A stretch of DNA of 64,000 nucleotides from Marsupella aquatica (Eukaryota; Plantae; Marchantiophyta), in contig OZ316899.1 in assembly GCA_973895155.1 (NCBI GenBank), forward strand, positions 5,149,241 to 5,213,240, read 5' to 3'. Below are positions 1 to 64,000 of this stretch, piece after piece. The translations under genes and the position numbers were made by a program. The notes beneath the pieces are model-generated. The model worked only from the letters and a program-made list of their open reading frames with translations, searched no databases and was not told where the DNA came from. Every line of letters starts with the position of its first letter. Position 1 is the first letter of the stretch.

Positions 1-3000
1 AGCCAAGCAAGATCCAAGATCCCATTCCAAGAAAAGCACAAGCCAACACCATTCATCCTTGCCCTAGAAGAATCGACAAACATACATTGTAAAGTCCCCG
101 TGGACGCCTCCATCCAAGCAGCAAGATTGAACTAGCCTCATTTCTCTAGTACATCAAAATCCAACGCAATCCCACTTCCAATACATGTCCCATCAGCTCA
201 ATCCATCAAGAAATGGCTGCAAAATCCCTCCCAAAAACCATCGTAACTCCTTCACCAACGCAGTCTCAGCTCTACCCAAGCACTCACAACACACGCAACT
301 CCGCCTTGCAATGGGACAGCCCTCAATGCAACCTCAGTAGGCATCCAGTATATGCTCAGTTCTTGGCAAGAGGAATCTCAGAAAATCTGGCCTCAATGCC
401 CCAAGAAGCCACCAAAGCCCCCCCCCCCAAAAAAAATCTCTGCACGATGGGAGAAGAGTCTCAAAATGTTCCATGCTCATCCCCAAGTCGAGGACACCAC
501 TTGATGTACAGCTTAGGCCTCAATTCATGAACATTTGATAGCACAGTCTCCATAGATCTCTCCAGCAATAGCACAACCAAAGATCTCCACTCCTTTCACT
601 AGAGTCAATAAATCTTTTCAGCCAGACCCAATATCAGGGTTGAGTGTCCCCGGTCTCCATTCTGCAGCATGTACAAGTCCCCCCATCTCAATTCACTTAA
701 CAGCACCAAATTGATCAGCAAGCTTGCTTCTTGCTAATCAACAAATGGCAGCGTGAATGACAAGTCGAATCTATCAGGTAACAGAATTATAGTTGTGCAC
801 CACCAAGATTTTCCAACAAGCTCTTACATCTCAGCACTCATGCCCTACAGCTCCCTCAGCGCCATCCCTCGGCAGGAGGGCCAAGCCCACTATGCCTTGA
901 TCTCTCAATCTGTGCCATGCAACGACACTCCTGAGCCACCTTAAAAGTGCCTCCATAATCAAATTGAATAAGCCTAGCTTCTCATGATCAATCCACATAG
1001 CTCTCATAGTTATGCATAGCTCTTGTGCGCAACACCCCAACTGAAAACCTTGTGTTCTCTTCCTGCCTAGCCAAATTCTGTAAAACTGCCAGCAAGATAG
1101 TTGCAAGCCACCAAGATCTAATCCAACGCCCTTGCGCCCGTAGTTGCAACCAGGATGCTCGTATAAACTTGTGCTTTTGTCTAATTCAAAGGAACTCCAT
1201 CTCAAGGAAGGATAAATGATTTGCTCCTGCCAAGTTTGGCCCGCACTCAAAATAAATCGCGATCAGGATCCATAAAAAGCCGGATTCAGCCATCATAGCC
1301 AGCCTTGGGTTCAAGCTCTGTTAATTCAAACATCATTGTTACAATTGAGTATCCTGCGTAGAGCCCATTGTTGTCAAAGTAGAACTCACCTTCTCAAGTG
1401 GGAAAGAGCCCAAGCTAGCCATCCCGCCGCAAATCTTGTTGAGACAAATGAGCCTTTCCAGTAGACATGATTTGTCCAGGCCTTAGGCACTCAAGCCGTA
1501 ACGCTTTCCAAGCAATTGCATGCTTAATCATCTAGGTTTCAAGTGAACACAACTCCGCTTACAGCTCAAAACAAAGAAACCCTTCTACCGCAAGTAACCA
1601 AATCTGAACAAAACTCAGCTTCAATGCATTTTGCAGATAGCTCTCGCCCTCCCGATCATGAAGCATGGAAGAAATCCTTTTATCAGCCATAGCACAGAAA
1701 GAGAAGGGATCCCTAACAAGAAGCTCTCAGTTCTCAACATTCTCCCAGCTCCGTTCAGCGCCCATTTGCCGGAAACATTATCCTTTGGTTTCCAAAAACT
1801 GCCAAGTTCTAAATAAGGGCCACACAATATTAGTGGTGAAGTGCCTCCCTCAATACAACAACAGCTCCTCACCAAGACATTCTATGGTAGAACACGTGCA
1901 TGACAAAGACTCATCAGCAAGTAATCTAATTTTGGGCATTCACATGGAGGTTGCAATTTGACACGACAATCCCACTTCAATATTTCCTGATCTAACGTAT
2001 TCTCTCTGTGAAATGAAAAATTCTTCATATTCTTTCTTCAGAATTGAGGACTTCATAACTCAATCGAGAATTCATCTACACACACATGCGCTCGCGCGCT
2101 ATCACCCAAGGCAAAGCCAAAGGATCTTGCTTGAAACACTTTCTCATGATGTTCAAAATCATTCTTCTCTGCCACGGGTGACTCTTCAGAGCCCTGAAAT
2201 TATTTGATAGTCACGCCTACTACGATTACCGCCTCATTAGTGAGCTAGAAGCAAATCTTTTGCAAGATGAAGCAGGCCGAGGAAGGGTCAGCAACTTAGT
2301 TGGAGAATCGGAAACTCCAGCTATAAAACACATATTCCCAAGTGATCGCTACACCAGCGAACGTTCACAAACACGTCCTAAAGTATCACAATATTGTCAC
2401 CAATCCTCACTTCCTTATAGAATACACAGTGACACGAGGGGAAGATTTGATGAAGAAGCAAAATATGTTTTCAAAGGCCTAACTCTGTAAATCCAAGCTC
2501 CCAATTCGCAAATCCATCTTATTCCACTACGTACCATGACCGAAATCTCATACCCTAAAAAGATGCCTTGCAGCTCCCACACACTACTTTGTCCCAAAAT
2601 ACAGATCCCGGCTCTTACACAAACCCAGGAAAAGATCCTGGGAAAGATAAACCCGGGACCTGATCACCTCTTCCACTTACTACGACCGTGTCTCAGCAAG
2701 GATTCCAAAGATGAAGACAAAAGAAAATGCACTACGAGATGGGGTGAATAATCGACTGACAGCCAAGAATAGAAGAGCAAACAACAAAAACCCACCTTGC
2801 AACACTCACAAAATGCTGTCATCGGCTCTGCATTGTCGCAGCCCGCTGACTGCCCGTATGATGAATTATTTTATTGCGCATGAAGCACTACTGTAAAACT
2901 GCAAAACCAACAACTTAACTCGAACGATGGGCTGAATGATAGTTACTTTCCAAAGCTCTCATTGTCTTCGCACGCCCTCACACCACTCAACTGTTGAAGG

Positions 3001-3699
3001 GATTATAGAGCTCATCGGAAAATAGATTCAATCTTGGCATGGAAGACCAAGTGCACAGAGGAATAACTAGAAGCAAGCGCAACCGGACTACAAAGCTAAT
3101 CTTGGAATCGACAACAATCTTACAATCAACTCAATCGGGCGAAAGATGAACGACGGCTAAAGATGAATGGCTAATCTTGGAATCGACAGCAAAACTGTGA
3201 AGACATACTCTATAGACTACATCCAAAGGACTACAATGGCGCTTCTCACGAAGCTAGTTGGAAACCGGACCCTGCAGCGCATTGGAACAGATTGCAGCAC
3301 AAAAAATTAAGACACCATATTTACATTCACTAAAATAGACCGAAGGCAATAAAGATGCACAAACACAAACGATTCAACAAAGGAATATACAGGGCTATAG
3401 GCTAGATCTTACCATCAAGAATGCTACTCCTCAACTTGAATTACGATAATGCAGCCCGCGCGTCGCTGCCCCAATCCATAGCCCTTAACATTTCCCCTCA
3501 CCTTCCTCACAAACGAAGGACGAGCCTCACTGCCAACCTTTCTTCTCCACAGACAGAGACACGGAGCACCGGAGACAGCGAGTCAACCACGAGCAAAAGC
3601 AAGGGACGGCAACGAGCAGGAGGATCAACTCCTTCCAACTACACCCATCCCCCATCAACTACGACTAGCTTTACAACGACCTAACTTGGCCGAATAGCT

Positions 3700-4075
3700 T
3701 TACAGACCCATACACCACTTACCTTAGTTTACACAGTCTACTTACGTTTACACTTCACCCCAAAAGAGCCTAAAGACCACTTAGTCTACTTAAACTTTAC
3801 CTCACAAACCAATTACATTATACTATAGAATAGGAGGAATGGTAACACTCTATCCTCCCAAAAGAAAGTAGGGGAGGTTTTAATGAGGTTACATCCCCCC
3901 CAATTTATTCTCCTTTTCATGAGGCCATATTTTAAAGATACAACAATTACACTCCACATATATGGTAGACTTGTTGGTTGCACCATAACATGTTTCCACG
4001 GTACAACCAAGGGGGAGTGTTATAACCCAAGGTTGAGTCTACCATTAACCTGGGTTAAACCTCCTTGGCCACGTA
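3700..4075 (+). mobile_element. 3' UTR, polypurine tract and start of 3' LTR of a Bianca-type Ty1/copia fragment
   Basis: CAAGGGGGAG|TGTTATAACCCAAGG at ~4008-4032 (PPT then TG LTR start at 4018). 3840-3900 is near-identical to the reverse complement of 35900-35960, the 3' UTR of the minus-strand copia. Left and right limits are approximate. Confidence 0.7.
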
Positions 4076-4276
4076 GCAAAAACCTACTTTTCCATAGCGA
4101 TTGAAGCTCGAAGTCTAATGCTTTAATCTACGTCCTAAGTGAAAGTTTGCGAATCAAGCAAGGCAACCCTGTTTGAATATTTGGTGACCATCAAGCTCCA
4201 CCCCTCCTTTCTCACTAACGTTCCCCCATGTGGCCTGTTGGTCTCTTTCCAATGTTCCCCTTATCTTACTCTTTTA

Positions 4277-4366
4277 AAGGCATACCTCACGAGTAGAATA
4301 TCCAGGTAAACTAAGAAAATGAAGGCATACCTCACGAGTAGAATATCCAGGTAAACTAAGAAAATG
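4277..4366 (+). repeat. Exact 45-bp tandem duplication
   Basis: AAGGCATACCTCACGAGTAGAATATCCAGGTAAACTAAGAAAATG at 4277-4321 and again at 4322-4366. Confidence 0.95.
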
Positions 4367-5539
4367 ATGATATATCCCAAATGGTATGTGAGTGACTTAA
4401 CAAACTTCATTCTTGTTGGCTAAACTTAGTTATAGTTGCAACTTCCACAATAGTTATAGAAATGACTTCCCAAGAATTCTCCAAAACTCAGTCCAACACT
4501 TGTAACTAAAATGACACCAACAACCTAGGAGTCACAAATTTTGGAAGGTCTCAATGGAGTCACTTAAGGCAGGGTCTCAGAATGGCCCGGTTTCTTCTAG
4601 TGGCGCCATCCCTTTTAGAGAGGGCGAACATGGAGGTAGGAGGCATGAGTGGGCACAGCGGGCGCAGACCTCCAAAATTAGGATTAGGATCAAGACCAAG
4701 AAGCAGCCCTGACACTTAGTTAGTGGGATTGCACATCCATTGGTAAGAGCAACACTTGTGCTCTTGCCCGCTGTACATAGGTAGATTTCACTTAGGAGTA
4801 GATTTGGCTTATGCAGCAAGGAAAAAGGTAGGTATGCTATCGGGATAAATACCTGGTCAACTGGGACCCCAAGGCCTTCTTCTTAAGCAAGTTTTTAGTG
4901 CACCAGCAAGGCTGGAATCAGTTAGTAAAGAGAATATCTCGGTTAGTTATGCAGTGATCTTTGTGTATGTTTATGTTTCCTCATGCCTAAGAGTTGAATA
5001 GAGTTGGCCTTCCGGCTTAGTTCGCAGACCTTGTGCATAAGAAGTACTCCTTGTATGGCAATGGCATGGTATACCTTATTCAGTAGGAGTCATCTTTCTA
5101 ATTGTGTGTTGCATCAACTTGTGTGAAGATTGCCCACATCAACTAAGGAGAGAAAGTAAGTTACAAGCAGGGAGAGTTGGATGTGTTGAGCTAAGAGGGC
5201 TCTTAGCGGCTACCCAAGCCGATTGGGCATCATTTTGGGGGCGGAATCCAAACATACCTAAAGGAAGACTGATAGAAGAGATGGAAGTGAGGCCTAGAAT
5301 AAGTCGGGTACATATCTCATGACCCGATGAAGGATCTGTCCAATATATGTGGTTAAAACGTTAGTATAGTAGTGAGAGGAAAGCAACATCCCATGCCGAT
5401 AAACCTTGGAATCGGCCTTGGCAAGGAAGAAATCAGGGGGAATTGGCTTGCTCAGGGAGGGTTCTTGGGTCCAGAGAGGCATGGGACGCGCCACAGAAAT
5501 CCACATGCCATAGGTAGGTATTCAAGATTGCTTATCCAA

Positions 5540-5956
5540 AGCTGAAAGTTCTTTGGATAGAGCTTACCATATTGAGGCATTGGAGGAAGCCCGGGTACTC
5601 GCTGCCGACACGCAGCAAAGCAACAGGAAAATTCCAAGAAACAACACAACAAAGGTCTACGGAAGGTTGTCCTTGTGATAGGGGACCTGGTCCTCCTGTA
5701 CGATAGCAGGTACATGCAATTTCCCGGGAAGCTGCATACTCGCTGGTTGGGACCTTTCCTTGTCAATAAGATCTACCCAAATGGGTCTATCAAGCTCGCA
5801 ACGTATGCCAACAATTTACTTCCCACACAAGTTAGTTACGACCGTGTGAAAAAGTACCATCATCAAGACGACACCACAGATAGCAATGTTTGCAAGGATG
5901 CTTCACAGTTAAGCAAGGAGCTATGTAACACTGCCAACACGGCTGGTAATGAGTAA
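5540..5956 (+). pseudogene. Gypsy integrase C-terminal fragment
   Basis: GDLVLLYDSR...PGKLHTRWLGPFLVNKIYPNGSIKLAT...VSYDRVKKYH matches the Athila/Tat-type GPY/F region. Confidence 0.8.
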
Positions 5957-7601
5957 TACAGTTTAACCCATGCTAAGCATGTACAAAGTAGACTTAGGAA
6001 TCCATAGTTATTAGTATAACGACACAAATAAGCTAGTCATGATGTTTACGACAAGTTTAGTCAATAATGAGCATTCACGCTCGTGTTGGCGGCACTGCAC
6101 CAAACGTACCGTCGGATTAGGGGCTTGTTATTGCCGTCCACCTCGGATCCATATAACTGATCCGAAGGCGGCGCTTTGACACACCCTGACCCGGACCTGA
6201 GGAGTGGTTGGTACACTTTGAACGTGAGGGACTCGGCCTATCAAAGAAGGAGGAGCCAATCGGTTGACGTCCCGCAAGGGTATAAAAAGCAAGCTCTTCC
6301 GTGACTCTGAATCATCAGTTCACTCCTCGCGCCAGCTTTGCTATCAGCTCCTCTGTCTCCTCCTTAGCAACCCAGCACACCTTGCCATATGACCGGCCCT
6401 ATCCTTTCTAGTTCAACTGTCCAGTTTTGGTATCAATTCCTTTTGATAGGAAGTCATCTTGCCGCTTTGCTTGTTGATACCAATCCGTGGAGGTATGCCA
6501 TTGAGAAGCATTTCAAATGACAAGTCCGTCTGCTAGGCCATTCCCATTGGATCTCTGACTTTGGACTCAACCTTGAGAGCAAGTACTGCAAGGACAAAGA
6601 GATCTCTGAACTCTTCTTTGATGGAGATAAGTACATCGGCTTTGGGGAAGCCATCCTTTGCCTCCCCAACGAGGTCTTCCAAATTCCTGGGACCATCAAC
6701 CTGGAATGGCACCACTTCAACAATATTTTTGCCGAAGCACAGGCACTCACCCAGCCTAGACATACCACTACCCAGGTGTGCGGTTCAACCTTGGCTTCTA
6801 TGGCACCTCCTCCAGCCGTACCAGTGGCCAATGCACAGGCACAGACCCCACCCCGCGCTCCGTCAAGCCACTCCCCACCACCGGTCGCACCAACCGCTCG
6901 GGTACATTCCGTGGTGAACCTAAGCTTGGAGGATGAGGAGGTTCCTCCACCCCTTGTCCGTTAACCATCAGGGACGCACCGACCCGGGACGGGTAACACA
7001 TCTCCGTCCCAACAGGCCCAAACCCAAGAGGCGCCCCAACGGGGGCCCCAATAGACAACACGGTGACGGTTGCAGCCCCGGCACCAGTTCTAATGGTGGT
7101 ACCAATACCACAGCCAGAGCGAGAAGATGGGGAGATGTCCCCCTCCACGAGTCACCCCGGGAACCAACCCCAGAGTAGGAAGAGGAAGGAGCCGGCTATA
7201 GTATCCGGACTACCCGTGGCCACCGTCGCAGTGGCCAAGTTGGCCATGCATTGCATGGGGGAAAATGTCCACAAAAACATTCTCCACCCAAAGCATGCAT
7301 CTTACCTAAAGACCCAAGGGCTTGAACAACGCGCCGCCCTCCCTTGGAACACTTGCAGGTACTACAGGCAGATATGACGGAGTTCATCCAGAACTTCAAC
7401 AAGGCCCACCAACAAACCCACACGCACGGACAGGTAATGTCCCTAAACAAGGAGCGGCTAAAGCTCATCTTCAGCCTACCCAAGGGACATAATTGGATGG
7501 AGTCAGGAGCCCCAGGGGAGCGAAGTACCAATCTTCCAGCTTCCCAGCCAAGGGGCGATGGACAACGGCTTCCTGATGAGGACATGCCTCATCCCGGAGA
7601 T

Positions 7602-9820
7602 TGTGATACCATGGTTATAACTAAGGAAATTAAAAAGTGCAAAAATTTAAAAATGTTCAACTTTTAGTGGTTAACGGCGTATACTTTGACTGGAAAAGAC
7701 CATAACAAACTATTTTGCAGTATCAAATCCGGAAATATCCGGATAGCACCCTTTTCGGAACTCTTAAGTAACGGCATCGTTGAGCCATGCGAGAAGGCGT
7801 GGGAGAATGAATATTAAAACCATAAGTCTGACGTCCGACCGGAGACCAGAAGTTGGTGATCGAGTTCTTAAGACCACGCCAGACCGAGCATTCCTCACAC
7901 CACCGAACTGCTGCATAAATCTTTCGCAAGGAATCACAGGAGAGAATAGAGCCGGACGAGGCTGCCATTTCGAGGCAATAGTTGAAAGGAAGTTGGTTAC
8001 GGGGGAAGTGGGTGATCGTTCGATTGAGTGGGGAAGTGAAGATTTGATTTCAATTTCCGGATTTGATATTTCCAGAATTTTGTGAAGGGAGTTTAATTTG
8101 GATTCTTCCTCTCCATCTCCTAATCATGGTGAAGAGAAAGGACCCGGATTTTGCCCCGGACAAATCCGGAATCCGGACGCTACCAAAGCGGATGACCAAG
8201 GAGCAGACAGTTGTTGTGAACGAAAAGCCATTGCGACCGGAAATTCCCACGGATTCAGCAAGGAAGGACCGCTTGCAAGGGAACCTTGAGACCATGGGTT
8301 GTGCAAAGTTGATGGAGTTGCCATGGGGATACCAGAGTGCAATATTTGTGAAGGAGGTCTAGAATCATACGACCCTTGCTTCGGAATTTCCGGATTCGAT
8401 CAGAGCAAAACCGGAAAAGTGGACCGCAGCAGTTATCTCTTCTCTTTTGGATGTGCCTTTGAAGGGAGAGGGCTTCCTGACCTCCAAGAATGCCTTTGCG
8501 GATAACTATTTTGATGGTGAGGTGGATCCGAAGGATGGTTGGAAGGTGTCTCAGTGCTGTAATGAGGAGTTCTACGACGTCCTGTCCTTTCTGCTTCCAC
8601 TTCTTTCCCCTGCCAAGCCTCGACGAGTTACAATCCGGATTGGAAATACTATTGCTGCTTCTTACATAGGGGAGAAGAAGATTTCCTGGGCCAAAGTTTT
8701 GGAGGAAGTTATAGCCAACCAGGTTCGGGATCTTCATTTGAAGACTCCCACATCCCTTTCTTGCTATCTAGCTAATCTTTACGCAATGGACCGGATTCTT
8801 ACAGATGAAGAAGCAGAGGAGTATGAGAATCAAGCCATGTTAGCCCAACTCGGAGATCCGGATCGACAACCATCTGAAGGGACTGAGTCTAAAGAAGAAC
8901 CGATTGTGGAAGTGCGACCTCCCAGGCCGCTGAAGAAATTTGTGCAGAGTCCGGAACCGGATCCTGTTGATGTTCCGGAACCTGTCTGGAGACCGAAAAG
9001 TAGAGGAAGTCTTCCAGGTGTGACCCCCAGTTCAAAGTGGACGGCATCAGCAGAGTTGGAGCATGTCCGGATTTTCTTGGAGAGTGCAGCCGGAAAGACA
9101 AAACAACTTGAGGACCTTGTTGGGACGGTTGCTGAGATGCTCAACTGCAGCCCGGTTGTCATCGTTTCCACTCTGGACATGGTGATCAAGAGTCAGGCTA
9201 AGAAGCGGATCTGGGACTTGGAGGATCAGGCCTTCAAGGACAGACAGAAGATTGACTCTTTGGTGGACCAGTTGGATGCTGCAGAGAAGAAGTTGGAGGA
9301 ACACCTGAAGATCCGGAAACTACTGAATGCTGCAGTTACCAGTGTTCAGGAAGCACTTCATGTACCAGTCCTGAGCTTGTTGGAGAGATACCAATTCAAG
9401 CATTCTAGTACCGTCATCATTTGTTGACCAGAAAGAATTCTTGGTTTGATAGCTAGATCTCCATGTCAATTTTTACTTAATATTTGATGTCTATTCTAAT
9501 TCGACCATGTTATGAGCTCTATTGCGTTCTGAATCTTAAAAATCCAGAATCCTGTTGATTTGTTGGGGATCATCATTTTCCATCATCTCTTCTCATGAGT
9601 CGATTGATAAGACATTCTTACTAGTCCTTTTCCATGCCTTTCTTTAATTATTAGTTTTTGTGCATTGATTACTATCAATCCTCAGGAGAGAGAACTCCTT
9701 GGTGAGGTTATGCCTTCTGATCTTTTTAGTACCAATTTGCTTTTCATTCACTCTTACAGGGAACGAATTCAGGTCTTTAGAGGTTAAAGTGTTCGTTAAC
9801 AGTCTGACCACTCTACCACA
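7602..9820 (+). mobile_element. Solo-LTR-like unit A (2219 bp) with internal ORF
   Basis: TG...CA ends; TSD GAGAT at 7597-7601 and 9821-9825; family motif CTCTTACAGGGAACGAAT near the 3' end. Confidence 0.9.
8126..9427 (+). pseudogene. LTR-embedded ORF of unknown function (family shared with 27296-29715 and 53272-54992)
   Basis: ORFs 8063-8362 and 8447-9427 are in one frame, split by a single TAG at 8360. Conserved blocks LxxMGCxxLxxxPW, EFxxxIRAxPxxWT, KDGWxVxQC, VLxFLxPLLxPxKP, ISWA; C-terminal coiled coil. Confidence 0.75.
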
Positions 9821-12800
9821 GAGATTGCGGAGTGGCTAGAGTTTCAAAGGTATGCCCTCCACACGATGGAGCCGCGGGGTGAGATATCCGCTGCCTAGGT
9901 GATCTAGGTTAAGAACTACTGGCCTAGGAAGTGGGCTTCTTTCTTCGTGAAGAAGTTCCACAAAGAGATGGAGCGACGGAGGAAAACCTTGTACCTCGGG
10001 GGGAAGGCGTATCTCACAAGCCACATCGAGATCACTATCAAGTGGTACGCCCATTTTGATCGACGAACCCTCCCAAGGTGCAACAAGCCCAAACCCACCC
10101 CGGCTAGATGGGTCTTCCCGGCTCAGGAGAGGCGGCCACAACCCAAGAGCCAAAGTCCAGCACCTGTGGTGTCCCCCCCAACCCCACAAACAACTGTTGA
10201 GGCACCTTCTTCTATGCCGGACTCGGTGGTTATTGCAACCCTGGATGCCCAAAACCAGGCCCGTGCAATCACAGCCAAGCGGGTTGAAGCTGGCCCCAAA
10301 CCAAAGGCCGTGATTCCGGAGGGGACCTCGGTGCCCTCCACAATTGTACGAGCAGGTCCCCTTTTTTGTTCCGGAAACCCCTCCCCCTCTACTCTTACCA
10401 CCCCGGGGCTGGACGTGACAGCTCTGGCCTCTACCCGAGTTGAGGTCTGTCCCTGCCCAAACCCGACTGGGCAGAGCTTGGTGAACCCAAAACTCTTTGC
10501 ACTGGGCAGTATTTGAATGGGTTGCTGGGCGACTTCTCCCAACAGGTTGGTCGGGACATGGGGGAGTTCATGGCCCACAAGGTGGCCTACTTCTTCAGCC
10601 AAGAGCTGGTGGCAACGGTGAAGGCAAGGCAGGCTCAAGCCAAAGCCGTGGCGAAGGTTGAGCGGTTGGGCGGAGGCAACCCAACTATTAGATGAAGCCT
10701 TAAGCCAAGATACCAAGCTACAACTTCTCCGGCCTCAGCTTACGACCGCTCTGGCCCAGGTCACCAAGGCTAAAGCCAAGTTAGCCTTGGCCATAAAAGT
10801 TGGAGCCGGAGCCGGAAAGGATGCCAAAATCTCACGGCTCCGGGCCCAGATTGATAGCTTTAAAGGGAAAGTCATTATTTGGCAGAAGAACGTAGAGGAG
10901 GCCGACGCTCAGGCCCAGAGGGATGCAGCAGAGGTGGATGCCCTGAAAGCAGAAGTGGCATGGCTTCTACAGGAAGCTACTAAGCAGGACCAACTGGTGG
11001 CGCAACTGACAAGCAACGGGCAGCAGTTGGAAGAGGCGTGTCAAGAGGCCGCGGAGGAGACAAATGCGGTAAAGCAAGAGGACGAGTTTCTCCTGGACCA
11101 AGTCCAGATCCTTAGGCAAGACGCCGACCAGATGAGGAGACAACGGGACGGCCGCTCCAAGTCCAACTTGGGTGGGTCTGGCAAACGTGCCAGACATTAG
11201 CGGCGCGACAAGTTTAGAATAGAGTAGGTTTAGCTAGGGAGGTCAAACACTGAAGACAAGCGCCAAAACTAGTTAGTGGCGCTGTCCTATTTGACCAAAC
11301 TTCTTTTAGCATAGAATCTTAGGATAAGACACGCCGTTTTGAGGCCTGGCACTAGCTGCATTTAGGGTAGACTAGATTCAAGCACGTGACCGTTCCAGGC
11401 CACGGTTCTTAGTTAGTATTTAGTGCACCCCCTGGTAGAGGCAAGGGGGGGAATTTAGGTTTAGAATTGGGTATCCGTAGGATGTGCAGGGAGTCCCGAC
11501 CTTAGTGAATAATAGAGCACCAAGGAGTGAGTGTACAACTAAGCTCATTGAGCAAGTGCGGAGCCGGGCTCCATTGTAGTGTATGCCTTCCTGCCGTTGG
11601 GCTTGTTTATTCCCAAAGAAGTCGAGTCAACTGTGTATACGTGTATGACGGATTTTGAAGTAAAGTCTTTCCCCATCATTTCCTTTGTGTAAACCGAGAT
11701 TGTATGTTGTGGAATCTGTTGTAGTCATAAATCTTGTATACGGGTAGAGAGCGCTCGGTCAAATGCATTATATGAGCTGTGCACGGGGTGACGGCTGCGG
11801 ATAGTGGTTGCGAGCCTGGGTTAGATACCCTATCATTGGATCCGGATTGGAGGCGGACAGCACAAAGGCTTAGAAGTCCTTAAGCCGGGGTCGATCCCGT
11901 TATCGACTTAAGGTACATTCCGGCGGCAAAACACAAAGCATACGTGTGATGCGTGTAAGAATAAGATCTGATGCGGTTAGCATCAAGTTTCAGGAATAAG
12001 TACCGTTTGCACGTCCCTCCTTGCCCAAAACCTCAATACTAATAGAGCTTATGGCCGCCTCAGCCAAAATCCGTGTAAGGACGGATCTTTTGGCATGACA
12101 CCACAACAGAGAGGTCAAGACATAACCGGTCCTAGAGCCAAACAGGACAATCCGATTACATGCTACAGGTGTGGAACTAAAGGACACACACAAAAGGTAT
12201 GTCAAGCCCCTGCCCACTTAGTAGCACTTTATAAAAAGAGCTTAGCACAACTGGAATTTGAAACTCATGGAGCCTTCATTGAATCTGCTGAGATTTTACC
12301 TGAAATTCACTTGGTAAGTCAAACCTCTACCACGAACAATTTGGACTTCTGCATAGTTGACAGTGGGACAACCCACACCATTATGCAAGAGAGAAAATAC
12401 TTTAGTAAAATAATTCCCTCTCAAAGATGAGTTACTACAATACTGGGACAACACCAGCCCAAGGAGGAGATGGCCCTACCATAGTAATTCTACCAAAAGG
12501 AACAACTATACATATAACAGCAGCAATATATGCCCTGAAAAGCCACAAGAAACCTACTCAGCTTCAAGGACATCTGGGCCAACAACCTGCACACACACAC
12601 TAATATGATCAATACAAAGGAAGTGTTGCACATTATGGCTAAAACACCTGCTAGAAATGAAGTGAAAGAAACCTTGATAGCCTACCCTCTGGGATACTAT
12701 GCCACAAGAACACAAAGTTACCATGTTTCCATACGACCTCCCTCAATCACGGACACATGGCATCGGAGACTAGGCCACCCAGGCACCAGTATGTTCCATA

Positions 12801-13675
12801 GAATTATCAAGGACATGCAGGGGATACCAAACGGGGGTTTGTATGGTGCGAGGAAACAGGAGATATTGACAGCGAGGTTAATGGTTGCTAGCGAGGTAAA
12901 ACTAATGGTCAGAGTGGCAAATTGGGAGTATAGTGAGACTTCTACAACAGAAATGAATCTTTTTTCCAGAATGGGATCATACAATGTTATGTCCAGCGAG
13001 GTCGCTAGCCTTCAATCATTGACAAACCATATGAATAAACACAAGCTAGTAAAACACCAGGCGGATATGAAAAGGCATAGTGAATGAATCAACTCAGATT
13101 TCAAACCCGTTTCGAAGTCATATTTCCAAAAAGTGTACTGCCTCCAATACTTTGTCAAAACTGACAGTAAGTGAGTAAACTGTCAAGGGTATCGTTCTAT
13201 TCCCTCATAAAATCATAAGTCACTTGAATGACTTTCATCCGACTCTATATCATTCCTACTACTAGTATTGCTCTGGTCACTACTGAAATCCCGATCAGTT
13301 GACTCAGCAGACTCATCAACATATTGTTTAACAAGGCATGCCTCATCGTCAACAAAAGGCAAGCAATATAAATTTTGTCTGGCGCCACGATGTGACCTAC
13401 GACCTTTGCCTTCCCAGGAGATTACAAAAGCATCATCCAACTGAATTGTCGACTTCTCTGCATAGAAAGACAGAGTAAATGTCTTATGAGGAGAAACAAT
13501 GCAAGATTCTTCAATCTTCCTTCAAAGCCAAAATCTCTCTTCAGAAAACCAGTCGACACGAGAATCTCTGAAATCATGAAAACAATGAGAGCACTATCAA
13601 TGAAATATCCAATTGAAAGACAATAGCCAATTGATTAAAGCAAAGGGATCTGGTATAAGCGAGAGGACCAGTACA

Positions 13676-16600
13676 TTACTCCAGGTCAAATTCATCATCC
13701 CCATCTTTTGCATCAAGAACATTAGGAGCCCCATCTTTGTTTTTTCCACTCTTTGATCCTGCAAGAGAAAATTCATCCTCTGAATTGAAGTCCTCCAATG
13801 TTTCAGTGAGGTCTTCAATTTTCTTGTGTCTCTCAAGAACACTCTTCAATGCCTTCTCTGCAGCACCATGGAGAACATCCCTATCCTTGACCCCAACAAC
13901 AAACCTCCCGGAGAGTTCTCCAGCTGAAAATGAACTGCCATATCCAATATTCCAATCAAGCACAATGTCTCTAGGCTTTGTGAGAAGCTCCATCACAGCC
14001 TGCATGAATCCAACAGACAACCGACAAGAACCAGAAAAAGCTAACTCTGCCTTGGTATCCCTTTTTGGATAACAAAAACTCAACATCATCTTATGTGATG
14101 CATCTTCAGACGTTGCCAAAGGGACATACTTCGGGTCTTTTGGGATCTTCCCATTGAATTCCACTCGACAAAAGACATCCAGGCTTAAGTTGCAAACCTG
14201 GAAAAGAACAAAAAAATGTCAATTAATGAATCCAGGAAGGCTAGCGAGATCGCTGTCAAAACAACATACTAAACCATGCAAATTTTACACAAATCTCACC
14301 TCAATGTTCATGTCTGGCATCCACATTGGGGACCCCAATAAACCGTGGTACTTCCAAAGGTGTTTAAATTTGTTCCTCTGTTCAACAGCAGCAAAAATTT
14401 GATTTGTGTGGTGAAATTCTCCACTGTGGAGAACGGCCACATACCCATCATCGGCCAACATGGGCCTCATCACTCCAAAGAAATAGTAAGGGAGCTTCTC
14501 AACCCAGACATTCCATGGGGGAACGTCCACATCGGTAACACGAGGTCTCAGCCCAGTCGGAAGAGCTATGAACCCTAGATGGGCACCGGTCCTAGTGTAA
14601 GGCTTCCCATTGATTTTTAAGGGATTCGGGTGTTTGGAAAGCTCCGAAAGCCATTGATCCCCCTCCCCCATCCAAGAAGGTCGAACCTTCTTCATACTTA
14701 TTGAGTCAGCCGTCAAGCGCAGATTACTCTTTGCAAGGAAATGTCTCCTTCCATCCAACTGGAGTCCACAGAGCCTCGGGACACCCTCTCGGATTGACAT
14801 TTCTTCCTCATCAGAATCTGACAACACTTGAACCTTTCTCTTCTTCTTCAACCTCTGGGACCCTGACTTATCACCTCCCGGTTTAGTCACAATTTCAAAA
14901 TCGGGAGACTCAGGCTCAACAAGATCCTCCTGGCGACCATTAGTCATAGTCTGAACACTCTCGGAACCCAAAGACTTCCTCCTTTCTGGATACAAAAAGC
15001 AACCTAAGAGCCTCAGGATATGTCATAAACTTAATCAGAATAGCAGCTTGGGAGAGGTAATAGAAGTAAGCTTCGGAGAGATAAGAGTACTTACTTTTCT
15101 TTCCAGAAATCATAGAGCCGTCTTTTGATACCTCCTTGGCAACATCCCTCTTCAATTTCCGAGGGTGGCTCCTATCAACAGTTGGTGCCACCCCAAGGCA
15201 TGCCTGCTCCATCGACACATAGCCAGCAATTTCTACTTCTGGGTTGCACAATTTAGATTCACTAATAAAGAATTCTGGGACCAAGCCACGATTGATCTTT
15301 TGAAGCGCAACTTTCTCTGTCACATCACATGTCAGTGACCAATTCTCCAAATCTAAATACCAGGGACAATGCAGCACCTCCCATTCACTTATCTTCCGCA
15401 AGGGTTCAATGTCCTCAATAGGGTACATCGAGTACTCCCCAAACTTCTCACAACCAAAATCATCTCTTGCATATTGCGCCCATTGAGAGAAACATGTCGG
15501 ATAACACCACCAAAAAGATCTATTTGCTACCTCCCAATCAACAAAAAACCTATAAACATATCTTTTTGCCCTCCGTCAAAATGCAGCAATGTCAATCTTC
15601 TCCCCAACTTTCGGGTTCCAGATGCTCTTAAAGAACCTTACCTTAACCCGCTGAAGGGAAATCCTCAAACTCATCATCAATTTCAACAAGGAGGGATGCC
15701 TGACTATTCTCTAGGGAAGAAAGAATTCTAGATTCAGGGACAGTGACAATAATCTCAGAGATTGCTTCACTTAATAAGCACCTCGCAATGGACTCTACCT
15801 GTTCCCGGGTTGCCCATCGATGCAACCAGAGCTTAGTCTCACTATCCAAAAATTGAGATGGGTGGAAATATTGTTTACGCAACTCTGGTCTGCACTGTGC
15901 TTCAAGAAGAGTGCAATGGAGTTGTGGACTCAGAGAAGTTACCCCGGTGAAAAGCCTTGCACGATCAAGGCCACACAAAACATTCCCTCTCCCCTTATCA
16001 TCCGTCCGCTGAGCTTCCTTCCTTTCTTTCTCACAATAATTGTGCATCTCAACACATTTCTTGAAGAAATCCCCAAAGTCTGGATTCACAAAGCGGGGAA
16101 AACTTTGGAACTTTGACATTCTAGTCAGAGAGTTGCTCCTTCATCATATCTCGAATTGCAATGTCCTTTGCAGCTTTTGACAGAGGTTCACCAAGTTCCT
16201 CCTTTAGTGCAAACTTCTTGAGTAAGTCAGCAGTTTGTGAAGCTATGTTTGCCGCTGAAAGAATATAAATACATGCATCTAAGGTCATCTGCTTCAAATA
16301 CCACGACGACTTCTTCACATTTTGCATCTTCTGCTGAAATAACTTGAAATTCTCTGGATCAATTAAATCTTTGTAAACTGAGAGGTCTGTGCGCAAAATC
16401 TTCTGGACTCAATCAGCTTCCAGCACCCACAAATTTTTGAAATGGCATTGTGTCAACCTTACAATGAGGACAGAATTCAGAAAACAACAAGAACAAATCA
16501 TGCACGAAAGATGGAGGAAAAAGATCAAATGTGTCAAAGATCTTCTCACCGGTTGAGAGCATGCATTGCAGATTCAATCTGCACGAAAGTATCCTTCTCT

Positions 16601-17250
16601 CCTTTGAATATCTTTGAGACAACTCGAGGATGATATTTGACATCGTGAGGATTCTCAGCAACAAGCAGGTTCCACGAATAGAGACGGTGATTGCCTTCAA
16701 AAACACAAAACATTTTATCCTTGAGCACAGCAAAATTAGGATGCGAATCACACTCCCTCTCGAAAGCTTCATTCTGCACCAACCACATTGGATCCCAGCT
16801 CTGTCTAATTGTGTCGTTGAGAAACTGCACGTCGCCATTATCATTTGTCATTTGCACATAAAAATGAGGCGCATCCTCAATGTACCCTTGAGCCCGGAAC
16901 TCATTCTTCAAAGTCTCAATTGCATTTGAATCTGTCTGAAGAGACCTCACAAGCTGCATGTTCTACATTCGACACAATGGAATTCAAGGGGGAACCAGTG
17001 GATACCCAAATTTTTCCAGCCCAAACTGGTAAAGATGGCGGTTAATGACAACTGAGAAAGGCTCGGACTTGGCAGAATCCATCGAAGGTGGCACAATATT
17101 CATAGGATCAACAAGCTTTCGCCTCCTTGGAGTCTTCAGCCCCGAAGCAAGTGCTTTGTGGCTTGAAGAACTCCTGGTCTCTCGACATTGAGAGGCAGCT
17201 GATTGTGAGGCAACGGACAAAATAGACTCAGGGGATGCAAAAGTTGCCAT
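13676..17250 (-). pseudogene. MULE cargo gene: ParB/Srx-like N-terminal domain plus C-terminal beta-class N4-C/N6-A DNA methyltransferase-like domain (disrupted)
   Basis: ATG at 17250. IPLCRM...FCVFEGNHRLYSW carries the ParB-type GxxR motif. Introns 16458-16549 and 14198-14299 restore the frame. Motif IV/VI-like HLGFIALPTG...LADDGYVAVLH precedes motif X/I-like LLTKPRDIVLDWNIGYGSSFSAGELSGRFVVGVKD. Several in-frame stops and frameshifts; a further acidic exon at 13213-13457 is possible. Confidence 0.75.
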
Positions 17251-17708
17251 CGACTGATAAAGAGAGGAGAACCACGTAAACGGAATACAAGGAATTGGTA
17301 CGGTGATTTGCAAAGGAATCCAAAGTCACATGTGTTAGGAATCCTAAGCAAGATATCGGGGGAATCCAAAGTAACCTACAGTGTATCTGACATTGACAGG
17401 GAATATCAGTATTTAACACCTTGATGCCAAAGATCCCTCTGGTGCTAACTAACATTAACAAAGCATCAGTTAACATTAAGAATGAGTCTAATTACTACTT
17501 AACAACAACTTGTTCGGATGAAATGTACATTTGACTCCAACGGTTTGAGTCAATTACTCTATAGTTGACCAACTTGGGTTGGGTGTCCGTTGAAAATAAC
17601 CATTCTCAAACAGTACAAAATATGCCGATGGATGTAGAAAAGGAAGTTTTTATGAAATTTACTCTTCAAAATGAAGTTAACCCTTCCAACGGTAATATAA
17701 TTTTGTAG

Positions 17709-17744
17709 TTAGATGACTGATTAGATGACTGATTAGATGACTGA
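17709..17744 (+). repeat. 12-bp tandem repeat x3 in the MULE divergent intergenic region
   Basis: TTAGATGACTGA three times. Confidence 0.9.
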
Positions 17745-18556
17745 TAAGGAAAAATAGGCAAACTCCATACTTTGTTTAAGACATATATTTAGACAGTTTT
17801 TTGCCAGTGACATCGTTGGCCAAATTAGTGCTAATGGGGTAGGTTAAAAGTGATGTATTGTTTTTTAAATGAACCCTTAATTCTTTCCTAAATTCTAAAA
17901 TACTTGACAGAAGTCAAACAAACTTAACAATGTTTAATGTGTCAACATAACGTTTTGGAAATATATTTGTTTCGATATCCCTCAATTTAATCCCAAACTC
18001 AAATAAACGTCTACCCTAAATTTTTGGGTGCATCAGGCTAGCAACATCGCTGGCCTGAATCAGGGTTTCTAAAAGGTTTAATTTATGGGACATCTTCGAA
18101 TCCTCTCCCTTGTTAATGTCAATTTGTGAGTGAAAATCATATTATAGAATCACTAAAATATAGTTGGTTTAAGAATAGAGTCCATCTTAAACACAGAAAA
18201 ATTTCCCAAATTATGTCTAGCAAGGTCGCTAGCAAAAACCGTTGTTTAACACGAAGCTCCAAGTTCAAGAATCCTCCTAATGTACTCCAAGTTTAGTAAA
18301 CGTCCTAGAACAACCCAAGATATCCTTGTTGTCAACAGAAAACAGTCAATGTTTTGGACAATTACAAGATATAACTTTGGATTATATGGAGACCTTTATG
18401 ATAGCAAATTTCGGCCAGCGATATCGCTAGCAATAATTCATTTCTGGAAGGTATTAGAGTCGTTGAAGTTTTGTCGTATATGCAACATTAAAGTTATATC
18501 TATATATTCATCCATGATGTTTGTGACGTTTGGGTTCTTGTCTTGGTCCTCATTTG

Positions 18557-21500
18557 ATGGCTCCGAGTGTCATCTTCTGGCGTCAGAGCACTGGAGACAT
18601 TGTTACTCTTTCATCTATGAGAAAGATCACTAATGTGGCCGAGGCCTTTCTTTTGACAAGATTTGGGCTCAATAACTGTGATTTCATTTCGAGATTGTTC
18701 TTTCTTGTTTCACTTCATGGATCAAGGAAGGACGAATTAATTTCAGGAACTCTACTTGGTGAAAGAGTTTGGGAGGTTGCTTCCGGAGATGTGGTGGAGG
18801 TTATATCAGGCAAAGATGAGTTTCCAGAGCCTTTCCAGAACCCTCGAGGAAAAGTGCTTGTAGACCTGGACTCTCCCCTGGGGAGAGAAACGAATGTCCA
18901 GGCCTCTAGTTTTGAGTTTACAACTCTTGAGGGTACTAATTCTGTTTTTGGAAGTTGTTCTACAAAATTGGAAGTAGATACTGCTCTTCCAAGTGCTTTG
19001 GGATGTCATCTTTTGCAGAAAGTCTACAGAATTGGTGCGCTTGAAGCATTTTTGAGCATTACTGGGGCAAGTGAGCTAGAAAGATTTAGAAGAGATGTCT
19101 CGCGGGTTGATGTCCAAGTTGATCGTCTTCCAACAAGTTACAATGGAGACAAGGTATATGAGCTTCCTCCAGTGGAGTCAAGATTTGGTCACGGTCAAGG
19201 GCTTCTTGTCATGGACTGCAACAATGATGGCTACCCTTGGACCCGGTTGGTCACTACTTCGGCTAACCTGAAGCCACATAATCACTGGTCTGTTTTCAAG
19301 GTCCGTTGCAGTGGTGTTGTGCAGTGCCAAAAGTTGAATTGTTCAAGGTTCAAGGAGACAGGAATGAGGAATGAAGCGGCATTTCCTAGAAGATCACTAA
19401 TGACCGATGTCTTCTAGTCGGGAAATCTGGTTCCGGAAGGAGGTTTGGTTTGTGGCTTTTGTGACGAGAGACCTTATTGTGTCCGGCCTTGTCCAACAAT
19501 GATGTTTTATGTTTATGCAAAGCCAACTTTGGACTCTCATGTCTCAAAACACATGTCTAGACTCGCAGTGCATATGGGAGTTCATGATCATTCGATCCGA
19601 ACGGGGAAGTGTTGAGTTGCAAAAAAAAGGCGAAAGATGTTATTCAAGAAGTTCAGTCAGCTCATCCCTTGGCAACCCCTTCCCGTGTGAAGAATATTTC
19701 AATAGGTACATTGATATCTCTTCTCCACCCTGAGGCATGTCACGATCTTTCAAAAGAAGAGGAGGTGGAATTGTGGAACTCGATGAAAGTTGTGTCCTCG
19801 CCGGCAAAATTCCATGCAACTTTCCGGAGTGTTAAAATTGGGAATCCCAAGAAAGGTGAGTTGGATTCGCTTTGTGACATGCAAATGCGCGTGAGATTTC
19901 CATTTGTACAATGTTTCCTGTTCCCTGGCCAGACTGGCAAGTCCATTCGAGCGCATGTATTCAAGATGAGTACCAAAGGTCCCGGTTCTGGAGTTGACAT
20001 TCTCAATCGGATGCAAAAAGGTGGAACTTTAGAGGGAGCTTGGGTGAGTTTTGACGCGATGCACAGAATAACTACTGGTTGGTTAACTTTTAGTGCTCAC
20101 GTATACGATCACACTTATCAAGTAAAGCTACATCGTCAGTTATCAGTGTTTTCCATCAGTCGACCTGATATCAGTCGCCACGTCATCTTAGAGAGGCCGC
20201 CAAGTTGGGGCGCCAAAGAAAAATGTGAAAATAAAACGTTTGCGCATCTCAGCTGACCTCGTCGAGATTGGCGTAAGGCCAAAAAAAATGAAAAAAAATT
20301 AATTTGTTTTTCCAAAAATTCTCAAAAATAATAAATTCCCCAAAAATAATTTTTTCACTATGGGTGTCCGTACCGTACGGACATCGCTTCTCGGCGAGAC
20401 CCGCCGAGATAGTCCGATGTCCGTGCGGTACGGACACCGAATTTTGTCAGAATTTGTTTTTAGATTTTTTTTTTAGAGAATTTTTGAAAGAAAAAATTTT
20501 AATTTTTTTTCTTCGTTTTTTTTGTCCTTACGCCGATCTCGGCAAGGTCAGCTGAGATTGACTCAATCTCAGCTGCCCCAGCTGAGATCCTTACGCCGAT
20601 CTCGACGAGGTCAGCTGAGATGCGCGAAAGTGCGAAGGCCCTATCTCAGCTGCTCAGCTGAGATTCAGAAATTTCAAGGCGACCAAACTGATAATTGATG
20701 ATCCTCGCTACCCCACACTTATCGTGCTCTTTGTACTATCTTCACTTGTGAATTGAAAGCCAAGGATGTTGAGTCACTGGAAACTGCATGGCGTTTAATG
20801 TTGGAAGTTGTTGCTGAGAATGGTATTTCCAATGTAAACATAGCTGGTTTTATGGCTGACAATGCTGAAGCTGGATGGATCGCTGTGAGAAATGTTTTCT
20901 TTGATGGTGTTCGTCTCCCTGATGCATTCCATTTCTTGCAGTCACTAAGACGTCATACCATGGAGGAAATTCGTGAAGGGAAACACTCCGAACACTACCA
21001 AATGTGGGAGAAATTTAGGAATGCACCCTCATATGTTCAAGCTTACAGGGTGGCTAACGATATTCAAGAGTGGTGGAAGTGTGGGAATTGTCACCGTGGG
21101 AAATTGAGATCTTTGCAAGGTTGGATCGCTTGGTGGGTTGTCCGATGGTGACAATGGGGAAGCTTCTTCAGACTGGTAAGTAAACTCATTGTTTTTGGCT
21201 AGCGATGTCGCTAGCATTCCTTTTGTGTACAAATGTTATCTTCAAATCAAGTATGTGCCTCCCAGTGATTGTGTTTGTTTTTGTCTGGACTTCAGACTCA
21301 AACAGCAAAGGAGTCAGCGTTGATGCCAAATTGTACTGGAGCCAAATCTGTACATGGTTCAATGAGAGCTTGCCAAATGAAGAAGAAGATTGGACTGATC
21401 GAAGCTTGTGAGCTTGATCAAAATCGTGCTGGTGGGCAGATTGTTGCCTTTGCTGCGTACATTGAAGGATGCCACAGGGGACATGGACCTACCATATTTG

Positions 21501-22901
21501 AACTTGCATATAGGAATGCAGATACACTAGGATCCCTTGATGCTTTTGAGAAAGCAACCAATCTTCTGCTTGAATCATCTCCAAAATATGAGTTCCATCG
21601 CACTCAACCACTTCATGGAGATCTTTGCACAAAGTCCGGAAAATGAAAAGGCCAAGCTTTGGCTAGAGTTGGTGCTGAAGACTCTTATTGACATGATAAG
21701 GTGATGCGCACGGAGGCGGTGACAAGAGGCGTACATCCAAGAAATTTAGATTCTGATTTCCGGAGTGTCAATGTCGTGGAAGAGAGCGACAAGTTGAAGG
21801 AAAATTTGGGCATACTAGCTCCATCCTTCAACATTCTCTAGTTGTCCAGATCCATCCGTCGTGATTCTTCTTTCCGATAACGAAGGGAATGACACTGAGA
21901 GCTCAGGAGATGACACTTTTGAAATTCCTAAGCCATTGTCACAACAACATGTATCTCCTGTCCGTCCAGAGGAACCAGTTTATGTTTCACCAAGGAGAAT
22001 ACCTGCGGTAAATGGAGTTGATGTCCCATTTGGTACTTGGCACTGAAGGCGGTGCGGGAAAGGAAATGGTCCAGTGTGCAATGGGTCTATGGACAGGACC
22101 ATTTCTGGAAGAGATGAGTGTCGAAACTTAATCAAGGAAGTAGGTTTTCATACTCGGTCTTGCGGTGTGGTTGGGGTTGCAATCCATGGTTTGAGGATGA
22201 CTTCACCACATCCTCAACTCTTATACTTCTGCCCAAACAATGTCTGCCACAAGACCTGGGGGCGCAAGTCAATTGCCCAACTTCCCTTAGTACCCTCAAC
22301 TCTAAAAGTTCTTCGAGGGACAGACTTAACTCCTCCTGAAATCAGCTTCTTGATTGGCTTGGGTTTTCAGATTGATGGTCTCTATTACATGGATTGCAAA
22401 CCAGATGGCAGTGTTGCTCCTCCAAGTAGCGTGGAACTTTGGATTGATGTTAACTCTTTTCCAGAAAAGGTTGATGTAACTATTTGAATAGATGATTGAG
22501 GACGCAAAATGGGAAGGGTGCTTGTCAACGTTTCGACTTCACTGCAGAACTTGTTAAAAGGATTCAGTCTGCAAATGAAGAGCAAATGAGGATTGTGGCT
22601 TGTGAAAAGATCATCCAAGGTAACGGATGGGGAAGACAGTTTTTGATTGCGACGCATGAAAACAACCCTAGTAAATCTAGTAAATATTGGATTCAGTTGT
22701 GCGTCTTCCCATGTTGCTCCTGTGAGGATTTCTATAAGCGGCATTTGCATGGAAAGCCTTACATGTCTTGCAAACATATCCTTAATTTGGGTTTACAAGA
22801 ATGTTTACCATTTGAACCTAGAGACTTCGGATGTAGTCAAGCAGCCAATTTTAACTGTCGCTGAAGTTTCCAATCTGATCCAAAGGGGAGTTGAGGTTTG
22901 A
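18557..22901 (+). pseudogene. MULE transposase with GCM/WRKY-like Zn domain, DDE core and C-terminal SWIM finger (disrupted)
   Basis: DGYPWTR...CSGVVQCQKLNC...CGFC...C...HMGVHDH (GCM-like); WVSFDAMHR and FMADNAEAG (D, D); AFHFLQS; CCSCEDF...CKHIL (SWIM). Intron 21176-21295. Frame is restored when the 20120-20714 insertion is removed (DHTY|RALCTIFTCELKA). Confidence 0.85.
20120..20714. mobile_element. Non-autonomous MULE-like MITE (595 bp) with strong internal fold-back structure
   Basis: 9-bp TSD ACACTTATC at 20111-20119 and 20715-20723. Subterminal inverted match ATC(G/A)TCA(G/A)TTATCAGT. Internal inverted repeats at ~20240-20278 and ~20589-20628; central hairpin at ~20363-20437. Confidence 0.88.
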
Positions 22902-25900
22902 TATTATCCACTTTAGAGTGAGGTTTGGTTTTAATAAGGTTTTCATCGGTTTTTAATATATATGTAAGTACCGTTGGGAGTAGACTTTTTTGTGTGTTGG
23001 TAGGGAGAGATGATATTTACACTCCATATGAAGTGCCCTTTAATTTATTTATAAAACACCAGATATTGGTTCATCAGTTTTGCTAGCGAGGTCGCTAGCT
23101 ATATTTTTGAAAAGTTTTGTAGGTTCATGATTTGGACTGTGGTTTGTTACTCATTGAGAAAACTATTAGTGACAGAGTCACATACCCTGATAAGGTAGGA
23201 TATCATGTCTTTACAGACTTGGCTTTTTTTTACAGTTGGCAACTCTCCCTGAAATCACTGTCAACCTTTTATGTTGGTTATGGTGCCAATTTTGTGTGTT
23301 TATCTGAGATACTGATGACTCCCAATCTCCAGGCCCATCATTTAAATTGCAAGTAAATCTCCTTGCCAAGTGCTTTGGTGATGATATTTATATCTATTTC
23401 GGATTGTCCAATTTGGTTTAAAAAAAAGTTACATTGACATACTTCACTCGAAAGGTTTCTTAAACAAACATTAGTCATTCAAATATGAACAGACTGTTAG
23501 ATGGGTTTTTGCTAGCGAGGCTTGCTGTTACTAGCGGCCAACAAGTCCAAACTTTGGTTTGAGCAAAAAATCACCCATTTCAAGGAATTGTTTTACTCGT
23601 AACAGCAAAAAAATTACTGTTACGAGCAATTTTTTCCTGTTTCCTCGCATGGTAGTCATACCCATACCAAACATTGTGCACCCAAGATCCCTAAAGGATC
23701 CATGCCTTGCCTACTCACAAGGCAAGATGATTACAAGACCAGCGCCAAACAATATACAACATAATATACCAATTGAAACTTCTTGGAGAGAATACATGGT
23801 GATGTATGCAGCCCCGTACAACCTCCTAGTGGCCCATTTTGATTCTTCCTAGTGATTATTGATGCTTCTTCAAAGTGGTCACAAGTATCACTCTTGTCAA
23901 CCCAAAACTTAGTTTTTTCAAGGATACTGGCTCATATCCTAAAGTTGAAAGCACAATTCCCAGAGAATCCAATTACAACTCTCAAGGTTGATAACGCTGG
24001 CGAGTTTACATCTCAGACATTCACAGATTTATGCACATCAGCAGGGATAGACCTACAATATCCTATGGCTCACGCCCATTTTCAGAAAGGGATTGTTGAA
24101 TCCCTCATTAAGAGACTACAGATTATAGCCAGACCTCTCCTAATGCAAACAAGCCTTTCTATGTCCACATGGGGCCATGTTGTAGTCCATGCGGCCGCCC
24201 TGCTCCATTATAGACCATCCACATTCAACTCCCGCACACCTCATCACCCTGCATTTGGGTCCATCCCAAATATATCTCACCTAAGAATATTTGGCTGTCA
24301 AGTCTTGGTACCAATCATGGGCCCCAAATGCACCAAGATGGGGCCCCAGAGACAGAAAGGTATCTATATCAATTTTTACTCAACCTCTATCATATGATAC
24401 CTGGAACCAACAACAACGATGTATTCAAAGCAAGGTTTGCAAACTGCCACTTTTATGAGGACGTATACCCTACATTAAGTACAGAGTAGAGCCCAAACAA
24501 GATTACTAACACTGAAGTTCATTGGCAAACACAATCTGCATTTTGGAATGACCCAAGGACTTCTCAAGCAGGTACAGAAGTCCAGAGGAGGATCCATCTT
24601 ACCAAAATGATGGAACAACTACCCGATTCCTTTGCAGACGCGGCAAAGGTGACTCGCTCACATGTACCGGCAGTGAATACACCAGCCCAAATCAAACTCG
24701 CTGGCCCACAAGCAACTGAGGCTGCACCACTAGCTAAGAGGGGACGCCCACCAAGGGCCAATGATTGCCAACCATACCAAAGACGGCCTATGGCCATAGC
24801 AACTCACGATCAACATTCACCAATAACTGCATCAACCCAACCCATCAGAAATATTGAGAACAACGGGATTGCCATCAATTACCAATATACGGGCCAAGTT
24901 TGGGATCGGTTCCCCATTGTGAAAGCCTGATATTTAATTTGACCACTACCTTGCTTTGACCATGCTCTTTGGACCCTATTTTGTCAATCTCAGCTTGAAC
25001 CCTAAACCTAAACCCCCAAATGATTGATCCCATGAATCCGGTTTTCCACCCCCACAAAACCCTATTATCCATTATTAGTCCAATGACCCATCCCATATCT
25101 GATACCATACGCTACAAAACTTCCGATGTAAACTATTTTGGACCCCTCCTCCAAATGTCCGATATTTTCAATATTGCAATTTGAGTTACAAACACTAACG
25201 GATGTTCCTATACTTAATGCTACGCAAACTCCAATATATTTTAGGTTGGACTATCCCATAAAAAATACATTGGACCCATGATATTCACTTGCCGTAGCGT
25301 CTTAGTATCCGATGAAATGAAAACAGACAAATTATGCAAAACATCCAGTAATGGATTTATTGATGGTTGCAACAATGGAAAGTCCACTAGGTGTCCAATT
25401 GTCCATATCCAATGTCTGAAGTATGGGAAAGTGCAAAGCAAATGACATTGGACGCCTCATTTTTCCGCATCAAAATTTCTGAAGGGGTCCGATGTTGTTA
25501 GGATTGGAAAAAGGGCCAAAAATGTACTAATGGTCTGTTGAGCTTGAGTTAGGATGCTAGTCTTGGATGGCCTAGATCTTACAAGTTACTTACCAAGGCA
25601 TTTGGTTGCTTGTGCAGATAGTGAGAACCGTTGAGCAACAGTGGTGTTAGGGAGAAAGTGCCGCTTCATATGGGAGTTGTTGCTGGAGGTGTAAGAAGTA
25701 CCAAGTTGCTTGCTCAAGGAGTTCCGTGTAGGTGTTCAAGCAGAAAGGGCACTTAGGCGAGGGTGTTGGGATTGGTGAGGCCACTGGGTGGCAAGGTCCA
25801 CCACTCAAGGCCTCACCTTCATGAATTCCTGAAATTCTGTTTTGAGAATTTTGATGTAGGGATCTGGTCTCTCTTGCAAAGAACCTTTTACATCAAATTT

Positions 25901-26836
25901 TAGCATCTATTTTTACCACAAGAGAAATGACCTCTTTTAAGAATATTTGGTCTCATTGTAAATTATGTGTTATGGCAAGCTCAAATAACCAGATATTTGT
26001 TAGGTATTTTGATACTGTGGAAATTTATACAAAGGTGTATCTAAAAACAAAATGAAATTCTTATTGATACGGATGCATTCCATGCTTGTTTAGATCATTT
26101 TGTGGGATCATTATATCCGCCCAAATATTTAGGGTTGTCCAACAACAATTTCCTGATTAAATTGTTGATTTGTATCTTAGAAAGCTAGCAAATCTTCCAA
26201 CCCACTTGTCCTTGCCAATGGAGGCGAGTATCTTGATTGGTCAATTAAATCTCTTTATAGAGATTTTAGGTAAAATCATACTATATGGGAAGACCCTGTC
26301 ATTCAAAGATATGGCAATAGATAACTTGTAAAGTAGTTTAATTAATAGAAGCCCAATTTAGGATGCTTCCAAATAGCTGCCTTCAGTACAGATGAATTTG
26401 TATTGTCATGGTTGAAGAAATTATTTGTAATCTCCCTTAATATGGGCTATCTACATCTATAATATGCAATCCCACCACAGTTGGCACATTGTCTGCTTAT
26501 GAAAAGCAAAAAGAGCGGGAGTAAATTCTGACCATCCATTAAAATCCCAATTTATTCTCACCTTTGTATCAAACCAAAAGTACTTGCCCTGCCTCCCTTG
26601 GCTGTCCTGTTTGGTTTGCATTGTGTACATACCCCTATAGTGGTATCTAGGTCCTGACTATATTACTTCATAACCATAGTACTTTCCTTCCTTACCCTAG
26701 ATGTTGGTACACTCTGCACAGTGGCATCTTTGAGTCCATTGGTCCAATATGCCCTTCTGTCCTAGAGGCTGGTACCCTCAGTCTGTACAATGGTATCGTC
26801 CTCCCATGTTATGGAAAGATAAGTACTAGAGGGTAT

Positions 26837-29800
26837 TGTAAGTAGTGGGTAATTCCAAAAGTAGGAAGAAACTGAATTTTTTTAAATTTTCTATGGTGTT
26901 TAAACTATAATTATTGCTAACATAGCAGAGATAGCATTTTGTCTACAAGTTACGGGTTCCCAAGTCTAAGTTACAAGTAAACTCTTGTTTACTAGTTACG
27001 AGTTTACTAGTTACTAGTTAATAGTATCCTGGTTTACGAGTTTACGAGTTCATGACTGTTTACTAGTTACGAGTTTACTAGTTAGGGCTTTACGAGTTTT
27101 GCCTTGAGTTGGCGACCGGGGATCGCGATGTCTTATGGCTACATTCAACGGGACTTAGAAACGGAATGGCGAGCATGCATTGAAGTGAAGGCAAGGTAGA
27201 CCCCGGGCGCTCACTCCTGACTAAATTCCTGCCTCCTCCATTGATCCTTTCGGCCTCCCCATTTATTTGCGCTACTACAAGACACAATTTGAGCTATGGA
27301 TGGCCTGGGAGCTGATGAGCAATACCGAGTTGACGCATTGGCAATTCCTAAGAGCGTAGTCGCTCGAATTCCACAAGCGCCCGATAGTTATGCGAATTTA
27401 CAGACTTCATTACAGCAGCTAGGTCTGGGGCATCTACTTGTCGTTCCTTGGGACGTAGAACTCGACTCATACTTGCAGGATTTTGTGAAGGGGTCGCTGC
27501 TTGCTCCTGAATTTTGACAGACCATTCGAGCTCGGCCGAGTCTGTGGACTATGGAGCAAATTGCTTGTGCTGCCCTTCAGAAGGAGAAGGATTGTATTCA
27601 AAGAAGAAAGATTTGTCTACTCCCTACTTCCTGGGATTCGCAATCTCACAAATGGCTGGAACCTCACACAGTGTACTTATCCAGATTTGAGAGTGCTGCT
27701 GGAATTTCTAGTGCCAATTTTACACCCAAAAAAGCCAACCATTTGCCCAGTGGCTTTGGTGAACACAATTGTAGCTGCACACAGTGGAGCCATCGAAGTG
27801 AATTGGGCCTTGTTAATTTTCAATTGTGATGAAGGATCAGGTGAGGAGCATGAAGGCAGGTAGACCTACCTATTTGCAGGTATATCTGTCTCAGCTCTAT
27901 CAGGCTTATGATTGTTTACATCCAGAGGAGAGAACAGAAAGAGGATTACTCCTGATTGAACTAGGCATTGAAGAAGAAATTGGTGTGGAAGAACCAGTGG
28001 ATGCTATTCCCCTGGATTCTAATGATCAGAATGTGGATTTGGATATGGATTTGGAAGATGCCTCAGTGGGTGAACTTGAAGTTTCACCTGCTCGCGATAT
28101 GGAGTTGGTTCGACATCCTCTGGTTAACTTGGTGTATTCAAGAGAAGTCAACAAGGAAAATCAACCTGGAGCTGAAAAAGCTGAGGACGACTCTGAGCAA
28201 CACAAACCTGTTGCTGACCCGACCACTGCTGTCATCCTGAGAGTTGATCCGACTACTTCGTCAAAGGCAGAGTTCAACCAGCAACTTATTGATAAGTTAA
28301 TTACTCTTTTTGGTTGTGATGATGTGGAACTCTATGATGTTGTCTGTAATTTAAGATCAAAGGTAGTCAGCTTATCATCCCCATTTCCAGATCAATTAAC
28401 TCCTGTCAGGACCACCTCCTCTATTATGGGATCAGCCTTAGAAGAATTTGTTGCTCTCAGTCCTGTTGCACCACCAAACCTGCCTATAGAGCCAAGTGAA
28501 CCTGTTCCTGTGACAGAGGATGTAAATTATGTTGCCATTGTAAATGACTTACTGGACATGCTACAGTGTGAGCCACAAGAGATAATGTCAATTGTTAGCA
28601 ACTTAACTCAGAAATCCCTAGTTGCAGAAACTCCTCATAATCCAGATCCTTACTCATACAGTCCTGATTCCAACTATGAACCCACTGATGGACCTGTCTT
28701 CACTCGGGGTCGCTCTAAAGATCCTTATGTCAGACGGGATCTCTCTGATGACTCTGACCCGCCTTTGGATAATGATACTTATAGATCTTATGACAATTCC
28801 CTTGAGTCATCACCAAGGCAGGGGTTTGAAGATGTTGATACAGCTTTGAGGTCAAACCCAAACCTAGTAGCAGTGGTTACGTCCTCTACTCAGAGTCCCA
28901 GGAATGCTACTATCGAGAAGAAGTATCCCAGGCTTCCCGAGGCTCAAGTACAGAAGTATGTAGACATCTGTAAGGTTATGCATGCCAACATGCCACCAGT
29001 TGGAGAATTCTGGAGATACTATTACTTAAAGAAAACTGAGGCGAGCTACATTTTTGACCTAAAGTATCATGGGACTTCTCGATTGGAAATGGCCCAGTTT
29101 GATGAGCACTGGACTGACTCTGTCTACTTCCGACCTATTCTGGCAATGATGTTGCTGCAAGGTGATGTAGAAGTGGAGGATCCTGACCTACTCCTGGCCT
29201 ACTTTGGGAATTTTGCAGCTTATGTTCTGGATTTTGTGCTTACTTTTCTCATGTAGAGTAAGAAATCAACTTCTTGGCAGAACAACTACATCCCTAAGGA
29301 ACCTAAGGTTGTGCTGGTTTCAACCAGCACGTTGGCTGATAAGCAGAGAATCTGGGATAATGTCACCACTCACACTCTGGCCAAGTTCAACAGGTACTTT
29401 AAGGATGTTTGCTGGAGACTTCGACCTTTCTACTCAAAGATGATGAGAACTGAGGATTTCATGGCCTATTATTCTCAGGTTCATGCTGCTACCTGCAATC
29501 ACTATGATGTGATTGGAATTTATAGGGAGGCACTCCGAATAGACTCTTGTTATTTGATGAGGAAAATGCCTGTGATGTATCCAGATAGGCAACTGAGATG
29601 CTTGCCCTACTCTCGAGGATCCCCACGACAAGCTGAGCTCATGGAGGTTGTCCAATCAGGCACTGTTGCTTTTGTGGAGCTTCTCAAAATCAACGACATT
29701 CGACACCAAGACTAAGGCAAAAGTCCTAAGTGTTTTTAGTTAGTTTAGAGTAGTGCATCTTATCCGATTTTTAGAAATGTGCTCTAGAGCTTTAAAAGTC

Positions 29801-30915
29801 ATGAAACCTTTTCACGATGTAGTATGTACTTAGGAAAGCCTTCTGGCAAAATTTGAGGCTTTTCTGAGCTACGAGTAGGAAGTTAAAAATAATTGAATTT
29901 GCCAAGTTTTTATTTCTATTGCAATTACGAGTTACGACTTAGTCAGACTTTTACGAGTTTAAGAGTTTACTAGTTCACAGCTTTTACTAGTTTATGAGTT
30001 TACACTTAGCCAGATTTCTGGCTTTTCACTTACTGAATCGTCATTTTAACTGTTTGAGAGTTATGAATAGGCATGTCTCTTCGACCCTGTGATCTCTCAC
30101 TCGATAGATTTTTACTATAAGATAGCTCTACCACTAGTGTAGTTGATGGTTAAGTTATGCATTTTTGTCTTTTTCTTGTGTTAAACTAGTTGATCCTGAA
30201 TCTATGAGTTCGAGATCAGGTTTAACATTTGGAGAGACTTACCTCCTTCTTGTGTTTTTACCTATGATTATAAACACAGGGAGTAAAATTCCTTTTGTGC
30301 AAATTTTTTGAGTTGTAATGACAGATTCCTTGTTGGTGACTCATTGCAATCTCTTGAGTTCTTAGAGTTAACTCATTGAATTTAAGCCTTATTGAAATTG
30401 ATGGATTTTCTTTCGTGTTGCTTAGTACCATCTAAATTTTGAAGTAGTCACTCTTTTAGATCTTGTCTGAGTACCACTTAGAAAGAAAAGACAAGACGTG
30501 TTGACGACACTTTAAAAGAGTACTCTAGTAAGCAGTTTAGATCTGAAAAGCAAACGTGGATTTAAATCCTTAAGTCTTTTCATTTTGACTTATGTCTAAG
30601 GAGCAACCTTGGTCTATTCCAGACTCCCTTAGCATACTTTAAGATATTTTTCCCTGTGTTTTGTTAATCAATTCCTTTTCATTAATTTTTGGTTACACAA
30701 TGCTAAGATATCATTGAAAACTTCTCACCGCTGTGGAGCGATCTTCAAAATACCTTAGTAAAGAAATCAAACTTGATTACTAAGTGTGGAAAACATCTTA
30801 AGTCTATTATTGTTGTTTAAATCTATCAAACCAACCCCATCTTGTTCTTTATGGGAACAAATACTGAGTTGGAAGACCATAAAGTGTGCTTTTTGGTTTT
30901 CCCTGGCAAACTACA
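26837..30915 (+). mobile_element. Solo-LTR-like unit B (4079 bp) with internal ORF
   Basis: TGTAAG...CTACA ends; TSD GGTAT/AGTAT (one mismatch); family motif TTCTTTATGGGAACAAAT near the 3' end. Confidence 0.8.
27296..29715 (+). pseudogene. LTR-embedded ORF family member with long C-terminal extension
   Basis: LQQLGLGHLLVVPW...EF*QTIRARPSLWT...NGWNLTQC...VLLEFLVPILHPKKP...VNWA...PTYLQVYLSQLY aligns by eye with 8126-9427 and 53272-54992. Frameshifts and stops present. Confidence 0.75.
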
Positions 30916-32749
30916 AGTATTTACATGTAAGATGATTGTATAGTGTGCAAGGAATGTACAGAAGACTTAAAAAACATTCCCTTCCCAACAGAGAAATGAA
31001 TAGTAGTAGTACGTAGGGGAAGGTGGGCCCTTGAGAGAAAGAGAGGAGTGAGGAGAATAAACGGATAGAAATAAAGGGAAAAAGTCAACAAAAGTAGAAA
31101 ACTTTGTGAAATGCAAAAAAAGAAAAGTTGGAACAAGGAGAGAAAGGGAGCTTTGATCTAATGGAAAAATGGCTAGGCTAATATTTATTTATTGCCACAT
31201 ATTAATTCTAAGCCAATTTTTGCAATGATTTGCCAAAGCTCTTGCCATAAGTGCCTTATTCTCTAGCTATTTGAACCTTGCATCGTCAAGTTTTTAGTCT
31301 TTGTCTACAACATATCAATACACATATTCTGTGCAATGACAATATTTTTGGTTAGATAATGTTTTTGACACACATAGCACATGAAACCACATAGCACACC
31401 TTGCACCTGCAAAGCCCCACAAACCATTGTCTCTCTTGCGCTCCCTCCTGCCCTCCCAGGCCCTCGCCCCCCCAAACAACATTGATAATTTTCTCAACAA
31501 CATCAACGCCTATTTCCAATATGAAATAAACTGCAAAATTAGATGGACTATTTTCACAAATTTTGGGTTTACTTTTATTTGTTTTATCTTTATTAGAGAT
31601 CCTAGTTTTTGTTATTCCAACTAAACTTCCAACTTTTTAAGGAAGACTTTTTCAATGAAGGCCAATGAGACCAAGCTCCAAATATTTTTTCTCCCCAAGA
31701 CCTGGCTTGCTTGACGTGCCTTGGCATCTCGATTAGTCTTGCTCTGGCTTTTGCCCCAATTCTTTGCCTAGCTCAGCCGTTTGCCCCCATTTGTGCATTT
31801 TTTTGCCCACAGTTGTTCCATCTTCATAACATTGACAATGACGAGCTCTTGCCCAACTCTTGCCCCTACTCTAAATACCCATCTGAGTCTTTTGTCCACT
31901 ACTTTGTGTTCACTTGAATTGCATCATTTGATTTCATAAAGTTATGTGCAATTTGAACAAGATATGCACAATGACAACACTTTTCACAATAAAAGAATGA
32001 TTGATGAATATATTTCAAAATCCAATTGCCTTTTTCCAAACAGTGTGATCCACCCAAAAAAAACCCATTAATCCCCTCATCCCCACCCTTCTAATTCCAT
32101 GCCCTTACACCTTAGCTCACCATCTGTGCCTCCACCTTCCTTTATGCACTCTCCATGTCAAAGCCCCATTGTCTATGCGGTGAGCTGGAGAAGAGGGTGG
32201 TGACAGCAAAGGGTGGGGGCAAGGGAGCAAGAGGGTGCGGGTGGGGGGGGGGGTGGAGGGAGGGAACTAAAGACAAAAAGGGGGAGGGGAAATTAAATGA
32301 AAAAAATTTATCCTTACAAGACCAAGAGTGGACTTGAACCTGGGCCTTTTGATGCCTTGCCACCGTCACCCATCTTGCACTCCTCCTCCCATTCCATGCA
32401 CTCACCCTCCCCGACATCATGCTTATAGCAACAATATCAATCAAATTAACAACATTGTGGCAACAAGAACCAAACAACCAAAATGATGACACCCTTGCAA
32501 CTATTAATAGTGTCATTACATGGCTATTGCCAAAACAACAACACTTCCTTATCCTACATGCACTTTTTATACCTTACCTCAATGTATTTCTGCAATGCCT
32601 GAGTATTTGGGTTTGGCAACAATAACATGGTTGTAACGATAACATGCCTAAACTTACAACTACCGTGCACAGTGCCCAATACAATCATCTTTGAAGATCA
32701 CGCATAACATGCCTCAACAATTACATTGCAAAATTAATATTTTCTTGCC

Positions 32750-33330
32750 TTGCCTTGCCTTGCCTTGACATCTCTAATATTTACATATTTATCTCTTCTC
32801 AACATCTTTTCCCTGCCTTGACATCTTTTTTCTCTTCTTACCATCTTTTTCTCACCTAGACATCTTTATCTCACCACAACATCTTTTTCTCACCCTCAAA
32901 ATCTTTAGTATCCTTGACGTAGTTTTCTCTGCTCAATAATTTTTCTCACCTTCATATCTTTTTCTTGACATCGTATCTTTTTCTCATCTTTTTTCTTCTT
33001 GACATGTTTTCTCACCTTGACATCTTTTCTCTTCTCGGTATCTTTTATCACCTTGACATATTTTCTCTCCTAGCTTGACATCTTTTATCACCTCAGCGAC
33101 ATCTTTTCTCTCCTTGGCGTCTTAGTTTTATCACCTCAACATCTTTTGCTCACTTTGACATCTTTTGCTCACCTTTACATCTTTTGCTCACCTTGATATC
33201 TCTCATCGCCCCGACATCTTTTGCCTCCTGGACATCTTTAATCACCTTGCACCTTTTGCTCACCTCAACATATTTTATTACGTTGACATCTTTTATTTCC
33301 TCAACATCTTTTATCACCTTGACATCTTTC
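32750..33330. repeat. Degenerate minisatellite, ~18-19 bp unit (CACCTTGACATCTTTT-like)
   Basis: Dozens of GACATCTTT / CTCACCT units in tandem. Confidence 0.85.
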
Positions 33331-34807
33331 GTGCAATGCACGGGCATAGGGAAGTCATATATAAAAGGTTACCTCAAGGATTTGTTTTGTTATTGTGTTG
33401 TCTGCACCATATTTTCCAGAATGCAATTAAATATCATGCGTTCCGGAATGCAATTAAATATCCTGTGTACCCTCAGTTATAGCTTCATGTTGTCATTTTA
33501 TTACAATGATGTCAATTTTCTTTAGAACAATGCGCACACATCTGTGTAAACTTGGTTAAGTCTGTTGGCCCCATCAAGTTGGATTGCGTCAAAATGTAAT
33601 ATGTGTGGTCAAAATATTAAATGTTAAATATCTATCCTGTGATTGGCGCACTTCTCATCATGCCAAGATCAATTTTGTAGTAGTGTCACTACAATGCACT
33701 CATTTTCATGGTTGAAATGTGCAGTTGCGCGTCATGTCGACCCCCATCCTTGTCATTATGCCTGGTAATCGGAAGCGTCAAGAGGCAATTGCTTGATATT
33801 AAAATAATTCTATTTAGTTTTTTCAGAATTTTAAGAGTTAGGTTTTCCTTAAATTGGGGTTTTGTGGGGTCTGCTACTTTTAGCTTCTTGTCACTGGCCT
33901 TGATCTGAATTTGTTTCTGCCCGGTGGTTGGTGGTTAGTTTTAGTAGTGTAGTTACCTGGCCTGTTTGGCTTCTCTTGTTTCTGCTGGATTTCCTCACCT
34001 TTTCAGGGCTTGTGGGGCTCTATCTTGGCTGTTTGGTCCTCCCTTTCCATGGGGTTTTGCAGGTTTTAGTGCCAAAATAAAAATAAAAATAAAATTGCAC
34101 TGCTATTGTTATCTATGAACATTCCAGTCCTAAAAGTTAACTACATAAGTCCTTAATTTTAACATGTACGGACCATAGTATGCCTCTACTAGTTGTCACT
34201 TATAACACTTTTGGTCCAAAATTATGACTTTACAAGTTCCTTCTTACAACCAATTTAGTTGTTACTCGTGACTGCTGGCATGCTTTTTGTTGTCATAGAT
34301 TCATTACAACTCATTGAGTTGTTGCATATGACTAAGGTGTAAGTTGTTCTAAGTACTAATGACTTTGTTGATTGTCTCAAAACTCATAATGCGGCATCAT
34401 AAGAACACTACAGGAAAATTGAGTCATACAATAATCATACCCTAGTCCTAATAATGGGCAGGATTAGGGTTCTTTTCTACTAGTGATAGTCATCATATTG
34501 GACAGTTTAGGCTGAAAAATTACACAGGCCCACAAAATTCTGACACAAATATAAAGGTTTTGGGATTGTATTTTTGAGGTCTACTTTAGTCAACATACTT
34601 GAATTGTTCATAGTGATGACAATGTGAAAGCTTACAAAGATGCAAATAAGCTAAGATTCAGCAATTTGTATGTTGTTGAGAGGTTTGGAGCTATGACTAG
34701 AGAACATGAGATGGACAGTTGCATTTGCTGAATTTGACAAGGTTTACAAATAGCAGACCCATGACTTCTTCTGCAGTGTTCTCATTAGGTGTAGAACAAG
34801 GTGGTCC

Positions 34808-35060
34808 TCAAGGCTTTATATGGCAATCATTTCCACCCAGCCACAACCACTTGCGGCATGATTGGGCCCCACAACAACAACGAATTGCTGTAGGATCATT
34901 GATGGAAAGACCGGTTGCTTCTTTGCTAACAACATAGTTGTAATCATATGATAGTTCATCACCTACTTCAATATCTTGAATTGCATACATGCCAATTCGA
35001 AAATATCTAGGCACAGTTGTTTCAGAATAAACTCGATACACCATCAAGTTTCCCTCACAG
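34808..35060 (-). CDS. Terminal exon of a SUVH/SUVR-type (H3K9) SET + post-SET histone methyltransferase, probably a host gene
   Basis: (HS)CEGNL...IGMYAIQDIEVGDELSYDYNY...CCCGAQSCRKWL covers the SET C-terminus and post-SET CxCxxxxC. T-rich tract and CACAG acceptor at 35061; frame is open to the stop at 34808. Confidence 0.75.
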
Positions 35061-35641
35061 CTGTGCATCACAAAACATAAACCAAAACAAATAATTAGTC
35101 GTCTTCCTCTCCTCTTCAGCTACCTTTTGGTTTGGCCAGTCTCAAAGCCTAGATCCTAGATGTTGGTTATGTCTTTCCATACTTAGAGCACCCACCTCCA
35201 TGCCTAAGGAAGAAAAGCTTAACCTTAGGCTTATCATCTAGACCATCACAATTGGACTCCCTACATTTCTGTGGCAAATCTGTGCTAAAGAAGCTAAATA
35301 TAGTGGATGTAAAAAAACTGTAAATTTGTTGGAAAGAAGTGCAAAAGATAAATTTTCTGTAAATTTACACAACCATTATTTCATATTCACAGACTTCAGT
35401 GATAGTTAAATTATTTCCTTCAACTAGAATATGTGTTTCCAAGGCTGACTTGGGACAAAGCATAATAATTTTTATTCTCTAGGGGGTCAACTATAAAAAA
35501 TACTTAGGAACCAAGTGCAATTCAAAATAAGTAATTAAATATTGTTTTGACCATATTTTATAGAACATAGGAAGGAAAAATGAGTCATTTACAACCAAAA
35601 ATAGTGAATGTCCTTTACAGTATGTGTTTTATTAAGTGAAG

Positions 35642-37756
35642 TGTTGAAACACTACATCATCTTCTTCTCATTCATGTGGGTAATATATACTTGGAGGTAG
35701 TTAGTGGTTGGTCTAACTACCTGGGCTTAGAGGTTTAACCATGGTCTAAAGTAGACGTAACCCTTGGGTTACAACACTCCCCCTTGGATGTGATATTTTG
35801 AGTGAAATATTTCATCCATCTAAAGTCTACAATGAGTGAATGTAATTTCCCTTCTATTGTAAGTGTTTGTCTATTTTGGTATAGTAAAATGTGAATGGTG
35901 GGGGGATGTAACCTCATTAAAACCTCCCCTACTTTCTTTTGGGAGGAAAGAGTGTTACCATCCCCTTTTCCATAATGTAATGTAATGTAATCTATGGGTA
36001 ATATAATCAATGGCCCTAAGTGTAATTAGGTTAACTAATGGTATGAGTGTAAGGAGTGTCACTAATCGCGTAGGTGTATGCGATTGAGTTGGGTCGGTGT
36101 GTCTATTCGAAGTCATTTTTCTTTATGAAAGTAAAGTAGTTGTGAGTCAAAATGGGAAGGTGGGTGAGCACAAACTGTGGGCTCTGTGGTTGATGGAGTG
36201 AGGGTTGATGAAGAACAAGTGTAGCCATTGCAATTTGAAGTGAAGGAAATTTGAGGTCCGCCGTTAGATGAGATCAGAGTTCAAAGAAATGGTGTACGTC
36301 AGGAATCATAGGCAAGGTGCATTGCGCAAAATTGTGGTTAGCATGGTAAGTTCTTGTCTTTGCCCCCTGTTTGCCTGCTTGGAAGTCTTGGGTTTGTAGT
36401 CTCTATCTGCCAAGTCCTACATGGTCTGCCGCATCTCGTTCCCAATGAACTCGTGGATGAATACCAGTGTAGTCCCCAAGTCCATTTGCCAATGTGTATG
36501 ACTTTAGCAAGATGCCTCGTCTTTCTCCAGATTCAATTTGGTCGTTGGCTTTGCTTGCAGTGGTGCTTTTGTTTCTGAAACAACTTTGTAGTTTCATGTT
36601 GCTTTTCTGTTGCTATTTGGAGTCACTTGAATGAATTCTACCAAAAAAAATGTTTGCAGGGCTTGGTAACTTTGAATCAGCCGGTTGCTATTATGTTTGC
36701 TGTCATTTCTTATTGTTTTTCTTGATAGCATTATGCAGTATTAGGTTACGTCAAATGTTCATACTATGTTGGTTCCTTGTTGTGTTGGAGTGCTCTCCGA
36801 AGTCAATCCACGGGTAGTCTCCATTTGCCGTTGTAGTAAGGGTGTACAAGCTGTGGGGTTGGGTTTGCTTTGTCGGTGGTGTAGCAATGCACATTTGCCT
36901 GTAAATAGAGCAGACGTCTTGAAGCATTAGTCGTGTTCATTCAAGTTTGAGCTCCCCCTGAATTTGATTTTCTTCTCATGTATTTTGCCTGTCCTGAGTT
37001 TGATTCCTGCACCAATTTTGAAAAGCTGCGCATCCCTATGGATCAAGTTAGTTCATTATGTACTGCAGGTGGCAAGGATTTTGTGAAGAGGTCAGCACAT
37101 TTGTGCTGGCTCTAGATCCATTGTATATCAATTGTCTTGCCGTGAAGGCCGTGAGAGAAAAAGAACTTGGGTGCAATGTGCTTCATCCTTTTGCCCTTAA
37201 TGTAACCTGCCGCAATTTGTTCCACATAGGCTCTATTATCCTCAAAGAGTACAGTCGGGGAGGTCAATTTTGGCTTACCAATGTGCTCCAGAATATGATC
37301 CATAATATTTTGAAGCCATATACATTTGCGGCTGGCCTTGTACAATGCAATAATCTCTAAATGATTTGAAGAAGTAGTGGTTAGCGATTGTTTTGTACTT
37401 TTCCATGAGATTTGCTGTAGGGCCAATTACAAAGACATAGCCTGTCTGAGATTTTGAATTTGCAGGGTCCAAAAGGTAACCTGCGTCAGCATATCCCATT
37501 AGGTTGTACTCATTTTGGGTTGGGAAATGTAGTCCCATATCTATGGTGCCACATAGGTATCTGAAAATTCATTTCAGTCCATTCTAGTGCCGAATGGTTG
37601 GTTGGGCGTTATGCCTTGCAAGTAAATTCTCTGCGAATGCAATGTTTGGGCAAGTTTGATTTGCCAGAAATGTTAAAGCCCCTATGGCAGATAGGTATGG
37701 CTTTTTGGAGCCAAGTAGTGGCTCTATCTCAATTCTTTTTTGGAAAATGTCCTTTT
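35642..37756 (-). mobile_element. 3' portion of a Bianca-type copia (RT end, RNase H, 3' UTR, PPT, 135-bp 3' LTR)
   Basis: PYLSAIGAL, GYADAGY...SQTGYVF, ISWKSTKQS, EDN...KHIAPKFF at 37000-37756. PPT at 35777-35786; LTR TGTT...AACA at 35776-35642. Cut at 37756 by the next element. Confidence 0.9.
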
Positions 37757-38152
37757 TGTTATGAGTTAAAGCTAACCCTAGATTTAACCCCAACTACATA
37801 GGTTAAGGAGCGGTTATACAACCACCTTCCTATAACCTCACATGTGTATCTAAGATTGGAACTATTAGTAAATGTTGGAGGTTGGAGCAACTTGTCGGCT
37901 ATGGTATCCTCCTTGTAACATGTTATCAGCATGTCTCAATTTTTTTTCCCTGAGCAATAGATGTAGACCACGAAAAAGAGGAAGGATTGAAATCGGAAGA
38001 ATTTTCCCACACATTCAATCAAAGAACGAATCGCACGAATACAGCGGGGGAAACAGCAGAAGTTGCAAACAAAACATTGAATAATATACACCAGAATACT
38101 CCCAGATTGAGCGGCGAAGCAATTGAAGGAGAGTACATCGATTGAGGCAACA

Positions 38153-41100
38153 ATGTCTCTAGAAAAACTCAGCTTCGGAGAATTAGCCATTGACGGATCA
38201 AATTATTTAACATGGTCAATGGATATGGAGGCCCACTTAGCCGCTAAAGCTCTACAAGACTCTATAATCACCGACAATGGGCCCACACTTCAAGAGAAAG
38301 CGAAGGCACTCATTTTCATAAGGCATCACCTAGCTGACGCCCTAAAAACTCAATACTTAAACGAATATAATCCGAGAGTGTTATGGGATGAATTGCAACT
38401 TCGGTTTGATCATATGCGGCTAATTTCCCTCCCAACGGCGAGACACGATTGGATAAATTTAAGGGTCCAAGACCACAAAACCGTCGCCAAATACAACAAT
38501 GAATTGTTTTGAATCGTATCACAACTCACGGTCTGTGGACACCCGGTAGACGACATGGAGCAGATTGAGAAGACCTTGTCAACATTTCATGCAGCAAATT
38601 TGGTATTAGCCTCGCAATACCGAAACATGGCGTTTACAAGATACTCCCAACTAATTGCACATATGCTATTAGCGGAGAAGCACCAAATATTATTGCTTGA
38701 AAACGCAAAAACAAGACCCCCAGGTACTCTCCCGCCCATACCAAAACCAGAAACACAATATAACAGTCAAAACCAAAGGGGATACAGGGGGTGGGGTACC
38801 TTCAGGGGGGGAGGTGGACGTGTAATAGAGGGGTTAAGCCCTTAAGGATAGAAAAGTTATCTTATGTGAAAAAAATAGTTTTCAATGACCATGTTGAGGA
38901 CCTTGAATGATTATTTAAGCATCTGTGAGTATATTAAGCTTGAATCATGCCAAGGTGCATATAAAGATGTTATGGTCCCTCATCCGACTCAATAGTGAAA
39001 GAGGAATAAAACCATAAATGGATTGGTATTGGGAAAATCTGATAGCGAGGAGAGACCTACTTCAACCCCTCAAGCAAAGGTTTAACTTTGGAATTGAGAT
39101 CCAACTTTTCACAAATTTGAGTTAGACGGCTAATTCTAAGGTGAATTAATCAGTGCATTTCAGCAACAAGTAGCTCAATCTTTTATCAAGGTTGTGTTAC
39201 CCCACCTTCCAGTAGTTCATGGAAAAAAATTACACCAACTAAGTGATGGAAATTGAGGAGTTATTCCATCCGGAATTTGAACCGATTTCCATCCGGTTTT
39301 TGAGCCGGTTTTTGATCCGGTTTGGACATACCATCCGGTAGAAAAATTACTATAACTCTCAAACCATTTATCCAAATCAAGATCTGTAAAGTGTGTTGGA
39401 AAGCTCTTTCATATGCGGTTAAGATATATATAAAGAAGTCTGAAAATGGACTCGAAATGACCCACTTAATATTATGAGACTCCAACCGGTGCAACCAAGA
39501 GATATCCGAGATTTCCGAACAAATAATGGAATGAAGATTTTGAAGCGTTGTTTCCACACCATTTGACCTTCAAGATGTCTGACTTTGGACCAAGAAAGCA
39601 TGATCCATGGCTAAAGACCTTAACCAATCAAAATGGTTGGATAAGTATGAAAGGATACTATGAAAAGATATACCCATTCATTGGAAGATGGAGAGACTCG
39701 ATAGTCAAATTCTTATTACTCTGGCACTCGTACATTTTACTTACACCAATGGACATTATCTCAAGACTTCATTTTTGGAAACCTTTCACTTTGAAACCAA
39801 GAAATATGCTACTTGCTTCCTATTTTACTACTACCTTTGGAGGTATCACTTTCATGCCAAACCCTCTCAACTCCATTGATCCAGTAGTAGACTCCACATC
39901 GGTGAAGCCTGACACTTCAACTCCTGAAGAGTAAAAAGTTATTCCATCCGGAAGTTGAACCGGCTTCCCATCCGGTTTCCCATCCGGTTTTTGATCCGGT
40001 TTCGTGTTTGAAGCCCTATAAAATTTAGTATAGGAAGAATTAGACTTTGAATTTTTGCTGAACACTTTATCTCATAGTCTAGTTTCAGAATTTAGCATTA
40101 CTTTTTACTTTCACACTTAGGTTAGGAATTGAAGGGGCATACCTCTTCAACTTTTGTTTAGAGGAGACTTGTCCCTAAGTATAAGAGGGAAAGTTTCCAC
40201 CATTTTACTCAGACTTGCATTTCCCTTTTGAAAGTCTCCTTCTTTGAAGAGAAGTAATAGATTCATAATTTTGGTGATCTATGCTTTGTGTTTGGACATT
40301 AGTGTGTGACCATTCTTGCTAGAAAATCTATGGAAAGTGACTAGCAATGTCATAGTTAACCTTTAGGCTGACTGGAAATGCATACCTGAGATCATGCAAA
40401 GGTCTAAAGATTCATGTTGACTATGGAATACTTATGGCTTATTAAGTATTAGTGGAAGAAGCACCATACGAGAACTCACAAATTGCGTAGTCCTAAAAGA
40501 GCAATCTGAAGGATTGAATAGAAGAATAAGTTAGTTCGGAGTAATTAGTACCACCTTTGCCTTGACATAGGTCAGAAAGTTAATACGGGCTATCTTATAT
40601 ACATCTTTTACAAATTCTTAGATGGTTGGCTTTAAGGATGAGCTTTAGGCATCAGCCTAATTTAGTCAGACTCTCTGTTGACTCTTAATCGTGCCTAACT
40701 TAGTCATAGATTGCTAAGTGGCGAGAGGAGATGAGACATTTAAGGCTCGCCTAATCCTCTCTTTACGCCTCCGGCTTTTGGTTGTTTTGTTATAGTTTTA
40801 GAATTAATTATTGCACTGTTGATGATGCAAACATCAATACCTGAGGATGTATTAAAAACTCCTTCCACCTGACCTAAGCATGTCGGTAAAGGCTTAAAAT
40901 CTGAGATAGGTTAGCTTAACTATCTCAACGTATATTAATGCAATATTTTAGGTCTCACAAGCTCTTAACGGGAACGAATTTTGGTTGTTTAAGAGGAAAG
41001 TAATTCATATTTCCTTAAACCCTACTCTACAGGACGTTTTGCAGGCAGAGGCAGAACCCAATTCCAAAGCGGAAGGGGTGCAGGAAGCACGTATAACGCC

Positions 41101-41546
41101 CCAAACAACCGGCAATAGTGGCAGAATAGAGGAAATGAACGCGGCAGAGGGAGAGGAAGAACTAACAACAACGGCATATCAGATAAGAGAAACAACCCTA
41201 CTAAATGTTTCCGATGCGGTACACTTGGACATGCCAGAAAAGATTGTAGAGCCCCCTTACATCTAGTTAAACTTTACCGGAACAGTATTAACAATTCCCC
41301 AAAGAACCCCAGAGAAACTTCCTTGAATTACCACAAGACCTCACACAATATGTGACCGAACCCACTTCACCAGAAACATACATCACTACCTATGACAAAA
41401 ATACCACCTACCTAAAAGACCCAACCATCTGTATACTGGACAGCGGCACATCACATACCATTCTAAAAGAGAAAAGACACTTCAATCACATCACACCCTC
41501 ATCCCGAACCATTACAACAATCTCTGGCCAGAAACAAATTGAACAT
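38153..41546 (+). pseudogene. Copia gag-protease, interrupted by unit C
   Basis: MSLEKLSFGELAIDGSNYLTWSMDMEAHL (Bianca-type gag start), RG-rich linker, CFRCGTLGHARKDC knuckle, CILDSGTSHTIL protease. Confidence 0.9.
38821..41031 (+). mobile_element. Solo-LTR-like unit C (2211 bp), no family ORF
   Basis: TGTAAT...CTACA ends; TSD GGACG at 38816-38820 and 41032-41036. Its 3' ~900 bp is clearly similar to 55250-56107. Confidence 0.92.
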
Positions 41547-42249
41547 TGTGAGATGATGTTTATTTGGTAAAAGGAGAAATAAGGGAAATTTTTAAATTTT
41601 AACCCTTGGAAACACTAACTCTTATGACCTTTTAGACCTGTTAGACTCCTATGAGCACTTTAAGGTGCTAACCGGAAAAGTTGCTTGGTTGAGATGGCCG
41701 GTTCGACAGAAGAAAGCCGTTTTAACCTCCCCGACCCATGCACAACTACATTTCACTACGTCGTGACTTCCTTTCGCGTCATGTGACACGACGTTACTCC
41801 CCAGTACATCTCCCTCTACGTTGTAACCCAAAATGGGTTTACCCATTTGACTTTCCTTCCCATTTTACGTCGTCTAGAGGGTCTTTAATTTAACGTATCT
41901 CCCAATAGGGCTATTTACGTCTTTTATAATGAGGCAAACATGTAGACGTCGTCCCAGACGGTGTAACAGAATAGGGTTGGGTCGACATATAGATGTACGT
42001 CGTTTCAGACGTGGCTATAACGGATACTATGCTATGACGACGTATAATGGATGTTGGGCGATGTTAGACGTATATGACCAATGTGGGAAACGACGTTAAT
42101 GGAATCCAATTGGCATGCGTAAGGTTTTTTGCGGGAGTTTTTGGGGCAAGGCTACTGGGACCTCACTGCACAGGTCATTCATGATTTCAGATGTCCTACG
42201 GGTACGATAGTGCACAGAATTTGCAGAGTGAGATTGAAAGTCTTCAGCT

Positions 42250-42810
42250 ATGGTACGTAAGATATTCAAGGATGTCCACTGTTGTTTTCTTCCGCTAGGT
42301 GAAGAAGACAAGACTGTTCGTGGCTTTTTTTGTCGTGGAGGTGTGATAGACAAGTTTTGTAACTCAAAGACGGAATACTTGCTTGCCAATACCTGGAAAC
42401 AAGTCACAGAGCACTTCAGTGACTATCCTGGATTGATCGAGCACTTTGCAGAGTCCGTGCATTTCATCTCGATTTGTTGGGTACAGTACTCCATTCTGGG
42501 CAATAAGGAGTTGGACCCAGAAGAGTTTTTGCTGCATCCAGGGGATGATTTGATGCTGGACGATACGCCCAAGGATGATGATGGTGAGGCTTGTCCACCA
42601 AAGTTGGCTAAATTTCAGTTGTCACCGACTGAACTTGATATTGTGATGTATGACTACAAGGAAAGTTGTGCAGCTGAGATTGAGGCTGAAAGGCTGAAGG
42701 TTGGTGAAGCAGTGGTCCGCAAGAAATGGAACGCCAGCAATAGGCGTGATTCGTACAAAAAGAGGAAGGCAGATGAGGAGTACTACTGGTCTGGTGAAGG
42801 GACCCCTTAA
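42250..42810 (+). CDS. BRCT-domain protein (transposon cargo)
   Basis: Intact 186-aa ORF. IFKDVHCCF...GGVIDKFCNSKTEYLLA...HFISICWVQYSILGNKELDPEEFLL fits the BRCT consensus (GG, conserved W). Charged tail with KKRK. Confidence 0.7.
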   Translation: MVRKIFKDVHCCFLPLGEEDKTVRGFFCRGGVIDKFCNSKTEYLLANTWKQVTEHFSDYPGLIEHFAESVHFISICWVQYSILGNKELDPEEFLLHPGDDLMLDDTPKDDDGEACPPKLAKFQLSPTELDIVMYDYKESCAAEIEAERLKVGEAVVRKKWNASNRRDSYKKRKADEEYYWSGEGTP

Positions 42811-43446
42811 GCTACACTAGTGCCAAGGTCAGCTGGAGACGGAGGAGCATCATTTGCCTAGGATTGGAATCAGTTTAGACTGGAGTCAGACTCATGCCTT
42901 ATGTGCACGTTGTATGTTTCTGAGCGCATGAATAAAAAGTCCCTCCCAGGCAATTTATATTTGTAATGTGTTTTGTGAGTAACGTCGATTGAAACTTTGA
43001 ACGTCATCAGAAGAATGGTTAAATAAACGTTTACGTCGTTTAAGACACGGTAACACAATCTACGTCGTCTACTACGAGGTAAACCAAGGACGTACTATGT
43101 ATACGTCGTTTGTACAAAGTATCTACGACGTAACTATAGATTAACATCTTCATTATGGGTATAAGCGACCTTTGATTGTCTAATGATGTTGAGGTTGACG
43201 TTAATAAGTTCGAAGTGTCAATTGGCCTACGTGATAAGGGTTTACGTGCTAGGACCCATTGAAGGTTGTTCGAAGGCCGAGGTTTAATGCTTTTTAATGT
43301 GTTCTTAGCTATAAAGTGAGGAAAGAAGAAACTTTGCACAACTCTCCCTCCAGTTTGCCAGATCTCAAACGTCGAAACATATGTCAATATATATGTGGAA
43401 GGTGGGCATAGCCAATACATATAAATGGAGGGTGTGAAGGATAGTG

Positions 43447-46400
43447 TCAGTCCGCATCGTCTGCAAGGACTGATGCCATGAAGCCCTTCCTTCGCCGAGG
43501 GAAAATTGGTATGACAATGGACCATCCTCTCATGGTCTGCATCGGAACCATAATGCACTGATCCACCTGGCTAGGAAAAACTATGGTGTCACTAAACTCA
43601 GTCCCTGTGGGTGCAACTCGGGTTGTGTCCACGCGATAAAAACCACACTCATCCGCAACCATCGTAGCTCTCGCTGGGGGTGACATGATCGACTTGTGCC
43701 ACCTCACCTCTAGTACAGTGGTGACAAATGACCCAAAATGAACATCTAAAATGTCCACAACTGTCCCACAATAAGGAACCTCTACATCATCTACATCAGT
43801 CATCATGAAGATTCCAGAGTTACAAGTACTCTTCTTCATATGGTCTGTCCTCCAAGTCCGAAAGTGATGCCCTGACTCATACATGTGTGTATGAGTCGTG
43901 GCCCGCATCCCTGGCCCTCTAATGATGTTTTGTACATCAATGGGAATGGATGTAGACCCATGCACAGCCAAGAGCCTCTCCATGCGCTCCAAAGCCCAGA
44001 CACGAAATGATGCAATGCCACGACCTGCTTGCGCAACTCCCACTTGAAGCTCCAACCATGCACTGCCAAATACGTTGTCACAAGATTGTTAGAGATTTGC
44101 AGCCTTCTCAAATCCAATTCACAATCGATTAAAATTTTAGAGTACCATACCTATACATCTCCCTCCAATCAGACATCTCCGGTCGATTCCCCAACACATA
44201 ATTATGGATCTGTCGACGAAAGATGTCATCATCCAATGATCGCTTCTTGGCCGCACCCATCAATCGCAGCCCACCATTGTCATCATCTTGTGCCTCTTCC
44301 CAAGTTGTGGGAGCTTTGCTATCCAAACTCCCTATCACCCCCCGGAATAGAAAAGACACTCTGACATAATGAACCCTGTTGCCATACTTCCCTCAGGTCG
44401 AGCGGGTTGACGCACCCAACCCTTGAGCACCTTCATATATCGCTCAACCCAATACATCCATCGGGCATGGACTGGGCCTGCAATGGCAACTTCATCCACC
44501 AGGTGACATAGCAAATGCATTTGCATGTCAAACAGTGTTGGGGGGAGCACTCGCTCCAAATTGCACATCACTTGCGCCGTCCTCTCCCTCATCAAAGGAA
44601 TCTTTGACTCCTTGATCTCCTTGGCACATACCCACCTATGAGGCACTCAAAAACATGACAGGAATAAATATCACCGCCCAATCTGAAAGTGGGCTAAGAT
44701 GGTTACCAATTCAATGCCTACTAACATTCCCTCTACTAAGATTCCTACAAACGTCGCTCTGCAGGACGTTCCTGAAGAGGGGTGACTTATACGACCTTGA
44801 ATACGTCGTATGTGGAGTCTTATTTTTACATTACCTAGTTATAGATGACGTAAAGTATTAAGAGACTACGTATCCTCTCTAGAATGTTGTTTGAGACACC
44901 ATAAATTTATGGTCCCATAACACCACAAAATCCACGAGTAAGATATTTTCAACCTGAAAATGGAGCACAACTCGTACACTGTGAGTCGGAGTAGGTGGCG
45001 CTCTCTAGAATCATCGCAACAACGCAACACTGCAGGAAGCACATGCTGTATCAACTTGTGATAATCGTGGGACTTCAACCCTATCTGGGGGATGTACTCA
45101 TTCCTCGTTGTGCACCCACGGAATCCAGCTCCGTAATGGCTCGGGAACTTCATCTCACAAATCATCCCATTCACATCCTTCAGAATGTCTCGAGGCAAAA
45201 TCCAAGGGGCTGGTGGTGTCACCCCAGTACGTGCTGTCCAATAATTAAAGAGAATCAACTTGTTAGGGTTTGGGGTTTCAGGCAAATCCGGGCAACTTCT
45301 TACAAATTAAGGGTTGATCGATGTTTTATCATGTACCTGATATCCAACAGCTCTTCACAACTCCTACATTCTTTGCATCCACACGAACTCCACGAGTATC
45401 ATTCTCACCATACATGTGCTTCACCAAATTCTTTGCGACATTCACTTCAATGTGCATGGGGTCCAGTAGCCACCGGATCTTGAGCATCTGCTTGCACAAC
45501 ATGGTAATCAAGTGAAAAACTCTAGCATTATGAGAGTTGATGAAAAAATCTATACACAACATTTGATAGGTGTATTGTACCTACCCTCCAATAAGGCAAG
45601 TCCCACAATGCTAAGCGTTGGTTTACTCCACAATCTTTGGGTTTCAGCAGCTTAGCCTCCACCATCTCTGCCATTTGAATTTGAGCTTCTGCTGAAGGCG
45701 CGTTAGGACATGCTCTTAACTCAGTCTGTGCCCAATGTCTTGTGTTACATCGCATGGGGTCATCCATTGACAATCTCATCCTGCTGCCCTCATATGTGGT
45801 TTTGTGCAATAGTACTGAGTACCTCCCATGCAACTCAGGGCCACATCAAGGGCAACCTGAGTACCCAGCCACCTTCAAGCCTGATATTGTGCCCATGCCT
45901 GCCAAAGAAACCCCATCATATTCCCACAATAAAAGAAGCCAAATGAAGACATAAAGTCATTTAGCACAATATAATCACATTTGGTAAGGTTTTTGAATTA
46001 CCGGGCCCATCAGTGGTGCAATGGGTGATCATGACTCTCATGTTGAATGTCCTCCCATTGTCCGGTGCACGGGTGACATCTGTTGTTGGAGCCCCAATTT
46101 CCCACAAGTCATGTAGCTCTTCATAAGCTGGGGCCAAGCAAACATCTGGATTCTTGCAAGCCTCGGGACCGGGAATGATAGCTAGGAGGAGAACATGACC
46201 TTTTTTCATCGCCAACCATGGAGGGATGTTCTGATTTATCAAAAGAACTGGCCAAATGGACTTTGGTTTCCGTCGTTGCTTGTATGGGTTTACCCCATCT
46301 ATGGCCAACCCCAACCGAACGTTCCGTGGCTCTGTAGCAAAATCTGGCCATGTGGCATCAATGTGCTTCCATGCTGGACTATCTTGGTGATACCGCATTA

Positions 46401-47736
46401 TCCCTGCTGGGGATTTGGTCTCGGCATGCCAAGTCTGTAGGGAGGATAGGTGTCTTCGCCGGTATAGATGCTGCAATCGGGGTGTGATTGGAAAATACCT
46501 CAGTACCTGAATGTACAACAACCATGAGGGCGGCATTTCGTCGTTAACATCACAAATACGTTGACGATAACTATGTTCCAAAAATCTTTACGATGTTCAA
46601 TACGACGTATTACTTCTGTATTGAACATAACTACGTATCCTAAAAGTGAACGTTGTCCAGAACGACGTTATAGTTTCATGTTGAGCAGATCTACGTTCTC
46701 TAAACTTTTATGTTGCAAAAAGCGATGTTGGACTAAAAAACGTCGTATGGAAAGACGTAAAAATCACAAGGGAGACGTTAGGGTTATTTACTTCTAGTTG
46801 AAAGACGTACTACTCACGAGGGCAACGTTAAGGGACACAAAACGCCGTAAAGTACGTCAAAAATTACTAAAATACAGATGTGGTACAGAGAGGATGTCAT
46901 TACCTTCTCAGCAATCTTGTCTCCAATGGTATCAGGACGATACCATGGAAGGCCACATCGCTCAATTGGGCAATGGGTGAGGTCCAAGTACGGTCCTCTA
47001 TACAAGATGCACCCATGAGGGCACATATGTATAGTCTCTAACGCCAGTCCGATAGATGATAACAACTTCTTAGCCTCCCTCACACATCCTGGAAGGTTGT
47101 TAGGTTGAGGCAAGAGTTTGTTGTGGAACAACGCAAAGAGTGCATCTGTATGGACATTTGATCCATTGAAAACCCCCTGTAAATTCAACATCAAGAGTGT
47201 GGCTCCCAACCTGCATTTGCATTGAAAACCACAAAGAAACCAGCTTTTTAATTAGTTTAAGGCATGCCATTGAGGATGGTCCAATTGGGGACTTAGGGTT
47301 TATGCACACCCTTAAGCAACATTACAGTAGAAAAACTATAATAGCACCTCAGAGAAATGTACCGTGAGGTCGGGGAACCCTGGAATAGCGGAGTCCTGGA
47401 TTCAGTTTCCAATTGGTCCCAATCATCTTCGTCTAGTTCCATGACAGGAGGGTCACCCTCAGGTACATGAGGTCCAAAGTGGATGTCCACAAGGTGCGCA
47501 AAAGCATCCTCTTCAAGAATAGGTGCATCCATATCATCCTCTACATCTTCATCAAAATCGTCATCATGTGCATCATGGTACTCATTCACATCCTCGTCCA
47601 CATCCTTGTCCTCATGCACATGATCACTCTCAACATCTTCGTCGTCAGAAAAAGATAATGTGGCTCGCATGTGGAACGAACGGGCTGACTCCGTCATCAT
47701 CGATGGATGAGGTGTAGGTGTTATATTTGGACCATC
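43447..47736 (-). CDS. En/Spm TnpD-like transposase, multi-exon (Transposase_21, DUF4218 and DUF4216 regions)
   Basis: RYFPITPRLQ...DSPAWKHID...EPRNVRLGLAIDGVNPY...SIWPV; FDMQMHLLCHL...GPVHARWMYWVERYM...PEGSM; PYCGTVVDI...VFPSQVDQC. Frame-preserving exons 47736-47363, 47210-46904 and 46506-46002 were checked; later exons were not checked base by base. Confidence 0.9.
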
Positions 47737-47879
47737 CTATGCAAGACGTCAATATTAGATAAGGTCATCCCCAAATTAGACAATGTGTTCCCAATAGTGC
47801 ATGAGGTAATGAAGGTCAAAGAATCCAATATAAGTCTCACTCTGAGTAATGAATAAGTGATCAATAACATATATAATCT

Positions 47880-48695
47880 TCAATGCCAATCATAGTCTAC
47901 AAATATCTCATCCCCTGCTCGAATGGTGCGGGTGGCATGTGTCAGGATGTAGTGACTGCATCCCAAGGGCAAACGAGGGTGACTCTGGTCATGGTACTCA
48001 TGCCACTCAGCGTTGGGGCGGAACCCCAAACGCCGACACCCCACTGTGCTATTGATGTAACCCGCCAAGTTTCCAGTACGAGGGGGGTAACCATCCATCT
48101 GAGTATACCTAGGGTCCAACTTTAGTGACATGCCATACCGACCAAAGGTTGGGCATTGGCGAGACAAGATACGTCATCTATGGGCCGAATACTTTGGCCC
48201 ATAAAATGGAATCAACTCGGGCAGGTCCTCAGGTGCACAACCTTCCGGCACCATAATATCCACGAGTGCAAATAATCCAAGACCTACGTCGTCTCCCAAT
48301 GTGGATGGGAGGAGGACCCATGGCCTATCCCAAACTACAATAGGCTCCCGAACAAGCAGGACCATAGGGAGGCCAAATTGGGTTGGGAATGAGTCCTTTA
48401 TGATGTCCAAGGCTCTCCCTCTTAACTCTCTTGGTGCTCGGGAAAAAGAGGCATCAAGAAAAGGACAGTGTGGCGGCACCGTCCTAGGGGTACGAGACGT
48501 AATGGACCGAGGTCTAGTGGTGACCTCTACTCCCCTCTCAATAGGGTGACTCCGAATGACCCTCCTCCTCCTATCAAAAACACGGTCTATTGCCCTTAAC
48601 GTGGCATCGAGTGCTGATGGGGGAACTAGTGCTGTGAGCGCGCGACGTGCAACCTGTCTCATGTGGTCCAAGGGCGGAGAGACCACACACAAAAT
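47880..48695 (-). pseudogene. SET-domain exon inside the En/Spm element (one in-frame TGA at 48176-48174)
   Basis: STLGDDVGLGLFA...FYG...GNLAGYINS...PNA...HATRTIRAGDEIFVDY matches the main SET motifs. ORFs 48174-48704 and 47880-48167 are in frame; CAG acceptor at 48696. Confidence 0.8.
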
Positions 48696-48844
48696 CTGTT
48701 TCACATGTGAACAAGAGAACTTCAGAAATCAGGGAAAAAACCATTCCAACTAAACACTCAAGAAACTCAAGAAACCCAAACATGTTATATTCAAAAATAA
48801 GGACTTAATGAATTGAATAGTGTCAATAAAGGTTTATGAATTAC

Positions 48845-49363
48845 CTGATGTGTCGGGGGTACGTAACGGCCGTGGAGGCCTAAATGGCTAAGGACAGTGG
48901 TCCTCTCGTGGGAGACGACGCCCTTGCATCTACTACATGGGCAGGGCATCTTTCGGACTGGGCCAATCCCCTGAAGGGCAGCCATGGCCTCTCCAAACCT
49001 ATCCTCATCCTCCGGCATGGGTGATCGGTGTCGGGGTGTGTGGTCATCAGAGGGAGACCTGGACCGGCGGTGGCGGTGGGACTGTCGATGGGACCTCCTA
49101 TGCCTTCGTCGCTCCCGATGTCGATGATCCCTAGATCGGTACTCCCTATCTGAAGACTGATCCCAACTCCTCTCAGACGAATGGTGCCTGCTCCTATCAG
49201 ATGATAAGTCCCTCCTCCTCTCGGCTGAGTGGTATCTCGACCTCGCAGGTGAGTGCTCCCTCCTCCTCTCCCTCCCCCTATCATGAGAGCGGTACCTGTC
49301 TCGGTGATGTGCACCTCCATCATAGCGATCATCAGATGACCACTCCGATGAGCACGAGGCCAT
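48845..49363 (-). CDS. First coding exon: RS/RH-rich region plus transposase-associated Zn domain (CPCxxC...HL...G)
   Basis: ATG at 49363. MPCPCSRCKGVVSHERTTVLSHLGLHG matches the En/Spm transposase-associated domain. Phase-0 donor CAG|GTAATT at 48844. Confidence 0.8.
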
Positions 49364-49881
49364 GGCCTGCAATAGTACACACACATATACACGCAAACTT
49401 GCAAACTCAGCCTTGGAAATGGAACGTCGGGACCACTATAGTACCACAATATTTACGTCAAGTAAAACGAAGTACTTTCACTTTACGTCGCCGAGAACAC
49501 AATACACGATGTATTTCTTAAACCCTACGTCATGTACCGTACCCCACACGACGTTACAGTAAACCCTACCTTTTAACGGTGTACAGAACAATGTTTAAAT
49601 GAAAATGTCATCTAGCACAACGTATTACTAATCGATCAATTAGGGCATCGTCGTGAAAAATGACGTAAATAGACAGAGAACGGCGGAAACACATTGTTGC
49701 AAACTCTGCCGCATTCTATTCGGAAAATACCGGGGCATAGTGTCGAATGTGAGTCATTCGACCATTCCGCACACACCTCACCCCACATCTAGTGTTCTGT
49801 TCTGTTCGTGGCTCTAGTGAAGCTCTAGTGAAGCTCTAATCTTTGTGAAGGTCATCTACATTTGCTCCAAGTCTCGCCTCA

Positions 49882-52044
49882 ATGTCACGTCCAGCTTATC
49901 TGCCCCTCAGTATCAACTTTGATGCTGTGAAAGTTTCCATGGAAGACCCAGAGGAGGTGGAGAAGGTTCGAACAGCTTTGCGGTCAGCACATTCACTGAT
50001 TGATGCTTTCAATCAGAGTTGGCAATTCATGGGAGGAACTGGGACGAAGGAGTCACGATTTTTGGAATACCTTCAGAACATAGAAGAGAACGCTCCAGCA
50101 TCCGACGTTGAGCCCGACATTCAAGCACCAGAGTTCTTGCGCGACCTTCCGGGGGCATCACTTGATCCTCTTGCTTCCTTCCCGCCCTTGATGGACTCAG
50201 TCTGGGACTATCCCTCGTTCTCTGGGATGGAGCCGGATTCACAACCACCCTGTGTTACTCCCATCAAGAGCCAAGTGAGGATTCAGAGATATGAGCCTGA
50301 TGATTCAAGTACAGAGTTGCGGACACACAGAAGGCGACGTCGTTCCCGTTCTTTGAGTAGCAATAGTAGCATTGAGAGGAGACAAAAAAGGGGAAGGGAA
50401 AGGAGCACAGAGAAAGAGACAGTGCGCACACACAAGAGAAAAAGGGCTGAACGAGATTCGAGGGTGGACAGAGATAGGAGAGGTCGAAGGTCACATCGAC
50501 ATTCACATTCAATCGGAGGAGGTCATCGGCGAGCTTCTCCTCACCGAACCGTTGCTACTCCTGCCAGCAAAGAACAACTGCCGGTCATCAGCCTGGCTGC
50601 TTTTGATGCGAAGCCAGAGGTGCTTGATGAGAAGGCGCTAACGAATCGAGTGCAGGTCTGCTGTACGAAACACTGCCCTGGGTGGACGACTTGGAAGGAC
50701 CTCGTGCACAATACAAAGAAGTTTCAAGTACTCCTCAATGACATACAGGCCGGATTCAAGAATGGCAGAGAGATTGATTTTCGACACATCAGGCAGAAGA
50801 TTGTGAGTTTCCTTGCTGACAGAAGATTCAGGTGGAGAAGCAAGGTCCGAGCAATGAAATGCGAGAAGACAGGGCAGTACCGTAAGCCTAAAGGGATGGC
50901 CGAGTCGGACTTCAACTTGATCGTGTCTGAACTTGAAGCACCCCCAGACACCCCAGTAGGAAAACGAGTGCACATGGGTGACAAAGCCACTGCAGCTCGA
51001 AAGAATAGCGGACGCCTTCTAGTAACCAATTTCTGGGGGCAAGGAGGATGGCGAGGGTTCCTCGCAACCTACGTAAGTCTCGGACCCAACTTCCACGTTT
51101 TCATTTCGCTGCTCCGGTGTAAACCATAGTGTAACGTCGAGATTTTGAAATTACGTCGCCTGATTCATTCATAACGTCGTCCATAACAACGTTAACTTTG
51201 ATTTGTAACTTCATCTGAGACGTACCTTAGGAAGAACGTCATCCTTGAGACGTTACATGTACCGCTTTAGTGAAAACGTCGTTAGAGCGACGTTAACTAG
51301 ATATGCAACGCATGGAACGACGTTAGCACCGATGCTGAGAGGGTTGAATACATGCTTAGGAACGACGTTCTTTTGCTTTCTCGCAGAAACGCAAGTTTGG
51401 TGTCGATGCCGAGCCGTCGGAGGAGGAGCGGCTGTACTCGAAACGGTATGGCCCGGCAGCGCTATGGGCCAAGTTGGCCTCAGTCCCGGAGGATCACCGG
51501 GTAAGAGCTAAAGTGATTGCTAGGTTGTAGTTGACTTTAGGCCTACTCTGTGACATTAACTGACCAGAATGCTATCATGCAGGTGGAGGATTGGACTCCT
51601 CCGGAGGGCTTGGTTGCACGGGCCATCCCTGAGGATCACTTGCCAGCCAGGGTACCGCCCGAGGAGGGTTTGCAGGAGGAGGCTCACGTAGATTGCGGGC
51701 AGGAGGAGGCAGAGACTCATGGGGGGCGTACTAGTGGCCAAGGCCGGAGGGAGAGAGAGAGAGCCAAGGGAGGGAGAGAGAGGGAGATAGGGAGAGATAG
51801 GTCAGATAGACGGAGGGGGAGGGAGAGGGAGAGGAGGAGGAGGGATGACACTAGGCGACCTCCACACAGTAAGGGGAGTAGGCCAGTGACTACTCATAGG
51901 GCTGCAACACAGGCAGATACGTTGTCCCCCAGTACCACTAGCTTAGAGGAGGATGACTCCAGGTACGAGTTGTGCCCGAGAGGCGTACAACCCACTTCTA
52001 CACGCAGGTCTGGACGTGATACCAGGCGGACTGAGCGTGACTAG
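49882..52044 (+). CDS. Divergent second En/Spm gene (TnpA-like, RS-rich), probably 3 exons
   Basis: 415-aa ORF 49882-51129 with an RS-rich stretch and a basic helical region (IVSFLADRRFRWRSK...KPKGM...NFWGQGGW). Donor-like GTAAGT at 51072; further pieces at ~51388-51500 and ~51583-52044. The TnpA assignment is weak. Confidence 0.55.
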
Positions 52045-53271
52045 GGTATAGCCTATTTTACTTGCCCGACTTCATCCTCCATTTTGTACATATTTGGCCC
52101 ATAACAATATTATCTAATACGACACTTTTCGCGGATTACAACGTCTATACCATATGCATATTGAATGTGTATCCCTAAACCCCAACTGCCTACCCAAATA
52201 ATGCTCACCCCATTGTAACCATAGCTTAAGTGTGTTTATAACCTCCAATAAGGTTGTATGGCAGGGTCCGACATAATATACGGGGCGTCGTTCATTCATA
52301 AAGTTACCAAGCTTCTCACAAGGTATGACCCAGACATAGTCTTCCACTTTCACACAACGTCGTTCATGACATCGATATATGATAACAACGTCTTATCACA
52401 CCACGTAAACCAATGAACGAATTCACATTACATCAAACGGAACGGTGTCCCAGACATCGTTACAAACACTGACGTTGTCTTATACGAGGGAGTCAACATC
52501 GTCAATCACGACGTTTTGTTTGTATTAACGTCAGTTCGTGCGACGTTCAATGGACATGGAAATCTACATTAGCCCAGTACTCTAACGATGCATAGGACGT
52601 CGTGCACACAAAGAACCACGTTGGCGGTGTGGCAATGTGCGTTGTGTGAGACGACGTAAGAAACCACGTCAATATAGACGTCCAGAACGTTGCCAATTTT
52701 ACCTTGGGGATTCCGTGTTTCCGTTTAGAGTTTCATACGTCGAGATTAGCCTGTTGTGAGGCAACGTTAAGTTGAGTCAAAATGTAGTTGTGATGGAACC
52801 GGTTTCCCTAATGATCTAAGTCCGGCCCATTCCACCGAAGGATCTCGATGCAAGGAGCGGCTTAACCATTAAACCATAAGTCTTGGATCAGCCTGTAGCC
52901 AAATCTGAGACCAAAACAGGCTGAACTGGCTTTCCTCTCACACCTCTCAAGGTTGAACGAAGTAAGTCTTGAGCTCCTGAGCGAATAGTGATGCGACGAC
53001 GTTGTAGTGTGAGGAATCTCTTCCGTCTGGTTGAGGGTCTTTGGTCCGGATGAGAGGACCATTCTTGATAACTCTGTGAGTGCATGGTATAGGAGAGAAT
53101 TGATTGAATCGTGTGAGGTGGCAGCCTACTCCTGTAGAGGGAGGGAAGGCTGGGGAAGTAAATAGGTTTCGATCTTGGAGAAGGAAGGCCAGACGTTTGA
53201 ACCGGCTCCCGCTCTGACCCGGCTTTTACTCTGAACCGGATTTCACCTTAACGAGAACCGGTTGAGCCACC

Positions 53272-54992
53272 ATGAGGAACCAGAGACCCCAATCTGCTGA
53301 GAAGGCAAAGGCGGACACTACCCCTGTCAAGAGCGAGGTTTGACGGTCTAAGAGGAAGGATTTACCTATTGCTTTGAAGCCTCTAAGGCCTGTACTACCA
53401 ACCAGACTAGGAGAGAAGGAGAGGTTGCAGACTGATCTAGAGAGGATGGGATGCCACAACCTACTTCTGATGACCTGGGCATGGCAGAGTGAAGATGTTA
53501 TCCGAGAGATACTCACTGGAGACGTCCCAAGTGAGTTTTCTAATACCATCAGAGTCCAACCCAAGCTTTGGACCAAAGAGGCTACTGGCAAAGCTTACCA
53601 AGTGCATACAGATGGCTCTGGTCTACTCCCCCGAGGAGAGAACCTCACCATAGATTACTTTGCAGGAAAGATGGACGAAAAAGAAGGATGGAGTGTTAAT
53701 CAGTGCATAGATGGAGACTTGAGAAGGGTACTGGCTTTCCTGGTTCCCTTGTTATACCCAGAGAAACCAAAACGAGTCATCCAGAGAGTAGGGAGCACTA
53801 TCATTGCTGCCCTCTACAAGGGGAAAACTATTTCTTGGGCTACCATCCTGTTGATGTGATACAGAAGCTAGCAACTAATCTCAATGGGAAATCGGCCACC
53901 CCCTTGTCTTCCTACGTGATTCATTTGTATGCCCAAGTAGGAGTCCTGTTCAAACAGGAGAAGAATCTTTTGGGGACAAAGAACAGTTATGTTCTTTATG
54001 GAGTCCCAGATCCAGAGTTTGTTAAGGTGGAGGACACAAAGGAGGACAAAGAGGAAGCAGAGGTACAAGTTGTTGAACCTCCCAAGGACCGTAAGTTAAC
54101 TTTAGGAGGGAATCCGGTTCAACCGGCCAGCACCTCTATTCCTACTTCCAGTTCGCTCTCAGAATCCTCTCAGAATCATTTCTCAGTCATCCAGCAAGAG
54201 ATGGAGGCAATACAAGTGAAGATGGGTATCATGGAACAAAACCTGGCCAAGATGGCTCGAGTAGCAGGTGTTCCAGTCTCAGAATTAGTAGCAAACTTTG
54301 AGCAGGTAATACAGACTGCTAGCAACAAGGAGAAGGTGGAGAGAATGGAAAAGGACCTCAAGGAGAAGTCTGATAGACTCACAGATTGTGAAGACCAGCT
54401 GAAGGAGAGAAGACAGAGGAGTAAGAAGGAAGAAGAAGCCATTGAGAGTCTGGAAGATTTAGTGGATCGTTTGGACCCTTTCCTGAACACCAAAGGTAGA
54501 GATTTGGTTCAGACAGAACTCTTTTGAGAGTACTTTGTAAAAGTACCCAATCCTACTTGCCTTGCTACTGTCATTCGTATCTCTCAAGACTATGGAGATG
54601 AACTTGAGGACTGCCTGAATGCAATGAAGGAGATTTTGGGCCAGATGAATGAGTTACACCAGATCTGGGCTAAGGATGATGGGGAGCCACCAGTTCAATA
54701 TTCTCCATCCCCTCTATCAGGAGCACCTACCACTCTTGATACTACTGCTCCTGATTTCACCTCTTCCTCAGGGACCATTCCTACCACCACTCCCGGACCT
54801 TTCGATTGGACTTCCCTCATGGGCAAGTATCCTACCAACCCGGTTCCCCCTGACAACATTGTTACTACTTCCACAGGAGTGACCTATGTTATAGAACCCC
54901 TCCAAAGCCAAGCACCTACTCCCACTATCACTCCAGAGATTCCTGAAGAGCCAGAAACTCCTAAAGCCATAGTTACACACCAAGACGGATGA
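53272..54992 (+). pseudogene. LTR-embedded ORF family member
   Basis: KPLRPVLPT...RLQTDLERMGCHNLLLMTW...EFSNTIRVQPKLWT...KEGWSVNQC...VLAFLVPLLYPEKP...ISWA; coiled coil; stops and a frameshift. Confidence 0.78.
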
Positions 54993-56112
54993 ACCGGATT
55001 CTGTAAAAACAGGTTCAACCAGAATTTATATTCAAAATGAGGTTGAACCAGAAATTTGATTTTCGCCTTTGTTCCGACCATTTTCTATGTTTTTTTAGGA
55101 AAGGATGGAAGTGATATGCCCTCCCCTTTCACATAGTATAGTTATTTTTATCTAGTTAACCTTATTAGTTTTTACATAATGAAAAGGCATGTCTTTTCAT
55201 GTAGTTTTTCAAGCGGATTTCTCTTATATATAAGGGAGAGATTCTTCCTTGACCCTCAGACTTAATATGACTTTCATGAAATTATCTTTCAACCTTAAGT
55301 CTCCTTCTCTTTGAAATAATAAATCAATGAGAAGTATACTCTAGTTTTTGGTAATCTATGGTTTGTGATTCAACATTAGTGTGCGATTATCCTTTACTGG
55401 AAGAAACTGTTTGATGTGACTAGTAATGCTTGGTTGACCCGTAGGCTGACTGGAAACGCATGCCTGAGATCATGCAAAAGCCTATTGATTTGTGTTGACT
55501 ATAGAGCTCTTGTATTCAATGAGGAGCTGATGCAAATTCACCACTAGAATTCCACAAATTGCATAGATCCAAAAGAGCAATCTGATGGATTGAATAAAAG
55601 AATAAGTTGGTTCGGAGTGATTAGTACCACCTTGCTTTGACATAGGTCAGAAAATCAATATGGGCTACCTTATGCTAATCTTTTATAATTTTCTAAGATG
55701 GCTGGTTTGAAGAAGATATGTAGGCATCAGTTTTACATGAGTTTTTACACCAATGATTCTTAATGTACTACCGCTGGTCATGAGTTACTATGTAGTGATA
55801 AGGTGTATTTCCATCTATAACTCGCCTTCTATCAGTTTTCACGCCGCTGGCTTTTGGTTTTGTTTAACACTTTTTACTCCTTTTGATTGCACTCTGGACG
55901 ATACAAACGTCATACCTTTCATGGAAGTATCATAAAATTCCTTCCATAAACCTGAGCATGTTAAAAAGGCTTGTAACCTGAGTATGTTACTCAAAAGTAC
56001 TCAAAGTATCATACTACAATCTTTCAGGTCTCAATAGCTCTTAATGGGAACGAATCTAGGCTATTAAAGAGAAGAATGATTATTCTTACTCTAAACCCTA
56101 ATCTACAAACAT

Positions 56113-59100
56113 GGCCACGGACCAGCTACTGTCATATTCCCGAGAGGGACAGTCATCCACATCGAATCAACCATACATGCACCAGCAGCCACCAGAAATC
56201 TGATCAGTTTTCAAGACATAAGGCAAATAACCTGCACATTTATACAAGTATACAAAACAGCAGAGAAGTCCTCCAGATTATAAAGAAAACTGAAAAAGGA
56301 TTACAAATCCAAGAAACATTCTCATCCGAACCTCCAGGATTGTATGTCACAAGAATACAATCACACTATACAGAACCTACCAAGCAAAACATATCCATCA
56401 CCTGGCATAACCGCCTGGGACACCCTGGGACAACAATGTACCATAAAATTATTAAAGACTCGGTGGGTATACCGCCAGCGGCAAAAACACCCACACAACA
56501 GCAACCCTGCCTTGCATGCTCACAAGGCAAACTTATAACTCGCCCATCGACTACAAAAATGATATATGCTATCCCCAAATTTTTAGAACAACTGAACGCT
56601 GACGTCTGCGGCCCTATAGAACCATCTAGTGGCCCCTTTAGGTTCTTCCTAGTCATGATTGACTCATCATCTAAGTGGTCACAGGTGTCCCTACTATCCA
56701 CAAGAAATCTAGTATTCTCACGAATCCTAGTAAATATACTGAAGCTAAAAACTCAGTTCCCGGACTACCCTATATGAATCCTCAGAGTAGACGGAGCAGG
56801 AGAATTCACCTCAAATACATTCAATGACTTCTGCCTCACAGCTGGGATAGAAGCCCAGTACCCAGTCCCATATGTCCACTCACAAAATGGGATGGCAGAA
56901 TCCGCTATTAAACGACTACAACTGATTGCACGCCCACTATTGATGCAAACTAAATTACCAGCCACGGCATGGGGACATGCAATCCTACATGCAGCATCCC
57001 TACTACAGTATAGGCCTTCATCCTTCAATTCCCTGTCCCCACACCATCTAGCATACGGCCTACCACCAGACATTTCCCACCTGAAAACATTCGGATGCCA
57101 AGTACTAGTTCCCATCTTGGGACCTAAACAAACCAAGATGGGTCCCCAACGCCAAATAGGAATTTACGTAGGCTTTGATTCTCCATCTATTATAAGATTC
57201 TTAGAACCTACGACAGGAGATGTCTATAAAGCCAGATTTCAGGATTGGCACTTCTTCGAAAATATTTATCCAAAACTAACAACCAAAAAGCAAGAAGACT
57301 TAGTAGCAGTTTCTCTGCTAAAATGGGAAACAACAGCTCTACTAAGCAATGACCCAAGGACAAAACAAACCGATGAAGAGGTAAGACATACCTTACATTT
57401 AAACCAGATGCTGCACACATTAACTGACGCATTCAATGATGCTGCTACTGTGACCCGATCCCACATTGAGGCTGGAAATGTACCAGTGCAAATTCAACCT
57501 CAACAAACAGAAGCAGCCGATGCCCCACCCAAAACTAAGAGGGGCCGCCCCCTTGGATCTAAAGATAGTCGACCTAGGCAGAAGAGGAATGCCACCACTA
57601 CAACTACCACACAAAAAATTGACAATACCAATGAAGAAGTTATAACAATCCCATCACAGGACAACAATGAAATCTCCATCCAGTATATGCATACAGGAAA
57701 AGTGTGGAAGCGAGCATATACCAAAGTCGATGACCAATTCGCCTTCCTCATTTCATAGGAAATTACTAACGATACCCCTGATCCACTTACGATATAGGAA
57801 GCCCAGAACAGAGAAGACTGGCCACTATGGCAGGAGGCAATAAATTTGGAGTTAGATTCGCTCATTAAGAGACATGTATTTGGCCCGATCTCACCGGCCC
57901 CACTAGAAAGGAGCCTAACGGGATACAAATTCACCTTTGTGCGCAAAAGGAATGCGAACGGAGAGGTCATCAACTACAAAGCTTGACTGGTGGCAAAAGG
58001 CTACACTCAGATTTATGGTCGAGACTATGACCTCACGTATTCCCCCGTTATGGACTCAATCACATACCGCTATATGATCGCTTTTGCTTTGATTCACAAA
58101 CTAGTAATGCACCTTATGGACGTAGTCACGACATACTTGTACGGTATTATGGATACTGAAATATATATGCAGGCCCCGCCTGAACTAATTACAAGAGTCA
58201 AGTTTCATATTCAGGGGGAGAAAACCCACAACCAACATCCAGACCTGCAATCAGACCTTAAGCAGATCACGGCTAAGCCGAACAAAGGACCTACTGTCCA
58301 TAATACCCATGGGATACGACCCCAACCTAACCAGCCTACAGCCGGGTTAGAGGCAAGGGAAGCTCCTACTGAGCCCTTGAAATGGTACCAAACAAATAAG
58401 GGAAATCCATCCCCAAAAGACAGTGGACTTCATCCACCCCAACATGTCAATCAACAAAATAAGAAGCAGACACCGAAGCCAGCATATGCAGTACAAGTAA
58501 TGAGATCAATAAACGGCCTCAAACAGAGCGGCCGGATCTGGTATAAACGCTTTCGTGATGAAATGTTGACTTTACAGTTTACAAATGTAGACATAGCACC
58601 CTGCCTATTTCTTAAACATGTTGGCACAGAGTTTGTGATACTTGCCATTTACGTTGATGACATAAACATTTTTGGAACTAAGCAGCTCACAACATAGACA
58701 GTTGAAACACTCAAAAGAATCTTTGAAATGAAAGATATTGGAGTCCCGAGCTACTGCCTAAGCATCCAGTTTAACCATCTAGAAGATGGCATCCTCATTA
58801 ACCAATCTACTTACACACAGAAAATTCTTAAGCAGTTCAACATGCAGAATTCATACTCGGTGAGCACTCCAATGGACCTGCGTTCTCTTGACCCAGCACG
58901 AGACATGTTTAAGAAACGCCAAGAACATGAACAGGTGCTGGGACCAGAGAAGCCATACCTATCAGCGATTGGAGCCCTACTGTACCTAGCAAATCAGACA
59001 CGACCTGATATCAGCTTTGCAGTAAGCCTCCTAGCAAGACATGGATCACAGCAACAATCCGACATTGGAATGGCATTGAAAGAGTGTTTTGATACTTACA

Positions 59101-59665
59101 AGGGACTGCGGACATGGGACTATACTTCCCCAAGAAGACCAACCCAACCTTGACTGGATACGCCGATGCCGGGTACTTGTCCGACCCAGATGATGTGAAG
59201 TCCCAAACGGGATACGTTTTTCTACAGGGCATAACAGCAATTTCCTGGAAGAGCACAAAACAATCACTGACTGCCACATCATCTAACCATTCAGAAATTA
59301 TAGCACTATATGAAGCCACAAGAGAATGCGTGTGGCTCAGAAGCTTAATTGACCACATCAACCAGAACACAGGCAAACCACCACTGTCGGAACCGACCAT
59401 TATCTACGAAGATAACCGACCCTGTGTGGATCAGATTGCGCAAGGCTTTATTAAAGGGGACAGGATAAAACATATTGCACCAAAACTATTCTATGCGCAT
59501 GAACAACACGGAGATAAGATCCAAGTCCAATGGATATCCACCAAAGAAAATAGAGCTGACCTATTCACGAAGCCCTTGCCGCCCGCCCTCCATAAAGCGC
59601 ATACACTCGAGATAGGAATGCGCCAGTTAAAAGACTTACTACGCCAAGATGCAGCACAAAATTAA
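56113..59665 (+). pseudogene. Copia pol (protease end, integrase, RT, RNase H) of the 37757-60236 element
   Basis: WHNRLGHPG, ADVCGPI, VDGAGEF, AESAIKR, GLKQSGRIWY, IYVDDI, YADAGY, YEDN, ADLFTKPL. Several stops and frameshifts. Confidence 0.95.
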
Positions 59666-60236
59666 CACAAGGCGCAAGCACTTATCTCTTCCCACCAAGA
59701 CGGACCTGGCGACTGCACACCATCGCGACCTTGAAACAGCAACGTCCCAACACCGCAGAGTTCACAGCGACATTCAACTTAGAGCTCTTTATCGTTCTTT
59801 ATCGAGAGAAATCCGTCACTCTGTGTCAAGACTCCAATGGCAACACAACAACTTTGATACCGCCCAACTGAAGTTTACACTTTAGACATAGACTTTACAT
59901 TAGACTCATAAATTGTTTTAGATACTTAAACTCTAATTACTCCTAACTCTCACTCTCAGACCTAGTACCCCTTTAGTTAATCCCACATTATGTAATGGTT
60001 GTGGCACTCTTTCCCTTACAGCCAGAAGAAGGGTTTTGATGAGACCAAACCAACAATAGATGGGACCTAATACGGGTTAAACTTTACATTAGTGTGGTTG
60101 ATTTTTACATACACTCAAATCAACCAAGGGGGAGTGTTATGAGTTAAAGCTAACCCTAGATTTAACCCCAACTACATAGGTTAAGGAGCGGTTATACAAC
60201 CACCTTCCTATAACCTCACATGTGTATCTAAGATTG

Positions 60237-63200
60237 TGTTATACCCTAATTATGATTGGGTATACTAACTATAGTTAGAAACCATGGTTAACTCCAACCA
60301 GAGTTACCATATGTATATATTCTCTCCTTGAAATAGAAGATCATATCATTGTTGGTGTATTTTAGTTTGTAACACGTTATCAGCACGAATGTGCTCTTAA
60401 GTTTTTTTTTTAGGGGGTCGTTCAATCTTTAGGCAGTTATACTTGACAGTTATCGAATTTGTCAACTTTTGGGCATCTGATGCATGCCTTTTTCTTTAAG
60501 AAAACATCAAGTAACAATGAGGGATGATTACCAATAGCATTCCTTATTCAATAGAACTTTTTTTTTGCACCACAATTCGGAACTCAATTGGACATTTTTG
60601 ATCTCAGGATGACATCGAATTCCATTGAGAAACTTCTATTCCCAGCCTTGCAGATTGATGGCAAGAATTACAACGATTGGTATATAGATGTAGAGGTCCA
60701 TCTCACTGCAAAACAAATTGATGAGGCCATACACACAGATGCCGGTGTAGACCAATACACCAAGGCACAAGCCTTAGTACTACTTCGACATCACTTAGTA
60801 GATCCTCTGAAATGTCAGTATAAGACTGTATACAATCCTCAATTACTCTGGGATGCATTGAAATCGAGATTCGAGCATATCACTACGATCAATCTGCCTA
60901 ATGCTCTACAAGCATGGGTTACTCTAAGAGTCCAAGATTTCAAATCAATAGATTTATACAACAGTGAGATGCTTAGGATCTCAAATGAACTCCATATGTG
61001 TGGAGAACCAGTAAGTGATAAACAGCAAATTGAAAAGACATTAGCTACATTTCACCCAACTAACTTGGTGATTTTGAACCAGTACAAGAATATGGCTTTT
61101 ACAACATACTCCGCGCTCATTGCCCACATGCTTTTAGCAGAACAGAATTCCATCCTCCTTATGAATAATGCAAAGGAAAGACCTCCGGGGACACTTCCTA
61201 TACCACCCATTACTGAAACCAACTTAGTCACACAGGATACGAGAGGAGAAACATATATGACAACTTCTAATGGACAAACATTAAGGGGGAGAGGTTCATA
61301 TCGTGGCCGAGGAACAATTAGAGGAAGAGGAAATTTCTCTCAAAGAGGTGGATATAGTTCCAACTACAGAGGACGAGGTCGTGGAAGAATGAACAATGCA
61401 AATAGGAGCAACTGGAATAGTGGAAAAGCAGATTTCCAACAACCAAATCGGGAGCGACAACGAACCTCCTTCAGCAACAAACAACAAAACCCAATTACAT
61501 GTTTCAGGTGCGGAACCAAAGGACACACCCAGAAGGTATGCCATGCACCTAGCCACCTCGTTCTACTTTATAACAAGAGCTTGAACGAATCAAAATTTGA
61601 AGCACATGGGGCTTTTTTAGAGTCACCTGAGATTATACCAGAAATCCATATGCTGAATTCATCACTGAATATCGAGGACCCGGACTTCTGCATCGTCGAC
61701 AGTGGTACAATCCATACTATCCTTCAAGATAATAAATATTTCCAAGGAATTACCCCTTCACAAAGGAAAATAACAACGATAATGGGACAACATCAAATTG
61801 AGGAGGGTCATGGCAACGCCACAGTAGTTCTCCCAGAAGGAACAATTATTAAAATCACATCTGCGATATATGCTCCCAAAGCAACAAGAAATCTACTTAG
61901 TTTTAAAGACATAAGAGCAAATAACCTACATATTCAAATAGATATTCAAGACTCACGAGAAGTTCTACAAATAGTATCTCACTCATCAAAAGGCAGACTT
62001 GTTAAAGAAAATTTACAAGCTTACCCTTTAGGATACTATGCAACTCGAACTCAATGCTACCATGTTCAGACTGAATCACAGAACCTCACAGAGATCTGGC
62101 ATAGACGATTGGGACATCCTGGAACAAGCATGTTCCACAGAATTGTCAATAACTCTAAAGGAGTATCAAAAGAAGTACATCCTAGAGCATTCAAAGGACC
62201 ATGCCTTGCCTGCTCACAGGGCAAGATGATTACTGCTCCCTCCAATTCCAAAACCGAAAACCACATACCTGCATTTCTTGAGAGACTTCATGCAGATGTT
62301 TGCGGACCCATCGATCCTCCCAGTGGCCCATTTTGCTATTTTCTGGTCGTCATAGACGCAAGCTCCAAGTGGTCAAGGGTTTCCCTATTATCAACCCGGA
62401 ACCTCGTTTTCTCTCGGATTCTGGCCACATTATACGACTGAGAGCTCAATTCCCAGAATATCCAATTCGAACCCTTAGGACTAATGGAGCTGGAGAGTTT
62501 ACATCAAAAACTTTTGATGAATTTTGTCTCATCAACGGCATTGATTCACAATACAATGTCCCATATGTACATTTTCAAAATGGTATGACCGAGTCACTTA
62601 TTAAACGTATACAACTGATCTCTTGACCTTTATTAATGCAATCCTCTCTTCCAGCGACTGCATGGGGACATGCAGTCCTACATGCTGCGTCTCTCCTTTT
62701 ATACAGACGATCAACCTACAATAGCACTACACCTCATCAATTGGCATTTGGAAATTCTCCAAACATTTCACACTTGAGAATATTCGGATGTCAGTCCTCG
62801 TACCCATCCTAGGTCCCAAACGGACAAAATTAGGACTTCAGAGAAGAAAAGGTATCTATGTGGGATTCGACTCTACATCGATCATCCGATACATGGAACC
62901 TACCACTGCAGATATATTCAAAGCCCGCTTTACTGATTGTCATTTTTATGAAACCATTTTTCCAACTTTAACATCACCAGAGGGAAAACAGAAAACATTA
63001 CCAAATATATTCACCTGGCACGCTAGTCCTGAACTATGTCCAGATCCACGCACAGAACAGGCTGAATTAGAAGTCAGAAGAATTATCCAACTCACAAAGA
63101 TTATGGAAGTTATACCTGAGTCATTCGCAGATGCAACGAATGTAACTAAATCTCATATACCAACAATGAATACCCCATCCTGGATACAAATCGGACCTCA

Positions 63201-64000
63201 GTTAGCGTCTGATCAACAATTAAAACCAAAGAGAGGACGCCCTCTAGGGGCTGTTGACAAACAACTCAGACAAAGGCGAAAGCTTCCAACATCACCTGAA
63301 ACAAGACCACAAGCTCATACTTATATTTCAGAATCATATCACCCAGAGACAGCCATACATTATAATACCACTGGCCACATCTTAGATAGAACCTGAGTAA
63401 TACCTGATGATCAATTTGCTTTTCATATATCACAGGATATTACTAACTTACCTGACCCAAAATCTGTCAAAGAAGCACAAAACCAAACAGATTGGCCTAA
63501 ATGGCAAATAACAATGAACTCCGAGTTAGATTCTTTGATATCTAGAAAAGTATTTGGTCCTATAACCATTGCTTCTCCAGACCAACACCTTACAGGATAC
63601 AAAATCATATTTAACAAAAAAAGGAATTCCCAAGGAGAAATTGTGAGGTATAAAGCTTGACTCGTTGCAAAAGGTTATACTCAAATCTATGGCACAGATT
63701 ATGACCTAACATATTCTCTAGTCATGGATGTAACTACTTACCGATACTTGATAGCATTTGCAATCCAGCACAAACTTCTCATGCATCAACTTGATGTGGT
63801 GACCGCTTACCTTTACGGTCAACTTGACACTGTGATATATATGGAAGTTCCACCAGAGCTTATAGAGCGTGTCAATTTCCATGCAAATTCAAATCATGAT
63901 GCAGATATGCATAGTAGCAAACATGCAAATGAATTTGACTACGTAAATAAGCTGGTACTTCACAATGCTTCTAAAGCAATTGCATTCCAGGAAACTCCTG
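60237..64000 (+). mobile_element. Another Bianca-type copia inserted into the 3' LTR of the previous one (runs off the window)
   Basis: LTR TGTT...AACA at 60237-60374; PBS CGTTATCAGCACG at 60375-60387; gag-pol follows. Confidence 0.93.
60609..64000 (+). pseudogene. Copia gag-protease-integrase-RT polyprotein (disrupted after ~62430)
   Basis: LQIDGKNYNDW gag, CFRCGTKGHTQKVC, CIVDSGT, WHRRLGHPG, HADVCGPI, NGAGEFTS, AKGYTQ, LDVVTAYLYG. Confidence 0.95.

Follow-up and report, generated by a model that had tools for sequence, protein, structure and literature searches.

To our knowledge, there are very few systems in which the recognition of a DNA transposon's own copies and its escape from silencing are understood at the molecular level, and VANC is the main one. 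This protein of the Arabidopsis VANDAL MULEs has an anti-silencing function that has been demonstrated experimentally (PMC5735166, PMC10398659). Accessory proteins that unite a ParB-like and a methyltransferase part have already been described from algal transposons, together with the proposal that they bind and modify their own element (PMC12477816). In red algae, the Plavaka protein PAG3 harbors a ParB-like N-domain and a 2OG oxygenase, is found adjacent to inverted-repeat arrays, and is likewise proposed to be self-binding; its likeness to ParB is one of remote homology only, with 7BNR as the best HHpred match at E 0.29 (bioRxiv 10.1101/2025.02.11.637652). The idea of self-binding and self-modification is already in print, then, for algal transposons (PMC12477816; bioRxiv 10.1101/2025.02.11.637652). 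Finally, a preprint reports that a MULE transposase itself regulates its cognate copies in a sequence-specific manner (bioRxiv 10.64898/2026.08.24.746577).

The window considered here is a stretch of 64,000 nucleotides from the liverwort Marsupella aquatica. It contains, at 12833-23663, a 10.8-kb terminal-inverted-repeat element that carries a transposase gene and a cargo gene, arranged head-to-head and both pseudogenized. The cargo protein resembles the algal accessory protein in its length of about 1,100 aa, its ParB-like N-terminus and its PF01555-type methyltransferase C-terminus, and, as in the algal system, the gene lies on the strand opposite the transposase within a large DNA transposon, both in the window and in six related loci (PMC12477816). 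This likeness is one of architecture. The host is a land plant and the carrier is Mutator-like, whereas in algae it is Sola1; moreover, the catalytic motif is degenerate here, unlike that of the algal proteins, and dispersed, family-specific palindromes are not mentioned in the algal account (PMC12477816). With PAG3 the locus shares a transposon ParB-like accessory protein that is accompanied by inverted repeats, again by remote homology only. The effector, however, is a pseudo-methyltransferase rather than a 2OG oxygenase, the superfamily of PAG3 is EnSpm/Plavaka, and the PAG3 repeats form tandem arrays beside the gene, whereas those of the present element are scattered over each non-coding compartment. 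With VANC the locus shares a MULE accessory protein and short, family-specific non-coding motifs that diverge between related families (PMC5735166, PMC10398659). The same logic of self-recognition is proposed here from sequence, although the fold of VANC is unrelated and its motifs consist of short direct repeats where the present ones are long palindromes.

The element and its insertion site

A sequence-only reading of the window had described a TSD-bounded element at 12833-23663, and these boundaries were borne out. The exact 9-bp TSD, ATACCAAAC, is found on the left at 12824..12832 and on the right at 23664..23672, and encloses TIRs that are imperfect, about 31 bp long and GGG at their termini. 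The left TIR (12833..12863, plus strand) begins GGGGG and has an exact 15-bp core in common with the right TIR (23633..23663, minus strand). The insertion site is the pol gene of a Ty1/copia element, with a gag_pre-integrs domain to the left and an rve domain to the right, and in-silico removal of the element together with one TSD restores the host frame (...QGIPN then IVHPRS...).

The transposase pseudogene (18530..22880, plus strand) has a core homologous to Riccia P0171 and to an ORF at the related locus L004, and a Cys-rich N-terminal domain. It is damaged by stops and two frameshifts and is split by a nested insertion (20120..20715), which is about 596 bp long, is flanked by a direct 10-bp repeat and contains long internal inverted repeats. 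A motif that can be read as SWIM-like, CxCx16CxH, lies at 22715-22777 on the plus strand.

The Mutator label that had been given to the element stands in part. It is consistent with the 9-bp TSDs of both the window element and its Riccia relative L005 (TTGATCCGG), the Mutator range being 8-11 bp, and with the TIRs expected of this superfamily, which are present in both, those of L005 being about 70 bp long and also starting with GGG. The SWIM-like motif points the same way, and the nearest named ESM-Atlas clusters of the transposase are all PF10551, where the best score of 0.93 serves as a lead only. In contrast, Pfam at E<=1 gave no match to a MULE domain (PF10551/PF00872), whether it was run on the window pieces or on the intact ORFs (511-587 aa) that relatives possess, and the window transposase has no Pfam match to PF04434 (SWIM) despite its CxCx16CxH motif. 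The label is, on sequence criteria, probable. A DUF659 (hAT-like) neighbor at the related locus L003 was considered as a sign of a second superfamily and rejected; it is convergent and lies beyond the last palindrome, and so says nothing on this point.

Contigs from sequencing runs that match the element represent a repeat family, with neither transcripts nor splice joints among them, a search for RNA runs having found none, and the frameshifts and stops of the window copy are absent from other genomic copies. The window element is a decayed member of a divergent, Mutator-like family of DNA transposons that is present in high copy number in a liverwort-type genome. Pseudogenization of this copy had also been recognized beforehand, and is seen in the stops and frameshifts of the cargo gene as well as in the broken transposase. 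Being dead, the window copy could be acted on only in trans.

The cargo gene and its predicted domains

The window cargo exons were searched one by one. The gene extends on the minus strand from about 17256 to 13679 and is colinear, exon by exon, with the intact ORFs of L001 and L003 and with Riccia P0042 and P0163. The first coding exon (16549..17256) encodes the ParB/Srx-like domain, in which the IPLCR strand lies between two in-frame stops (16984-6 and 16963-5) and the GNHR motif is found at 16684-16695, within an EGNHR that spans 16684-16698. The middle exon or exons (15063..16456) encode a helical region with three stops (16409-11, 16121-3 and 15576-8) and two frameshifts (near 16064-16125 and near 15656-8), the start of which corresponds to the stretch aligned with KorB and PadC after the N-domain. 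The next exon (14291..14929) provides the N-terminal half of the methyltransferase fold, with ALPT at the motif IV position (14555-14566) and the conserved VPxW at 14513-14524, and the last exon (13679..14212) contains a motif I-like loop, DWNIGYG (13937-13957), and an acidic tail. The colinearity and the motif positions agree with the earlier description of a spliced minus-strand gene with GNHR near its N-terminus and a methyltransferase-like C-terminus. The protein of about 1,100 aa is laid out as a ParB/Srx-like N-domain with a GxxR motif, the helical region, a linker that is helical and disordered, and a beta-class methyltransferase fold.

The family of the ParB exon comprises 201 matches in 1.84 billion proteins, with the conserved pattern IPLCR...DGNHRL.AW. 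DGNHR is near-invariant among 44 family members, and its GxxR is kept in the window as EGNHR. An AF2 model of the window exon (pLDDT 88.7) was compared with 48,161 chains, and its best structural neighbors are almost all ParB/Srx members: Noc (Z 5.3), Caulobacter ParB (5.0), PadC (4.9), KorB (4.3-4.8) and Srx (3.2-4.0, with Arabidopsis Srx at 4.0), with alignments of 72-84 aa at an rmsd of 2.5-3.1 A over the ParB N-domain. A model of the full-length Riccia homologue gave KorB at Z 7.0 (175 aa, covering the N-domain and the DNA-binding domain), PadC at Z 6.3 and pNOB8 ParB-N at Z 5.8; the KorB match, of residues 110-440 with KorB 52-233, is loose, with an rmsd of 5.8 A. No sequence-profile match to ParB (PF02195 ParBc or its clan) was obtained in Pfam, NCBIfam, PHROGs or a PDB HMM search with the window exon, the 44 members or the full-length homologues; Pfam returned a single DndB match for the 44 members, at E 0.066, and nothing else of the ParB clan. 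Foldseek with the 137-aa model gave nothing below E 0.001, though its top ranks are ParB family members. The sole match of the family profile to PDB sequences, eL24, was discarded as spurious. The ParB-like N-domain that had been proposed from the GNHR motif thus finds its match by structure comparison (Z <=7) and none by sequence profile. The models suggest a ParB/Srx-type fold by a weak but consistent signal (Z 4.9-7.0), a likeness at the level of the fold only.

Among known ParB proteins, the best structural neighbors (Z 4.3-7.0) are those of the KorB/OB system of the IncP plasmid RK2 and of ParB-parS and Noc-NBS (PDB 8qa8, 6sdk, 7bm8, 7ng0). As with KorB, a mobile element would have its own ParB-family protein and palindromes scattered over the element, promoter regions included, the binding here being putative. 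Unlike KorB, ParB and Noc, the cargo protein has no sequence-profile match, carries about 40 aa of inserted helical sequence within its N-domain, lacks a ParA partner, belongs to a eukaryotic chromatin context, and retains GxxR as its only recognized CTP-binding motif.

That GxxR is retained would also suit a different use of the domain, as an NTP-regulated nicking nuclease that aids excision, repair or replication while the palindromes are unrelated structural or regulatory repeats, after the example of the Bacillus cereus ParB-methylase and of phage DdrB-like domains; several methylase-fused ParB/Srx domains are non-specific nickases or NTPases (PMC5512222). We consider this very improbable: an acidic nuclease motif was not identified, the region after the N-domain can be superposed, if loosely, on the part of KorB that binds DNA, and palindromes that are specific to each family would be left unexplained.

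The C-terminus is, in models, an unambiguous beta-class N6A/N4C amino-methyltransferase fold with the motif order IV then I. The Riccia homologue model matches M.MboIIA (Z 16.3), CcrM (15.2) and M.PvuII (14.5), with M1.HpyAVI and rotifer N4CMT within 14-16; Foldseek recovers the fold at E 2.7e-7 and probability 1.0, and the family profile matches DpnA in the PDB at E 1.3e-6. The amino-methyltransferase-like C-terminus of the earlier description is therefore confirmed as a beta-class fold at Z 16. Single cargo sequences fall below the Pfam threshold for a methyltransferase, and the match is limited to the motif I end, where sub-threshold but repeated matches are found to PF01555, phrog_3008 and PRK13699. 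The likeness to this class, which also includes liverwort MpDN4MT1, is one of Z 14-16 over about 200 aa, and it breaks down at motif IV, where the family has D-[ML]-P-[TS]-G, and the window copy ALPT, in place of the catalytic (D/N/S)PP(Y/F/W). The aromatic residue is gone family-wide, and the Asp additionally in the window copy. A VPPW that was considered as an altered catalytic motif was ruled out, because in the alignment it falls on the conserved Trp downstream of motif IV. In motif I, the GxG of the SAM loop is retained, the family having D-F-x-G-G-W-G and the window DWNIGYG.

Because motif IV is degenerate, methylation by the cargo protein is unlikely, and so is the suggestion that the protein marks chromatin by this means. 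An active, atypical DNA methyltransferase that places 6mA or 4mC on the palindromes, with the ParB module as its targeting part, would draw on the completeness of the fold at Z 16 and the kept GxG, on the algal relatives, which are predicted to be active (PMC12477816), and on the use of beta-class 4mC methyltransferases by liverwort sperm (bioRxiv 10.1101/2021.02.12.428880); against the altered motif IV and the sub-threshold Pfam matches at the motif I end, we judge it very improbable.

The order of a ParB/Srx domain followed by an amino-methyltransferase is also that of prokaryotic and phage ParB-methylase fusions, such as Bce_0392 of B. cereus and the phage ParB-terminase loci (PMC5512222, PMC4738411). 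When compared by ESM-Atlas features, the methyltransferase part comes closest to PF01555 clusters from phages. A tblastn search of 50,697 phage records with the full-length homologue gave no match, and the cargo gene differs from these fusions in its spliceosomal introns, its long helical middle region and its degenerate motif IV.

Conservation of the transposase-cargo pair

Intact homologues of the cargo gene, colinear with that of the window, are found in Riccia sorocarpa, in ferns (Adiantum) and on metagenome contigs; all named matches are from Riccia or Adiantum. The metagenome scan, made with a narrower alignment, yielded four contigs of 1.2-1.8 kb, none of them long enough for palindromes or context to be seen. 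The transposase-cargo pair is kept in six related loci, namely L004, L005, L008 and all three of the three loci that were retrieved via the transposase alone.

Passive capture of a gene, in the manner of Pack-MULEs, accompanied by neutral amplified palindromes, would require no system at all, and the dead window copy and the repetitive, decaying element family are in keeping with it. Gene order and architecture are, however, kept at 32-72% protein identity across at least ten loci with long intact ORFs, and the gene reaches into ferns; Ka/Ks is 0.25-0.42, with a value of 0.25 for the ParB domain between two Riccia copies; and palindromes of the same design and different sequence occur in every relative. 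This reading is already disfavored and we regard it as highly improbable. The transposon design, consisting of a transposase, a conserved cargo gene and family-specific palindromes, is real and conserved.

Palindromes and their candidate readers

The palindrome of the window element, GCTAGCGA-NN-TCGCTAGC, is 18 bp long and occurs in seven copies at <=2 mismatches, two of them exact, one with one mismatch and four with two, where 0.01-0.03 would be expected by chance. All seven lie within the element, and none was found in the remaining 53 kb of the window even when three mismatches were allowed. Exact 8-nt half-sites are likewise confined, with 10 of 10 in the window falling inside the element against 0.47 expected. 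These mismatch-tolerant and half-site counts uphold the original observation of seven palindromes with none elsewhere in the window, and a search that allowed for C-to-T decay found no extra decayed palindromes in the element.

Every palindrome and half-site falls in non-coding DNA. From left to right, a solitary half-site GCTAGCGA (12887..12894) lies 55 bp from the left end, in a subterminal position; a copy with two mismatches (12992..13009) follows in the left subterminal region, downstream of the cargo gene; and another (14240..14257) occupies the cargo intron that separates the two methyltransferase-like exons. The intergenic region between the divergent genes holds three, at 18037..18054 and 18216..18233 (two mismatches each) and 18414..18431 (one mismatch). 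The exact copies are found in a transposase intron (21198..21215) and in the right subterminal region (23082..23099), and a solitary, subterminal half-site (23511..23518) lies 153 bp from the right end.

We tentatively propose, by analogy with known systems, that the putative cargo protein binds the palindromes of its own element via the ParB-like module, allowing self-recognition and regulation or accessible chromatin, and we place this at somewhat under an even chance. A dimer of the protein would bind the palindromes through that module, and the element would in this way recognize its own copies. The most likely effect would be regulation of the divergent promoter and/or the maintenance of accessible element chromatin, compare KorB at OB and VANC at its motifs, and the methyltransferase-like domain would bind DNA or SAM without catalysis and would not be a writer. 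Counting against the proposal are the fold-level nature of the ParB likeness, the loose KorB alignment over the helical region, the joint inheritance of transposase and cargo gene, the reported regulatory activity of a MULE transposase (bioRxiv 10.64898/2026.08.24.746577), and the low number of sites in the window copy, 7 where relatives have 15-39. A stronger form, in which a eukaryotic ParB-type NTP-gated clamp would load at its own palindromes and spread, each family having a private "parS code" by which its chromatin is shielded or regulated and a dead methyltransferase fold serving as a DNA or SAM sensor, appears unlikely.

The palindromes may instead be sites of the transposase, contacted via its Cys-rich, WRKY/GCM1-like N-terminal domain, with a cis-regulatory or transposition-enhancing function at subterminal and internal positions and a separate role for the cargo protein; this we think doubtful, though worth serious weight. 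Transposase and palindromes are found together in the window and in L004, L005, L008, L009, L010 and L011, full copies and solitary half-sites occupy subterminal positions, and the AtMu1 transposase has been reported to activate its cognate copies sequence-specifically (bioRxiv 10.64898/2026.08.24.746577). The TIRs of the window element are themselves without the palindrome, however, and the sites are spread over the introns and the intergenic region instead of being concentrated at the ends; symmetric sites with arms of 7-10 nt, moreover, would be a more natural target for a dimeric HTH protein than for a monomeric zinc finger. At two Riccia loci, L006 and L007, the cargo gene and palindromes are present with no transposase homologue within 10 kb, which counts weakly, because non-autonomous copies would also keep transposase sites.

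In each of the 10 related loci only one palindrome type is found, that of the locus itself, and no palindrome is common to different types. The types include CTAGCG-N4, CTAACG-N5, CCGGCGGA-N and CAGCGA-N3, and they follow one design, with arms of 6-10 nt, a center of 1-5 nt and sites that are subterminal, intergenic and in the introns of both genes. Placed on the ParB-exon tree, they change the minimum number of times. The co-variation of palindrome and cargo protein that had been put forward as a check is thus partly seen, in that the types change between elements and follow the cargo tree; it cannot tell which protein binds the palindromes, because transposase and cargo are inherited together.

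What the family presents is a conserved accessory gene of prokaryotic type with private, fast-changing palindromes in liverworts, the gene being found in ferns as well. If the cargo protein reads the sites, it would add to VANC a second and independent mode of self-recognition, and would be an example of a ParB-type module acting on eukaryotic chromatin; if the clamp reading were true, it would be the first ParB-parS-like system on nuclear chromatin. The intact Riccia copies are directly testable pairs of protein and sites, and the window copy, with seven palindromes against 15-39 in the relatives, is a decayed witness of the family.

A decayed Mutator-like element within a copia pol gene

The Mutator-like element at 12833-23663, the anatomy of which can be read directly from the window, carries two divergent genes, a transposase and a cargo (accessory) gene, and is bounded by terminal inverted repeats and an exact 9-bp target site duplication (ATACCAAAC, 12824-12832 and 23664-23672). 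Each terminus is an imperfect inverted repeat, about 31 bp long and beginning with GGG, and the two have a 15-bp exact core in common. The element is found within the pol gene of a Ty1/copia retrotransposon (12095-12832 and 23673-24394; zf-CCHC, gag_pre-integrs, rve and SH3_retrovirus). The left flank encodes the gag zinc knuckle and gag_pre-integrase and the right flank the integrase core, and the element separates this core from the pre-integrase zinc-binding region. After in-silico removal of the element and one copy of the duplication the copia frame is continuous, and the element is therefore a genuine insertion.

The transposase has no match in Pfam, and neither do the intact 511-587-aa open reading frames of its relatives. 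Its probable placement as a divergent Mutator-like enzyme is supported by the 9-bp target duplication, found both here and in the Riccia locus L005 (TTGATCCGG), by terminal repeats that begin with GGG in both elements, by a CxCx16CxH motif close to the transposase C-terminus, and by the ten nearest named ESM-Atlas clusters, all of which are PF10551 (best score 0.93).

The sequence-only reading described this copy as pseudogenised, and both genes are indeed broken. The breaks were located by comparing the window, one exon at a time, with the continuous reading frames of relatives. The cargo gene, which runs on the minus strand from about 17256 to 13679, contains in-frame stops at 16984-6, 16963-5, 16409-11, 16121-3 and 15576-8, and frameshifts near 16064-16125 and at 15656-8. 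The transposase is interrupted by a stop at 19415-7 and shifted in frame at 19606-33, with further stops and one frameshift downstream; it is also split at 20120-20715, where the relatives are uninterrupted, by a nested insertion some 596 bp long. This insertion, flanked by a 10-bp direct repeat (CACACTTATC) and containing long internal inverted repeats (20236-20278 and 20589-20631, 93% complementary), looks like a MITE-like element. Contigs from four public runs, representing two organisms, cover all 5.4 kb compared, and do so as short pieces of high depth, hundreds in number and 90-99% alike, which marks the element family as a repeat of high copy number; a search for RNA runs found none. 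At 15656 and at 16089/90 the extra base is missing from many of these genomic copies, whose sequence is also different at 15577/8 and 16122. These breaks are thus private to the window copy, a family member that is dead.

The cargo gene family and its protein folds

Among 1.84 billion representatives, the 137-aa exon with the GNHR motif has 201 relatives, 55 of them below 1e-10. Most are single exons on eukaryotic contigs; the long matches come from Adiantum ferns and the liverwort Riccia sorocarpa, where they are recorded as hypothetical proteins. A family profile search recovered 52 Riccia gene models, and at least that number of cargo-family models in Riccia are annotated as hypothetical proteins. 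The automatic UniRef names of some Riccia proteins (P0151, P0171, P0203 and P0206 among those involved) are misleading, with the cargo gene appearing as trimethylguanosine synthase or as a BRCT or PB1 domain protein, and the Cys-rich transposase as 4Fe-4S ferredoxin-type. The window cargo gene is colinear from end to end with the Riccia proteins P0042 and P0163, and also with intact reading frames of the related loci L001, L002 and L003, at 33-52% identity per exon. Ka/Ks between two Riccia copies, 0.42 overall, falls to 0.25 within the ParB domain. P0103, a protein of 1176 aa from the fern Adiantum capillus-veneris that is homologous to the ParB-like exon, carries an NIF/FCP1-type phosphatase domain (PF03031, E 2e-12) at its C-terminus and has no recognisable methyltransferase end.

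The N-terminal domain is not recognized by any sequence library searched. Its family alignment displays a conserved pattern (IPLCR, LK..F..GY, FYV, WDP.W, MF.V.DGNHRL.AW, H.RV). An AF2 model of the GNHR exon (pLDDT 88.7), compared with 48,161 PDB representatives, has as its nearest folds the ParB-like PadC (Z 4.9), KorB (4.3), Arabidopsis sulfiredoxin (4.0, 27% identity) and Spo0J, followed by pNOB8 ParB-N, human Srx, Atu1540 and the serine kinase SerK. Realignment of Foldseek candidates gave Noc (Z 5.3), Caulobacter ParB (5.0) and B. subtilis ParB-CDP (4.9), over some 81-84 residues at 2.5-2.9 A that are precisely the ParB N-terminal nucleotide-binding domain. These model-based scores are weak in absolute terms, yet they agree between two aligners. 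The full-length model of P0163, with a pLDDT of about 90 in its folded parts, matches PadC with Z 6.3 (131/132 residues aligned), pNOB8 ParB-N with Z 5.8, and KorB with Z 7.0 over 175 residues spanning the KorB N-domain and DNA-binding domain. The ParB/Srx assignment made from the GNHR motif is accepted on the strength of these models (Z 4.9-7.0). A ParB-like helical DNA-binding part likely follows the N-domain, although the superposition with KorB is loose (rmsd 5.8 A).

The C-terminal 280 residues of the P0163 model correspond unambiguously, as a predicted structure, to a beta-class amino-methyltransferase fold: M.MboIIA (Z 16.3), M.BceJIV (15.5), CcrM (15.2), M.PvuII (14.5) and rotifer N4CMT (14.4) are matched. 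The Foldseek E value is 2.7e-7 (probability 1.0), the family profile matches DpnA at E 1.3e-6, and the nearest ESM-Atlas clusters are all PF01555, mostly from phage. The SAM-loop GxG is retained. Amino-methyltransferases carry the motif (D/N/S)PP(Y/F/W), and those lacking its aromatic residue are unlikely to act on a flipped base. Where motif IV is expected, family members have D-[ML]-P-[TS]-G, and the window copy has ALPT. A VPPW a few residues downstream was considered as motif IV and rejected, as it aligns instead with the conserved Trp found after motif IV in these enzymes. Methylation by the cargo protein is therefore unlikely, as the aromatic residue is absent, and the earlier suggestion that the protein marks chromatin fares poorly, as far as methylation is concerned, given family-wide loss of the catalytic motif.

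Comparable proteins have been described elsewhere. A transposon survey of Ectocarpus reported a 1,104-aa accessory protein of Sola1-1_Ec32 with ParB-like and N4/N6 methyltransferase domains, transcribed opposite the transposase, and suggested that such proteins may attach to the element encoding them and modify it epigenetically (PMC12477816). The same idea was advanced for a ParB-like/2OG-oxygenase accessory gene adjoining inverted-repeat arrays in Bostrychia (bioRxiv 10.1101/2025.02.11.637652). Phage ParB-terminase loci have given rise to methyltransferase clades in eukaryotes, and ParB-methylase fusions occur in bacteria (PMC4738411, PMC5512222); VANC of the VANDAL MULEs provides the functional precedent (PMC5735166). 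Among host enzymes, Marchantia employs two beta-class 4mC methyltransferases with a TSPPY motif in its sperm (bioRxiv 10.1101/2021.02.12.428880). Whereas the Ectocarpus carrier is an algal Sola1 element, here it is a Mutator-like element of a land plant, and our literature search found no account of the cargo family from liverworts, ferns or MULEs. Compared with published work, what is new is the land-plant host, the Mutator-like carrier, the family-wide loss of the catalytic motif, and the documentation of element-specific palindromes that follow the tree.

Private palindromes and their candidate reader

Seven copies of the 18-bp palindrome GCTAGCGA-NN-TCGCTAGC occur in the window at up to two mismatches (two exact, one with one and four with two), all within the element against 0.01-0.03 expected; the remaining 53 kb of the window contains none, even with three mismatches allowed. 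This mismatch-tolerant count bears out the element-specificity noted by eye. Exact half-sites, the 8-nt arms, are likewise confined to the element (10/10, against 0.47 expected), two of them being solitary and subterminal. Three of the palindromes stand between the divergent genes, one in a cargo intron and one in a transposase intron, and the remaining two are subterminal, on the left and on the right. With about 57% of the element estimated by us to be homology-supported coding sequence, the chance of all seven falling in non-coding DNA is about 0.003 by hand arithmetic. At window position 14242 every other genomic copy compared has a C, which yields GCCAGCGA, and the arm variants GCCAGCGA and TCCAGCGA are also present inside the window; for these reasons the family consensus arm may be GCYAGCGA, near the CCAGCGA arm of Riccia locus L006.

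Ten related loci with useful context were compared. Cargo gene and transposase are directly seen to lie head-to-head in L004, L005 and L008, and in all three loci found through the transposase alone (L009, L010 and L011); in L006 and L007 the cargo gene is present, and the 10 kb around it hold no homologue of the transposase. The palindrome differs between types of locus and numbers 15-39 copies per related locus at up to two mismatches, against seven in the window: GCTAGCGA-NN in the window, ACTAACGA-NN in L003, TAACGG-NN in L001/L002, AGCTAACG-N5 in L004 and L011, AGCTAGCG-N5 in L009, AGCTAGCT-N5 in L010, CAGCGA-N3 in L006, and CCGGCGGA-N in L005, L007 and L008. Cross-searching loci with palindromes gives a nearly pure diagonal. 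As in the window, the sites are subterminal, intergenic between the divergent genes, and in introns of both genes, and the intergenic sites are often arrayed with a period of 75-95 bp.

On the ParB-exon tree the palindrome classes require the minimum number of changes, a fit matched by 0/200 label shuffles, and the window clusters with L001-L003, all of which have an even two-base center. The expected co-variation of palindrome and cargo protein is thus present, but since the relatives share everything, it reflects inheritance and turnover of a family-specific site and does not single out the protein that reads it.

We infer that the accessory protein would use its ParB-like module to bind the palindromes in dimeric form, for self-recognition, either regulating the divergent promoter or protecting the element from silencing. 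The sites are symmetric, with arms of 7-10 nt, they are spread over the whole element rather than concentrated at its ends, and the nearest structural analogues, KorB, ParB and Noc, recognize palindromes dispersed across the replicon to which they belong. The main rival is that the transposase reads the palindromes: MULE transposases have sequence-specific N-terminal domains, and the AtMu1 transposase is reported to activate cognate copies (preprint, bioRxiv 10.64898/2026.08.24.746577). The sequence-only reading had gone further than dimeric binding by the accessory protein, to a possible load-and-spread system; its observation is confirmed, and its interpretation is in part supported and in part already published. 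NTP-gated clamping and spreading on the element, to which the GxxR motif alone points, is speculative.

Two of the related loci harbor additional palindromes. The Riccia element of L004 is bordered on both sides by tandem arrays (L004:100-1170 and L004:17085-21780) with a period of about 127 bp and a different, 47-bp palindrome (CTGGCGGAAAAGTAAGGAC..GTCCTTACTTTTCCGCCAG), which probably represent another element type with a palindrome of its own. In the Riccia element of L010, a second intergenic palindrome, TAGCGT-N3-ACGCTA, recurs at L010:7492-9267 with a period of about 295 bp, beside the main CTAGCT-N5 palindrome.

Follow-up and report, generated by a model that had tools for sequence, protein, structure and literature searches.

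The stretch of Marsupella aquatica DNA analyzed here (64,000 nucleotides; the window) carries what we read as a copy, inactivated not long ago, of a liverwort family of CACTA (En/Spm) transposons. In this reading, to which we assign a probability of about 0.6, the transposase unit of the family contains a SET-domain exon, its transcript would be spliced in two ways, and the resulting Zn-SET protein would be a methyltransferase working for the element. The exon itself is supported: as judged by comparison with related loci, the SET frame is genuine coding sequence that has been conserved for a long time under selection, with a zinc exon on one side and the transposase body on the other. With such an exon conserved inside its transposase gene, the family probably encodes a modifier of chromatin or proteins of its own. 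In the mechanism that we propose, one promoter would drive a pre-mRNA with a phase-0 first exon. Splicing of exon 1 to the SET exon would yield a Zn-SET protein of ~440 amino acids, while splicing of exon 1 to the next phase-0 acceptor past the SET would yield the transposase. The Zn-SET protein would then act as a lysine methyltransferase serving the element, with a histone, the transposase, or a host factor as candidate targets.

The element, its first exon, and its relatives

The features of the element are listed in Table 1. Its identity as En/Spm (CACTA), proposed in the preliminary description, was supported by Transposase_21 and DUF4218 matches, CACTA ends, and subterminal repeats. The termini lie on opposite strands, CACTAG at 49794 in the minus-strand reading and CACTAC at 41754 in the plus-strand reading, and no inverted-repeat similarity between these two ends was found beyond ~5 bases. 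The triplets flanking the element, TTT and TTC, match at two of three positions and may represent an imperfect 3-bp target site duplication. Over the terminal 400 bp, ACGTCG/GACGTA motifs reach a density of 12.6 per kb, versus 1.8 to 1.9 per kb in the interior. A 415-amino-acid Arg/Ser-rich open reading frame (ORF) outside the 5′ end (49882 to 51129) was considered as a part of the element and rejected, since it has no counterpart at any related locus.

The first coding exon had been described as RS-rich and as ending at a phase-0 donor at 48844, and we located both the exon and its donor there, on the minus strand. The junction, CAG/GTAATT, is strong, and this donor is the sole consensus-like one (score of at least 5 of 8) from the zinc motif to the next in-frame stop. 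The exon had also been credited with a transposase-associated zinc domain. The CxCxxC...H motif of that domain is present, whereas the resemblance to PF13963 (Transpos_assoc) is consistent but falls below threshold (E = 7.8e-4; 20 bits, under the cut-off of 27.7). The same weak top match, covering profile positions ~29 to 63, recurs in the zinc exons of five of the eight relatives scanned. Among the loci scanned, none showed a second zinc motif in the interval from the SET to the transposase body.

The transposase blocks of the window shift frame, while those of the related locus L003 are single ORFs; the exon that opens the transposase body is homologous to the post-SET exon of L002 (41%), L003, and L018. 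As noted earlier for this copy, the SET frame contains a single in-frame stop, the TGA at 48176 to 48174. Since a TGG codon became TGA at this site, the Zn-SET protein cannot be made from the window copy. The window element is probably a decayed copy, and it sits on a short branch of the family tree (0.33, versus a median of 0.48).

For these comparisons, exons were searched singly, the two SET pieces around the stop were searched apart, and for the tree the SET exon was read through, with an X at the stop. Querying proteins by a word-based method with the N-terminal piece of the SET returned no match; this marks the sensitivity limit of that search, as a HMMER scan for the SET exon later gave 41 relatives. 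At related loci with enough flank, the order is zinc exon, SET, short spacer, and Transposase_21/DUF4218/DUF4216, all on one strand. The SET-transposase layout was seen at L002, L003 to L010, L011 to L014 (Riccia sorocarpa), L015, L016, L017, and L018 (Calypogeia fissa), and Riccia sorocarpa and Calypogeia fissa represent two liverwort classes. No zinc exon was found within 4 kb upstream at the Calypogeia locus, a copy that may be truncated.

Table 1. Coordinates of the element and its parts in the window (L numbers denote related loci)
Feature	Positions	Strand	Details or basis
CACTA/EnSpm element	41754..49794	-	~8.0 kb; termini and subterminal repeats
Exon 1: Arg/Ser-rich region and zinc motif	48845..49363	-	ATG at 49363; 173 codons
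Zinc motif CxCxxC...H, core of Transposase-associated domain	48884..48943	-	Pfam PF13963, weak
Intron, exon 1 to SET exon	48696..48844	-	149 nt; GT 48844-48843, AG 48697-48696
SET exon with own stop (47882-47880)	47880..48695	-	Pfam SET, relatives, selection
GLGLF, GxG cofactor motif, N-terminal part of SET	48270..48284	-	Both Gly (nearly) invariant among 31 relatives
Premature TGA	48174..48176	-	Conserved Trp codon; TGG in L002, L003, and L018
AGYINS, family version of NHS motif	48048..48065	-	N and S conserved, His absent
GDEIFVDYDW, C-terminal SET motif	47886..47915	-	Tyr conserved in family
Spacer, SET stop to next acceptor	47737..47879	-	143 nt, ending TTGCATAG/GAT
First exon of transposase body, acidic region then PLFQG motif	47296..47736	-	Homology to relatives; 3′ limit provisional
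Transposase_21 (tnp2) core	45964..46581	-	Pfam PF02992, E 1.8e-38
DUF4218 domain of transposase	44338..44646	-	Pfam PF13960, E 8.5e-29
C-terminal transposase block, conserved	43450..44055	-	63% identity to Calypogeia fissa L018, 38% to L003

Proposed splicing around the SET exon

Two phase-0 acceptors had been placed downstream of exon 1, and both were recovered: 48696 and 47737 are the last intron bases, and the corresponding exons start at 48695 (ILCVV...) and 47736 (DGPNI...). The pyrimidine tract of the SET acceptor is poor in the window copy; an alternative phase-0 SET acceptor 24 nt upstream (exon start at 48719) has a better one. At the transposase acceptor (AG at 47738-47737), a TAG codon immediately precedes the exon, and the open frame thus begins precisely at the acceptor. 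By itself, the agreement in frame has a chance of about 1 in 9, but it exceeds chance because it is kept in diverged relatives. Consensus-like phase-0 donors together with phase-0 SET acceptors are present in the window, L002, L003, L015, and L016, and phase-0 acceptors of the exon after the SET are present in the window, L002, L003, L001, L014, L011, and L017. One donor and both phase-0 acceptors were found in the window and L002, with the same phases in L003, L013/L014, L015, and L016. Furthermore, the annotated Riccia gene models KAL3688689 and KAL3678077, which come from a pipeline combining long-read cDNA and ab initio prediction, have a phase-0 intron of 135 or 133 nt (ACG/GTAAGT ... CAG/TG) just past the zinc motif, the same place as in the window.

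In three lineages (L001, L011, and L012), the zinc motif and the SET form one uninterrupted ORF. Since this ORF is single and continuous in three lineages, the comparative data indicate that the family does possess a Zn-SET protein. A stop codon closes the SET exon in the window and in every relative, with no single SET-transposase polypeptide; because of this stop of its own, the SET exon would replace the transposase and not be fused to it. The preliminary description had proposed such a replacement by alternative splicing. Its replacement half is supported by the terminal stop and by the Zn-SET ORFs of the relatives, while a transposase mRNA that skips the SET exon is a prediction drawn from comparative splice phase. 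The search for spliced forms turned up no transcript, junction read, or cDNA-like contig.

The most serious competitor is an arrangement of two genes with no alternative splicing, in which Zn-SET would be a 5′ accessory gene and the transposase would have its own ATG, perhaps its own promoter, and would have lost its zinc domain to the accessory gene. A SET exon that is always stop-terminated and the single-ORF form of Zn-SET would suit this arrangement. Moreover, in several lineages (window, at 47700; L002; L003; L001; and L011) an in-frame ATG falls among the first ~15 codons of the post-SET exon, and the transposase could start there as a separate gene, and the Riccia annotation often splits the SET and the transposase into separate genes. 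Where the Zn-SET ORF is continuous, making the transposase by splicing would need a donor inside that ORF, and the candidate in-phase donors within it are only weak (GAG/GTAC). On the other hand, the SET stop is only ~95 to 145 nt from the next acceptor in four lineages (window, L002, L003, and L001), a distance that would hardly accommodate both a polyadenylation site and a promoter, and a pyrimidine-rich AG sits exactly where the frame opens. In addition, the acceptor phase agrees with the phase-0 donor of exon 1 at seven loci, the post-SET exon of L014 is without an early ATG, and plant TnpD proteins of canonical type begin with this zinc domain, as seen in their Pfam architecture. Altogether, we consider two separate genes unlikely, though by no means negligible, and favor two-way splicing from a shared first exon.

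The SET domain, its predicted activity, and its conservation

A compact SET domain ending at 47880, as previously described, was confirmed by a match to Pfam SET (PF00856) downstream of the in-frame stop (48173-47883; E = 2.5e-5; 25.1 bits, with the cut-off at 22.4). Comparing sequences with SET domains of solved structure gave nothing significant (E of 0.05 or worse), whereas a structure prediction, as suggested in the preliminary description, modeled the exon as a SET fold; of the searches against solved structures, only the fold search was informative. The YINS sequence at the NHS motif and the missing Cys clusters, both recorded earlier for this copy, proved to be traits of the family and not decay of the window copy. 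In 31 of 31 family members the NHS-motif His is absent and the Asn is kept, and the SET family has an insertion of 7 to 12 residues between INS and PN. Because of the absent His and this insertion, the predicted methyltransferase activity of the SET protein is uncertain.

A second alternative is that the SET is a pseudoenzyme whose conserved fold is kept for binding, for example, of a histone tail, the transposase, or a host silencing factor, with no methyl transfer. Every member has Ser for the NHS His and carries the loop inserted ahead of PN, and the Pfam scores are weak, with PF00856 reaching an E value of 0.01 or better in 23 of the 31 relatives (best, 1.3e-8). However, ~30 diverged members show little or no variation at the GxG, the Asn, the Glu, or the C-terminal Tyr, as expected of a working cofactor site and lysine channel. 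We thus hold a pure binding role to be improbable and retain the methyltransferase as the preferred reading. As to where such an enzyme might act, the shared zinc exon could send the SET to the sites of the transposase (the ends or the subterminal ACGTCG repeats), where a histone mark might shield the element from silencing or limit its own activity. We put this extension forward tentatively and doubt that it will hold; if true, the family would possess a self-targeted, transposon-encoded chromatin writer produced via En/Spm-style alternative splicing.

A SET-transposase fusion similar to SETMAR, spliced from within the SET exon, is very unlikely, and we rejected it. The idea stems from the Riccia model KAL3678077, which uses a GT within the SET exon to connect the zinc exon and the N-terminal SET half to the transposase, with all junctions in phase 0. 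Nonetheless, that internal donor is weak (TAC/GTTGGT), and the locus keeps a complete C-terminal SET half. The model would split the SET fold in two, and no part of the SET exon is better conserved than its C-terminal half, which would be senseless if that half were spliced out. The copy also has an in-frame stop, possibly avoided by the predictor, and the SET exons of the family end in a stop of their own.

The preliminary description had named a SET exon absent from sister copies, or neutrally evolving in them, as the outcome that would count against it; instead, the exon is present at the inspected loci. Its dN/dS relative to L002 is 0.08 to 0.16 (dN, 0.23 to 0.34; dS, above 2), where NG86 dS was obtained for three of seven pairs and was not computable for the other four. 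At the DNA level, the SET exon is conserved with a z of 11.8 versus 1 to 2 for introns; identity to L002 is at the shuffle level in the intron that separates exon 1 from the SET exon (z, 1.3), and the spacer is not conserved relative to L002 (z, 2.1). Moreover, SET identity tracks transposase identity among the relatives. By these codon and DNA comparisons, the SET exon is under strong purifying selection. The eight contigs with P0006, which are from consecutive runs, are 99.5 to 99.8% identical with identical SET DNA, too little divergence for a selection test, and no near-identical spliced (cDNA-like) Zn-SET form of P0006 was found among the contigs. The least credible alternative, that the SET frame is a functionless host-gene fragment captured by the element (transduplication, Pack-CACTA style), could appeal to the stop codon of the window copy and to the known capture of host fragments by CACTA elements, but it is contradicted by the constant place of the exon at every related locus across two liverwort classes and several further samples, by SET divergence in step with the transposase, by a dN/dS of ~0.1, and by the transposon linkage of every match with an inspectable neighborhood.

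Relation to known systems

In maize En/Spm, alternative splicing of a single transcript gives rise to TnpA and TnpD. The liverwort family is like the maize element in its CACTA ends, subterminal repeats, and TnpD-type Transposase_21 protein and, in the proposed logic, in having a single promoter and alternative products that share their first exon. It is unlike maize En/Spm in that the alternative product would be a SET protein and not the TnpA DNA-binding protein, and in that the liverwort splicing is deduced from comparative anatomy. SETMAR, a fusion of a primate SET with the Hsmar1 transposase, is a host gene that arose by domestication and encodes a single fused polypeptide. There, too, SET and transposase share one transcription unit, whereas the liverwort element is mobile and multicopy and its SET exon ends in a conserved stop. 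The minimal SET enzymes SETD8, viral SET proteins, and Legionella LegAS4 are also among the closest known systems.

To our knowledge, transposons with enzymes acting on epigenetic marks are rare; other examples are the VANDAL anti-silencers and the fungal TET/JBP genes. Liverworts are a plant group in which transposons carry unusual marks. If the SET enzyme has been kept since before the two liverwort classes split and is exon-coupled to the transposase, the family would be a compact, testable land-plant CACTA case and would, if the reading is true, permit a direct test of whether chromatin state can be written by the transposon itself. The window's own value for this is limited, as its copy is broken.

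SET genes on transposons are already known from HarbingerS, oomycete MuDR, and red-algal Plavaka elements. A SET histone methyltransferase is reported to be encoded by HarbingerS and by oomycete MuDR transposons (Kojima and Jurka 2014, Repbase Reports, as cited in PMC12730594). Compared by description, these are likewise DNA transposons with a resident SET accessory gene, but they belong to other superfamilies and hosts, and their SET is a separate gene and not an exon sharing the first exon of the transposase. In red-algal Plavaka elements, which belong to the EnSpm/CACTA superfamily, the accessory gene PAG2 combines an N6-adenine DNA methylase with a SET (bioRxiv 10.1101/2025.02.11.637652). 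Compared by description, PAG2 is likewise a case of a long-kept SET domain on CACTA-superfamily elements. PAG2, however, is a separate multidomain gene in a three-gene cassette of a red-algal host, whereas the liverwort family has a minimal SET with the transposase zinc motif on a canonical plant-type CACTA element.

Anatomy of the putative transcription unit and the enclosing element

The preliminary description had proposed that a SET exon may replace the transposase by alternative splicing from a shared first exon. All of the features on which it drew, namely an RS-rich/zinc exon, its donor, two acceptors, and a SET frame with one stop, were found on the minus strand (see the table). The first part of the exon 1 product, approximately 110 residues, is enriched in Arg, Ser, His, and Asp and is followed by a CxCxxC...H motif; the exon 1 donor is the sole consensus-like one from the zinc motif to the next in-frame stop. 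The SET acceptor originally named is the homologue of the one in the closest relative; as a correction, another phase-0 acceptor, whose pyrimidine tract is better, would place the exon start 24 nt earlier, at 48719. The codon preceding the transposase-body exon is TAG; thus, the transposase-body frame opens exactly at its acceptor.

Coordinates of the zinc/SET/transposase unit and the element ends (a slash marks a splice junction)
Feature	Position	Strand	Remark
Element ends	CACTAG 49794; CACTAC 41754	opposite strands	
Exon 1	ATG at 49363, end 48845	-	173 codons
CxCxxC...H zinc motif	48943-48884	-	
Exon 1 donor	CAG/GTAATT after 48845	-	phase 0
SET acceptor	AG 48697-48696, frame opens 48695	-	
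Internal TGA in SET frame	48176-48174	-	single
SET stop codon	47882-47880	-	
Transposase-body acceptor	AG 47738-47737, exon opens 47736	-	

For Pfam and protein searches, exons were taken singly and the two SET pieces flanking the TGA separately. The region after the TGA matched Pfam SET (E 2.5e-5; 25.1 bits versus a cut-off of 22.4), and Transposase_21 (E 1.8e-38) and DUF4218 (E 8.5e-29) were detected further downstream. The zinc motif matched the Transposase-associated domain below threshold (E 7.8e-4), and a weak Transpos_assoc match at the same profile positions was found in five of the eight relatives' zinc exons scanned.

A CACTA element of approximately 8.0 kb encloses the unit and is present as one copy within the 64-kb window. 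Its terminal 400 bp contain ACGTCG and GACGTA at 12.6 per kb, compared to 1.8 to 1.9 per kb internally; clusters of these motifs also occur at 43032-43127, 44751-44847, and 46603-46853, in what seem to be transposase introns. The triplets flanking the element, TTT and TTC, agree in only two of their three bases. In the window, the transposase shifts frame at several blocks that a relative encodes in single ORFs, which may reflect frameshifts or lineage-specific introns. A 29-nt inverted repeat pairs an arm inside the element (46643-46671) with one outside (51171-51199). Just beyond the 5' end of the element, two plus-strand ORFs rich in Arg, Ser, and Glu point away from it (49882-51129, 415 aa, and 51550-52044, 164 aa); neither has a Pfam family or a counterpart in any related locus, and the C-terminal part of the 415-aa ORF, with its Cys and Trp residues, resembles a real domain. 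Parts of a copia-type LTR retrotransposon (retroviral SH3-like domain, copia-type gag, and gag-pre-integrase) lie at 56892-57758 and 60588-62441 on the plus strand.

Relatives, fold, and selection of the SET domain

A word-based protein search with the N-terminal SET piece returned zero matches, and a full HMMER scan retrieved 41 related proteins, two of them with E < 1e-30. Run assemblies and metagenomes account for most of these; the named relatives are gene models of Riccia sorocarpa (Marchantiopsida) and Calypogeia fissa (Jungermanniopsida). In a maximum-likelihood tree, into which the window SET exon was entered read through with X in place of the stop, the family forms two well-supported clades, and the window neighbors the related proteins P0001 and P0058 and the Calypogeia protein, with a short terminal branch (0.33 versus a median of 0.48). 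Among named genomes, the Calypogeia locus (L018) is the closest, with identities of 68% in Transposase_21, 70% in DUF4218, and 65% in the C-terminal part of SET. Eight contigs from consecutive runs (L003 to L010; SRR33208263-71) carry the same element at 99.5 to 99.8% identity; the DNA of the 903-nt SET ORF is identical in all eight, small indels and all substitutions falling elsewhere.

An AlphaFold model was built on 31 family sequences for P0001, an intact relative rather than the window's broken copy (mean pLDDT 86.6; core > 90). Viral SETs, SETD8, and bacterial SETs had been named beforehand as the comparison for a predicted structure, and the P0001 model does match these folds. In Foldseek, numerous solved SET domains matched it with probability 1.00, including LegAS4 (bacterial), MLL1, NSD1-3, SETD8, Set2, and SET7/9 (E of about 2e-6 to 4e-5), and SET proteins of giant viruses and phages matched as well. 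Comparison with solved structures by sequence alone gave nothing significant; in the Atlas, one family member adjoins streptophyte SET clusters. At the start of the SET exon, 35 residues (P0001 1-35; window 48695 to ~48560) are modeled as a helical hairpin (pLDDT > 93), which is followed by a basic disordered linker. Conserved across the family are the GxG motif, DG(Y/D)P.R, the Asn and Ser of YINS, PN, and the Glu and Tyr of the C-terminal motif, and a loop of 7 to 12 residues is inserted ahead of PN. The YINS sequence and the lack of pre-SET and post-SET Cys clusters, first noted in the window copy, hold throughout the family, and the His of the canonical NHS motif is absent from every member.

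The SET exon is under selection. Its dN/dS, proposed as a check in the preliminary description, was approximately 0.08 to 0.16 against the related locus L002 (dN 0.23 to 0.34; dS > 2), a value that is indicative only because synonymous sites are saturated. DNA conservation reached z 11.8 in the SET exon and z 5.0 in the zinc part; the intron and the spacer were at shuffle level, and so, too, was the acidic exon. Across loci, SET identity to the window declines in step with transposase identity. The window TGA replaces a Trp codon, which is TGG in L002, L003, and L018; besides it, only two departures from nearly invariant residues were noted (WGR to WDR and LFP to LIP), which, judged from these residues, makes inactivation of the window copy look recent. 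Broken copies are usual in transposon families, and they are frequent in Riccia, where one has a frameshift near the C terminus and another an in-frame stop.

Gene order and proposed splicing across loci

The anatomy of the unit is conserved. Wherever the flank is long enough (L003 to L006, L011 to L014 from Riccia, and L015 to L018), Transposase_21, DUF4218, and sometimes DUF4216 come directly downstream of the SET ORF and on its strand; L001 and L002 are short contigs, in which the SET stop is followed by the acidic exon that begins the transposase body. A CxCxxC...H exon precedes SET in L002, L003, L013, L015, L016, and L017. Its frame differs from that of the SET ORF in L002, L003, L015, and L017, and a stop intervenes in L016; thus, joining zinc to SET there requires splicing. 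In L001, L011, and L012, a single ORF without interruption spans the zinc motif and SET, so a Zn-SET protein is directly encoded in part of the family. Soon after the zinc motif, L011 and L012 have an in-phase GAG/GTAC and L001 a GGA/GTAC, weak sites that could serve as internal donors for a transposase isoform in these continuous-ORF lineages.

A consensus-like phase-0 donor past the zinc motif occurs in the window, L002, L003, L015, and L016, and L017 has a weaker candidate. The Riccia models KAL3688689 and KAL3678077 have, a few residues past the zinc motif, an intron (135 or 133 nt, phase 0; ACG/GTAAGT ... CAG/TG) at the position of the window's intron. According to the Riccia genome paper, the annotation drew on both long-read cDNA and ab initio prediction; hence, these Zn-SET models may be predictions. 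KAL3678077 (L014, 6001-8693) uses a weak GT within the SET exon to connect the zinc exon and the N-terminal half of SET to the transposase, and the locus retains the remainder of SET, carrying an in-frame stop. This join is probably the predictor's detour around the stop, though it could be a real isoform.

The best reading is a single En/Spm-type transcription unit whose zinc exon is shared by SET and transposase products. The zinc-motif exon would be spliced to the SET exon, yielding a Zn-SET protein of approximately 440 aa that terminates at the SET stop, or would alternatively skip the SET exon and join the transposase body. The main rival, less likely but plausible, is two separate genes, with the transposase beginning at an ATG in its own exon. 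Against two genes, the spacer is short (approximately 95 to 145 nt from the SET stop to the next acceptor in the window, L002, L003, and L001), the transposase-body exon has an acceptor-like start, and the splice phases agree, the acceptor of the post-SET exon being phase 0 in the window, L001, L002, L003, L011, L014, and L017. In the loci scanned, the stretch from SET to the transposase body contains no second zinc motif. For the alternatively spliced methyltransferase proposed in the preliminary description, the analysis shows the conserved anatomy, the selection, the fold, and the existence of Zn-SET ORFs; we infer that both exon 1 junctions are used, and the zinc motif may target the Zn-SET protein, which may have enzymatic activity on a substrate.

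Comparison with known transposon-borne SET genes

SET genes resident in DNA transposons are already known. They have been attributed to HarbingerS and Phytophthora MuDR families (Kojima and Jurka 2014, as cited in PMC12730594). In red algae, a cassette on Plavaka (CACTA superfamily) and Mutator elements includes PAG2, a DNA methylase (N6-methylase) with SET, and PAG3, a ParB-like protein with an oxygenase; Helitron captures are also mentioned (bioRxiv 10.1101/2025.02.11.637652). In the literature searched, we found no land-plant CACTA element with a SET exon. Whereas Plavaka PAG2 combines a DNA methylase with SET, the present family carries a minimal SET exon within a plant-type CACTA transposase gene, with an apparently shared zinc exon, an arrangement that is new as far as could be checked.
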